This document shows, piece by piece, positions 1 through 41,212 of a stretch of 41,212 nucleotides of DNA. Source of the DNA: a bacterium (lineage in GTDB: Bacteria > Patescibacteriota > Saccharimonadia > Saccharimonadales > Saccharimonadaceae); contig JAJYAA010000001.1 of NCBI GenBank assembly GCA_021779755.1, positions 1 through 41,212 of the forward strand, written 5' to 3'. Each line of letters begins with the position of its first letter. Positions within the stretch are counted from its first letter, which is position 1. The notes under the pieces are model-generated. The model had not been told where the DNA came from. It saw nothing but the letters and a program-made list of their open reading frames with translations, and searched no databases. The position numbers and the translations under genes are program-made.

Positions 1-1
1 C

Positions 2-1192
2 GCACAGCGCACAGAGCATAATCGCCGTCTGCGCGAAGGCCGCCGCAAGCTTCATGAAAATATGACCGACGCTAGGTTTCTTGGGTCTAAGGACAACGAG
101 AGGCTCCATGAGGCACAACATGAAGTTGACACAAACAAGAAGACTATCGAGGAGCGTTTGTCACGCGACCTAAGCGCCAAGATTCAATTAACCCCAGAGT
201 TACTTAACAAGGAGATGAAGCTACGAGTTATAGCAGACGAGTCTTCACTTCAAAAAGCAAGACTTGATCAAATTCACGAAGAGCTACGTGCCGGAAAAGT
301 CACCGATCACGGAGCCGCCCTTAATTCACTGGCGCAGCGGTCAGAGCTCGCAACGCGTGACCTTGCCATCAGCGCAATGGCCAACCAGCGCGCCAAAAAC
401 ACCCAACACGTACAGTTTGCTAAGGCACTCGTTGCAGATGAAGCCCTCCAGGCAGCCGCGGGTGGTATCGCCGAAAACGGTGCAAATGCGGCGCTTGCTA
501 GCTCAATTGATACCATGCGTAGCGACTACGGTAAGAGCATCGCTGAAGGTCGCGCCATTAATAAGCACTTCAACTTATCCGGCAAACAACGTCAAATGCA
601 CGCACTGGGCACAGAGTTCTCCGTTGAAGACGCCGACGGAAACAGAAGGACTTTCCGCGCTAGTGATGTATTTACTCGCGAAGCCGTAATAGAAGACCAG
701 ATCAATGGACAGGGTACCGTCGAACAAGCAACTGAGATAATCGTTAGGTCCGGTACGACTCTTTCCGACTTCAAAACTAGTATTTCGGCCGCTATGGTTA
801 GCAGCGGGTTTGGGGCAAAGACAATCTGGGGTGGCGGCAAAACGTACGATGATGTTGCCCAAGGCTCAATAGGCAGCATGGATGATATTAGGCGCGTAGC
901 TGCTGAGGCTATCGCAAAGGGAAAGATATCAGAATCCGACATTGCCAAAGCGGACGTCTACGGAGTCCAGATTATGGCAGAGCTTATGGACGACATACCT
1001 GCAACTAGGGCTCGAATCAAGGATCCCGAACTACAGGCAGGCTTCGACAAATATATACATGAGTTCTCCCAAAAGGCGCGCGAAGCACTTACTGGTGACG
1101 AAAAGGTTAACATCAAGACGAACGCTACTGAGCATATCTTAAAAATTGCTCGCCTAGACGATCCGACTTTCGACCCCAACGCCAAACATTAA
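2..1192 (+). CDS. hypothetical protein, C-terminal part (frame open to left window edge)
   Basis: The frame of ORF 62..1192 has no stop back to nt 2, and no RBS or -10 precedes ATG-62, so the gene probably starts upstream of the window. Ala/Gln/Glu-rich and helical-looking. No family recognised. Confidence 0.55.
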   Translation, partial: AQRTEHNRRLREGRRKLHENMTDARFLGSKDNERLHEAQHEVDTNKKTIEERLSRDLSAKIQLTPELLNKEMKLRVIADESSLQKARLDQIHEELRAGKVTDHGAALNSLAQRSELATRDLAISAMANQRAKNTQHVQFAKALVADEALQAAAGGIAENGANAALASSIDTMRSDYGKSIAEGRAINKHFNLSGKQRQMHALGTEFSVEDADGNRRTFRASDVFTREAVIEDQINGQGTVEQATEIIVRSGTTLSDFKTSISAAMVSSGFGAKTIWGGGKTYDDVAQGSIGSMDDIRRVAAEAIAKGKISESDIAKADVYGVQIMAELMDDIPATRARIKDPELQAGFDKYIHEFSQKAREALTGDEKVNIKTNATEHILKIARLDDPTFDPNAKH

Positions 1193-1197
1193 TGTAG

Positions 1198-1842
1198 CTA
1201 CAGGTGCCAGTCAGCTATAGAGATACGTCTTAACTCGTCACAATAGGCACCGACACCAAGAGCTTGCCCGATATCTCCTGCCAGGCTGCGTATATAAGTT
1301 CCGCTCCCAACATGTATCCGTATCTTGAGTTCGGGATAAGCATAACTCAATAAATCAATTGAGTACACTTGCACCGTACGCTCGGGAACTTCGAACTCCT
1401 TGCCCTCGCGCGCAAGCTTATAGGCGCGCTGTCCATTGACTTTAACTGCGCTATAGATTGGTGGGCGCTGGGTTATTTCGCCCTTGAATTGCTCAAGGAC
1501 AGCCGTAACCTCGCCAATACTCGGTACTTTACTGGATACTTCTGTAATTTCCCCTTCAGGATCACCGGTCGTGCTGGTTCGGCCTAGACGAATCGTGGCC
1601 TCGTAAACTTTGTCGAGTTTTAAAAATTCACCAGCTTTTTTACAGGCATCACCTTTTAGAATTATTAATAAACCCGTGGCGAATGGATCAAGCGTACCAG
1701 CATGACCAACTCGTAGTTGCTTTTTAGTCGGCTTTTCTCCTCTCGCGCGATATTCCGCCCGAATGCCACTACGAATTTTGGCTACTACATCAAAACTAGT
1801 CCAGCCGGCTGGTTTATCAATCAAAAGAATGTCGTCGTTCAT
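1198..1842 (-). CDS. truB: tRNA pseudouridine(55) synthase TruB
   Basis: N-terminus LLIDKPAGWTSFDVV and catalytic motif GHAGTLDPFATGLL. 214 aa. Confidence 0.9.
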   Translation of the reverse strand: MNDDILLIDKPAGWTSFDVVAKIRSGIRAEYRARGEKPTKKQLRVGHAGTLDPFATGLLIILKGDACKKAGEFLKLDKVYEATIRLGRTSTTGDPEGEITEVSSKVPSIGEVTAVLEQFKGEITQRPPIYSAVKVNGQRAYKLAREGKEFEVPERTVQVYSIDLLSYAYPELKIRIHVGSGTYIRSLAGDIGQALGVGAYCDELRRISIADWHL

Positions 1843-1849
1843 TCAATCG

Positions 1850-1855
1850 ATTATA
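1850..1855 (-). promoter_or_regulatory. -10 box TATAAT, 7 nt upstream of truB ATG (leaderless-type)
   Basis: Minus strand reads TATAAT-cgattga-ATG. No SD. Confidence 0.45.
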
Positions 1856-1857
1856 CT
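1852..1857 (+). promoter_or_regulatory. -10 box TATACT, 7 nt upstream of the PIG-L gene ATG (leaderless-type)
   Basis: Plus strand reads TATACT-aaagatt-ATG(1865). It overlaps the truB -10 on the opposite strand. Confidence 0.45.
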
Positions 1858-1864
1858 AAAGATT

Positions 1865-2551
1865 ATGAAGAAAATAATTTTTGGCGTTTTCGCCCATCCA
1901 GACGATGAAGCTTTCGGACCTAGCGGCACACTGTTGATGGAGACAAAAGCCGGCACTGAACTACACTTAATAACGCTAACCGTCGGCGATGCCGGCACTA
2001 ATCCAGATAACCACGCGGACCTCGGAGCTGTGCGTCTACAAGAATGGCAAGCAGCTGGCAAGTTAATTGGCGCTACTAGCATGCACTTTCTGGGCTACAA
2101 AGACGGTCAGCTCAATAATCAAGTGCTGATTGAAGCCGGGCACAAAATTGTCGAAATTGCTCAACAAATAATAGCCAAAGCCGGTCAAGATACCGAAATT
2201 GAATTCATGACCAGCGATCTAAACGGCATATCAGGCCATATCGACCACATCGTAGCCGCCAGGGCCGCTACTTGGGCTTTTTATAGCCTCAAGGCTAACG
2301 ACAAGCGCGTGACGCGCATCCGCCTAACCTGCATACCGCGTACGATGCTGCCAGAGTCTAATATCAATTGGCTGTACATGGAACCAGGCCGAACTGACGA
2401 CGAAATCGGCGAAACCGTCGATGCTCGTCATCTACGCAAAGAAATTATCGAAATCATGCGCACACATCATACTCAACGTGGCGACGGCGAAGGACATATC
2501 GAACGACGCGGCGACAGCCTGGGTATGAATTACTTCACAATCAAGACCTAG
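1865..2551 (+). CDS. PIG-L/LmbE family N-acetylglucosaminyl deacetylase
   Basis: MKKIIFGVFAHPDDEAFGPSG (the PIG-L AHPDDE motif) and later HIDH. Start moved from 1763 to ATG-1865 because the longer ORF overlaps truB and family members start just before the AHPDDE motif. Confidence 0.8.
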   Translation: MKKIIFGVFAHPDDEAFGPSGTLLMETKAGTELHLITLTVGDAGTNPDNHADLGAVRLQEWQAAGKLIGATSMHFLGYKDGQLNNQVLIEAGHKIVEIAQQIIAKAGQDTEIEFMTSDLNGISGHIDHIVAARAATWAFYSLKANDKRVTRIRLTCIPRTMLPESNINWLYMEPGRTDDEIGETVDARHLRKEIIEIMRTHHTQRGDGEGHIERRGDSLGMNYFTIKT

Positions 2552-2576
2552 CAGTTAGCAGTTAGAATATAGCGAG

Positions 2577-2638
2577 TAGAAGGTAGAAGATAGAGAGTAG
2601 CTGTTGGTAAGCAGCTATATTCTATCTACTACCTTCTA
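2577..2638. terminator. long imperfect hairpin between convergent genes (bidirectional terminator candidate)
   Basis: Arms tagaaggtagaagatagagagtagctg and gcagctatattctatctactaccttcta, with loop ttggtaa. Confidence 0.55.
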
Positions 2639-2643
2639 AAACC

Positions 2644-4329
2644 CTACTGTCCGGGTATTTTGAATTGACCCGGGTCGGCAGCAGGTGCATCGACTGGGGG
2701 CACCGACGGAGTCGTAGGTGCGACTGGTGCTTCGGGCGCCAAAATATCACCTAATCGCTCTGGCGGCGGCTGTACAGGGTCAAGGGCGTAAGCTGGTGAA
2801 ATCGTTGGCGGCGGCAACTGCGAAAAATCCGGTAGTGGTGGTGGTTGCGGTAGCGTCACGGCTACATTAGGCGCCACTGGCTGTGGGGCTGCGCCCAGAG
2901 CAGCTACGGCGGCATCACGGGCCGCACTGTCGCGGTTGTTGGCATCCAATTCGGCAAGGGTCGGGCTGCCGCTAAGTGGCTGAATAACCGTCTCGGCGGT
3001 CGACATTGGCTGATCGTCTACTGATGGTGTCGGACTGTCTGGTGTACCTGAAAAAATGTCGACACTGTCACTACCAGCTTCAGTTTGCTCGACGCTATTA
3101 ATTGGCGCATTGTAAGTTGGCGTACTGCTGAGATATGAGTGAGACAAAATGGTCTTGTTTTTATCATCTTCTTCTTCGCGACGAGAATCATCGGCAGCCT
3201 GTTCAGTTGTCGCATTCAACGTGCCGCCTAGTGACGGCTCGGCAACGGGCGTTGATGATGTTGGTTGCCAATCTATGCCACCGCTCGCTGGCTGTTCTGG
3301 TGCGTATGCACCGACTGGCTGTTGAGGTGTTATGGTTGGGCTAGCCTGACTAACTTGCTCAGCTAGAGCCTGTTCGGCCTCCTCGGCAGCTGCCTGCTGA
3401 TCCTGAACTTTGACACTATTAGCGATGTCTTCGAGCGTTTCGCCCTGACCATGTGCAATATTTAAACCACCATCGGCTGGCTTGGCTGGCTCGTCGGATG
3501 AGATTTTAGTTGGCGATTCCGTAATTGCAGCACCGCTATCAGATGTCGCTAGTTGTCCGATCTCATGCGATTCCTGTAGCTTAGCGGCAATCAACTGCTG
3601 ATCGGCGCCGGCTGCCATCAACTGCGCAGCAACCGTCATAACCTTTGATGAAGTCTTGGTGTTGCTGAATCGATCTGTCGAAGCCACAATACCGGTCAAT
3701 AATGCCGTAGCTGTTTGCTTGTCGAGTAACGGTTTGTCTTTGTCTGATTTAAGAGCCTCCACGACGCTAACCAACATCTCACACAGACTACTCGCCTGCT
3801 CGTCGCGCCAGTCAATACTACCAAGTTGACTCGCCTGCTCGCCGGCACTCAGCGTCACAACGGCCGCATCGTGCAATATTTTGCCATGCGATTCTAGCGC
3901 CTGGTCTAGGTGGTCTTGATTATCAACACCCAGTGCCATCACGAGGTCGACATTATAATCACCTTGGCTAAACTCTAAGTCGTCACTCGTAATTGTTGTA
4001 CGATACGGCGTAATAAAGATCTTTACGACATCGCCTTCGACTTTATAACGTAAATGGTCGGCCTTTTCCTTGTCGAGGGCGATGATAAAGTCGCGCAAGC
4101 TATCAGTTGTTGCTTCAAATGTCTTCTCTGGGTCTAGAAAAGTAATCGCTGGCGGAATTGCACCACTAAAGACCGCTGTTGCGTGTTTATCTAACTTATT
4201 AAGCATCAGCGTCAAGCCAAGCGCTGCCGACAAAGCGTCAACCGACGGGTCGCTACTAACTGTAACCAATATATTGGTTGAGCTCTTTATCTTTTCGACA
4301 ACTTGCTGCTTGATTTTAACGTCGTTCAT
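2644..4329 (-). CDS. DHH/NrnA-like domain protein with degenerate catalytic motifs and a long disordered Pro/Ala/Gln-rich C-terminal tail
   Basis: The N-terminal ~250 aa align by eye to the DHH phosphoesterase layout (ILVTVSSDPSVDALSAALGL; ALLTGIVASTDRFS), but the DHH triad position reads LSA. The C-terminal ~300 aa are low complexity. Confidence 0.6.
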   Translation of the reverse strand: MNDVKIKQQVVEKIKSSTNILVTVSSDPSVDALSAALGLTLMLNKLDKHATAVFSGAIPPAITFLDPEKTFEATTDSLRDFIIALDKEKADHLRYKVEGDVVKIFITPYRTTITSDDLEFSQGDYNVDLVMALGVDNQDHLDQALESHGKILHDAAVVTLSAGEQASQLGSIDWRDEQASSLCEMLVSVVEALKSDKDKPLLDKQTATALLTGIVASTDRFSNTKTSSKVMTVAAQLMAAGADQQLIAAKLQESHEIGQLATSDSGAAITESPTKISSDEPAKPADGGLNIAHGQGETLEDIANSVKVQDQQAAAEEAEQALAEQVSQASPTITPQQPVGAYAPEQPASGGIDWQPTSSTPVAEPSLGGTLNATTEQAADDSRREEEDDKNKTILSHSYLSSTPTYNAPINSVEQTEAGSDSVDIFSGTPDSPTPSVDDQPMSTAETVIQPLSGSPTLAELDANNRDSAARDAAVAALGAAPQPVAPNVAVTLPQPPPLPDFSQLPPPTISPAYALDPVQPPPERLGDILAPEAPVAPTTPSVPPVDAPAADPGQFKIPGQ

Positions 4330-4425
4330 ATTTTTTCCTAGGGTTTTTGGTTTTATTCTAGAGTGCTAGAGTTTGATGTCACTATACCATAAGTATTTTG
4401 GCTGCGTCAATAACTAACTCACCTC

Positions 4426-4454
4426 TTTACAAGTTGCCGGTTTTCCTCTATAAT
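4426..4454 (+). promoter_or_regulatory. sigma-70 type promoter of rpsT (TTTACA-17-TATAAT)
   Basis: Exact 17-nt spacing. A ~45-nt leader carries SD aaagaggtaaagga before ATG-4500. Confidence 0.6.
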
Positions 4455-4499
4455 TACCCGTTGATTGTATCTATTATTTTAAAGAGGTAAAGGAAAATT

Positions 4500-4919
4500 A
4501 TGCCAATCATCAAATCAGCCATTAAACGAGCCAAGCAAACGATCAAACGTCGTGAGCGCAATGTTGGCATAAAGCACGATATCAAGACCGCTGTTAAGGC
4601 CTTTAACGCCAAGCCATCAGCTGAAACTCTGAGCGCTGCTCACAGCGAAATCGACACTGCTGTCAAAAAGAACCTTCTAAAGAAAAACACCGCTGCTCGC
4701 CGCAAGGCTCAATTGGCAAAAATCGCCAAAGACGCCGGTGTAAAGCTTGCTACTGGCAAGAAAACCGCTCCTAAAGCCCCTACAGCCCCTAAGTCAGCTC
4801 CTAAGGCCGCAGCAGTAGTAAAGACTGCTCCTAAAGCAGCCGCAAAGCCAGCCGCAGCTAAACCTGCCACTAAAAAGCCAGTTGCTAAAAAAGCCCCAGC
4901 CAAGAAAACTACTAAATAG
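4500..4919 (+). CDS. rpsT: 30S ribosomal protein S20 with Lys/Ala/Pro-rich C-terminal extension
   Basis: MPIIKSAIKRAKQTIKRRERN is the canonical S20 N-terminus. 139 aa, versus roughly 85-90 aa for typical S20. Confidence 0.9.
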   Translation: MPIIKSAIKRAKQTIKRRERNVGIKHDIKTAVKAFNAKPSAETLSAAHSEIDTAVKKNLLKKNTAARRKAQLAKIAKDAGVKLATGKKTAPKAPTAPKSAPKAAAVVKTAPKAAAKPAAAKPATKKPVAKKAPAKKTTK

Positions 4920-4940
4920 TTTTTAGTCAGCCAAATTAAT

Positions 4941-4968
4941 AACCTCCCGTAGCGGAGGTTATTTTATT
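4941..4968 (+). terminator. rho-independent terminator after rpsT
   Basis: Stem aacctcc/ggaggtt with a 6-nt loop, followed by attttatt. Confidence 0.7.
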
Positions 4969-4986
4969 ACAAGGAATACTACAGTG

Positions 4987-5892
4987 TCAGATCGAGGCGA
5001 CCTGTTGCAAAGCACGCTCAATCAGCAACCATGGATCGGCCCGCGATAACTTCATATCATCATCGGCGGCGGCAAAGATCTTGATAATCTTGCGCGCACC
5101 ACCCCTACCGAGCTTGTTGGCGCTCGATTTAAGTTTCGAAACAGCATAAGGATGAATCCCGAAGTCTTTTGCCGTGTCGTCAGCTTGACCCGATACGGCA
5201 ACCGCCGCCAGCTGAAAAGCTTGACCAGATAATAGAGCAAACAGTCTAAACGGATCCTCGGATTGTTCAATCACCGATAGCATCGCCTGCAGCCTAACTC
5301 GATCACCACTTAGAGCAGCTTCGAACAAATTAAAGACATTTTCGGTTGGACTAGCGTCAATTACTGATTCAATAACCGTTGGAGTTACTGCGTCAACTAA
5401 TGATAACTTCTGGACCGCATTGTATAGCTGCCACTGATTAACACCAACTCGCGCAACAACCAGCTGCGCACTTTTTTTATCCAGCTTAAGCCCTAGCTTC
5501 TGCGCCTCGTCGATTATCCAATCGGTTGCCTTGCTAGTGTCGCGATCGCTCCACTCAAGGCATTCAATAACCTTGACACCTTTTTTTAGCGCCTTATATG
5601 TCGCCGTACGCTTATCAAGTTTTGGTTCAACTAGTACTAGGTCGATATCGCTCGAAACACGTTCTAGCCAGTCGCCTAACCCAGACCAGACTTCTCTACT
5701 CTCCGACAAATCCTTGACTATGATTAACCTCTTATCGGCAAATAAACTGACGCCCATCAACAGGTCTGGTAGTTGTCGCAGTTCCAGCCGCGCGCCGTCC
5801 ACCCGCTCGGCCTCGCCGTCAAAGTCGGACACCAGGCGCTCTAAAGTGCGCTCAATTTCGAAGGCATTATCACCAGTCAGTAGCGTTATCAT
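4987..5892 (-). CDS. holA: DNA polymerase III subunit delta
   Basis: MITLLTGDNAFEIERTL... has the typical HolA N-terminus and length. The track start at 5931 is TTG inside mutM; ATG-5892 is preferred (see -10 at 5899..5904). Confidence 0.8.
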   Translation of the reverse strand: MITLLTGDNAFEIERTLERLVSDFDGEAERVDGARLELRQLPDLLMGVSLFADKRLIIVKDLSESREVWSGLGDWLERVSSDIDLVLVEPKLDKRTATYKALKKGVKVIECLEWSDRDTSKATDWIIDEAQKLGLKLDKKSAQLVVARVGVNQWQLYNAVQKLSLVDAVTPTVIESVIDASPTENVFNLFEAALSGDRVRLQAMLSVIEQSEDPFRLFALLSGQAFQLAAVAVSGQADDTAKDFGIHPYAVSKLKSSANKLGRGGARKIIKIFAAADDDMKLSRADPWLLIERALQQVASI

Positions 5893-5898
5893 ATTTAT

Positions 5899-5904
5899 AG
5901 TATA
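5899..5904 (-). promoter_or_regulatory. -10 box TATACT, 6 nt upstream of holA ATG
   Basis: Minus strand reads TATACT-ataaat-ATG(5892), located just after the mutM stop. Confidence 0.4.
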
Positions 5905-5906
5905 GC

Positions 5907-6773
5907 TTAGAGTTTTTGGCAGTGCGGACAAATGTGCGTGCCGCGTCCAGCTGCCTTAAACTTGATTATTACAGCGCCACAACGTGGACATTCCTGGCCT
6001 TCGCGCCTGAACACGCGCGCAAAGTCCATGTAGCGACCCTTTTCACCTTCGGCATTGATGTAAGTCTGGTTGCTACTGCCGCCCTTATCAATCGCCAGAT
6101 TCATAACTGTGCGTAAATCGGTATATAACAGATCAAACTCTCGAGGCCTGATATCTCTCACTAAGCGTTTTGGGTGAATCTTTGCACCCCATAAACTCTC
6201 ATCAGCATAAATGTTACCGACGCCAGCTACGACCGATTGGTCCAACAGAGCTGCCTTTATACTAGTGCCGGCGCGCCGCTTAAACCGAGCGACAAACTCG
6301 CTAGGTGTAAAGTCGGCTTCGAGCGGTTCGGGACCAACCTTTTTCATAAAGTCGATATTCGGGACCTCGACCGTCGGCATTAAGCGCATCCAGCCAAACT
6401 TACGCTGATCGTTAAAGAATAACTTCGTCTCGTCTGTAAACGTCAAACTGACGCGTGTCGATTTGTCTGGTAAATGATTGATCAAACTGTCATTCGGGTG
6501 GCCAGCACCAAACCGCTGTTCCCCCACAAACACCAACTGACCTGTCATTTTGAGATGAACAACTAACGTGTAGTCGGTCGACAGGTCGATCATCAGAACT
6601 TTGGCGCGCCGTCGTATGTTAGTTACGGTTGCGCCAACCAAAAAGGCCTCGACATCATGCTTGGCATTAGGGAAGCTCTTTGGATTATCACTATCAACAG
6701 CTTTAACGACGCGGCCAATAATAAGCCGGTGGAGGCCTCTACGAACCGTCTCGACTTCTGGCAGCTCAGGCAT
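5907..6773 (-). CDS. mutM: formamidopyrimidine-DNA glycosylase (Fpg/MutM)
   Basis: MPELPEVETVRRGL N-terminus (catalytic Pro2) and C-terminal C4 zinc finger CPRCGAVI...CPHCQ. Start set at ATG-6773 so that Pro is residue 2; the ORF-track start at 6779 adds MI. Confidence 0.9.
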   Translation of the reverse strand: MPELPEVETVRRGLHRLIIGRVVKAVDSDNPKSFPNAKHDVEAFLVGATVTNIRRRAKVLMIDLSTDYTLVVHLKMTGQLVFVGEQRFGAGHPNDSLINHLPDKSTRVSLTFTDETKLFFNDQRKFGWMRLMPTVEVPNIDFMKKVGPEPLEADFTPSEFVARFKRRAGTSIKAALLDQSVVAGVGNIYADESLWGAKIHPKRLVRDIRPREFDLLYTDLRTVMNLAIDKGGSSNQTYINAEGEKGRYMDFARVFRREGQECPRCGAVIIKFKAAGRGTHICPHCQKL

Positions 6774-7347
6774 TATCATCTTTCAATAACTTTGCCAAAT
6801 CAGCCCGCGCTTCGGTTGTATCGGTAAATAAAATCGACTTCATACCAGCCCTGCTTGCTCCTTCGACGTTTTCGAGTACGTCATCAATCATGATACATTC
6901 TGAAACATCCACGCCTAAACGATGAGCTGCGATCTCGAATATTTCGATTGCCGGCTTGACAACACCTTCCTCGCCCGAAAGTACGACCGCGTCAAACAGC
7001 TGTGTCCGCTCCTGTTTTGGAATGTAATCGTCCATCCGCCACACACTCACGTTACTCAGGAGGCCAATCTTGTGCTCACCTTGTCGTTTCAGCTCGCTCA
7101 CCCAATCAAAGGCTGCCTGGTTGCGCATACGATTATTCCAATAGCGAGCTTGGAATTGCTTGATACCTAATCCAGTAATTTCGGCAGCCTGTTGGTTGTA
7201 CTCATCACGCGTCATGTAGCCATAGTCTGCCTGCATTGCAATATCCTTGATATCAGCCTTTTTGTCAGGAAAGTCGCGTATTAACTGGTCTGTCGTGGGC
7301 ACGACCAGTACCCCAAAACAATCAAATATTATTGCCTTTATCGCCAT
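6766..7347 (-). CDS. HAD-superfamily hydrolase (subfamily IA-like)
   Basis: Motif I IIFDCFGVLV, with later motifs LLSN and IDD. SD GGGGGAGG lies 7 nt upstream. Confidence 0.8.
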   Translation of the reverse strand: MAIKAIIFDCFGVLVVPTTDQLIRDFPDKKADIKDIAMQADYGYMTRDEYNQQAAEITGLGIKQFQARYWNNRMRNQAAFDWVSELKRQGEHKIGLLSNVSVWRMDDYIPKQERTQLFDAVVLSGEEGVVKPAIEIFEIAAHRLGVDVSECIMIDDVLENVEGASRAGMKSILFTDTTEARADLAKLLKDDNA

Positions 7348-7375
7348 CGAACTACCTCCCCCATGTTTATGTTTG

Positions 7376-7981
7376 TTATAAATCTATCTTGCGCACTATA
7401 TCACTAGCACCCGGAATCTGACTCTGGAATAGAGCACTCAGTTGATCAACACTGGCATCTAGGGATCCTTTTGAGCCACGGCAGGTTGACGTCCATAAGC
7501 TCTCGACAGACTTGCCGGCTTTCATAATCGTAAACTGGTACACTTGTCCAGTTGCACAAATCCCCCTCGTGTCATTATTGTCACCTGTTAGCTCAACGCC
7601 TTTTGCTAAGTTAGCTCGCTCTAGTGAATAAACAAATTCCTCATATGCCGGTATGTTGTTGCCAAGCGCAATCTCATCAACCTTCTTGTCCAAATAACCG
7701 GTGTAGGTCGTCAGTACGCGACTAGATGGCGTGATCGTAATTTGGTATGACCGAAATTGCTCATCCGCTACAATTGAACCGCGCACCGTCATGCGAACCG
7801 CCCGATCGGCATCGGTGTTCAATAGAGCCTGACGGCTAACATCGGTCTGTGACACCGTAGAAGTAGAATTACTATTAAAGAACACAATCCGCGTTAGCGA
7901 TACAAGCGCCGCAACCGCAATAGCAATGATGATCAAGACTAGAGCGATAGGAAAGATGCGTGAGTTTCTATAGTTTGCCAT
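7376..7981 (-). CDS. membrane-anchored hypothetical protein
   Basis: N-terminal TM helix IFPIALVLIIIAIAVAALV, then a ~160-aa extracytoplasmic domain with two Cys. No family recognised. Confidence 0.6.
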   Translation of the reverse strand: MANYRNSRIFPIALVLIIIAIAVAALVSLTRIVFFNSNSTSTVSQTDVSRQALLNTDADRAVRMTVRGSIVADEQFRSYQITITPSSRVLTTYTGYLDKKVDEIALGNNIPAYEEFVYSLERANLAKGVELTGDNNDTRGICATGQVYQFTIMKAGKSVESLWTSTCRGSKGSLDASVDQLSALFQSQIPGASDIVRKIDL

Positions 7982-7987
7982 AACTAT

Positions 7988-8016
7988 ATAGTAGTATCTT
8001 TAATAGATTTCGTCAA
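7988..8016 (-). promoter_or_regulatory. promoter TTGACG-17-TACTAT, 6 nt upstream of ATG-7981 (leaderless-type)
   Basis: Minus strand reads TTGACG aaatctattaaagatac TACTAT atagtt ATG. Confidence 0.5.
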
Positions 8017-8017
8017 C

Positions 8018-8461
8018 CTACGACAACGCGCCCGTACTACCCATACCTCCGTCATCACGGTCAGTTACGCCCAGGGTTTCAACCAGTTGCCACGCCACAT
8101 GCTCATATCTAGACACCACCATTTGAGCAACGCGCATATTCGGTTCAATCGTAAACGCCTCGGTGCCGAGATTGATAACCAAAATAAATATCTCTCCCCT
8201 GTAGTCCGCGTCAATTGTGCCGACGCCGTTCACCATCGTGATACCGTGTTTAATCGACAAGCCACTACGCGCCCTGATCTGCGCCTCATAGCCGACAGGC
8301 AGCTCGATCGCAAGGCCAGTTGCAATCATCGCACGCTCCTGTGGCTGAATGGTTTGCGGTTGGTCAATACAAGCACATAGGTCCATACCGGCTGCGCTAT
8401 CTGTTTGATAGGCGGGCAAAATTGCCTGCTCTTTTAATCGCATCAGTTTAACGTCTAGCAC
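8018..8461 (-). CDS. dut: dUTP diphosphatase
   Basis: LDVKLMRL...LPAYQTDSAAGMDL, RSGLSIKHG, IDADYRGE. The GTG start abuts the polA stop; the N-terminus aligns with E. coli Dut IDVKIL. Confidence 0.9.
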   Translation of the reverse strand: MLDVKLMRLKEQAILPAYQTDSAAGMDLCACIDQPQTIQPQERAMIATGLAIELPVGYEAQIRARSGLSIKHGITMVNGVGTIDADYRGEIFILVINLGTEAFTIEPNMRVAQMVVSRYEHVAWQLVETLGVTDRDDGGMGSTGALS

Positions 8462-10996
8462 TTACAGTTCGCCCCAGTTCTTGCCAATACTGACATCCAC
8501 CCGCAGACTAATGCCCAACTGTGGCGCAATGTTTTCCATCGTCGATTTAAGTAGTTCGGCGACTTTGTCAGCATTCTCGATTGGCGTCTCGACTAATATG
8601 CTGTCATGTATCTGCAAAATTTGCTCGCCCATACCGTCAAGCTTACGGTCAACTTCAATCATTGCCAACTTCATCAGATCAGCCTCAGTACCCTGCAGTG
8701 GCATGTTGGCCGCTGCGCGCTCGGCCGCCTGGCGAACCATAAAGTTGCTACTGTGAATGTCCGGCGTCGGCCGGCGACGACCAAAATACGTTTCCACATA
8801 ACCATCAATGCGGGCTCTATGCAGCGTCTGGTCTAGATACTCACGAATCGGTGCACGCAGTTCAAAATAACGGTCGATAAACTTTTTGGCTTCTGTAAAA
8901 CTCATGCCAGTCGCCGCGCTAAGTCCGTGAGGACTCATGCCATATAAAATACCGAAGTTAATTACCTTGGCATCACGTCGCTGACGCTTTGTCACATCGT
9001 CCATAGGTACGCCGTAAACCTCGCTGGCCGTCTTGGTGTGAATGTCCACGTCACCGTTAAAGTCATTGATCATTTCTTTGTCATCCGCTAGCACTGCAGC
9101 TAGACGCAGCTCAAATTGTGAATAATCGGCGCTCACAAAAACCTTATCGCCATCCGGCACAAATGCCGACCTGATTTGACGGCCCAATTCACTACGAATC
9201 GGTATATTCTGTAGGTTCGGGTTAGTGCTACTGAGCCGACCGGTGCTAGCAACGTCTTGGTTAAAAGTGGTGTGGATTCGATTATTAGAATCGACCAATT
9301 TTGGCAAGGCGTCAATATAGGTATTCTTGAGCTTCGCCAGTTCGCGCGTTCGCTCAATCAACTCAATAATCGGATGTTGGCCGCGTAGTTTATCAAGTTC
9401 TTTTTGACCAGTACTATACCCAGTTTTACCTTTCTTGATGCCGGCGGTCGGCAGTTGCAGCTTAGTAAATAACACTTCCGATAACTGGGCTGGGCTCGCA
9501 ATGTTAAACTCGTAACCCACCATCGAATACATTTCTTGTTCAAGCTTTGCATGTTCGCTCCCCAGAGAAATGCTCATCTTTGCCAGAATATCTGGATCAA
9601 TCCTCACTCCCCTATATTCCATCAGAAATAGAATGTACGTCAGCGGAAAATCGAAGCGATGAGCGATGTCGGCCAATTTAGGGTTGTCTCCAAAGGACAC
9701 CAATTGCAGTTCATAAATACTCCAAATTGCAGCTATAACCGCCGTTGGCTGATCCGTAACCTCGCTGCCCATCAGTCCAGTTAGCGAGCGGTCGCGTTGT
9801 AATGGGTTAATCAAGAATGCCGCTTGATGAATATCGTGGAGATCGCCGAAACGTACCAGCACACCCCTGTCGGCAAGCTGGTGATACAAGTTCTTGCTAT
9901 CATAACTAATTACCGTCGCTAACTCAAAAACCCGCCAGACGCTGCGATCCAGGCTGGCAATATCAGCTCTAGAGACAGTTTTATTATCCATCGATAACCA
10001 AATAGTGTCTTCGTCGACGTACAGAATGACCGGGCCATCAATACTAATAACGCTAGGCCAAGGCACTTCCTCGAGATTAGTAGTAGCGACCTGACTAGCT
10101 GTATCTGGCATGGTCGAGTGTGCCTGCATATGTCGTGGCAGGCGCCTGATCAGCGACGAGAACTCGAGACGTTTTAAGATGTCGGCGACTTTATCTAGAT
10201 CAATGTCATTAATATCAGCCACACCCCAGTCAAGCTTGACCGGTGCATCTACCCATATTCGTCCAACCTCTTTGCTTATGTAGGCCAGGTCCTTACCGGC
10301 AATGAGTTTCTTGGCAATAGTCGGCTTTATATCGTCCAAGTGGTCATATATATTATCCAGAGTTTGATACTGCTGCAGTAATTGTATAGCGGTTTTCTCA
10401 CCAATTCCGGGTACACCCGGCAGGTTATCTGATGAATCACCCTTGAGCGATTTTAGGTCCAAAAACTGTTCGACAGCTATGCCGTATTTCTTTTCAAAGT
10501 AATCAACATCGAACTCTTCGAGGTTCGATAGTCCGTTTTTTAGAGCGTAGACTTTAGTCAAAGGCCCCACTAGCTGTAGTGCGTCCAGATCGCTCGTCAG
10601 TAAGCATGTTTCAATCCCCTTTTCAGTTGCCTCTTTGGCAAATGCCCCCAGAATATCATCAGCCTCATAGTCGTCGAGTTCATAAAGCGGCCAGCCAAAC
10701 GCATCCAATAACTCAAATAAAATTGGCATTTGCGCATAAAAGTCATCGGGTGCTTTTTTACGACCAGCCTTGTACTCGGGATAGATCGCACGACGCTTGC
10801 GAATATTGGTGTCTTTTTTATCCCAGGCCACAGCCACATAGTCTGGTTCAAGCTTCTTGATAAGTTCAATGGCGAGTGAGGCGAAGCCGTAAACACCGCC
10901 AGTCGGCGTGCCGTCGCTAAGTGCCAGCCCGGGCATCGCATAATAACCGCGATAAAATACAGATTTGCCGTCAATAATCGCCAGTCGTTTAGTCAT
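8462..10996 (-). CDS. polA: DNA polymerase I
   Basis: 5'-nuclease N-terminus (LAIIDGKSVFYRGYYA), then polymerase motifs DYSQFELR, RRDAKVINFGILYG and QIHDSILVE. Start set at ATG-10996 (MTKRL...); the track start at 11014 is GTG. Confidence 0.95.
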   Translation of the reverse strand: MTKRLAIIDGKSVFYRGYYAMPGLALSDGTPTGGVYGFASLAIELIKKLEPDYVAVAWDKKDTNIRKRRAIYPEYKAGRKKAPDDFYAQMPILFELLDAFGWPLYELDDYEADDILGAFAKEATEKGIETCLLTSDLDALQLVGPLTKVYALKNGLSNLEEFDVDYFEKKYGIAVEQFLDLKSLKGDSSDNLPGVPGIGEKTAIQLLQQYQTLDNIYDHLDDIKPTIAKKLIAGKDLAYISKEVGRIWVDAPVKLDWGVADINDIDLDKVADILKRLEFSSLIRRLPRHMQAHSTMPDTASQVATTNLEEVPWPSVISIDGPVILYVDEDTIWLSMDNKTVSRADIASLDRSVWRVFELATVISYDSKNLYHQLADRGVLVRFGDLHDIHQAAFLINPLQRDRSLTGLMGSEVTDQPTAVIAAIWSIYELQLVSFGDNPKLADIAHRFDFPLTYILFLMEYRGVRIDPDILAKMSISLGSEHAKLEQEMYSMVGYEFNIASPAQLSEVLFTKLQLPTAGIKKGKTGYSTGQKELDKLRGQHPIIELIERTRELAKLKNTYIDALPKLVDSNNRIHTTFNQDVASTGRLSSTNPNLQNIPIRSELGRQIRSAFVPDGDKVFVSADYSQFELRLAAVLADDKEMINDFNGDVDIHTKTASEVYGVPMDDVTKRQRRDAKVINFGILYGMSPHGLSAATGMSFTEAKKFIDRYFELRAPIREYLDQTLHRARIDGYVETYFGRRRPTPDIHSSNFMVRQAAERAAANMPLQGTEADLMKLAMIEVDRKLDGMGEQILQIHDSILVETPIENADKVAELLKSTMENIAPQLGISLRVDVSIGKNWGEL

Positions 10997-11002
10997 GATA
11001 CC

Positions 11003-11008
11003 AGTATA
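11003..11008 (-). promoter_or_regulatory. -10 box TATACT, 6 nt upstream of polA ATG-10996
   Basis: Minus strand reads TATACT-ggtatc-ATG. Confidence 0.4.
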
Positions 11009-11054
11009 GCGCACCCCTGCAGATAACTACTACTGCGCGATGCGCACGATACTC

Positions 11055-11063
11055 TGCTAAACT
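11055..11063 (+). promoter_or_regulatory. extended -10 TGCTAAACT, 6 nt upstream of ATG-11070
   Basis: Plus strand reads TGC TAAACT ataaga ATG. No SD. Confidence 0.35.
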
Positions 11064-11069
11064 ATAAGA

Positions 11070-11639
11070 ATGAGTTATCATGAAAACATAAAAATAGTCG
11101 CATTCGTCGGACTTTCCGGATCTGGTAAAACATCTGCAGTTGACTATATGACAAACAAGGGATACCCAAAAGTATATGGCGGCAGAGTCCTATATGCTGC
11201 CATGGCAGCAGCTGGTATAGAGCGCACTCAAGAGAACGAGAATAGATTTAGACTAGAATCACGCGAACAAGAGGGAGCGGATTATATTGCGGTTCGAATA
11301 GATAAGGAAATTAATGATCTCATTAACGCTGGTCAGCGTCGCATTATAGTTGATGGCCTGTATTCGTGGGACGAGTACAAAACTATGAAGCGAGACTTTC
11401 CAGGTGAAATGAATGTTATCGCCATCGTAGCGCCTAAACACATCCGCCATCACCGTTTACTTACTCGCCCCGAACGGCCATTAACCGAGGCAGAGGCTAA
11501 TGAACGTGACTGGCGAGAAATTGAAGATATCCAAAAAGGCGGACCAATCGCAATCGCCGATCACTTTGTCATCAACGATAAAGACCGCAATAACTTAACT
11601 ATGCAGATTGATAAAATTATGGAATCAATTAATTTTTAG
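11070..11639 (+). CDS. P-loop nucleotide kinase family protein (UPF0200 / dephospho-CoA-kinase-like)
   Basis: Walker A GLSGSGKT. The overall layout (VDGLYSWDEY..., ERDWREIE..., IAIADHFVINDKD) resembles the archaeal UPF0200 small kinases as I remember them. Confidence 0.65.
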   Translation: MSYHENIKIVAFVGLSGSGKTSAVDYMTNKGYPKVYGGRVLYAAMAAAGIERTQENENRFRLESREQEGADYIAVRIDKEINDLINAGQRRIIVDGLYSWDEYKTMKRDFPGEMNVIAIVAPKHIRHHRLLTRPERPLTEAEANERDWREIEDIQKGGPIAIADHFVINDKDRNNLTMQIDKIMESINF

Positions 11640-11656
11640 CATTATTGACCAATTTT

Positions 11657-11681
11657 AAAAACGCCCCGTTGGGGCGTTTTT
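11657..11681. terminator. bidirectional rho-independent terminator
   Basis: aaaaacgcccc-gtt-ggggcgttttt, between the convergent kinase gene and rpoD. Confidence 0.75.
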
Positions 11682-11687
11682 AAAGCC

Positions 11688-12701
11688 TTAGCCTAAGTAT
11701 TCGTGCAATTTCTTGGCGTCTTTATGCTTGCGCAACTTGGCCAGTGCTTTGGCTTCAATTTGACGGATACGTTCACGCGTAACTGCAAATTCTTGGCCAA
11801 CCTCCTCTAATGTGTGCGACTTGCCGTTTTCTAGTCCAAAACGCATTTTGACGATCTTTTGTTCACGATCGCTTAGTGTCGATAGGATAGCTTGAACTTG
11901 TTCTTTGAGCAACTGCGAAGTGGCTGACTCTTCCGGCGTTGTACCGTCTTCGTCTTCGATAAAGTCCTGCAGGATTGAGTCGTCCTCTTCACCGTCACGA
12001 CCAACACCAGCATCAAGTGATGTAATATCCTGCTTGATCTTGATAACATATTCAACCTTGTCTGGTTCCATCTCGAGTTCTTTGGCCAGTTCTTCAATAG
12101 TTGGCTCGCGGTTGAGTTCCTGTGTCATGCGTCGCTGAGTACGTAGTAACTTGTTGATAGTTTCAACCATATGTACCGGAATACGAATCGTACGGGCCTG
12201 GTCGGCAATTGCACGCGTAATAGCCTGGCGAATCCACCAAGTAGCATAGGTGCTAAACTTAAATCCCTTGTCTGGATCGAATTTCTCGACAGCACGCAAC
12301 AAGCCAGTATTGCCCTCTTGGATTAAGTCTAAAAAGTCGAGTCCGCGACCGCTATAGCGCTTGGCGATCGAGACCACCAGGCGCATATTAGCTTCGGCCA
12401 TCTTGTCTTTGGCTTTCTTGTCACCGGCAACGACGCGATGAGCTAGCGCTAACTCTTCTTCTGAATTTAAAAGTGGTATTTTACCAATCTCACGTAAATA
12501 CAATCGAACGCTGTCGTCACTAGCATCATCAAAGTATTGACCCTGGCTCAGAACATCTTCGTCGCTGTCTTCTTCATCCTCTAATTCTTCGAGAGCTGGT
12601 TCGTCGATGTCAGACAATGGTGCGACAATATCCCCGATGATGATATCATCGTTGGCCGCTGCCTCATCATCAATAATGTCGTCTGTTTTATCTTTGACCA
12701 C
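11688..12701 (-). CDS. rpoD: RNA polymerase primary sigma factor (sigma-70 family)
   Basis: Acidic N-terminus, then [15 protein letters not shown], region 2 [16 protein letters not shown] and region 4 [23 protein letters not shown] start with SD AAGGAG 7 nt upstream. Confidence 0.9.
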
Positions 12702-14436
12702 TTTGTATCTCCTTAATAAGATTATTTATTTGGCCACGAATTTCGGCCGCTCTGGTGTCATCACCCAAAGCCTCGGCCTCACGTAACTGTTCAGTTAATA
12801 TATCCTTTTGTTTTTTCTTGTATTCTTTGGCAACCTGGCGGAGCAATCGAGCCGTTTCAAAGTAACGATCTTGATCGTTCCAATCGGCATAGCGAGCGTC
12901 GGCCTTTAATAGTAGTATTTTTACATAGGTGTCGTAATTTTGCAAGTCAACTGGCGTATCCTTGACAGCCCGGCCACCTTGCTCTGCTAAATATTTAGCC
13001 ACCGCTTGCCTTTCGGGTCCAATAAACGTCTCTAGGTCAACTTCACGAAACAAATCATGCGTCGCGCCATCAATCAAAGCCGCTGCCAACAGATTGTCTT
13101 GATATATCAATGAATCCTGCTCGATAACTGGCTGGTGCGCAATTCGACGTAGCGGTTGCTCGCTCGGTCCGTCGCCAGATGCCAGTTTGCTCTTGAGCAC
13201 CTCTAGCGATGAGTTGGTATAAGCAGCAATCTTTTGTAAATAATGTTCCTGCTCGACCGCGTCACGCAGCGCCCTAATGACATTCAGTGCTTGCGTCGTG
13301 AAGCTCTTTTTGCCAGCCGCCGATGACAAATCTTCCCTCAGTGAGTATTGTTTTAACACCCAGTCAACCACTGGCTTGGCATCATTAATTGCCTTTTGCC
13401 AAAGCTGTTCATCCTGTTTGATTAGCTCATCGGGATCCTTTGCGTTATCAGGTAACGAGATGATCGTTAAATCAATTCCAACTGCTTGGGCAATCGGTAT
13501 TGCCCGCTCAGTAGCCGCTAGCCCAGCCTTGTCGCCATCGAACGCCAGTCTAGCATGTCCGCTCAAACGCACCAGAGCACGCAGATGATGCTCGGTCATC
13601 GCCGTACCGGCTGTTGCAACGACCTGAGTTATACCGACCTGGTGACTGCTAATAACATCCAAATTACCTTCAACAATCACAGCGTAATCGTTGTTGCGGA
13701 TCGCCTCTTTGGCCTGAGACAGACCGAACACATGACGACCTTTATCATAAAGTAGGGTTTGTGGTGTATTTAGGTATTTTGGCGCCTGTGGGTCGTCAAC
13801 AATAATCCTGGCCGTAAAGCCAATTACCTGACCGACACCATCCATTAATGGCACCATCATACGGCCGCGGAACATGTCGCCACCATAACGATTCACTAAG
13901 CCGGCTTGCGATAATTCCTGCGGGCTAAAGCCTTTTTTTGATAGAAACTGCGTTAAGGCATCGCCGCTCGTTGGCGCATAACCAATCCGAAAATCTTGCA
14001 CAATGCGCTTGCTCAAACCGCGTTTCTTAAAAACATAATCGATTGCATGCTGATTATTAATCAAGCAATGTTGGTAATAATTGGCCGCTAGGTCGTTGGC
14101 CTCGAGCAATCGTTTCTTGCGTTTGGCAATCTCTTGACTACCTTTTGTGTCATATATCGACAAGTCAACGCCCGCCTTACGCGCCAGGTGTTCAAGTGCT
14201 TGACGAAAGTCCATCCCCTCGACTTCCATAACAAATGTAAAGACGTCGCCACCCTTATTAGACGAGAAATCATGCCAAATGTGTTTATCGGGACTAACAT
14301 AAAAACTTGGTGTCTTTTCGCCGCTAAATGGGCTTAGGCCCTTGAAATTTCGACCGGCACGCTTAAGCTGAACGTATTCGCCAATCACATCCTCGATATT
14401 CAGTCGAGCCCGTACTTCCTCTTTTGCGTCCTGCAT
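12688..14436 (-). CDS. dnaG: DNA primase
   Basis: N-terminal primase zinc-ribbon-like segment ([10 protein letters not shown]...GGD), RNA polymerase core, and TOPRIM ([20 protein letters not shown]). It overlaps rpoD by 14 nt (dnaG-rpoD operon). Confidence 0.9.
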
Positions 14437-14442
14437 GCTTTT

Positions 14443-14451
14443 AGTATACCA
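14443..14451 (-). promoter_or_regulatory. extended -10 TGGTATACT, 6 nt upstream of dnaG ATG
   Basis: Minus strand reads TGG TATACT aaaagc ATG(14436). Confidence 0.45.
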
Positions 14452-14494
14452 TTTCTTTACCTCTGTTAGTGTTTGTGCTTAAATAGCAATAGCT

Positions 14495-15109
14495 ATGAAT
14501 CCAAATCAACCAAACGCACCCCTCTCGGTCGACTATCTTAACCAGATTACACCAAAGGCCCCGAAGAAACGCTTACTCGGCAATAGGCAGTTTATGCTAG
14601 CGGGTATTATTGGTGGTGTTCTGCTGTTATTGATTATCGTATCGATCGTAAACTCCGCTCTCGGTTCATCAAAAGATCCAATTCAACGGCTAGCTGCACG
14701 CCTGCAGACAACCGCAACAATTGCTAGCGACGCCCAGAGTAAACTTAAGAGCACCGAGCTACGTAGCCTCAACAGCACCCTCAGTATCAATCTTACAAAT
14801 ACTAATCGCGACATTGTTTCTCAGCTAGCTAAACAAAATCTGAGCCTAAAAACCCTAGACAAGACTATAGTCGCTAGCGAGGACGGTTCGGCAATGACAA
14901 AGCGCCTAGAGGACGCGCGCCTGAATGCAATTTACGACCGCACCTACGCGCGCGAGATGTCATACCAACTCGAGACAATTGCGGCCTTAATCGACCAGAT
15001 TCAAGCATCAACTAGCGACAAGGACTTAAAGGCCTTCTTGCAAACCACCACCGACAACCTACAACCTACTCAGAAAGCCTTTTCAGACTTTAATGCCGCC
15101 AATGGCTAA
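14495..15109 (+). CDS. membrane-anchored hypothetical protein
   Basis: Single TM helix FMLAGIIGGVLLLLIIVSIV followed by a helical Ser/Thr/Leu-rich domain. No family recognised. Confidence 0.6.
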   Translation: MNPNQPNAPLSVDYLNQITPKAPKKRLLGNRQFMLAGIIGGVLLLLIIVSIVNSALGSSKDPIQRLAARLQTTATIASDAQSKLKSTELRSLNSTLSINLTNTNRDIVSQLAKQNLSLKTLDKTIVASEDGSAMTKRLEDARLNAIYDRTYAREMSYQLETIAALIDQIQASTSDKDLKAFLQTTTDNLQPTQKAFSDFNAANG

Positions 15110-15453
15110 TCCTTGACGGTACCAACCGCCAAATTATAGCTCATTTGGATCAGGCTACGCAGCTCATCGTCTGGTACCTGACCGGTCAACAGAATTGTAT
15201 TCCAATGCTTTTTGCTCAAATGATAACCGGGCAAGACCGTTTCATAGACTTCTCGCAGGCGCTCCGATAACAATGGATCGCACTTCAAACTCAGACGTAG
15301 AGGTTTGGCCTCATCGGCAATCAGAGCGAACATCTTGCCGCCACCAGCTTCGCTGTGACCGACTTTATAAACTGACGTGTCCCCACCAAACGGAAAGTCT
15401 AGCCAGCTGTTTGGAAAAGTTAGCATGTAATCGTGTAGTTCTTTATGCGTCAT
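15106..15453 (-). CDS. MmcQ/YjbR family DNA-binding protein
   Basis: FPFGGDTSVYKV, KMFALI, LSLKCDP, PGYHLSKKHWNT. ATGA overlap with the orn stop. Confidence 0.75.
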   Translation of the reverse strand: MTHKELHDYMLTFPNSWLDFPFGGDTSVYKVGHSEAGGGKMFALIADEAKPLRLSLKCDPLLSERLREVYETVLPGYHLSKKHWNTILLTGQVPDDELRSLIQMSYNLAVGTVKD

Positions 15454-16007
15454 GACTTTATTTTACTCAAATAATATTGAAGTTCCATAATACTGCCCCG
15501 TATATCGCCAAGCGCTCGGTGGTCCTGGGGTTTAGCAAACTTCTTTTTATACTTACCTTCAAAAACAACTTTCCAGGCGCTAACGTCTAGCATTCTGTAG
15601 TGCAGTTTAGCTTCAACCCGCGGCCACTGCGCACTAATAAAGCGACGATCCATGTGAATTGAATTACCAGCTAGCAAGACTGGCTGGTCAGCCACAAAAT
15701 GCTTGTTAATAAACGCAACAAGCTGTGTTTCGGCCTTTTTCTGACTCATATCACTCTCGCGTGAACGTTCGGTTAACCCGCTAGCACCGTGTTGGTCGAT
15801 GCACCACGGATTCATGTTCTCCAGCACCTCGTCAGACTGATGAATAACCGTCTCGTACGTAGCGATTTCATTAAACTTCCAGTCAGTTACAATTGCCGCT
15901 ACCTCTAAAATAACGTCTTTATCCTCGTCAAGTCCGGTCATCTCTAAGTCTACCCACAAAATACGATTAGCAGATGCTTCAGCTGCCATTGGCTTGCTTT
16001 CGGCCAT
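15450..16007 (-). CDS. orn: oligoribonuclease
   Basis: DEDDh exonuclease motifs ILWVDLEMTGLD, ...NSIHMDRRF, ...HRALGDI. Start set at ATG-16007 (ATGA overlap with the mscL stop); the track start at 16010 is TTG. Confidence 0.85.
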   Translation of the reverse strand: MAESKPMAAEASANRILWVDLEMTGLDEDKDVILEVAAIVTDWKFNEIATYETVIHQSDEVLENMNPWCIDQHGASGLTERSRESDMSQKKAETQLVAFINKHFVADQPVLLAGNSIHMDRRFISAQWPRVEAKLHYRMLDVSAWKVVFEGKYKKKFAKPQDHRALGDIRGSIMELQYYLSKIKS

Positions 16008-16471
16008 CAATCCTCCTTCTTTTTATCGATGCGGTCTAGGCGCGCGATTTTAACTAACCAGTAAATCACCAGAGCCGTCGCCAATAGTGTAATCAGCGAC
16101 GATAAAATCGCACCCCAGCTCAGCACCAGACCACCTTTACCGTTTAATCCAGGTCCAACAACTACCCATTTCAGTTGTGCTAGATCAATTCCACCGATCA
16201 AGAAACCGACAATTGGGTTAATGAAGCCGTCGACAATTTGCTTAACCGATGCGCCGGCCGCCGTACCAAGTGCCAAACCAACTGCTAGCCCGACAACGCC
16301 CTGTTCTCGAATAAAGTCCAGATATCCGCCGATATGCGACTTGCCTACTTTGACGATATCCTTACCATGTAGCTTTGACGCAGCAATTTCTTTCACGACA
16401 GCCGCCCTCTCGGCACGACTTAACTTTGCGAGTACACTTGTTTTTTTATCTGCTTTTTTAGATGCTACCAT
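16007..16471 (-). CDS. mscL: large-conductance mechanosensitive channel with ~45-aa basic N-terminal extension
   Basis: YLDFIREQGVVGLAVGLALGTAAG...FINPIVG is the MscL TM1 signature. SD AGGAG lies 6 nt upstream of ATG-16471. Confidence 0.85.
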   Translation of the reverse strand: MVASKKADKKTSVLAKLSRAERAAVVKEIAASKLHGKDIVKVGKSHIGGYLDFIREQGVVGLAVGLALGTAAGASVKQIVDGFINPIVGFLIGGIDLAQLKWVVVGPGLNGKGGLVLSWGAILSSLITLLATALVIYWLVKIARLDRIDKKKED

Positions 16472-16493
16472 AATAATCTCCTAACCATTACGA

Positions 16494-18173
16494 TTACATT
16501 TGACTCGGCACCTCAATACCCAATAGGCCAAGGCCGTGTTCAAAAACTTGGCTGACTTTGCGCAGCAATCCGAGGCGCGCCTGTCGTTCGCTGGCGTGTG
16601 ATTCATCAATTCGCGTCGTTTCATAATAGCGATTTAGCTCACGCGCCAGTTCATACAGGTAAGTGGCAACTTTATGGGGTTCCAGATCACGTGCCGCTAG
16701 CTGCACTACCTCTGGGTAATCTAGCAGTTTCGCGATCACTACTTTTTCTGATGCGTAATCGTAGTCTGACGCGTCGCCATCACCAGCTGCAATATCCTGC
16801 AAGATTTTATTAACACGCACAGCAGCATACTGTACGTACGGCCCACTAAATCCAGTTAGTGCAAATATACTATCCCAGTCAAATAAAATATTTGTTCGGC
16901 GGTCTGACGTAAAGTCACTAAACTTAATCGCACCGAGCGCAATTTTAGTAATATCATCGTCTGATACGGCTCGTTCGCCAACGACCTGTCGCGCCTTTAC
17001 CTCGGCTTTATCAAGTAGCTCTTCCATTAGCACTACACCCTTGCGACTGCTCATCTTTTCGCGCGTACCGTCGTCGTTCTTCTGATCAATCGTGCCAAAC
17101 CACAGGTGATAAAGGTCGGTTTTGATACCAAGTTTCTTGGCCATAGCAAATAGCTGTGTGAAATAAAATTGTTGTTCAGCGCCAACGCAATAAATTACCT
17201 TGTCAGGATGCCAATTCTCTTCGCGGTACAAAATAGTTGCTAAATCAGTTGTCGCATAAAGCGCCGCACCATTACTTTTTTGAACCAACAGCGGCACCTC
17301 AAAACCATATTCCTCAAGTGGCACAATGATTGAGTTATCGTCATTTTTAATCGCCACGCCATCATCAAGCAAGCGCTGCACAGCCTCCTTGCCACGAGCC
17401 GCAAAGAAGGCTTCGCCCAATTCGTAGTCGGTCGAGATTTTGAGTCGATCCATAACACGATGGATATGTTCGAGTGAAATCTTGTTAAAGCGCAAACTAA
17501 AATCTTTGGCTTGCTCATCACCCTGCTCTAACTTGATTAGCCAATCCTGGACTTCATCAGCTAGGGCTGTTTCACCGCGTCCTTGTTCATCCTTGAGGGC
17601 TTTTTTTGTAACAATATAAACCCGGCCAAGCTCATAAACACCGTCTTTGACGAGTGCTTCTTCGCTACTAAAATGCAAAAAGCCGGTAACCCAAATACCA
17701 AACGGTGCGCCGTAATCACCCAAGTGATTGTCAGTAATAACCTTCCAGCCAGTCACTTCCATCAGGCGCTTAACGGCCCAGCCTTGATTACCGGGGCGCA
17801 GGTGACCAACGCTGTACGGTTTGGCCATATTCGGACTTGGGTATTCAACAACCACGGTCTTGCCGTTGCCACTGTTGCTTGAACCATAGTTGTCGCTCCA
17901 TGCCGACTGCAGCGAATCAGCCAAATATTTAGCGGAAACACGCAGGTTAATAAAACCCGGGCCAGCTACTTCAGCTGTAATAGAGCCATCGGACTTCCGT
18001 AATTCGTCGGCAATCTTTTCGGCAATAATTCTAGGGCTCATACCAAGCTGACTAGCTAGGCCAAGCGCCACGTTTGTCGCATAATCACCGAACACCGGAT
18101 TAGGGCGCGTCAAATGCACGACCGCCTCTACGGCAAATAACTTGTTAACTATTTGAGAAATTCTTGAATCCAT
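16494..18173 (-). CDS. argS: arginine--tRNA ligase
   Basis: Class I HIGH-like element PNMAKPYSVGHLR, MSSRKG (KMSK-like), and a DALR anticodon-binding C-terminus. 559 aa. Confidence 0.95.
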   Translation of the reverse strand: MDSRISQIVNKLFAVEAVVHLTRPNPVFGDYATNVALGLASQLGMSPRIIAEKIADELRKSDGSITAEVAGPGFINLRVSAKYLADSLQSAWSDNYGSSNSGNGKTVVVEYPSPNMAKPYSVGHLRPGNQGWAVKRLMEVTGWKVITDNHLGDYGAPFGIWVTGFLHFSSEEALVKDGVYELGRVYIVTKKALKDEQGRGETALADEVQDWLIKLEQGDEQAKDFSLRFNKISLEHIHRVMDRLKISTDYELGEAFFAARGKEAVQRLLDDGVAIKNDDNSIIVPLEEYGFEVPLLVQKSNGAALYATTDLATILYREENWHPDKVIYCVGAEQQFYFTQLFAMAKKLGIKTDLYHLWFGTIDQKNDDGTREKMSSRKGVVLMEELLDKAEVKARQVVGERAVSDDDITKIALGAIKFSDFTSDRRTNILFDWDSIFALTGFSGPYVQYAAVRVNKILQDIAAGDGDASDYDYASEKVVIAKLLDYPEVVQLAARDLEPHKVATYLYELARELNRYYETTRIDESHASERQARLGLLRKVSQVFEHGLGLLGIEVPSQM

Positions 18174-18180
18174 TAGTTAA

Positions 18181-18189
18181 ATTATACCA
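18181..18189 (-). promoter_or_regulatory. extended -10 TGGTATAAT, 7 nt upstream of argS ATG
   Basis: Minus strand reads TGG TATAAT ttaacta ATG(18173). No SD. Confidence 0.5.
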
Positions 18190-18264
18190 GTCATACCTTA
18201 AAACTGGTATTACTAGTAGGTTGTACGAATTATTTAGTCCAAAATCACGTATAATTAATAGTGA

Positions 18265-18945
18265 ATGCAATATATTTACTCCGATCATCCGACTGATCAA
18301 GCGGCCAGCGCTCTAGCGGCTAGCATCACCGATAAGTTAAGCCTAGGTAAGCGCGTATTATGGTTGCTATCTGGCGGTTCTGGTATTGATATCGCCATCA
18401 AGACCCAGGCACTCTTGACCCCCGACCTCGACCTGACAAATCTGTATGTTAGCTTAACCGACGAACGCTTTGGCGCATTAAATCACGCCGACGAGAACTG
18501 GACTCAACTAATCAGTGCCGGGTTTGACCTGCCGGGCGCGCAGCTCTATCGTCCCCTGTCCGGACAAGACATTGCAACAACAACCAGCCTGTTCAATAAC
18601 TGGCTCGGTGAACAGTTTAGCGCTGCTGATTATAAGGTTGGCATCTTTGGTATTGGTACCGATAATCACACGGCGGGCATAAAACCCAGTTCGGAACCAG
18701 CGGATATACAGGATTACGCCTACTCTTTTACTGGCGAGGATTTTGAACGTCTTACAATCAGTACTCTAGCGATTAAGCGCCTAAATGAAGCCGTGATTCA
18801 GGCATCTGGCAACGACAAATTAGCCGCAGTTAAGCGGTTGCTTAACGATAACTATCCTGTCGATACTCAGCCAGCGCAAATTCTTAAATCTGTTAAATTA
18901 TCTAGTTTGTATACTGACCAAAAAATAGAGGAGGCACAATCATGA
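18265..18945 (+). CDS. pgl: 6-phosphogluconolactonase (NagB/Pgl family)
   Basis: LWLLSGGSG and SLTDERFG motifs. ATGA-coupled to gnd. Confidence 0.75.
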   Translation: MQYIYSDHPTDQAASALAASITDKLSLGKRVLWLLSGGSGIDIAIKTQALLTPDLDLTNLYVSLTDERFGALNHADENWTQLISAGFDLPGAQLYRPLSGQDIATTTSLFNNWLGEQFSAADYKVGIFGIGTDNHTAGIKPSSEPADIQDYAYSFTGEDFERLTISTLAIKRLNEAVIQASGNDKLAAVKRLLNDNYPVDTQPAQILKSVKLSSLYTDQKIEEAQS

Positions 18946-19850
18946 AAATAGCAATCACTGGACTAGGTCGCATGGGCGGACAAATCGCCCAGAAGCTCGC
19001 CGAAAACGGCCACGAAGTCATCGCCCATAACCGCAGTCACGAACCAATTGACGAAGCCGCCGCACATGGCGCAATTGCCGCCTACGATCAACAAGATGTA
19101 ATTAACAACTTTACCGACACACCAGTTGTCCTTTGGATTATGCTGCCAGCCGAGATTATCGACGCTCAATTAGACAGCTGGCTGGCAGTTCTGCCTGCTG
19201 GAAGTATCGTTATTGATGGTGGTAATAGCGACTTTAGGGGCGACATGGCGCGTGCCGATCGCGCAAAAGCAAAAGGCATCGCTATGCTAGACATTGGCAC
19301 TAGCGGTGGTGTTTGGGGAATGGCCAATGGCTTTTCAATGATGGTCGGTGGCGATGAGACGGCCTACCAAACGGTTAAACCTGCCCTCGATACATTATCT
19401 CAGCCCAGTGGCGGTCATCGTTACTTTGGTCCAAGCGGCAGCGGCCACTACGTCAAAATGGTCCACAACGCTATCGAATATGGCATGATGGAATCGCTTG
19501 CCGAGGGTTATCGTATGCTCAAAGAGGGTCCGTACAAGGATTTGGATCTAGCCGTTGCTGGCGACGTCTGGCAAGAAAGTAGCGTCGTTACTTCTTGGCT
19601 CAATGACCTAACGCGTCAAGCCTTGCACGAGAACCCAGAACTAAATGAGATTAGCGGTATTGTAGCTGAGTCTGGCGAAACCAGATGGACACTTGAAACC
19701 GCCAACCAACTTGGCATTAAACTACCAGCCATCCAGTCCGCATTCGACGTGCGACTAGCTTCTCAAGCCGGCGAGATCAACTTTGCCACAAAGTTGCTTG
19801 CGGCCATGCGTAACAAATTTGGCGGCCACAACATCAACGGTCAGCAATAA
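18942..19850 (+). CDS. gnd: 6-phosphogluconate dehydrogenase, decarboxylating (short, ~300-aa type)
   Basis: Rossmann N-terminus MKIAITGLGRMGGQIAQKL, GGNS and GSGHYVKMVHNAIEYG motifs. SD AGGAGG. Confidence 0.85.
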   Translation: MKIAITGLGRMGGQIAQKLAENGHEVIAHNRSHEPIDEAAAHGAIAAYDQQDVINNFTDTPVVLWIMLPAEIIDAQLDSWLAVLPAGSIVIDGGNSDFRGDMARADRAKAKGIAMLDIGTSGGVWGMANGFSMMVGGDETAYQTVKPALDTLSQPSGGHRYFGPSGSGHYVKMVHNAIEYGMMESLAEGYRMLKEGPYKDLDLAVAGDVWQESSVVTSWLNDLTRQALHENPELNEISGIVAESGETRWTLETANQLGIKLPAIQSAFDVRLASQAGEINFATKLLAAMRNKFGGHNINGQQ

Positions 19851-19856
19851 TCCCGA

Positions 19857-21461
19857 CTAGGTGTTATCTTTGATTGCCTGAATAAATCCAACGAAGAGTG
19901 GATGAGCTGCAAATGGACGCGATTTGAATTCAGGGTGAGCCTGTGTAGCAACAAAAAACCTGGCTACCGGTGATTCAACAAATTCCACTAACGCTCCATC
20001 TGGCGAAGTCCCGCTGACGACCAAACCACCTTTTTCAATTTGTTTGATAAATTTTTTATTCACTTCATAACGGTGTCTATGACGTTCAACAACACTAGTC
20101 TTACCGTATAGTTTCGAAACAACAGATTTGCTAGTCAATTTAGCCGGGTAGTCACCCAGACGCAGCGTGCCACCAGTCGACTCTTTGCCAGCCTGCCCGT
20201 CCATTAAATAAATTACGTCCTCAACCGCATCAGGCTGAAACTCTGTGCTGTTGGCCGACCGCAGACCAGCTCGCCTGGCAGCCGCAATCACAGCCACCTG
20301 GAGGCCCAGACACAAACCTAAATAAGGCTTGTTGTTCGATAACGCATAATCAGCGGCCGCAACCTTGCCTTCAATACCGCGCGGCCCGAAACCACCAGGG
20401 ACTAACAGTCCATCGACTTTATCGAAGTCTTTGGCTTGCGCCGATTCGGCATTAATCCACTTAATTTTTAGACCCACACCAACCTGCCAAGCAGCAGCTT
20501 TTAGGGCCTCTAGGACCGATATGTAGGTGTCTTCGTTGTCCATATATTTGGCTACCAGTCCGACCGTAATATTTTTGTCATAAGTGGCCGATTGGCTAGC
20601 GATAATATCCGACCATTTCGATAAATCTGCCTTTACCTTATTGCCAGTAAAGCGTGTTAGCACGTCGTAAATACCACTCTTTGCAATCGTCAAAGGCACG
20701 CGATAAACCGTGTCGACATTCGGCAACAAGACGACTGCGTCCCTTGAAACGCCACTAAATTGACTGATCTTATCACCAATAAAGTCCGGCGCCGGATCGT
20801 CGGTGCGGACACCCACGCAATCAGGTACAATTCCAAATCCACGCAAATCGTTTAAAGCATTTTGAGCAGGTTTAGTTTTGAACTCTTTACTAGTTCCGAT
20901 AAATGGCACATACACGACGTGTACATACAAGCAATTTTCACGGCCAACTCGTCCAGCAAACTCGCGAATTGCTTCAATAAAACTCAACCCTTCATAATCT
21001 CCAACCGTACCGCCAACTTCAACTAAGTGCACATCGCTATCACCTGCCGCTGCTTGAATTGCGTCCTGAATTGCGCCAGTTAAATGCGGTACCAGCTGCA
21101 CTGTCTTACCGCCGAACTTACCGGCACGTTCGTCTGCAATCAGATTAGACAGCAGACGCCCAGCTAGTGTCGCACTCTTCTGAGTCATCTCGACATCTAG
21201 AAATCGTTCATAATGTCCTAAATCTAAGTCTGTTTCGGCGCCGTCTTTTGTTACGAAACACTCACCATGTTCCTTTGGATTCAAAAGACCCGCATCTACA
21301 TTCAGATACGGATCACATTTTTGAATTGACACAGACATACCCTTTGCCTGCAAGATAGCACCCATACTGGCAGCGGTAATACCCTTACCTACTCCAGACA
21401 ATACACCCCCGGTTACAAATATAAATTTCTGTTTTTTACCCATGTTAGTTTTGTCTCCCAT
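19857..21461 (-). CDS. pyrG: CTP synthase
   Basis: KFIFVTGGVLSGVGKG, the glutamine amidotransferase domain GLCLGLQ, and HRHRYEVN. An alternative start at ATG-21443 (SD GGGAGA) cannot be excluded. Confidence 0.95.
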   Translation of the reverse strand: MGDKTNMGKKQKFIFVTGGVLSGVGKGITAASMGAILQAKGMSVSIQKCDPYLNVDAGLLNPKEHGECFVTKDGAETDLDLGHYERFLDVEMTQKSATLAGRLLSNLIADERAGKFGGKTVQLVPHLTGAIQDAIQAAAGDSDVHLVEVGGTVGDYEGLSFIEAIREFAGRVGRENCLYVHVVYVPFIGTSKEFKTKPAQNALNDLRGFGIVPDCVGVRTDDPAPDFIGDKISQFSGVSRDAVVLLPNVDTVYRVPLTIAKSGIYDVLTRFTGNKVKADLSKWSDIIASQSATYDKNITVGLVAKYMDNEDTYISVLEALKAAAWQVGVGLKIKWINAESAQAKDFDKVDGLLVPGGFGPRGIEGKVAAADYALSNNKPYLGLCLGLQVAVIAAARRAGLRSANSTEFQPDAVEDVIYLMDGQAGKESTGGTLRLGDYPAKLTSKSVVSKLYGKTSVVERHRHRYEVNKKFIKQIEKGGLVVSGTSPDGALVEFVESPVARFFVATQAHPEFKSRPFAAHPLFVGFIQAIKDNT

Positions 21462-21469
21462 GGGATTTC

Positions 21470-21478
21470 ATTATAGCA
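21470..21478 (-). promoter_or_regulatory. extended -10 TGCTATAAT, 8 nt upstream of ATG-21461
   Basis: Minus strand reads TGC TATAAT gaaatccc ATG. Confidence 0.45.
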
Positions 21479-21560
21479 TTCAATTTGCCGGGACGCTACA
21501 TGTAGGATGTTGTGCTATTTGCATTACACCATATAGGCGATATTGAATCATAATACAGTG

Positions 21561-22859
21561 TTAAATTATATTATCGCCAATAATATCTTCTGGCTGGGCG
21601 CCGAGTTCATAGATACGCATGTCATCGTCACTGATCTGCCACTCTTCCTGAACCGGACGCAGTATCTCCCACGAACGCAAGACTTCTTTGCTACCCGTGA
21701 ACAGACTCTTGCGCGACTTGATCGCATCAACAATAACTTGCTCGTAAGCGTCTGGGAGGTCGGCATCTTCGGGATAACTGAATTTCAGCTGCTGGCGCTC
21801 AAACTCACGATCATAGCCAGGCTTCTTGACAAAGAACTCCATTTCAACACCTTCATCTGGCTGTATTTTAAATTTAATACAGTTACTTTGAGCTTCATGC
21901 GTCTTGCGTAAATGCACTTTAATCTCGGTGGTTTTCTGACCCAGGCCCTTGCCTGTTGTTAAAATCAGCGGCACTCCTTCCCATTCTGGAGCGTGCGAAC
22001 GTAGCTGCAGCGACACAAACGTCTCGATCGCACTGCCCGGATTGCCGACTTCTTCACGATAAGTATTATATTGTCCACGAATAGCCATTTCGGGGTTAGC
22101 AATGTCAAGCTGCTCCAGTGCGGCCAAGCGCATGTCTGGCAATTTAGACCACTCAAAGTCCTCGGGTATGTGCATCAAGGTTAACGACAGCAGCTGCATC
22201 AAGTGCCCTTGAACCAAGTCTCTCAGGGCACCTGTTTGCTCGTAGAAATGCGCACGGCCTTCGATGCCAATTTTTTCCAGCGCCAGAACTTCAATCTTTT
22301 CAATCACACCTCCGTTCCAGATATGCGAAAAGAAGGCGTTACCGCCGCGAAAAGCTACAATATTCTGCGCCATCTCTTTTGCTAGGTAGTGATCGATACG
22401 ATAGATTTGGTCATCAGAGAAGTGGTGAGCTGTTCGATCAATTAGATCAACCGCCGACGCATAATCCATGCCAAACGGTTTTTCGTACATAATCTTGACA
22501 TTCGACGAATTCAAACCAGCCTGACCCATGAAATCGACTATCTGCGTCGCCGACAGTGGCGGCACAGACAGATACGCGATTACCTGCTCATCAGCTTCAA
22601 GCGCCAGTTTGTCTTTGAGCCTCGTATATTCTCCGACCTCAGACAAATCCATCGTGAACATACTAAACTTATCAACAATGTCATCGACATTACCGAGCGA
22701 CGACTCTAATAACTGCCTAATGTCAGCCTCATGACGAGACACGCCAATAACCTCTAGGTTATTGAAGTCACCTGTCCGAATGATACGACTAATAGCTGGT
22801 AATAGTTTGCGATGACCAAGGTCACCCGTGATGCCGAATATAACTAATTTTGTTTTCAT
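21561..22859 (-). CDS. zwf: glucose-6-phosphate dehydrogenase
   Basis: LVIFGITGDLGHRKLLPA and the active-site motif RIDHYLAKE. 432 aa, shorter than typical Zwf. Confidence 0.9.
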   Translation of the reverse strand: MKTKLVIFGITGDLGHRKLLPAISRIIRTGDFNNLEVIGVSRHEADIRQLLESSLGNVDDIVDKFSMFTMDLSEVGEYTRLKDKLALEADEQVIAYLSVPPLSATQIVDFMGQAGLNSSNVKIMYEKPFGMDYASAVDLIDRTAHHFSDDQIYRIDHYLAKEMAQNIVAFRGGNAFFSHIWNGGVIEKIEVLALEKIGIEGRAHFYEQTGALRDLVQGHLMQLLSLTLMHIPEDFEWSKLPDMRLAALEQLDIANPEMAIRGQYNTYREEVGNPGSAIETFVSLQLRSHAPEWEGVPLILTTGKGLGQKTTEIKVHLRKTHEAQSNCIKFKIQPDEGVEMEFFVKKPGYDREFERQQLKFSYPEDADLPDAYEQVIVDAIKSRKSLFTGSKEVLRSWEILRPVQEEWQISDDDMRIYELGAQPEDIIGDNII

Positions 22860-22920
22860 ACTCTACTTAGTATACTATTTAAAGCTTTCGGCGGGCGCAC
22901 GGAATTGTGCCAGTCGCAAG

Positions 22921-23919
22921 TTAACTATCTTTCTTAGAATCCCCGCCGGAATTGACTTCGTAACTAGTGTTAGTACTTTCAAAGAAGTTCACTAGCTGCA
23001 ACGTGTCATTAGCTGCTGCCATCCATTTGGCTGGATTAGATACTTTGTAGTGGGCATCGAAACCAAGCTCTTCCAGGCGGCGGTCGGCCAAGTATTTAAC
23101 ATACTGGTTAATATAATCGCTGTTTAGACCCAAAATACCATTTGGCAGTAGGTCGCGGTTATATTCTTCTTCCATGTCGACACCATCAAGTATCATTTGT
23201 TTAATTTCGGCGGCAAACTCTTCGGTCTGCAAATCTTCGTTCTCTTCTAGGACTGTCAAGATCAGGTTAATACCGAATTTGAGGTGCAAGCTTTCATCGC
23301 GTACGACCCAGTCGATCAAACTACCAAAGTTACGCAGCAAATTACGCTGACGGAATGACAAAGCAACCATAAAACCGCTATAAAACCAGATGCCTTCTAG
23401 AATTACATTGTAAGCAATCAGGTTGCGTACAAAGTCTTTCTTGCCCTCAGTAGTCGTAATATCAAGCGTCTCTTCGGTCATGCGCTTAATGTACTTGGTT
23501 TCAAACTCTTCCTTGCGTGCCATTGATGGCGTATCGACATGGGCAGCATATGCCTGATCGCGGTCAATCGGAAAAGTTTCAAGCACGTACTCAAAGCTCA
23601 TACAGTGATTAGCTTCTTCCCACATTTGCTTTGCAAGATACAGGTGACATTCAGCCGCATTGACGTATGGATAAACACCAAAAGCCAGCGCCTTGTTAAC
23701 TAACAGCTCATTCGGGTTAAAATAGCTCATCAAGAAAGTAATGGCATGACGCTCTTCTTCGCTCATCTTCTTCCAGTCAGACAAATCCTGACCTAGCTGA
23801 ATTTCATTCGGAAACCACGTATTGGCTACAGCCTGATCGTACAGATCCATCGCCCACTGGTATTTAACTGGTTTTAATAATAGTCCGTCCTGTATACCCG
23901 TGCCTAAGATTCCTGGCAT
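22921..23919 (-). CDS. nrdB: ribonucleotide reductase small subunit, class Ic-like (Phe at radical site)
   Basis: Metal-ligand motifs NPNELLV, EEANHCMSF, ILEGIWFYSGF and RDESLHLKF. Close by-eye resemblance to the Chlamydia trachomatis R2c sequence as I remember it. SD GGAGG. Confidence 0.9.
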   Translation of the reverse strand: MPGILGTGIQDGLLLKPVKYQWAMDLYDQAVANTWFPNEIQLGQDLSDWKKMSEEERHAITFLMSYFNPNELLVNKALAFGVYPYVNAAECHLYLAKQMWEEANHCMSFEYVLETFPIDRDQAYAAHVDTPSMARKEEFETKYIKRMTEETLDITTTEGKKDFVRNLIAYNVILEGIWFYSGFMVALSFRQRNLLRNFGSLIDWVVRDESLHLKFGINLILTVLEENEDLQTEEFAAEIKQMILDGVDMEEEYNRDLLPNGILGLNSDYINQYVKYLADRRLEELGFDAHYKVSNPAKWMAAANDTLQLVNFFESTNTSYEVNSGGDSKKDS

Positions 23920-23920
23920 A

Positions 23921-24208
23921 TTAATTTACCTCCGCTAAAATTTCACTATTAGTCATCATGACGTCCAACTCTGCGGCTACGTCGACATCATCGAATTCCG
24001 CTAAGCGGGCCGCCAATATTCCCATATCGCGCACAGCAACCTTCCGCCATTCGCGCAACTCGGCTATGTTCTCCGCTGTTCGTGTGGTGCTTGGCTCCAT
24101 CAAATTGGTGCCTAATTCGTCATACCACGCGAGCAAACCGTCTAGCCGCTCACTAGTCTCTTCCCGATTATTAAAAAACTGTTCCGTCCGTGCATCGCTC
24201 TGTTCCAT
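23921..24208 (-). CDS. hypothetical acidic helical protein embedded in the nrd operon (95 aa from ATG-24208)
   Basis: ORF-track entry 23921..24232 begins with GTG; ATG-24208 lies 7 nt after the stop of the upstream small ORF. Its stop (23921-23923) is 1 nt from the nrdB ATG (23919), and its last codons contain the nrdB SD. Confidence 0.55.
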   Translation of the reverse strand: MEQSDARTEQFFNNREETSERLDGLLAWYDELGTNLMEPSTTRTAENIAELREWRKVAVRDMGILAARLAEFDDVDVAAELDVMMTNSEILAEVN

Positions 24209-24215
24209 AAAAACC

Positions 24216-24389
24216 TTATTGGCAGCCGTCACACATTGTTAAGTCAGCTGGGTCCAGTGGCGCAGCTATGGCGCCACGAGAGGCGGCATCCTCGTCAGCT
24301 TGCGCCTGAGCGTTGGCCATTGCCTGATCAATAGCCGCTAACTTTTCTTCTAATGTCATTTCGTCATTGATGATTGATGATGCGTTCAT
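24216..24389 (-). CDS. 57-aa hypothetical protein with C-terminal CxxC (MNASSIINDEMTLEEKLAAIDQAMANAQAQADEDAASRGAIAAPLDPADLTMCDGCQ)
   Basis: Hand-translated; it falls below the ORF-track length cut-off. ATG-24389 is preceded by GGGGGA with a 5-nt spacer, and the stop TAA is at 24216-24218. It sits between the nrdA stop and the next ORF. Confidence 0.5.
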   Translation of the reverse strand: MNASSIINDEMTLEEKLAAIDQAMANAQAQADEDAASRGAIAAPLDPADLTMCDGCQ

Positions 24390-24452
24390 GAATTTCCCCC
24401 TATGTTTTACTTTTGCTCAATGTTTGAAAAAATTAACAACAACTTACCATAA

Positions 24453-26846
24453 CTATACTCCCGCTTTCGCGAACCCAAAACCGGCTTTACGTGGACCAGA
24501 TGTCGTTTCGGCCTTGTTAACCTTTACTGTACTTTGTTCAGCAGAGTGGCGCGGCTTTACATGCAAATAATAGGTTGTTTTGAGCCCGCGCTGCCATGCT
24601 GCCGTATAGATTTTGACCATCTCGTCGATGTCGCGGGTCTCGAGGTACATATTGCGGCTGATTGCTTGGTCAACCCACTTCTGCGCCCTAGCGGCCACTT
24701 CGATAAAGGCATACGGACTCAGCTGGAAGCTGGTCTTGTATACATCTTTTATTCGCTGTGGAATAACATCGATTTGTTGTACATCGCCCTGCAAACGCAA
24801 TAGGTCGTCTTTGACTTCGTCCCACAAATTAAGTTTCTTAAGGTCATTAACGAGGTTAGTATTCACTTCTAGGAATTTACCGTTCAGGGTTGCGCGACTA
24901 AAGATTTGTGCAAACTGTGGATCAATTCCCGGTGTTGTACCGGCGATGTGAGCAATGTTCGCCGTTGGTGCAATTGCCATCAGGGTAGCATTGCGCATAC
25001 CCTTCTTGACCTTGGCGCGCAATTTCTCCCAATCCAGGCGAGTTTTACGTGTCACCTCCACCTTAACCCTGCGATCATCTGCCAATTGGTCGATTGTATC
25101 AATCGGCAGAATGCCCTTACTCCAACCACTACCCTTAAACGTTGGGTAAGAGCCAAGCTTTTTGGCGAGAACCGTCGACTCATCAATTGCGTGATAGCTA
25201 ATAAATTCCGTCAATTGATCCATCAGGTCATAAGCCTCTTCTGATTCATAGCTATAGCCAAGCTTCTCAATTACATCTGAAAAACCCATGATACCCAGGC
25301 CAAGGGCCCGGTTTTGCTTGTTACTATTCATCGCTTCCGGCACCGGCGTATTAGTGATATCAACCAAGTTATCTAGCTGACGAATAGCACTGCGCGAACT
25401 ATTGTCTAGGCGGTCCCAGTCCCACGTCTTGTCGGCGTTTAGAAAAGCCGATAGGTTGATACTGACCAGATTGCAAACAGCCGTATTATCTTTGTCTTGC
25501 GGCAAAGTAATCTCAGTACACAGATTAGACAGGTGAATCGTGCTGGTATTATTGTTCAGAGCACGAACATTAATTGTATCTTTCCAGGTTAACCAAGGGT
25601 GGCTCGTCGCTTGCAAGGTAATCAAAATCTGACGAAACTGCTCGCGCGCCTTTGTCTTGATAAACTCACGCATCTCACCTTTTTCGGCTTTCTTAATATA
25701 TTCAGCATAACGAGCGCTAAACTCAGCACCATATAATTCTGGTAGGTCTTGAACTTCGGCTGGGTCGAATAGGTACCAGTCCTGATCCTTTTGGACACGC
25801 TTCATAAACTCGTCGCTTATAAATACGGCCGTGTTTGCTAGTCGTGTACGCAAGTACGGATCACCAGAGTTTTGTTTCAAGTCTAAAAATTGAGGGAAAT
25901 TCAAATGCCAGTTTTCCATATATAATGCTGCTGCGCCAGCCTTTTTGCCTTTGCGACTAACTGCAAATAATGCCGTATCAATCATTTTCATAAAAGGAAT
26001 TGGGCCAGTTGACTCGGTATTAGTGGTTTTAACTGGACTACCGGCGGCGCGTAGTTTGTTTAGACTAATACCAATGCCGCCCGTACCCTTGGCTATCCAC
26101 ATAACATCACGGACGCCCTTAGCGATTGACTCCATGTCGTCCTGAACTTCAATCAAAAAGCAGTTAGATAGTTGCGGGAATGACCCACCGGCGTTAACCC
26201 GAGTCGATCCACCAGGAACATAATCCAGCTTGCTCATGTGCTCATAAAAGTCCAAGGCGCTAGCAGTCGGATCTTCAGCATTAAAACTAAGGCCCATCGC
26301 AATACGCATGTGAGTAAATTGCGGCACTTCAACCGGTTCGCCGCTCTGTCGGCGCAGCGCATAGCGATTCTTGTTAGTGACTACACCCAAGTATTTACTC
26401 AGGTTATCACGCGACGGATCCAACGCTTTAGCTAGCCTCTTAATATCGAAGACTTTTGAGTTCATGCGTCCATCCAACAGACCATCGGCGATACCCTTCT
26501 TCAAAAAGTCAGCGAACTTCTGCTCATGCAGTTTCTTCAGCTCGGCCTCGTCTTTGTAATCACCTAAAATATTTTTATAAATATTCTTCAAAAGCAGCCT
26601 AGCCGCAATGACATCAAAGTCTGGGTCATCTTTTACGTTCTGCAGAGCGGTTTGGATCACGGCTTCATCCAGCTGCTCACTAGTAATACCATCAAATAAT
26701 GTCAGCTGTAATTCGGTTGCCACCTGAACAACTTTACTAATTTGGTCAGCTAAACCTTCACTAGCCTTGACGAGCGCCAAGTTAATTTTGTTGGCGTCAA
26801 ACAGTTCACGGGTGCCGTCGCGCTTTACTACATGTATCTCACTCAT
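24453..26846 (-). CDS. nrdA: ribonucleotide reductase large subunit (class I, with N-terminal ATP-cone)
   Basis: ATP-cone VVKRDGTRELFD, active-site motifs LSNCFL and SNLCTEI, and the radical-transfer pair KTTYYL. 797 aa. Confidence 0.95.
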   Translation of the reverse strand: MSEIHVVKRDGTRELFDANKINLALVKASEGLADQISKVVQVATELQLTLFDGITSEQLDEAVIQTALQNVKDDPDFDVIAARLLLKNIYKNILGDYKDEAELKKLHEQKFADFLKKGIADGLLDGRMNSKVFDIKRLAKALDPSRDNLSKYLGVVTNKNRYALRRQSGEPVEVPQFTHMRIAMGLSFNAEDPTASALDFYEHMSKLDYVPGGSTRVNAGGSFPQLSNCFLIEVQDDMESIAKGVRDVMWIAKGTGGIGISLNKLRAAGSPVKTTNTESTGPIPFMKMIDTALFAVSRKGKKAGAAALYMENWHLNFPQFLDLKQNSGDPYLRTRLANTAVFISDEFMKRVQKDQDWYLFDPAEVQDLPELYGAEFSARYAEYIKKAEKGEMREFIKTKAREQFRQILITLQATSHPWLTWKDTINVRALNNNTSTIHLSNLCTEITLPQDKDNTAVCNLVSINLSAFLNADKTWDWDRLDNSSRSAIRQLDNLVDITNTPVPEAMNSNKQNRALGLGIMGFSDVIEKLGYSYESEEAYDLMDQLTEFISYHAIDESTVLAKKLGSYPTFKGSGWSKGILPIDTIDQLADDRRVKVEVTRKTRLDWEKLRAKVKKGMRNATLMAIAPTANIAHIAGTTPGIDPQFAQIFSRATLNGKFLEVNTNLVNDLKKLNLWDEVKDDLLRLQGDVQQIDVIPQRIKDVYKTSFQLSPYAFIEVAARAQKWVDQAISRNMYLETRDIDEMVKIYTAAWQRGLKTTYYLHVKPRHSAEQSTVKVNKAETTSGPRKAGFGFAKAGV

Positions 26847-26960
26847 CGTTTATTCCCCTAGGCTAGCTATCGTTAATTGATCGACATTTTACTAGTGCAA
26901 GAAAAGCACCGTCATAGCGGCGAGCTATTCCCCTTGCAAAATGTCTGTTTTAATTGAACT

Positions 26961-26976
26961 ACTGTATATGTAGTGT
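26961..26976. promoter_or_regulatory. NrdR-box-like palindrome just downstream of the predicted nrdA TSS
   Basis: actgtatatgtagtgt matches 13 of 16 positions of the remembered NrdR-box consensus acaCwAtATaTwGtgt. It lies inside the inverted repeat ACTAC-N7-GTAGT (26958..26974). Confidence 0.35.
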
Positions 26977-26985
26977 CTAATCAAA

Positions 26986-27014
26986 ACTATACGCCCCTAT
27001 ATATGGACTTTCAA
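26986..27014 (-). promoter_or_regulatory. sigma-70 type promoter of the nrd operon (TTGAAA-17-TATAGT)
   Basis: Minus strand reads TTGAAA gtccatatataggggcg TATAGT. It would give a ~130-nt leader before ATG-26846 (SD GGGGA). Confidence 0.5.
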
Positions 27015-27092
27015 GGTTTCTGGAGTGTATTTTTAACCACAAACGTGATCTAGATCATTTTACACCTTGTAGCGCTGTGTTTGTTTTTTACA

Positions 27093-27108
27093 ACGCTATA
27101 TATAGCGT
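27093..27108. promoter_or_regulatory. perfect 16-bp palindrome ACGCTATATATAGCGT (NrdR-box-like)
   Basis: Perfect dyad matching 14 of 16 positions of the remembered NrdR-box consensus. It lies upstream of the nrd promoter and 13 nt after the GGDEF gene stop. Confidence 0.4.
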
Positions 27109-27120
27109 GTAGTTCATAAA

Positions 27121-27897
27121 TTATATCGAGTACTCTATAGTACCGCCATCACCAGCCTTTTTCTTTTGCTGTTTCTGGGCATACATTAGTGCATCCGGTC
27201 CGTGTAACAAGTCCTTCAGGGGTACGGTAGTCGCCTCACGATAACCATATACAACACCTCCAAAAGAGAACTGCATATTAGATAACGCCCTATTTAATCT
27301 ATTAATGGCCCCTTCATTATCGGGACCAATCTTTACCGATTCATGCAACCAGGCTTTTATACGATCAGGTAGATCTTGTATATATGCATGAATGTCAAAT
27401 ACCGACTCACTATCCCCCAGAGTAACACGCCTGTCGCCAGGGATGGCCAGCACAAACTCATCGCCGCCGAAACGAGCAACGAGATCATCCGTGCGCGTCA
27501 CATGACGCAGGGCATCAGCCAAGTACCTGATCGCCTGGTCGCCCACTTTATGTGAAAATTCATCATTAAAGTCGTGCTTCAAGTTATCGATATCGACGTA
27601 GATAATACCGATTTTAGCATCGGTGTTATCTTTGTTCTGTTCCCGCCACGTAATAAACTTTTTTTCAAAGCCGCGCCTGTTCAAGAGACCTGTCATCGGC
27701 TCGGTGTAAACTTTCTCTTGTAATTCTTTGTTTTGGACTGCCAATCGTGCAGCTAACTCAGCTAATTGACCGATGGCCTCTGCGTGCATACTCGGATCCA
27801 ACGCCTCAGCAGTAACAGCTCCGGTCATTAGTGCTTCGACGACGTCGAATTCTGACAGGTGGTCGTGGGGTGTAATATCTCCTGCTGTATCTGTCAT
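27121..27897 (-). CDS. GGDEF-domain diguanylate cyclase
   Basis: LTGLLNRRGF, intact GGDEF motif and an RxxD I-site 5 residues upstream (RTDDLVARFGGDEF). Short coiled N-terminus with no recognisable sensor domain. Confidence 0.85.
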   Translation of the reverse strand: MTDTAGDITPHDHLSEFDVVEALMTGAVTAEALDPSMHAEAIGQLAELAARLAVQNKELQEKVYTEPMTGLLNRRGFEKKFITWREQNKDNTDAKIGIIYVDIDNLKHDFNDEFSHKVGDQAIRYLADALRHVTRTDDLVARFGGDEFVLAIPGDRRVTLGDSESVFDIHAYIQDLPDRIKAWLHESVKIGPDNEGAINRLNRALSNMQFSFGGVVYGYREATTVPLKDLLHGPDALMYAQKQQKKKAGDGGTIEYSI

Positions 27898-27996
27898 GGT
27901 GTAATTTAGTTATATCAGATTGTTGTTAAATGGTCTACTTGCACATCGAGCCCTCCAGAATCCCACAGGCTTGTATCCTAAAATCGCAGTCAATTT

Positions 27997-28022
27997 AAAA
28001 GGCGACCGAATGGTCGCTTTTT
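27997..28022. terminator. hairpin terminator after the tRNA-like repeat copy
   Basis: aaaag-GCGACC-gaat-GGTCGC-ttttt. Confidence 0.6.
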
Positions 28023-28026
28023 AAAT

Positions 28027-28050
28027 TGGCGGAGAGAACAGGATAACGCT
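28027..28050 (-). pseudogene. degenerate duplicate of the 3' part of tRNA-Ser (T-arm deleted)
   Basis: Minus-strand AGCGTTATC-CTGTTCTCTCCGCCA compares with the intact gene's ACGTTATC-GCAGGTTCGAATC-CTGTTCTCTCCGCCA. The 18-nt run tggcggagagaacaggat is identical at 28027 and 28204. Confidence 0.6.
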
Positions 28051-28107
28051 CCGCTCCTCCGCTCATTCGTGAAAAAATGTAAACACTTTTTCACTTCACT
28101 CACTTCG

Positions 28108-28152
28108 CCGAACCTTGCGACACTTTTGCTCCGCAAAAGCCGCAGGTTCGGG
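28108..28152. repeat. long imperfect hairpin in the spacer between the tRNA-Ser gene and its partial copy
   Basis: Arms ccgaaccttgcgacacttttgc and gcaaaagccgcaggttcgg with loop tcc. The right arm resembles the tRNA-Ser T-arm sequence gcaggttcg. Confidence 0.5.
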
Positions 28153-28167
28153 TACTGTTCTACGTTA

Positions 28168-28203
28168 TAAAAATATGCCAGCCAAATGGCTAGCATATTT
28201 TTA
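28168..28203. terminator. hairpin terminator immediately 3' of tRNA-Ser
   Basis: aaaaatatgccagcc-aaa-tggctagcatattttt. Confidence 0.6.
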
Positions 28204-28293
28204 TGGCGGAGAGAACAGGATTCGAACCTGCGATAACGTTGCCGCCATACACGCTTTCCAAGCGTGCGCCTTCAACCACTCGGCCATCTCTCC
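28204..28293 (-). tRNA. tRNA-Ser (anticodon GGA), CCA encoded
   Basis: Reverse complement GGAGAGATGGCCGAGTGGTTGAAGGCGCACGCTTGGAAAGCGTGTATGGCGGCAACGTTATCGCAGGTTCGAATCCTGTTCTCTCCGCCA. It has a 7-bp acceptor stem, anticodon loop TTGGAAA, a long variable arm and a GTTCGAATC T-loop. Confidence 0.9.
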
Positions 28294-28437
28294 GTAATAT
28301 ATATTATTCTACCAGGTGTAGCTAGGGCGTGCGCCTATCGCTCCATTCAATACTTTATTTTAACAGAGGTTGTATAAAACACGCCACTAATGAGGTTGTC
28401 GGATAGCGGACGCCACATCATAATATATATCAAGACA

Positions 28438-29262
28438 ATGCCAGATACTCAAACGCCAGTTATTGAACTCCGCAGCCTCAAAAAGAGGTTTGGTATTGGC
28501 GATGCCGAGCATTACGCACTTGATGGAGTAGACCTCAGGATCGAGCGAGGAGAGTTCGTTGCTGTCATGGGCCCAAGCGGTTGCGGCAAAACAACACTTT
28601 TGAATATAATTGGACTACTTGATCGCTCGACAGACGGCGATTACAAACTTGATGGCATAGAAGTTAGCACCATTAGCGCGCACCGCCAGGCCAGAATCAG
28701 AAGTCATCAAATTGGTTTTATTTTTCAGAGTTTTAATTTAATATCACGCTTAAACGTCATAGAAAACGTAGCCCTTCCGCTAACATATAAGGGCATAACA
28801 CGCACTAAACGATTAATCGCCGCTAGTAAAATCCTACGAACCTTTCACCTAGAAGAGCGTGAGTATTATATGCCACACCAGCTATCGGGTGGCCAGACAC
28901 AGCGCGTCGCCATAGCTCGTGCCCTCGTTAATGAACCGTCAATTATCCTGGCCGATGAACCAACCGGCAACCTGGATTCACGCTCTAGTCACGTCATTAT
29001 GGAGGAACTGTCTGACCTACATAGGCGCGGCAATACAATTATCATGGTGACTCACAACCCTCGCTTAACTAGTTACGCCAGCCGAGTGATTACCATGCTC
29101 GATGGGCGCATAGATAGTGATACAAACACCCTAATCGACGAGATAAAGGCGCCGATATCCGAAGCGGCTGCGCCAGCACATAGCCCTAAAAAGCATAAAA
29201 AAACAAAAGGTCACCACAGTAAGTCCCGCTATCGAATACACATTGGCCGGAGGAAAAAATAA
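28438..29262 (+). CDS. ABC transporter ATP-binding protein (MacB/LolD-like) with basic C-terminal tail
   Basis: Walker [10 protein letters not shown], signature LSGGQTQRV, Walker B IILADEPT. Start set at ATG-28438 ([14 protein letters not shown]...); the track start at 28390 adds 16 aa. Confidence 0.9.
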
Positions 29263-30494
29263 TGCGCTCCCTGATGATTAATCACATCCAAAACGCCAGA
29301 CAATCACTTCGCAGTAATCGCCTGCGCAGCTACCTTACTATGCTTGGCGTTACGATTGGCGTGGCTAGTGTGACGGTTATTTTGTCTCTCAGCGGTGGCG
29401 CCAGCCAGGTCGTTAGTAGTCAAGTTGACGCACTCGGCGGTAACATTGCCGTCATTCGTCCCGAAGCCGCGCAGAAAAACACCGTGCCCAATCTGACACA
29501 AATTACTTCACAGCGAGATTTTTCGGCCAGTACCTTGACCGAGCACGACCTCAAGCTAATAAAGGCCATCCAGCACGTTGACCAAGCTGCTCCACTCATG
29601 GTCCTAGGTGGAGCTATTAAAGGCGAGAAGCTAGCTCCCGCCAACAGCACGATAGTCGCGACAACACCAGAGCTAGCTACTATTAGCAAGCTGGTTGTTG
29701 CAGATGGCCAATTTTTATCAGATGATATCAACCAAAACACGGTAGTTATAGGTGATCAGCTATCGATTAATGTCTTTGGCACAGATCGGTCACTAGGTAG
29801 AGCTTTAACTATTCGAGGCCAACCATTTACAATCGTAGGTATTCTCAAGCGCCTGAATAACCCGATAAACTATAACGCCGTCGATTTCGATAACTCCGTA
29901 ATTATTAATTACGAAAGCGGTAAGCAGCTAGGACAAATTACGCCTCAGATTCAACAAATTGACGTTCGCAGCGATTCCGTTAACAACCTAGGGCAGGCAA
30001 TCATCGATATCAATAAAGTTCTGTCGACTAGCCACAATGGCGAAAACGATTTTACGGTACTAAGCGGTAGTCAAATTGCCCAGCCGACAAGTCAATTATT
30101 CTTCGCGATGGCCGGTGTGACGACAGCTATCGCCGCCATTTCACTACTGGTTGGAGGTATCGGAATTATGAATATTATGCTTGTTAGCGTTGCCGAACGA
30201 ACGCGCGAAATTGGTATCCGCAAGGCTCTTGGGGCTAACAATCAGGACATCATGTCTCAATTTATGATCGAATCGATGGCTATAGGACTGGGTGGTGGCA
30301 TAACCGGCTATTTGGTTGGCTATCTAATATCATATGGTATTTGTTCATTCCTGCCTTTTGAACCCGTTATTACCTGGCAAATTGCTGCAACGGCCGCCTT
30401 TATATCAGTTGTCATGGGGACGGTGTTTGGCATATACCCAGCACTCCGTGCTGCCCACAAAGACCCTATTGAATCGCTACGCGAATATAGTTAA
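29262..30494 (+). CDS. ABC transporter permease (MacB/FtsX family)
   Basis: N-terminal TM helix, large extracytoplasmic domain, and a C-terminal FtsX-type 3-TM bundle (ERTREIGIRKALGA). TAATG coupling to the ATPase gene; SD GGAGG. Confidence 0.9.
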   Translation: MRSLMINHIQNARQSLRSNRLRSYLTMLGVTIGVASVTVILSLSGGASQVVSSQVDALGGNIAVIRPEAAQKNTVPNLTQITSQRDFSASTLTEHDLKLIKAIQHVDQAAPLMVLGGAIKGEKLAPANSTIVATTPELATISKLVVADGQFLSDDINQNTVVIGDQLSINVFGTDRSLGRALTIRGQPFTIVGILKRLNNPINYNAVDFDNSVIINYESGKQLGQITPQIQQIDVRSDSVNNLGQAIIDINKVLSTSHNGENDFTVLSGSQIAQPTSQLFFAMAGVTTAIAAISLLVGGIGIMNIMLVSVAERTREIGIRKALGANNQDIMSQFMIESMAIGLGGGITGYLVGYLISYGICSFLPFEPVITWQIAATAAFISVVMGTVFGIYPALRAAHKDPIESLREYS

Positions 30495-31531
30495 ACCAAT
30501 TCTTGTTTGAGTTTCTCGATCAAGTTTACTGGTGTTGGATCGACGTTATTGAGAATTGCTACATAGATACTGGCAAAGTCGGCCAAAATACTGGCCCATA
30601 ATAATTGCGCAATCACTGAGTCACCAGCCAAATTAATGACCGTCGACTTTGGCCTCATACCACTCAACAGTCTATCCGATATCTCAAAACGTTTCAGGAT
30701 CTGAGGGTGTTCAAAACTACTCACCAGGTCAAAGATAGCAAACGGCTTTTCAACCGGATGTGATGTCCAGCCTATAAATTCATTGTGGTTAAATTCCGAA
30801 TACTCATTCCAAAATGACACGTTCTTGGCGTTTTCATTCCAGCTAATCTTCCACTTGTAAGCCACCGGCGCTGTTAAAGCACCGCCATAAAATACTGGCG
30901 TCTTGCCAACAGCTTCTAATGCCAGCTGCTTGGCATAATTTCGGTCAGTCGGTACATCAGCACCCCACTTAGCACTTTCGTCCCGCAGCCAACTTGTGTT
31001 CATTTGAATAACATCTAGCTGCTCACGGCCAACTATATCGAAGTTAACCAGCAAACCAACCAATGCCCGCAGGTTATAGATAACAGCCATGCGCGGCTGT
31101 AGTTCAGCTGGTAACGCAACATGTGCGATACGATAACTTGCCGCTGTATCAATTAGTTGTCCACCCGATGCGATAATCCCAATCTGCGCCCCTTTTAGTT
31201 CGGCTTGCTCCAGTGCACTTAACGCCTCTTCGGTGTTACCAGAGTAGCTGCTGGCAATAAATAATGTGTTCTCGCCGATATACGCCGGTACGTCATAGCT
31301 TCTCAGAACCTCAAATGGTATTTTGAGCTGTTCTTTGAGCCAAGCTTTGACGATAAGCGCCGCCAAGGCCGATCCACCCATGCCAGCCACGACGACGTTA
31401 ACAATTGGCCGATGGTCGTTGTCGCCATTCCAAACATCAACATCAAACTCAGCCTGATCACATTCAGCGGCCGCGACCGCCAAGGCCCCGGCAGGGTCTC
31501 TTTGTTTTAGTACATTTTTGTCATCCAACAT
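30491..31531 (-). CDS. bifunctional phosphoglucose/phosphomannose isomerase (SIS domain)
   Basis: VVAGMGGSALAA and SSYSGNTEE SIS motifs. Start ambiguous: ATG-31531 (SD AAGGGG 9 nt upstream) is preferred over the track's GTG-31561, which directly abuts a TATATA box. Confidence 0.8.
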   Translation of the reverse strand: MLDDKNVLKQRDPAGALAVAAAECDQAEFDVDVWNGDNDHRPIVNVVVAGMGGSALAALIVKAWLKEQLKIPFEVLRSYDVPAYIGENTLFIASSYSGNTEEALSALEQAELKGAQIGIIASGGQLIDTAASYRIAHVALPAELQPRMAVIYNLRALVGLLVNFDIVGREQLDVIQMNTSWLRDESAKWGADVPTDRNYAKQLALEAVGKTPVFYGGALTAPVAYKWKISWNENAKNVSFWNEYSEFNHNEFIGWTSHPVEKPFAIFDLVSSFEHPQILKRFEISDRLLSGMRPKSTVINLAGDSVIAQLLWASILADFASIYVAILNNVDPTPVNLIEKLKQELV

Positions 31532-31623
31532 GTCATCTATCCCCTTACTAGTATTGCTCACCTATATACGTCTATGATACAGTATTTATTAAAGAAGCAT
31601 AAGTATTAATCTCGGGGGTGGGC

Positions 31624-32094
31624 ATGGATATTCAACCGCAAGCAGCAACACAATCAATTAGCGACGACCAGGAGCTTGCTAAAGTTCTGGCCGGAGTCAG
31701 CCAACAAGCTGATGAGACTTTACAGTTCGAAGAAACACCAGCTACCCCTACGATAGTATCGTCACAACCCGCTGCGCCAGCTGAACCTGCTGCTGATCCA
31801 GTCGCGCCAAGCCTACCGACACCTACTGCTGCCGCCTCAATGCCAGCCGCCGACAGTAACCTAGAGGGTATCAAAAAGGATGCTCTGACTGAATTACGTC
31901 CGCTTGTCGACAAGCTCGACCTTGCACCAGATGAAAAGTTTGATACTTACCTGCTGTTAATCCGTAGCACTGATGATAAAGCCCTGATTGCTCCAGCCCA
32001 CGCCGCTGCTCAGGCTATTCCTGACGAAACTCGTCGTGCCCAAGCCTTGCTAGACATCATCAAAGAAATCGATTATCTGTCCGCTCAGAAGTAA
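31624..32094 (+). CDS. hypothetical protein with Pro/Ala-rich N-terminal half
   Basis: ATG-31624 is preceded by GGGGGTG. The track start at 31618 is GTG inside the SD. No family recognised. Confidence 0.55.
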   Translation: MDIQPQAATQSISDDQELAKVLAGVSQQADETLQFEETPATPTIVSSQPAAPAEPAADPVAPSLPTPTAAASMPAADSNLEGIKKDALTELRPLVDKLDLAPDEKFDTYLLLIRSTDDKALIAPAHAAAQAIPDETRRAQALLDIIKEIDYLSAQK

Positions 32095-32106
32095 TAACCT
32101 CCACTT

Positions 32107-32144
32107 ACAACAAAATACCCGCCTAATCGCGGGTATTTTGTTGT
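32107..32144. terminator. bidirectional rho-independent terminator
   Basis: acaacaaaatacccgc-ctaatc-gcgggtattttgttgt (16-bp stem), between convergent genes. Confidence 0.8.
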
Positions 32145-32156
32145 AGCTTAAGGTTC

Positions 32157-33791
32157 CTAGTAACCCATGCCGCCGCCGGGTACAGCCGGCGCTTCTGGCT
32201 CTGGAATGTCGACTACGAGAGCGCCCATAGTCGCAGCCGTCGACGCAATCGATACTGCGCTCTGGACAGCCTCTTTGGTAACGCGAGTTGGGTCGATTAC
32301 GCCAGCTTTTTTAACATCAATTAGACCCAGTTCGGGATGATTAACATCCACACCAAAGCCGGTTTTGCCAGCCTCGACTTGCGCCAGTAATGCTTCGCTC
32401 TTCAGACCAGCATTTTCGGTAATCTGCAAAAATGGCTGTCTCAGAGCATTCTTTAGAATTTGACGTCCGGCATTAATCGAATCACTACCGTCGGCCACAA
32501 TTCCAGCTGACAAGTTTACAAGCGTCACGCCACCGCCAGGAACAATCCCGCCAGCCAGCGCCGCTTTGGTAGCTGCTACGGCATCGTCAACGCGGTATTT
32601 CTTTTCGTCAATCTCGGTTTCGGTGGCACCACCGACTTTAATAACCGCAACCTTACCGCTAAGTGCCGCCGAGCGCTTGTTTAGCTGCTCTTTGTCATAC
32701 TCGCTGCTAGCATTATCAGCCTGAGCGGCGATTTGTGCGATGCGTGCCTTGACGTCCTTGGCCAAGCCCGCACCCTCGATAATCGTGGTTGAATCCTTGT
32801 CAACAATCACCTTGCGCGCCGTACCGACTACATCAAGTTCAGCTGTTTCAAATGTCAGGCCTTGATCGGCGCTCACTACAGTCGCACCAGTCAGCACTGC
32901 AATGTCATTTAATATATCCTTGCGGCGATCACCAAAGGCTGGTGCCTTAATAGCGACAGTATTAAATACACCCTTTAGCTTGTTGAGCACCAGTATACTG
33001 AGCGCCTCACCCTCAACCTCGTCAGCAATCAGCACGACGTCTTTTTTGCCAGCTGCAGCTAACTTTTCAAGGATCGGCAACAGCTCCTGAACGTTGTTGA
33101 TTTTTTTGTCAGTAATTAGGATTGCTGGTTTCTCATAAACTGCCTCTTGGCGGTTCACGTCGGTAATAAAGAATTGACTAACAAAGCCTCGATCAAATGT
33201 GAAACCCTCAACTACTTCGGCCTCTAGTTCCAGACCTTGGCTAGCCTCGACCGTTACGACGCCGTCCTTGCCGACCTTTTCGATCACGTCGGCAATTAAT
33301 TTACCGATGGCCGCATCGCCAGCACTAATCGTCGCCACTTCGGCCACGCGGTCAGACTTGCCTTCGATACTCTCACTCAAGCTATCGAGTTTGGCGATAA
33401 CTTCCGCACCAGCTGCCTCGATACCCTTGCGTAGCTCTTGCGGATTGTGTCCGGCTGCGATTAACTTATTAGCTTCTTTTAATATATTGTAAGTTAGGAC
33501 TGTGACCGTGGTCGTACCGTCGCCAACTACCTTGTTAAGTTTACTAGCGGCTTGTTTGATTAATTCAGCGCCGACTTTATAACCCAAAGTTTCATCATCA
33601 ATCTCAGGCAAGTCCAACGATTCGGCCACCGTAACCCCATCGTGAGTCACAGTTGGTCCACCGTAGCCCTTGGCAATCACAACATTGCGTCCTTTTGGTC
33701 CAAATGTTACTTTTACTGCATCATACAGTACTTTCGCCCCGCCAAGTACACGCGTACGAGCGTCATCATCATAAAAAACTTTCTTTGCCAT
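32157..33791 (-). CDS. groL: chaperonin GroEL
   Basis: AKKVFYDDDAR..., GPKGRNVV, DGTTT, and a C-terminal GGGMGY tail. Confidence 0.97.
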   Translation of the reverse strand: MAKKVFYDDDARTRVLGGAKVLYDAVKVTFGPKGRNVVIAKGYGGPTVTHDGVTVAESLDLPEIDDETLGYKVGAELIKQAASKLNKVVGDGTTTVTVLTYNILKEANKLIAAGHNPQELRKGIEAAGAEVIAKLDSLSESIEGKSDRVAEVATISAGDAAIGKLIADVIEKVGKDGVVTVEASQGLELEAEVVEGFTFDRGFVSQFFITDVNRQEAVYEKPAILITDKKINNVQELLPILEKLAAAGKKDVVLIADEVEGEALSILVLNKLKGVFNTVAIKAPAFGDRRKDILNDIAVLTGATVVSADQGLTFETAELDVVGTARKVIVDKDSTTIIEGAGLAKDVKARIAQIAAQADNASSEYDKEQLNKRSAALSGKVAVIKVGGATETEIDEKKYRVDDAVAATKAALAGGIVPGGGVTLVNLSAGIVADGSDSINAGRQILKNALRQPFLQITENAGLKSEALLAQVEAGKTGFGVDVNHPELGLIDVKKAGVIDPTRVTKEAVQSAVSIASTAATMGALVVDIPEPEAPAVPGGGMGY

Positions 33792-33800
33792 ACTATACTC

Positions 33801-34064
33801 CTATACCGTCGCCAAGACGTCTTCTTCTTTTACGATTAAGTACTCTTTGCTATCAATTTTTAGCTCGGTGGTTGAATATTCTTTATAGACAATCTTGTCA
33901 CCAACTTTCAGTTGTGTAACTTTTGGTCCGACAGCGACAACTTGCGCTAAAACTGGTTTCTCTTTGGCGTTATCTGGCAAAAAAATGCCGCTTGCAGTCT
34001 TTGTCTGCGCCTCTTCGCGCACCGCAACAACACGATCTGCCAGAGGTTTAACTGGTGAAGTCAT
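33801..34064 (-). CDS. groES: co-chaperonin GroES
   Basis: KPLADRVVAV...TASGIFLPD...VVAVGP...GDKIVY. SD AAGGAGG. Confidence 0.9.
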   Translation of the reverse strand: MTSPVKPLADRVVAVREEAQTKTASGIFLPDNAKEKPVLAQVVAVGPKVTQLKVGDKIVYKEYSTTELKIDSKEYLIVKEEDVLATV

Positions 34065-34093
34065 TTAGTAATCCTCCTTGTTTTTGTAATACT

Positions 34094-34122
34094 ATTGTAG
34101 ACAATAAAATTAGCACTTGCAA
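34094..34122 (-). promoter_or_regulatory. groES-groEL promoter (TTGCAA-17-TACAAT)
   Basis: Minus strand reads TTGCAA gtgctaattttattgtc TACAAT. The -35 lies inside the CIRCE spacer. Confidence 0.55.
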
Positions 34123-34136
34123 GGCCCGAGTGCCAA
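34110..34136. promoter_or_regulatory. CIRCE operator (HrcA binding site)
   Basis: TTAGCACTT-N9-GAGTGCCAA, against the consensus TTAGCACTC-N9-GAGTGCTAA. Confidence 0.8.
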
Positions 34137-34174
34137 AAATACACGTCCTCATACTTACAAAAACAATCTTGCGG

Positions 34175-34180
34175 TACAAT
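34175..34180 (+). promoter_or_regulatory. -10 box TACAAT, 8 nt upstream of ATG-34189
   Basis: Plus strand reads TACAAT agaatgta ATG. No SD. Confidence 0.4.
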
Positions 34181-34188
34181 AGAATGTA

Positions 34189-35223
34189 ATGATTGCGCGA
34201 TTCGCTACTCAACAAGAAATTGCCGACTGGAATAAGCATATTATTGCTAATCCAGACGGCGGTAACGTCTTTGCCAGTTACGAATTTGCCATGCAAAAAG
34301 AAACTGGCGGCTACAAAGCGCATTTCGTATTTGTCGGCAACGTGGCAATTACAGTACTTGAAAAGACCGTTCCTGTCCTAGGTAAGTTGTGGTACCTACC
34401 AAAAGGCCCTGAAGTAACATCGTCAAAAGACCTTTTTGATATTCTCAAGCCGTTGCAGGCCTTGGCTATGGAACACAATGTTTTTGCAATTCGCACCGAG
34501 CCAGAACTGAGCCGTTCGGTCGAGCCAACCCTGGCGCGCCATGGCCTGGTCAAAACTCAACCGATTATCCCCAACCCGTCGACAATTACACTCGACGTTA
34601 GTCCGAGCCTCGATGACATCTTGACCGGTTTACCGCAAAAAGGTCGTCACGCTATCAGGCGTGCTCAACGCGACGGCGTCACAATCGAGGCTGTCAAAGC
34701 AACCAACAAGAACTGTAAAATTATGTATCAACTATTAACCGAAACCGCTGAGGGCCAATTCGGTATTCGTAGTTATGACTACTTCCGTACTTTTTGGCAA
34801 AGATTCGAAGCGGCCGGTTCAGGCCAACTATTCTTTGCCTACTTCGATGACAAAGTTGTCGCCGGCGCCTATGCTATGACTTACGGCAATAAAAGCACCT
34901 ACAAAGACGGCGCCAGCGTGCGCAAACGAACGGCTTACGGCGCTAGTCACCTATTACAATGGCACGTCATTAGATGGGCCAAATCACAAGGCTCAACCCT
35001 GCATGACTTTTGCGGCTCGCCGCCAAGTGACCAAATTAACAATGCCCAGCACAAACATTACGGCGTCGGGCAATTCAAAACCGCCTTCAATAAAACCGTC
35101 ACCGATTATGTCGGTTGTTACGACATGGTGCTGCAGCCAACTAAATATGCCATTTGGTCAAAACTAGGCGAACGTGTCGCCAAGCGACTGCATTATTACA
35201 AACATCACGATTCATATTATTAG
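34189..35223 (+). CDS. FemAB-family peptidoglycan bridge-formation aminoacyl transferase
   Basis: Length, the twin GNAT-like layout and the motif run (GRHAIRRAQRDGVTIE..., AYGASHLLQWHVIRWAK) resemble FemX/FemA/MurM-type enzymes. Confidence 0.75.
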   Translation: MIARFATQQEIADWNKHIIANPDGGNVFASYEFAMQKETGGYKAHFVFVGNVAITVLEKTVPVLGKLWYLPKGPEVTSSKDLFDILKPLQALAMEHNVFAIRTEPELSRSVEPTLARHGLVKTQPIIPNPSTITLDVSPSLDDILTGLPQKGRHAIRRAQRDGVTIEAVKATNKNCKIMYQLLTETAEGQFGIRSYDYFRTFWQRFEAAGSGQLFFAYFDDKVVAGAYAMTYGNKSTYKDGASVRKRTAYGASHLLQWHVIRWAKSQGSTLHDFCGSPPSDQINNAQHKHYGVGQFKTAFNKTVTDYVGCYDMVLQPTKYAIWSKLGERVAKRLHYYKHHDSYY

Positions 35224-35243
35224 AACTTTCAAGGAGTCACTTA

Positions 35244-36125
35244 ATGCCACTAATTAATACTAGCGTCCTCATGTCAGATGCCAATAACTTTAGCACCGAA
35301 CAACCGATTAACCCGTATTATCACCACGAACCGCTCGATCTGGCCGTTGCAGCGACCGAGCACACGGCAATTCATGATTTACTAATTCAGGCAGGTATTA
35401 ACGTCACCAAAGTTGCTTCGCCTGGCGATAGCCAAGATGGCGTCTATACAGCCAACTGGGCATTGGTGCGCGGCGACAAAGCCATTCTGGCACGCCTGCC
35501 GGATGCACGCAAAACCGAAGAAGATTACGCCGAAGAAGTTTTAACTAACCTTGGCAAAACTGTCATTCGTGTTCCAGGTGAATTGAAGTTCAGCGGTCAG
35601 GGCGACGCTTTAGCTTGCGGAGATTATCTGTTTTGTGGCAGCGGCTACCGTAGCGACGTCGAAGCTCAGGCTTTTGCGGCCGAGGCGCTTGGCTACAAAC
35701 GCATCCAATTGCAAACCATACCGCAACTCGATGCCCTAGGTAACCCGGTCACTAATATGGCATCCGGTTGGGCGGATAGTTTCTTTTACGATATCGACCT
35801 GGCTCTCGCTGTTATTAAAGCGCCGAGTGACAACCATAAAGGCCTAATTGCCTACTGCCCCGAGGCCTTTATGCCTGAAAGCCGAGCCCTGCTGGAATCT
35901 ATGAGCGATATCGACAAAATTGAAGTTTCGATTAATGAAGCCGAGTACGCCTTTGCGACCAACCTAGTCTCAACTGGCGAAACTGTCGTCATGAGCGGCC
36001 GCGCGCCCAAGCTGGCCGCAGACCTACGTAGCCGCGGACTAAACGTACTATCCCCTAGTCCCGACATTACCGAACTCGCCAAAGGCGGCGGCTTTATTCG
36101 CTGCACCAGCCTAACAATTCTCTAA
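35244..36125 (+). CDS. amidinotransferase / arginine-deiminase-superfamily (guanidino-modifying) enzyme
   Basis: ~293 aa ending in the superfamily's catalytic-Cys motif GGGFIRCTSL. Start at ATG-35244 with SD AAGGAG 7 nt upstream; the track start at 35154 overlaps the Fem gene. Confidence 0.65.
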   Translation: MPLINTSVLMSDANNFSTEQPINPYYHHEPLDLAVAATEHTAIHDLLIQAGINVTKVASPGDSQDGVYTANWALVRGDKAILARLPDARKTEEDYAEEVLTNLGKTVIRVPGELKFSGQGDALACGDYLFCGSGYRSDVEAQAFAAEALGYKRIQLQTIPQLDALGNPVTNMASGWADSFFYDIDLALAVIKAPSDNHKGLIAYCPEAFMPESRALLESMSDIDKIEVSINEAEYAFATNLVSTGETVVMSGRAPKLAADLRSRGLNVLSPSPDITELAKGGGFIRCTSLTIL

Positions 36126-36208
36126 AAGTGCATAACATTCATATTGACGCGTCCACTATCGTGGGTGTACGATTCGGTTATGGTTATCTAACAAACAGGG
36201 AAATAAAA

Positions 36209-36643
36209 ATGACCGAAGTCATAGATCGCATCAATACTCGAGAAATGCCATCGCCAGATCAAGCAACCCTAGACTTTATGGCCAGCGGTGGCGAAATTAG
36301 CCTAGGTGATATACCGGATGATGAGCTCGAGCGCGACAAACCCACTAGTACTATAGATTACAATGAACTGGTCTTTGCAATTATAGACTCTATACATCGC
36401 CAAGGCGGCGACGATGCCGCCGTCAACGAAAAGTTCGATAGTGAGCTGACGGAATTTCTCTACTTTGCTAGCTTGTCGTATGATGTCGTACTTAATATGG
36501 ACGAGGTAGACGCAAAAAAGGCTATCAAGAATTGGCATCCTTGGCAAAATGACCTTCACTCACTACTCAGAGATAGCCGTCGCGTGCTGTCTGTTCGAGC
36601 CACACTCAAACCCGTCGAAGAACAGGTTCAAGCTGCCGCCTAG
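36209..36643 (+). CDS. hypothetical acidic protein
   Basis: ATG-36209 with AGGGA 8 nt upstream; the track start at 36128 is GTG. No family recognised. Confidence 0.5.
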   Translation: MTEVIDRINTREMPSPDQATLDFMASGGEISLGDIPDDELERDKPTSTIDYNELVFAIIDSIHRQGGDDAAVNEKFDSELTEFLYFASLSYDVVLNMDEVDAKKAIKNWHPWQNDLHSLLRDSRRVLSVRATLKPVEEQVQAAA

Positions 36644-36650
36644 TGTGCGG

Positions 36651-37967
36651 CTACTTCTTTGACGTTTCGATAACCTGAGATTGCAGCGCAATCCTAGCAA
36701 CTTCGACTTCATTCCACGGATAAGTTCCGTCAGCCCGTTCGATAGTTTTTTCGTGGCCTTTGCCTAGCAATATTACTGTATCGCTGGCTTTTTTGACGCG
36801 GGTCATCGCAAAGCCAATTGCCTCTTCGCGGTTCAGCACCAAGAAGGCGTCCTTGCCAACAACCTTACCGGCTTTTTTGGCGCCGCCAGCAATTTGGTTC
36901 AATATTTCATTGCCATCGATATCACGATCGTCCTCTTCGGTTAGAATAACTTCGTCGCTGTAGCGTCCAGCGATTTCACCCTGGATAGCCCGCTTCGATT
37001 CATCACGGCGTCCGGCTGACCCAAATACCGTCACTAATTTGCCCTTTGTAGCTTTACGCAAATCGCCCAGCAAACGCTCAAATGAATCCGGCGTGTGGGC
37101 AAAGTCAACGATCACTGTAAAAGCTTGACCCTCGTCAACCACTGTCATGCGACCCTCGACGCCAGCTAGGGCTTCAATCCCCTGCTCGATTTGGGCTTTG
37201 GTTAATCCCAGCTCGCGGCCAACCGCCACAGCCGCCAAACTGTTATAGACATTAAACTCGCCTGGTATATTACAGTGAATTTTGTAATCGTCCTTGCCAA
37301 TCACGGCGTCATAACGACAACCATCTGATTCTAGTTTGACGTTTTTGGCCGTCAACTTACCGGATTTAATACCATATGACACTGATCGCGGCGCTGCTTT
37401 CAAAAAGGCCTTGGCGTTAGGATCATCGGCATTAGCTATACCGAACTTTTTGCCATGCCTAGCGGCGATTTTAAACAAACGTAATTTAGCCGCCAAATAA
37501 TTAGCAAACGTCCCGTGATAATCCAGGTGTTCGTGTGTAATATTGGTCATTACCGCGATTTCGTAAGGAATCCCCCATGTGCGGTGCTGCGCCAGGGCGT
37601 GGCTGGTAGTTTCTAACACAACCCACTGCACACCTTGCTTTTTAAATTCACGCAGACGCTTTTGCAGTAGTGGCGCGGAAGCTGTCGTCATGTGGGCAAT
37701 CTGTGGAATAATCTCGTTATCCACACCATATGCCACTGTTGTCATCAAGGCGGTCTTTAACCCAGCCTGGCTGAGCATCTTTTGAATCATAAACGACGTC
37801 GTAGTCTTACCGTTAGTGCCAGTTACGCCAATAACGTGCATGTTGCGCGACGGAAATCCATAACGCACATTTGCCAGCACGGCTTCGGCCAGGTGGCCAT
37901 ATGGTTCGATAGTTTTAAATAAAGTTGTTGGAATTAATTTCTTGACGATTGTTCGGATATTAGCCAT
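36651..37967 (-). CDS. murE: Mur ligase, MurE-like (UDP-MurNAc-L-Ala-D-Glu : diamino acid ligase) with short N-terminal domain
   Basis: GVTGTNGKTTT P-loop, NITHEHLDYHG, VDFAHTPDS, FGSAGRRDESKR, ILTEEDDR. Confidence 0.8.
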   Translation of the reverse strand: MANIRTIVKKLIPTTLFKTIEPYGHLAEAVLANVRYGFPSRNMHVIGVTGTNGKTTTSFMIQKMLSQAGLKTALMTTVAYGVDNEIIPQIAHMTTASAPLLQKRLREFKKQGVQWVVLETTSHALAQHRTWGIPYEIAVMTNITHEHLDYHGTFANYLAAKLRLFKIAARHGKKFGIANADDPNAKAFLKAAPRSVSYGIKSGKLTAKNVKLESDGCRYDAVIGKDDYKIHCNIPGEFNVYNSLAAVAVGRELGLTKAQIEQGIEALAGVEGRMTVVDEGQAFTVIVDFAHTPDSFERLLGDLRKATKGKLVTVFGSAGRRDESKRAIQGEIAGRYSDEVILTEEDDRDIDGNEILNQIAGGAKKAGKVVGKDAFLVLNREEAIGFAMTRVKKASDTVILLGKGHEKTIERADGTYPWNEVEVARIALQSQVIETSKK

Positions 37968-37973
37968 GGGGTT

Positions 37974-37979
37974 ATTATA
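37974..37979 (-). promoter_or_regulatory. -10 box TATAAT, 6 nt upstream of murE ATG
   Basis: Minus strand reads TATAAT aacccc ATG(37967). Confidence 0.45.
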
Positions 37980-38005
37980 ACCTACATTGACACGACAGGG
38001 TCACA

Positions 38006-38051
38006 AGCCCCGAACATTCGCTGGCATCCAGCCACCGATTCGTTCGGGGCT
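38006..38051 (-). terminator. stem-loop downstream of the IMPase-family gene (no U-tract)
   Basis: AGCCCCGAAC ... GTTCGGGGCT 10-bp stem enclosing a nested GCTGG-cat-CCAGC hairpin. Confidence 0.3.
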
Positions 38052-38079
38052 GTTTGCTGCCCTTTTATGATTTCAGTTT

Positions 38080-38886
38080 TTAATGCAAAAGTTCAACATC
38101 GCCGGCGCTAAAAATACTCTTCAGCTGAGACACCATCGACGGGTTACCTATTATTACGGCATTGTCGGTAAACTTGGCTGCGCCGCCATCCAATCGACAG
38201 ACCTCCCCTCCAGCTTCAGTAACTATCAAGAAAGCAGCTGCGTTGTCCCATGGCTTTAGCCCATTGTGATGATAGGCGTCAAACCTACCGCACGCAATGT
38301 TGGTCATAATCAGAACACCGCTACCTGGACAGTTAGTCCATGGCATCGTACCGGTAGACTCATAAATCGACAAATGTCGTCGCAAGTTGCGCGCCATTGC
38401 TTCGTCGTCATAACTATTGCTAGTCGCAATACTTGCGCCAGCGATGTCGGTTTGTGAACTTACATGAATTGCCTCGCCGTTACGGAATGCGCCCATTCCT
38501 CTTTCGGCAGAATACATTTCGTCTTTGTATGGGTCGTATACAACACCCCTAATTGCCTGGCCGTTTTCGATATAGCCAATTGATATAGCAGATTCCAGCA
38601 TACCGCGTTTGAAGTTATATGTTCCGTCGATTGGATCCAATACATACCCGGTAAAGTCAGGTGCGTACATTGCCCGGCGCTGCTCTTCGGGGTCTTCTTC
38701 GGACAAAACAACGGCGGTTGGTTCTATTTCTAATAACTTATCGCGCAATATTGCCTGCGACTTAATATCGGCAACCGTAACAAAGTCTTTGGTATTCAAT
38801 TTATCAGTACTATCCGTATCGGTCGACCCGAGCATAAACCGTCCAGCCAAGCGGGCACTTTCAATCATGTTTTTTAGATTATTCAT
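38080..38886 (-). CDS. inositol monophosphatase family protein
   Basis: LSEEDPE metal-binding motif and LDPIDGTYNF, plus a later WDNAAA motif. Confidence 0.85.
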   Translation of the reverse strand: MNNLKNMIESARLAGRFMLGSTDTDSTDKLNTKDFVTVADIKSQAILRDKLLEIEPTAVVLSEEDPEEQRRAMYAPDFTGYVLDPIDGTYNFKRGMLESAISIGYIENGQAIRGVVYDPYKDEMYSAERGMGAFRNGEAIHVSSQTDIAGASIATSNSYDDEAMARNLRRHLSIYESTGTMPWTNCPGSGVLIMTNIACGRFDAYHHNGLKPWDNAAAFLIVTEAGGEVCRLDGGAAKFTDNAVIIGNPSMVSQLKSIFSAGDVELLH

Positions 38887-38892
38887 GTGATT

Positions 38893-38898
38893 AGTATA
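38893..38898 (-). promoter_or_regulatory. -10 box TATACT, 6 nt upstream of ATG-38886
   Basis: Minus strand reads TATACT aatcac ATG. Confidence 0.45.
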
Positions 38899-39015
38899 GC
38901 AAGACGACGATCTGATTATGTGTACTGCTCGGCCTTGGCTCGATACTATAAAAACTTGCGGTCGATAGTCACTAATGCAACGAATGACTGATCTTAAGAT
39001 GACATTCAGTTGTTA

Positions 39016-39282
39016 TTAATTGCAGCTTAATTGAGATTTCGCGTAGGCCTGGGCATGTGTTGTATATGAACCGCCTACTACTGTTTCGTTACTATACTTC
39101 AATGCCAGGCACTGCTGCTTTAATTTTTCCTTTTCAATAGCATTGCTTTGTTCTTGTGCTGCACGAGCTTGCTCAAGTTTCGCATTGCTAATCTGCGGGG
39201 CAATAACTATAAGATAGTAACAAACTGCCATAGCTACGAGTAGTACCGCGATCGACCCGCTAATATATAAGACCTTCTTCAT
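39016..39282 (-). CDS. small membrane-anchored hypothetical protein
   Basis: N-terminal TM helix ISGSIAVLLVAMAVCYYLIVI, a coiled segment and two C-terminal Cys. Confidence 0.5.
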   Translation of the reverse strand: MKKVLYISGSIAVLLVAMAVCYYLIVIAPQISNAKLEQARAAQEQSNAIEKEKLKQQCLALKYSNETVVGGSYTTHAQAYAKSQLSCN

Positions 39283-39288
39283 ACACGT

Positions 39289-39294
39289 ATATTA
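39289..39294 (-). promoter_or_regulatory. -10 box TAATAT, 6 nt upstream of ATG-39282
   Basis: Minus strand reads TAATAT acgtgt ATG. Confidence 0.4.
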
Positions 39295-39430
39295 ACTTAT
39301 TGTATTAGAATATCAACACTGCAAGCATATTGACGACATAAGTTAAACTCCATAACTATTAATTAACAAGTTCAGAACTTATAGCAACAATTGTGCATAT
39401 AATCTAAGCTATAACAATTAGGAGTAGTCT

Positions 39431-39631
39431 ATGTCAGATAATTTGAAAACGTATCACCTAAGAATAACTTTGATCAATGACAAAACGGTTGAATTCACCA
39501 CAAAATATGATGCAGAGCAATTCCTCAAATCATTACATCTAGGTGTGTATCGGTATACGCCGAAAAATGAAGGAGACTCCTACCCGCTTACTCGGGAAAA
39601 CGTAAAGTTAGTTGAAGAAGTCACACAATAA
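39431..39631 (+). CDS. hypothetical 66-aa protein
   Basis: SD AGGAG 8 nt upstream of the ATG. AT-rich surroundings. No family recognised. Confidence 0.45.
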   Translation: MSDNLKTYHLRITLINDKTVEFTTKYDAEQFLKSLHLGVYRYTPKNEGDSYPLTRENVKLVEEVTQ

Positions 39632-39674
39632 CTCTATTGGATTTTTTAGAGTCTAGGGATTTTATAATTTTTAT

Positions 39675-40277
39675 TTATAGCCACGTCGCAACACCGCCAT
39701 GGTGTGAACAGGTACCTCTTCTAGACTGGCTAAAGCTATACGTGCCGTCACTACATTGTGCCGATGCTCCTGCTGGTGCCGATTGACTACTGTACGGGCT
39801 ACATACTGTATTGCCTGCACTATTTACGTATGTACCATTACTACAGACTGGAGCTGGTGCTTTTGTACCGTGAACAATTACTTCGTTTATCGCGGCCGTC
39901 GTAACTGTATCAACAGGCTCGCTCCTGCTAGTCTCTACGCCATCGGTATATGTAACCTGATAAGTATGGGTTAGTAGTCCGTCCACCCCCTTTGTACGAG
40001 TTTGAATAGTTCCTTGATCTAATGAAGAGTCGTCAACAGTTGACGACGTGAACGGTATAGCCTCGGTTGTCGACAGCGCCCTTACTTCGACTTTAGGAGT
40101 CTTCTGCACTGTCTTTACGACTGGAGCTGGTGCTGTTGCTGGGATGTTGGTAATTGTATCGCTGCCTGGTTGTGCAGCTGCACCAATGACACCGAATGAT
40201 AAGATTAACGCAGTCGCGACCGTAGCCACTTTACCTGTTAATGAAAGACCGTGAAACCATGATTTTAGTTTATTCAT
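39675..40277 (-). CDS. secreted/anchored G5-domain protein with C-terminal DUF3761-like Cys-rich module
   Basis: Signal/anchor helix, then a G5-like segment (TTEAIPFTSSTVDDSSLDQGTIQTRTKGVDG...VIVHGTKAP), then CSNGTYVNSAGNTVC...CSDGTYSFSQSRRGTCSHHGGVATW. Confidence 0.7.
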   Translation of the reverse strand: MNKLKSWFHGLSLTGKVATVATALILSFGVIGAAAQPGSDTITNIPATAPAPVVKTVQKTPKVEVRALSTTEAIPFTSSTVDDSSLDQGTIQTRTKGVDGLLTHTYQVTYTDGVETSRSEPVDTVTTAAINEVIVHGTKAPAPVCSNGTYVNSAGNTVCSPYSSQSAPAGASAQCSDGTYSFSQSRRGTCSHHGGVATWL

Positions 40278-40474
40278 GTACGCTCCCGTTTATAGGTTCA
40301 GTTTACTCTAAGATTTGGGGTTGTGCAATTTAATTTACAAACAATTGAACTTGATGATATCGCCCACGACACCACTATACGTCAAAAGCTTAAATAATAA
40401 ATGGACATTTATCACTTTTTATTGTATTGTAGCTTCAGCACGTTTGTGCACCTACTACGAGTAAGGATAGGAGC

Positions 40475-41122
40475 GTGGTCCACATGACCGATGAAGTCAC
40501 CGTGGAGGTCAAGAAGTTCGATACGACGAGCCCATGGACGTGGGCCAACGGAATCACCCTACTTCGTGTCGCTGGCATGATCTGGGGGGTGGTGACTTAC
40601 CTGCATGGCAACATGCAGATGGGGGTCATCATCCTCCTGATCGCCAGTTTGACCGACTGGCTGGATGGAGCAGTCGCAAGGCGGCTCCACCAGACTTCGA
40701 AGATTGGTGCCCGCATGGACCCAGTCGTCGACAAGTTCTTCATGGGTACGGTAGTGGTCCTCGCGGCCTACAAGCTGTGGCCATCATGGGCCTGCATCCT
40801 GTTGGTGATCATCGCCTACACGGAGCTGGACATCGCCTGGCATGCCTACTTGCACCAGAAGTTAGTCCACGCCGACCTTCAGGTTGTGTGGATCGGCAAG
40901 CTCGGGATGTTCGCTCGTATGCCGGCCGTGGTGTTGGTACTGTGGTCAACGACCATCAGCGCCGGACCGTGGCAGGCGGCGATCCTGCTGTCGAGCGGAA
41001 TTCTCGCGATTGCCGGATTCATCTTCGGCATGTCGGCCATCAGCGAGTACGAGAGGCAGACGACCGATGCCCTCGCCCTCATCGCGAAGAAGGAGGCGGC
41101 GGCGAAGCGTCGCACCACCTGA
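40475..41122 (+). CDS. CDP-alcohol phosphatidyltransferase family protein (PgsA-like)
   Basis: Signature DWLDGAVARRLHQTSKIGARMDPVVDK (D-x2-DG-x2-AR-x8-G-x3-D-x3-D) and multiple TM helices. The start is either GTG-40475 or ATG-40484 (SD AGGAG 10 nt upstream). Confidence 0.85.
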   Translation: MVHMTDEVTVEVKKFDTTSPWTWANGITLLRVAGMIWGVVTYLHGNMQMGVIILLIASLTDWLDGAVARRLHQTSKIGARMDPVVDKFFMGTVVVLAAYKLWPSWACILLVIIAYTELDIAWHAYLHQKLVHADLQVVWIGKLGMFARMPAVVLVLWSTTISAGPWQAAILLSSGILAIAGFIFGMSAISEYERQTTDALALIAKKEAAAKRRTT

Positions 41123-41136
41123 CAGTTCGTAGTAGG

Positions 41137-41172
41137 TAGCCGTACCCTTCGGGGTGCGGCTATTTGCTTTTT
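41137..41172 (+). terminator. rho-independent terminator
   Basis: tagccgtaccc-ttcg-gggtgcggcta followed by tttgcttttt. Confidence 0.75.
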
Positions 41173-41212
41173 AGGACATTGTTTTTCTGATACACTAATA
41201 ACAGATGAAAAT

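Follow-up and report, generated by a model that had tools for sequence, protein, structure and literature searches.

A 57-residue protein encoded beside nrdA in Saccharibacteria is a likely detached redox-shuttle tail of a class I ribonucleotide reductase

The DNA that we analysed (hereafter the window: 41,212 nucleotides, contig JAJYAA010000001.1 of GenBank assembly GCA_021779755.1, family Saccharimonadaceae) carries a ribonucleotide reductase (RNR) operon on its minus strand, in which nrdA is followed by a small open reading frame (ORF), a 95-residue ORF, and nrdB. The main features of the operon are as follows.

26986 to 27014, minus strand: best match (10/12) to a sigma-70-like promoter, 5' of nrdA
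24453 to 26846, minus strand: nrdA, 797 amino acids, with ATP-cone, all-alpha, and barrel domains (Pfam/NCBIfam)
24400 to 24395, minus strand: Shine-Dalgarno sequence GGGGGA, 5 nt ahead of the small-ORF ATG at 24389
24216 to 24389, minus strand: small ORF, proposed stand-alone RNR redox-shuttle subunit
23921 to 24208, minus strand: acidic ORF of 95 amino acids, lineage-specific, in the variable slot that separates the small ORF from nrdB
22921 to 23919, minus strand: nrdB, 332 amino acids, with a class Ic or R2c-type signature (Pfam/NCBIfam)

The small ORF runs from 24389 down to 24216 and encodes 57 amino acids followed by a stop codon (translation MNASSIINDEMTLEEKLAAIDQAMANAQAQADEDAASRGAIAAPLDPADLTMCDGCQ). 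As a separate ORF with its own Shine-Dalgarno sequence and ATG, its product is not covalently part of the NrdA chain. The nrdA stop codon TAG (24455..24453) lies 63 nt 5' of the small ORF, and the TAA of the small ORF is followed after 7 nt by the next ATG (24208), that of the 95-residue ORF, for which the ORF listing also gives an alternative, overlapping GTG start at 24232. The coordinates, the sequence, the position of GGGGGA at 5 nt, and both spacings had been given in a preliminary description of the locus, and all were confirmed. No terminator-like site was detected on the minus strand between nrdA and nrdB, the small gene being taken as co-transcribed with the RNR genes, and an Rfam search of the operon gave no match. 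Searches of the small protein against Pfam, NCBIfam, and PHROGs returned nothing above noise; its profile, compared with PDB sequences, gave a designed coiled coil as the best match (E=0.77) and no RNR tail. In the window the small ORF shares the frame of nrdA, yet the 63-nt gap contains three in-frame stops. Read-through of nrdA was ruled out by these intervening stops, by the variable gap and frame in related loci, and by relocation of the small gene past nrdB. The 95-residue ORF had no Pfam or NCBIfam match and is not part of the conserved system.

NrdB has Phe at the position of the radical Tyr and Glu as the first metal ligand (motifs WEEANHCMSF and NPNELL). Besides the window NrdB, 75 of 76 related NrdBs show this R2c-type signature, the other one having Ile. 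By the NrdB signature, the RNR can be inferred to be of class Ic type, an assignment that rests on sequence alone without metal data.

The partner NrdA matches class I models (NF005101 and TIGR02506), with NF005101 as its best NCBIfam match (1334 bits, profile positions 2-790 of 822). Its cysteines and its C-terminal tail are located as follows.

26160 to 26162, minus strand: NrdA C229 (QLSNCFL), which we take to be E. coli C225 of the active-site redox pair
25518 to 25520, minus strand: NrdA C443 (SNLCTEI), which we take to be the thiyl-radical Cys, E. coli C439
25473 to 25475, minus strand: NrdA C458 (AVCNL), which we take to be E. coli C462 of the redox pair
24456 to 24551, minus strand: NrdA tail, residues 766-797, ending in RKAGFGFAKAGV; short, basic, Cys-free, and predicted to be disordered

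C229, C443, and C458, which we take to be the catalytic triad C225/C439/C462 of the E. coli enzyme, are unchanged in five distant NrdAs aligned with the window protein. They are also the only cysteines of the window NrdA, none being present beyond residue 458, so that the earlier claim of a tail without Cys held. The closest solved structure is P. aeruginosa NrdA (PDB 5IM3, E=1e-183); the match stops at residue 934 of 963, which leaves a 29-residue tail in that protein vs 8 residues in the window NrdA. Related loci were compared in a set of 80 species-level genomic loci, nearly all labelled Saccharibacteria, whose NrdAs are 78-96% identical to that of the window. Tail cysteines were absent from the NrdA C-termini in all 80 of these loci, and a GFGF motif was present in all 79 complete NrdA tails. 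Because the catalytic triad is kept and the tail has no Cys, NrdA would form an active-site disulfide in each turnover without tail cysteines to reduce it.

The small gene is encoded in 78 of the 80 loci, and the remaining two are cut contigs, so that it is present in the RNR operon in 78/78 complete loci. Cys-less NrdA and the small gene thus show a complementary loss and gain (80/80 and 78/78 complete loci, respectively). The preliminary description held that the idea of a detached tail would be refuted by Cys-less NrdAs lacking such a neighbor; none was found among the 78 complete loci. Its suggestion to align related NrdAs was also informative: close NrdAs are Cys-less, and distant ones (120 metagenomic and five plasmid-borne proteins) carry a fused CxxC tail.

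The small protein proved to be widely conserved. A search of 5.8 billion proteins retrieved 1,112 homologues at E<=10, of which at least 120 are 57-75 amino acids long and 81-100% identical; the few of these that bear a name are called "hypothetical protein" from Saccharibacteria or Saccharimonadales metagenome-assembled genomes. An exhaustive profile search of 1.84 billion representatives gave 122 clusters at 50% identity, all of them short stand-alone proteins except for two long repetitive proteins with weak matches, and a fusion of the small protein to NrdA was found in none of the 122 clusters. Nearly all of the 78 orthologues have a G-rich Shine-Dalgarno sequence ahead of the start that was chosen, with the reservation that starts with such a sequence were preferred in that choice. 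Synonymous sites are saturated and the protein is conserved: for the window and one related locus (L001), dN was 0.05 and dS 1.85, and the median dN/dS over usable small-gene pairs was 0.17. The dN/dS comparison proposed beforehand therefore confirmed purifying selection, and the small ORF is a gene under strong selection of this kind. The distance from nrdA to the small gene ranges from 14 to 175 nt across loci with no fixed frame, and in 18/76 loci the order is nrdA, nrdB, a gene for a PNPOx-like protein, and the small gene, which then lies 1.1-2.6 kb from nrdA. Because both gap length and gene position vary, the small gene has moved as an independent unit while remaining in the RNR operon.

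Family members share a common layout, with a variable N-terminus, a conserved helix, an acidic/Ala-rich linker of variable length, and a CxxC tail, and these elements map in the window as follows.

24276 to 24353, minus strand: predicted alpha-helix, residues 13-38, holding MTLEEKLAAIDxAM; proposed docking element (inferred)
24261 to 24275, minus strand: linker end, residues 39-43, the least constrained part of the small protein
24219 to 24260, minus strand: tail, residues 44-57, PLDPADLTMCDGCQ, with P-x-D-P-(5)-C-x-G-C-Q at the extreme C-terminus
24222 to 24233, minus strand: cysteine pair C53-D-G-C56, invariant in the family

The helix follows the family motif (M/L)(T/S)L(E/D)EKLxAI(D/E)xAM, in which L17 never varies and L13, K16, and I20 reach at least 90% conservation. 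The small protein has a net charge of -9, and its helix presents a hydrophobic stripe of L13, L17, I20, and M24. The linker (approximately residues 31-43) is variable in length as well as in sequence, and its N-terminal part falls within the predicted helix. The protein then ends in P-x-D-P, five residues, and C-x-G-C-Q, with both Cys and P47 invariant in the family; observed endings are CEGCQ, CDGCQ, CDSCQ, CESCQ, and CDGCE, the last being a Q-to-E variant. One member, P0241, ends in FACPVDPDERSRCEGCQ, a three-Cys arrangement that recalls the proteobacterial ACSIDNPDCEACQ. Constraint was strongest in the tail (pN/pS 0.22), followed by the helix (0.29) and the linker (0.59). The protein had previously been described as a helix, a linker, and a terminal CDGCQ, and this was only partly upheld, since residues 11-30 form a highly conserved helix and not a mere linker. 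AlphaFold2 applied to the small protein alone predicted helix 13-38 with a pLDDT of about 76-82, and confidence dropped toward the C-terminus, with a mean pLDDT of 62 for residues 41-50 and 50 for residues 51-57; these values are predictions only.

The terminus of the small protein corresponds to that of NrdAs with a fused tail. Five plasmid-borne fused NrdAs extend about 28 alignment columns beyond the window NrdA, a shortfall shared by the NrdAs of all 80 loci, and the plasmid-borne chains end in QACSIDNPDCEACQ (P. aeruginosa), MCSILDPNCEACQ (Legionella), ACSINDPDCEACQ (Phyllobacterium), FDDCEACQ (Acaryochloris), and VEDPTCEACQ (Halorussus). All 120 metagenomic NrdAs retrieved by a fused-NrdA profile end in CxxC[QE], distributed as CEACQ (92), CESCQ (19), CDACQ (5), CEACE (2), and CEVCQ (2), and [DN]P occurs 1-6 residues before the Cys pair in 102/120. 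In a joint alignment of small proteins with 78 fused NrdAs, both Cys were invariant, and D, P, and Q were at least 90% conserved. We also examined 1.17 Mb of DNA with 10,694 open frames of 45 codons or more. C[DE]xC[QE] stands directly before the stop codon in 109 of them; all 109 are small-family members or fused NrdA tails, and no such end was found among the about 10,600 other, unrelated frames.

The similarity of the small protein to fused tails is confined to DP and the last five residues. The usual fused end is DPxCEACQ vs DP(5)C[ED]GCQ in the small protein, the spacing from DP to Cys being five residues in the small protein and one in most fused tails. Only the last five columns were aligned by hhalign (CeGCQ with CEACQ; P=0.0012, a modest value), and no counterpart of the conserved helix was detectable in fused tails by this method. 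Because the helix lacks such a counterpart, simple gene fission does not explain the whole small protein. A MAFFT pairing of the helix with a TEKST..LNAV segment of fused NrdAs was not supported by hhalign and was rejected as an artefact. A concatenate of NrdA and the small protein extended the match to NF005101 from position 790 to 811 with a gain of only 2.2 bits, and is not counted as evidence; a construct of NrdA and the tail only gave no extension at all. Phage and plasmid collections contained no NrdA above 48% identity, and the nearest fused-tail relative was not found there.

The relation between NrdA and the small protein was also modelled by AlphaFold2 as an artificial single chain with a block alignment. 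NrdA was well folded (pLDDT 84, pTM 0.85), and residues 766-800 and 847-854 fell below a pLDDT of 50. The pLDDT of the helix in this chain was no higher than in the small protein alone, and neither the tail nor the linker was placed with confidence. The alignment behind the model was partly misaligned over the last ~70 residues of fused NrdAs. Docking of the small protein on NrdA remains unsupported because the model was available without coordinates or PAE.

Copies of the small gene also occur outside cellular operons. A scan of IMG/VR revealed the small protein, at 53-70% identity, on 30 contigs, and in none of them was nrdA or nrdB present within 6 kb of the small gene; whole contigs were not visible, and a more distant phage RNR is possible. 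A redoxin homologue follows the small gene in 11 of the 30 contigs, at a distance of 3-12 nt in ten and about 190 nt in L113. Seven of these redoxins resemble the NrdH type with CVQC and WSGFRP, which we take to be NrdH hallmarks. Both motifs are present in the redoxins of L088 and L102, and WCAFC is present in another type. In L088 and L089-L091, a glutaredoxin gene (PF00462) starts at or just before the small-gene stop codon, and among NCBIfam models the L088 gene matches NrdH best, with a score of 67.5 bits that stays below the curated cut-off. Over all phage-like loci, 14 have a gene for an NrdH- or glutaredoxin-like protein immediately 3' of the small gene, and a fifteenth has one about 190 nt further on. 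PHROGs matches confirmed phage genes in the two contigs tested: DNA polymerase exonuclease subunit, polynucleotide kinase, and replication initiation genes in both or one of them, and RNA ligase, endolysin amidase, and transglycosylase genes in L105. Two contigs (L104 and L110) carry a second, tandem small-gene paralogue ending in DPM D(E/D)LQCDSCQ. Among distant family members, P0242 and P0232 lie on phage-like contigs with genes for RusA, ThyA, an amidase, and a collagen-like protein nearby, and P0231 adjoins a VRR-NUC gene. The locus of P0241 (L086) has neither an RNR gene within 6 kb nor a redoxin nearby. P0232 used as a query gave no match in the viral contig collection, and a search of the viral collection yielded no close NrdA relative. 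Trx/Grx motifs were found neither within 4 kb in cellular loci nor anywhere in the window. Phage carriage, alone or with a reductant, would be expected if the small protein acts in trans on an enzyme of the host, although this is an inference.

These data suggest that the small protein acts in trans as the redox-shuttle subunit of an RNR of class I (Ic type), that is, the NrdA tail as its own polypeptide. We consider this reading likely; the function is inferred, without translation, binding, or redox data. The preliminary description had proposed that the shuttle tail may be supplied in trans, and this proposal is now supported by four independent kinds of comparative evidence: the complementarity of the two genes, the identity of the motif, purifying selection, and phage copies with redoxin genes. 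The mechanism would be as follows. After each turnover, C53/C56 of the small protein would reduce the C229-C458 disulfide of NrdA. An NrdH-, glutaredoxin-, or thioredoxin-type redoxin would then restore the oxidised small protein to its reduced state, although the physiological reductant is unidentified. Electrons would pass from NADPH via thioredoxin reductase and the redoxin to C53/C56, and then to NrdA C229/C458. The conserved N-terminal helix may keep the small protein on the holoenzyme, an anchoring role that is inferred without binding data, and the basic GFGF stub of the NrdA tail is a candidate, if speculative, docking site for it. Phages may supply extra small-gene copies and reductant, and thereby raise host dNTP output.

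A bolder reading, toward which we lean only slightly, is that NrdA, R2c-type NrdB, and a diffusible 57-residue tail subunit constitute a three-protein RNR that is the only visible aerobic RNR of Saccharibacteria. Phages, without an RNR of their own, would have captured the tail gene (alone, in tandem, or with an NrdH-like reductant), because the tail works in trans, as an auxiliary gene that lifts the re-reduction bottleneck of the host enzyme.

Several other explanations deserve consideration. The small protein might be a general small thiol-disulfide protein or redoxin substrate that has no part in RNR re-reduction, with the nrdAB linkage being secondary. Pairing of the small gene with a redoxin and no RNR gene within 6 kb on phage-like contigs is in keeping with such a role, as are L086, with neither RNR nor redoxin nearby, and the lack of a close NrdA relative among viral contigs. 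This explanation nevertheless seems unlikely: the gene resides in the RNR operon in 78/78 cellular loci in two gene orders, its terminus is specific to NrdA tails and missing from other open frames, and NrdA lacks exactly the CxxC tail element. NrdH is, moreover, known as an RNR-dedicated reductant, which also counts against a general thiol role. A further possibility is a regulator of RNR, either a tail mimic or an Sml1-like protein, that occupies the active-site entrance or the tail-binding surface and adjusts activity instead of delivering electrons. Its small size, acidic character, mostly helical or disordered nature, and location in the RNR operon would fit such a role; small intrinsically disordered proteins control eukaryotic RNRs, and phages might manipulate host RNR with such a protein. 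However, there is no cis tail to compete with, both Cys are invariant within an exact redox-tail consensus, coupling to NrdH- and glutaredoxin-like genes suggests electron transfer, and the redox-active C229/C458 pair would still require a route to a reductant, so that we regard a regulatory role as very improbable.

More remote still is a metal-handling peptide, such as a CxxC metallochaperone or a Zn-, Fe-, or Mn-binding factor, for assembly of the NrdB cofactor. A terminal CxxC is able to bind metals, the ligand set of NrdB is of class Ic type, and a PNPOx-like flavoprotein gene adjoins the small gene in 18 loci; other RNR operons are known to carry the cofactor-assembly factors NrdI and YfaE. 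Against this, the protein has two Cys only and no His- or Cys-rich site, its motif is that of NrdA tails and not of known chaperones, and phage-like contigs pair the small gene with redoxins, with no nrdB within 6 kb. The last alternative, a decaying remnant of a recent nrdA split or a functionless annotation or assembly artefact, draws on the position of the ORF just 3' of a truncated-looking nrdA and on the shared frame across the 63-nt gap in the window. It can be almost completely dismissed in view of the saturated synonymous sites with a conserved protein, the 122 clusters at 50% identity, the three in-frame stops in the gap, the gap lengths and gene positions that vary between loci, the independent phage acquisition, and the tandem paralogues in two contigs. 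The fossil of a split gene, which the preliminary description had offered as its other option, accordingly failed on the grounds of the selection data, relocation within the operon, and phage capture.

If the redox-shuttle reading is true, it would represent an undescribed way to recharge an essential DNA-precursor enzyme. The re-reduction step is hard to observe in RNR catalysis, where the tail is disordered and tethered; a separate, titratable 57-residue tail would allow direct study of binding, mixed-disulfide trapping, and kinetics in a class I RNR. More than 1,000 hypothetical proteins in Saccharibacteria would gain a named function, and an enzyme tail together with its reductant would constitute a new kind of phage auxiliary gene. 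For annotation pipelines, Cys-less Saccharibacteria NrdAs should not be treated as truncated pseudogenes.

That the tail has a redox function is textbook knowledge for RNRs of classes I and II. According to a 2022 survey (PMC9669993), most class I enzymes carry CXXC at the C-terminus, and split chains are characteristic of class II. No description of the small protein or of a split class I tail was found in the literature searched. The earlier remark that no precedent has been described thus held only in part: the literature searched offers a partial precedent for a trans tail in class II, NrdJa/NrdJb, and none for class I. In P. aeruginosa this split enzyme has its redox Cys on NrdJb, a chain that acts in trans by thiol-disulfide exchange and that is indispensable in vivo (PMC4520616). 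Common to both systems are a catalytic chain without tail Cys and an adjacent gene for the Cys-bearing piece. NrdJa/NrdJb, however, is a class II enzyme that uses AdoCbl and has no NrdB, whereas the small-protein system is of class I and Ic type, with nrdB in the operon; the small protein, in contrast to NrdJb, has only 57 amino acids and two Cys, no Pfam or NCBIfam domain, and one main predicted helix. "Split RNR" would, if our reading is correct, be extended from one class II subclade to class I.

The closest likeness is to the tail of class I NrdA/R1 itself, as in P. aeruginosa NrdA (ending in ACSIDNPDCEACQ; PDB 5IM3). In both, the Cys pair stands at the extreme C-terminus in a DP..C[ED]xCQ context, follows a low-complexity linker, is poorly ordered by prediction, and is tied to an NrdA with a C225/C462-type redox pair. 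The small protein, by contrast, is a separate chain with its own Shine-Dalgarno sequence and start codon, has a conserved N-terminal helix and a longer spacing from DP to Cys, and comes from a gene that can change place within the operon and that also occurs on phage-like contigs. It also resembles NrdH- and glutaredoxin-like reductants as a small CxxC protein found in RNR or phage nucleotide-metabolism modules, with a proposed role dedicated to supplying RNR with electrons. Unlike thioredoxin, glutaredoxin, and NrdH, it shows no thioredoxin fold and no match to PF00462, PF00085, or NCBIfam redoxin models, and its CxxC lies at the C-terminal end, not at a helix start in the Trx fold. The small protein is more probably a substrate of NrdH- or glutaredoxin-type redoxins, as far as can be inferred. 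Yeast RNR offers two further points of comparison. The CX2C tail of yeast R1 acts between protomers, and hence regenerates an active site to which it is not covalently attached; Sml1 competes with this tail, and small disordered proteins bind the same surface. In yeast, however, the tail is still part of the R1 chain, and Sml1 is an inhibitor without a CxxC function.

We found that the window NrdA and all 79 complete NrdA tails in the related loci (L001-L080) carry a cysteine-free stub, in which a basic stretch is followed by GFGF (..RKAGFGFAK..), and this motif was absent from those fused-tail NrdAs that were examined. The small acidic protein may dock at this stub. As a separate observation, one locus labelled Dongiaceae (Alphaproteobacteria; L076, DATMTU010000183.1) encodes an NrdA that shares 82% identity with that of Saccharibacteria, and is likely a mis-binned Saccharibacteria contig.

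Features of the window in and around the RNR operon; the two resemblances rest on sequence only
21561-22859, minus strand, ORF resembling glucose-6-phosphate dehydrogenase, N-terminal GITGDLGHRKLLPA
22921-23919, minus strand, nrdB
23921-24208, minus strand, slot ORF of 95 aa
24456-24551, minus strand, cysteine-free NrdA stub
27121-27897, minus strand, ORF resembling a GGDEF-type diguanylate cyclase, upstream of the operon
28204-28293, minus strand, tRNA-Ser(GGA), upstream of the operon

Unrelated, lineage-specific and mostly acidic ORFs of 58-104 aa (L004:6601-6888, L008:6630-6902 and L013:6608-6850, among others) fill the slot that separates nrdB from the small gene. Relatives of the window's 95-aa ORF were found in L001 and L004 only, and neither it nor the two other slot ORFs tested had a Pfam match. 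The glucose-6-phosphate dehydrogenase-like ORF lies directly 3' of nrdB on the same strand, and could be an NADPH source for the reductant chain.

A different gene order, nrdA, nrdB, PNPOx-like gene and then small gene, was observed in 18 of 76 Saccharibacteria loci, and in these 18 NrdB is just 67-71% identical to that of the window. The added gene encodes a PNPOx-like FMN-binding protein of ~135 aa (L060:7649-8056; PF01243, E=7e-14), with equivalent ORFs in L044, L049, L052, L055, L056, L059, L061, L062, L065, L070, L072-L075, L077 and L078. Such a flavoprotein within an RNR operon could be relevant to how the cofactor is assembled or electrons are supplied.

In phage-like contigs, the small gene is followed on its 3' side by redoxin genes of two kinds, NrdH-like (CVQC and WSGFRPD) and YruB/Grx-like ((W)CAFC).

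Redoxin genes after the small gene
L088:671-910
L102:6165-6410
L089:6159-6422
L115:5105-5353
L113:6364-6591

Two phage-like contigs also carry, in tandem, a second paralogue of the small protein that has diverged much further (L104:6159-6308 and L110:304-480, ending ..IDPMDELQCDSCQ and ..TDPMDDLQCDSCQ, respectively). P0241, also of this family and encoded at L086:6001-6144, is 47 aa long and has three Cys (..FACPVDPDERSRCEGCQ). Its gene lies beside those for a SmaI-like restriction enzyme and for an N6/N4 methyltransferase, and no RNR or redoxin gene was found within 6 kb of it.

In the window NrdB, Phe (WEEANHCMSF) takes the place of the radical tyrosine and the first metal ligand is Glu (NPNELL), a combination common to 75 of the 76 related NrdBs, with Ile in the remaining one. 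This pattern is characteristic of Mn/Fe class Ic (R2c) proteins.
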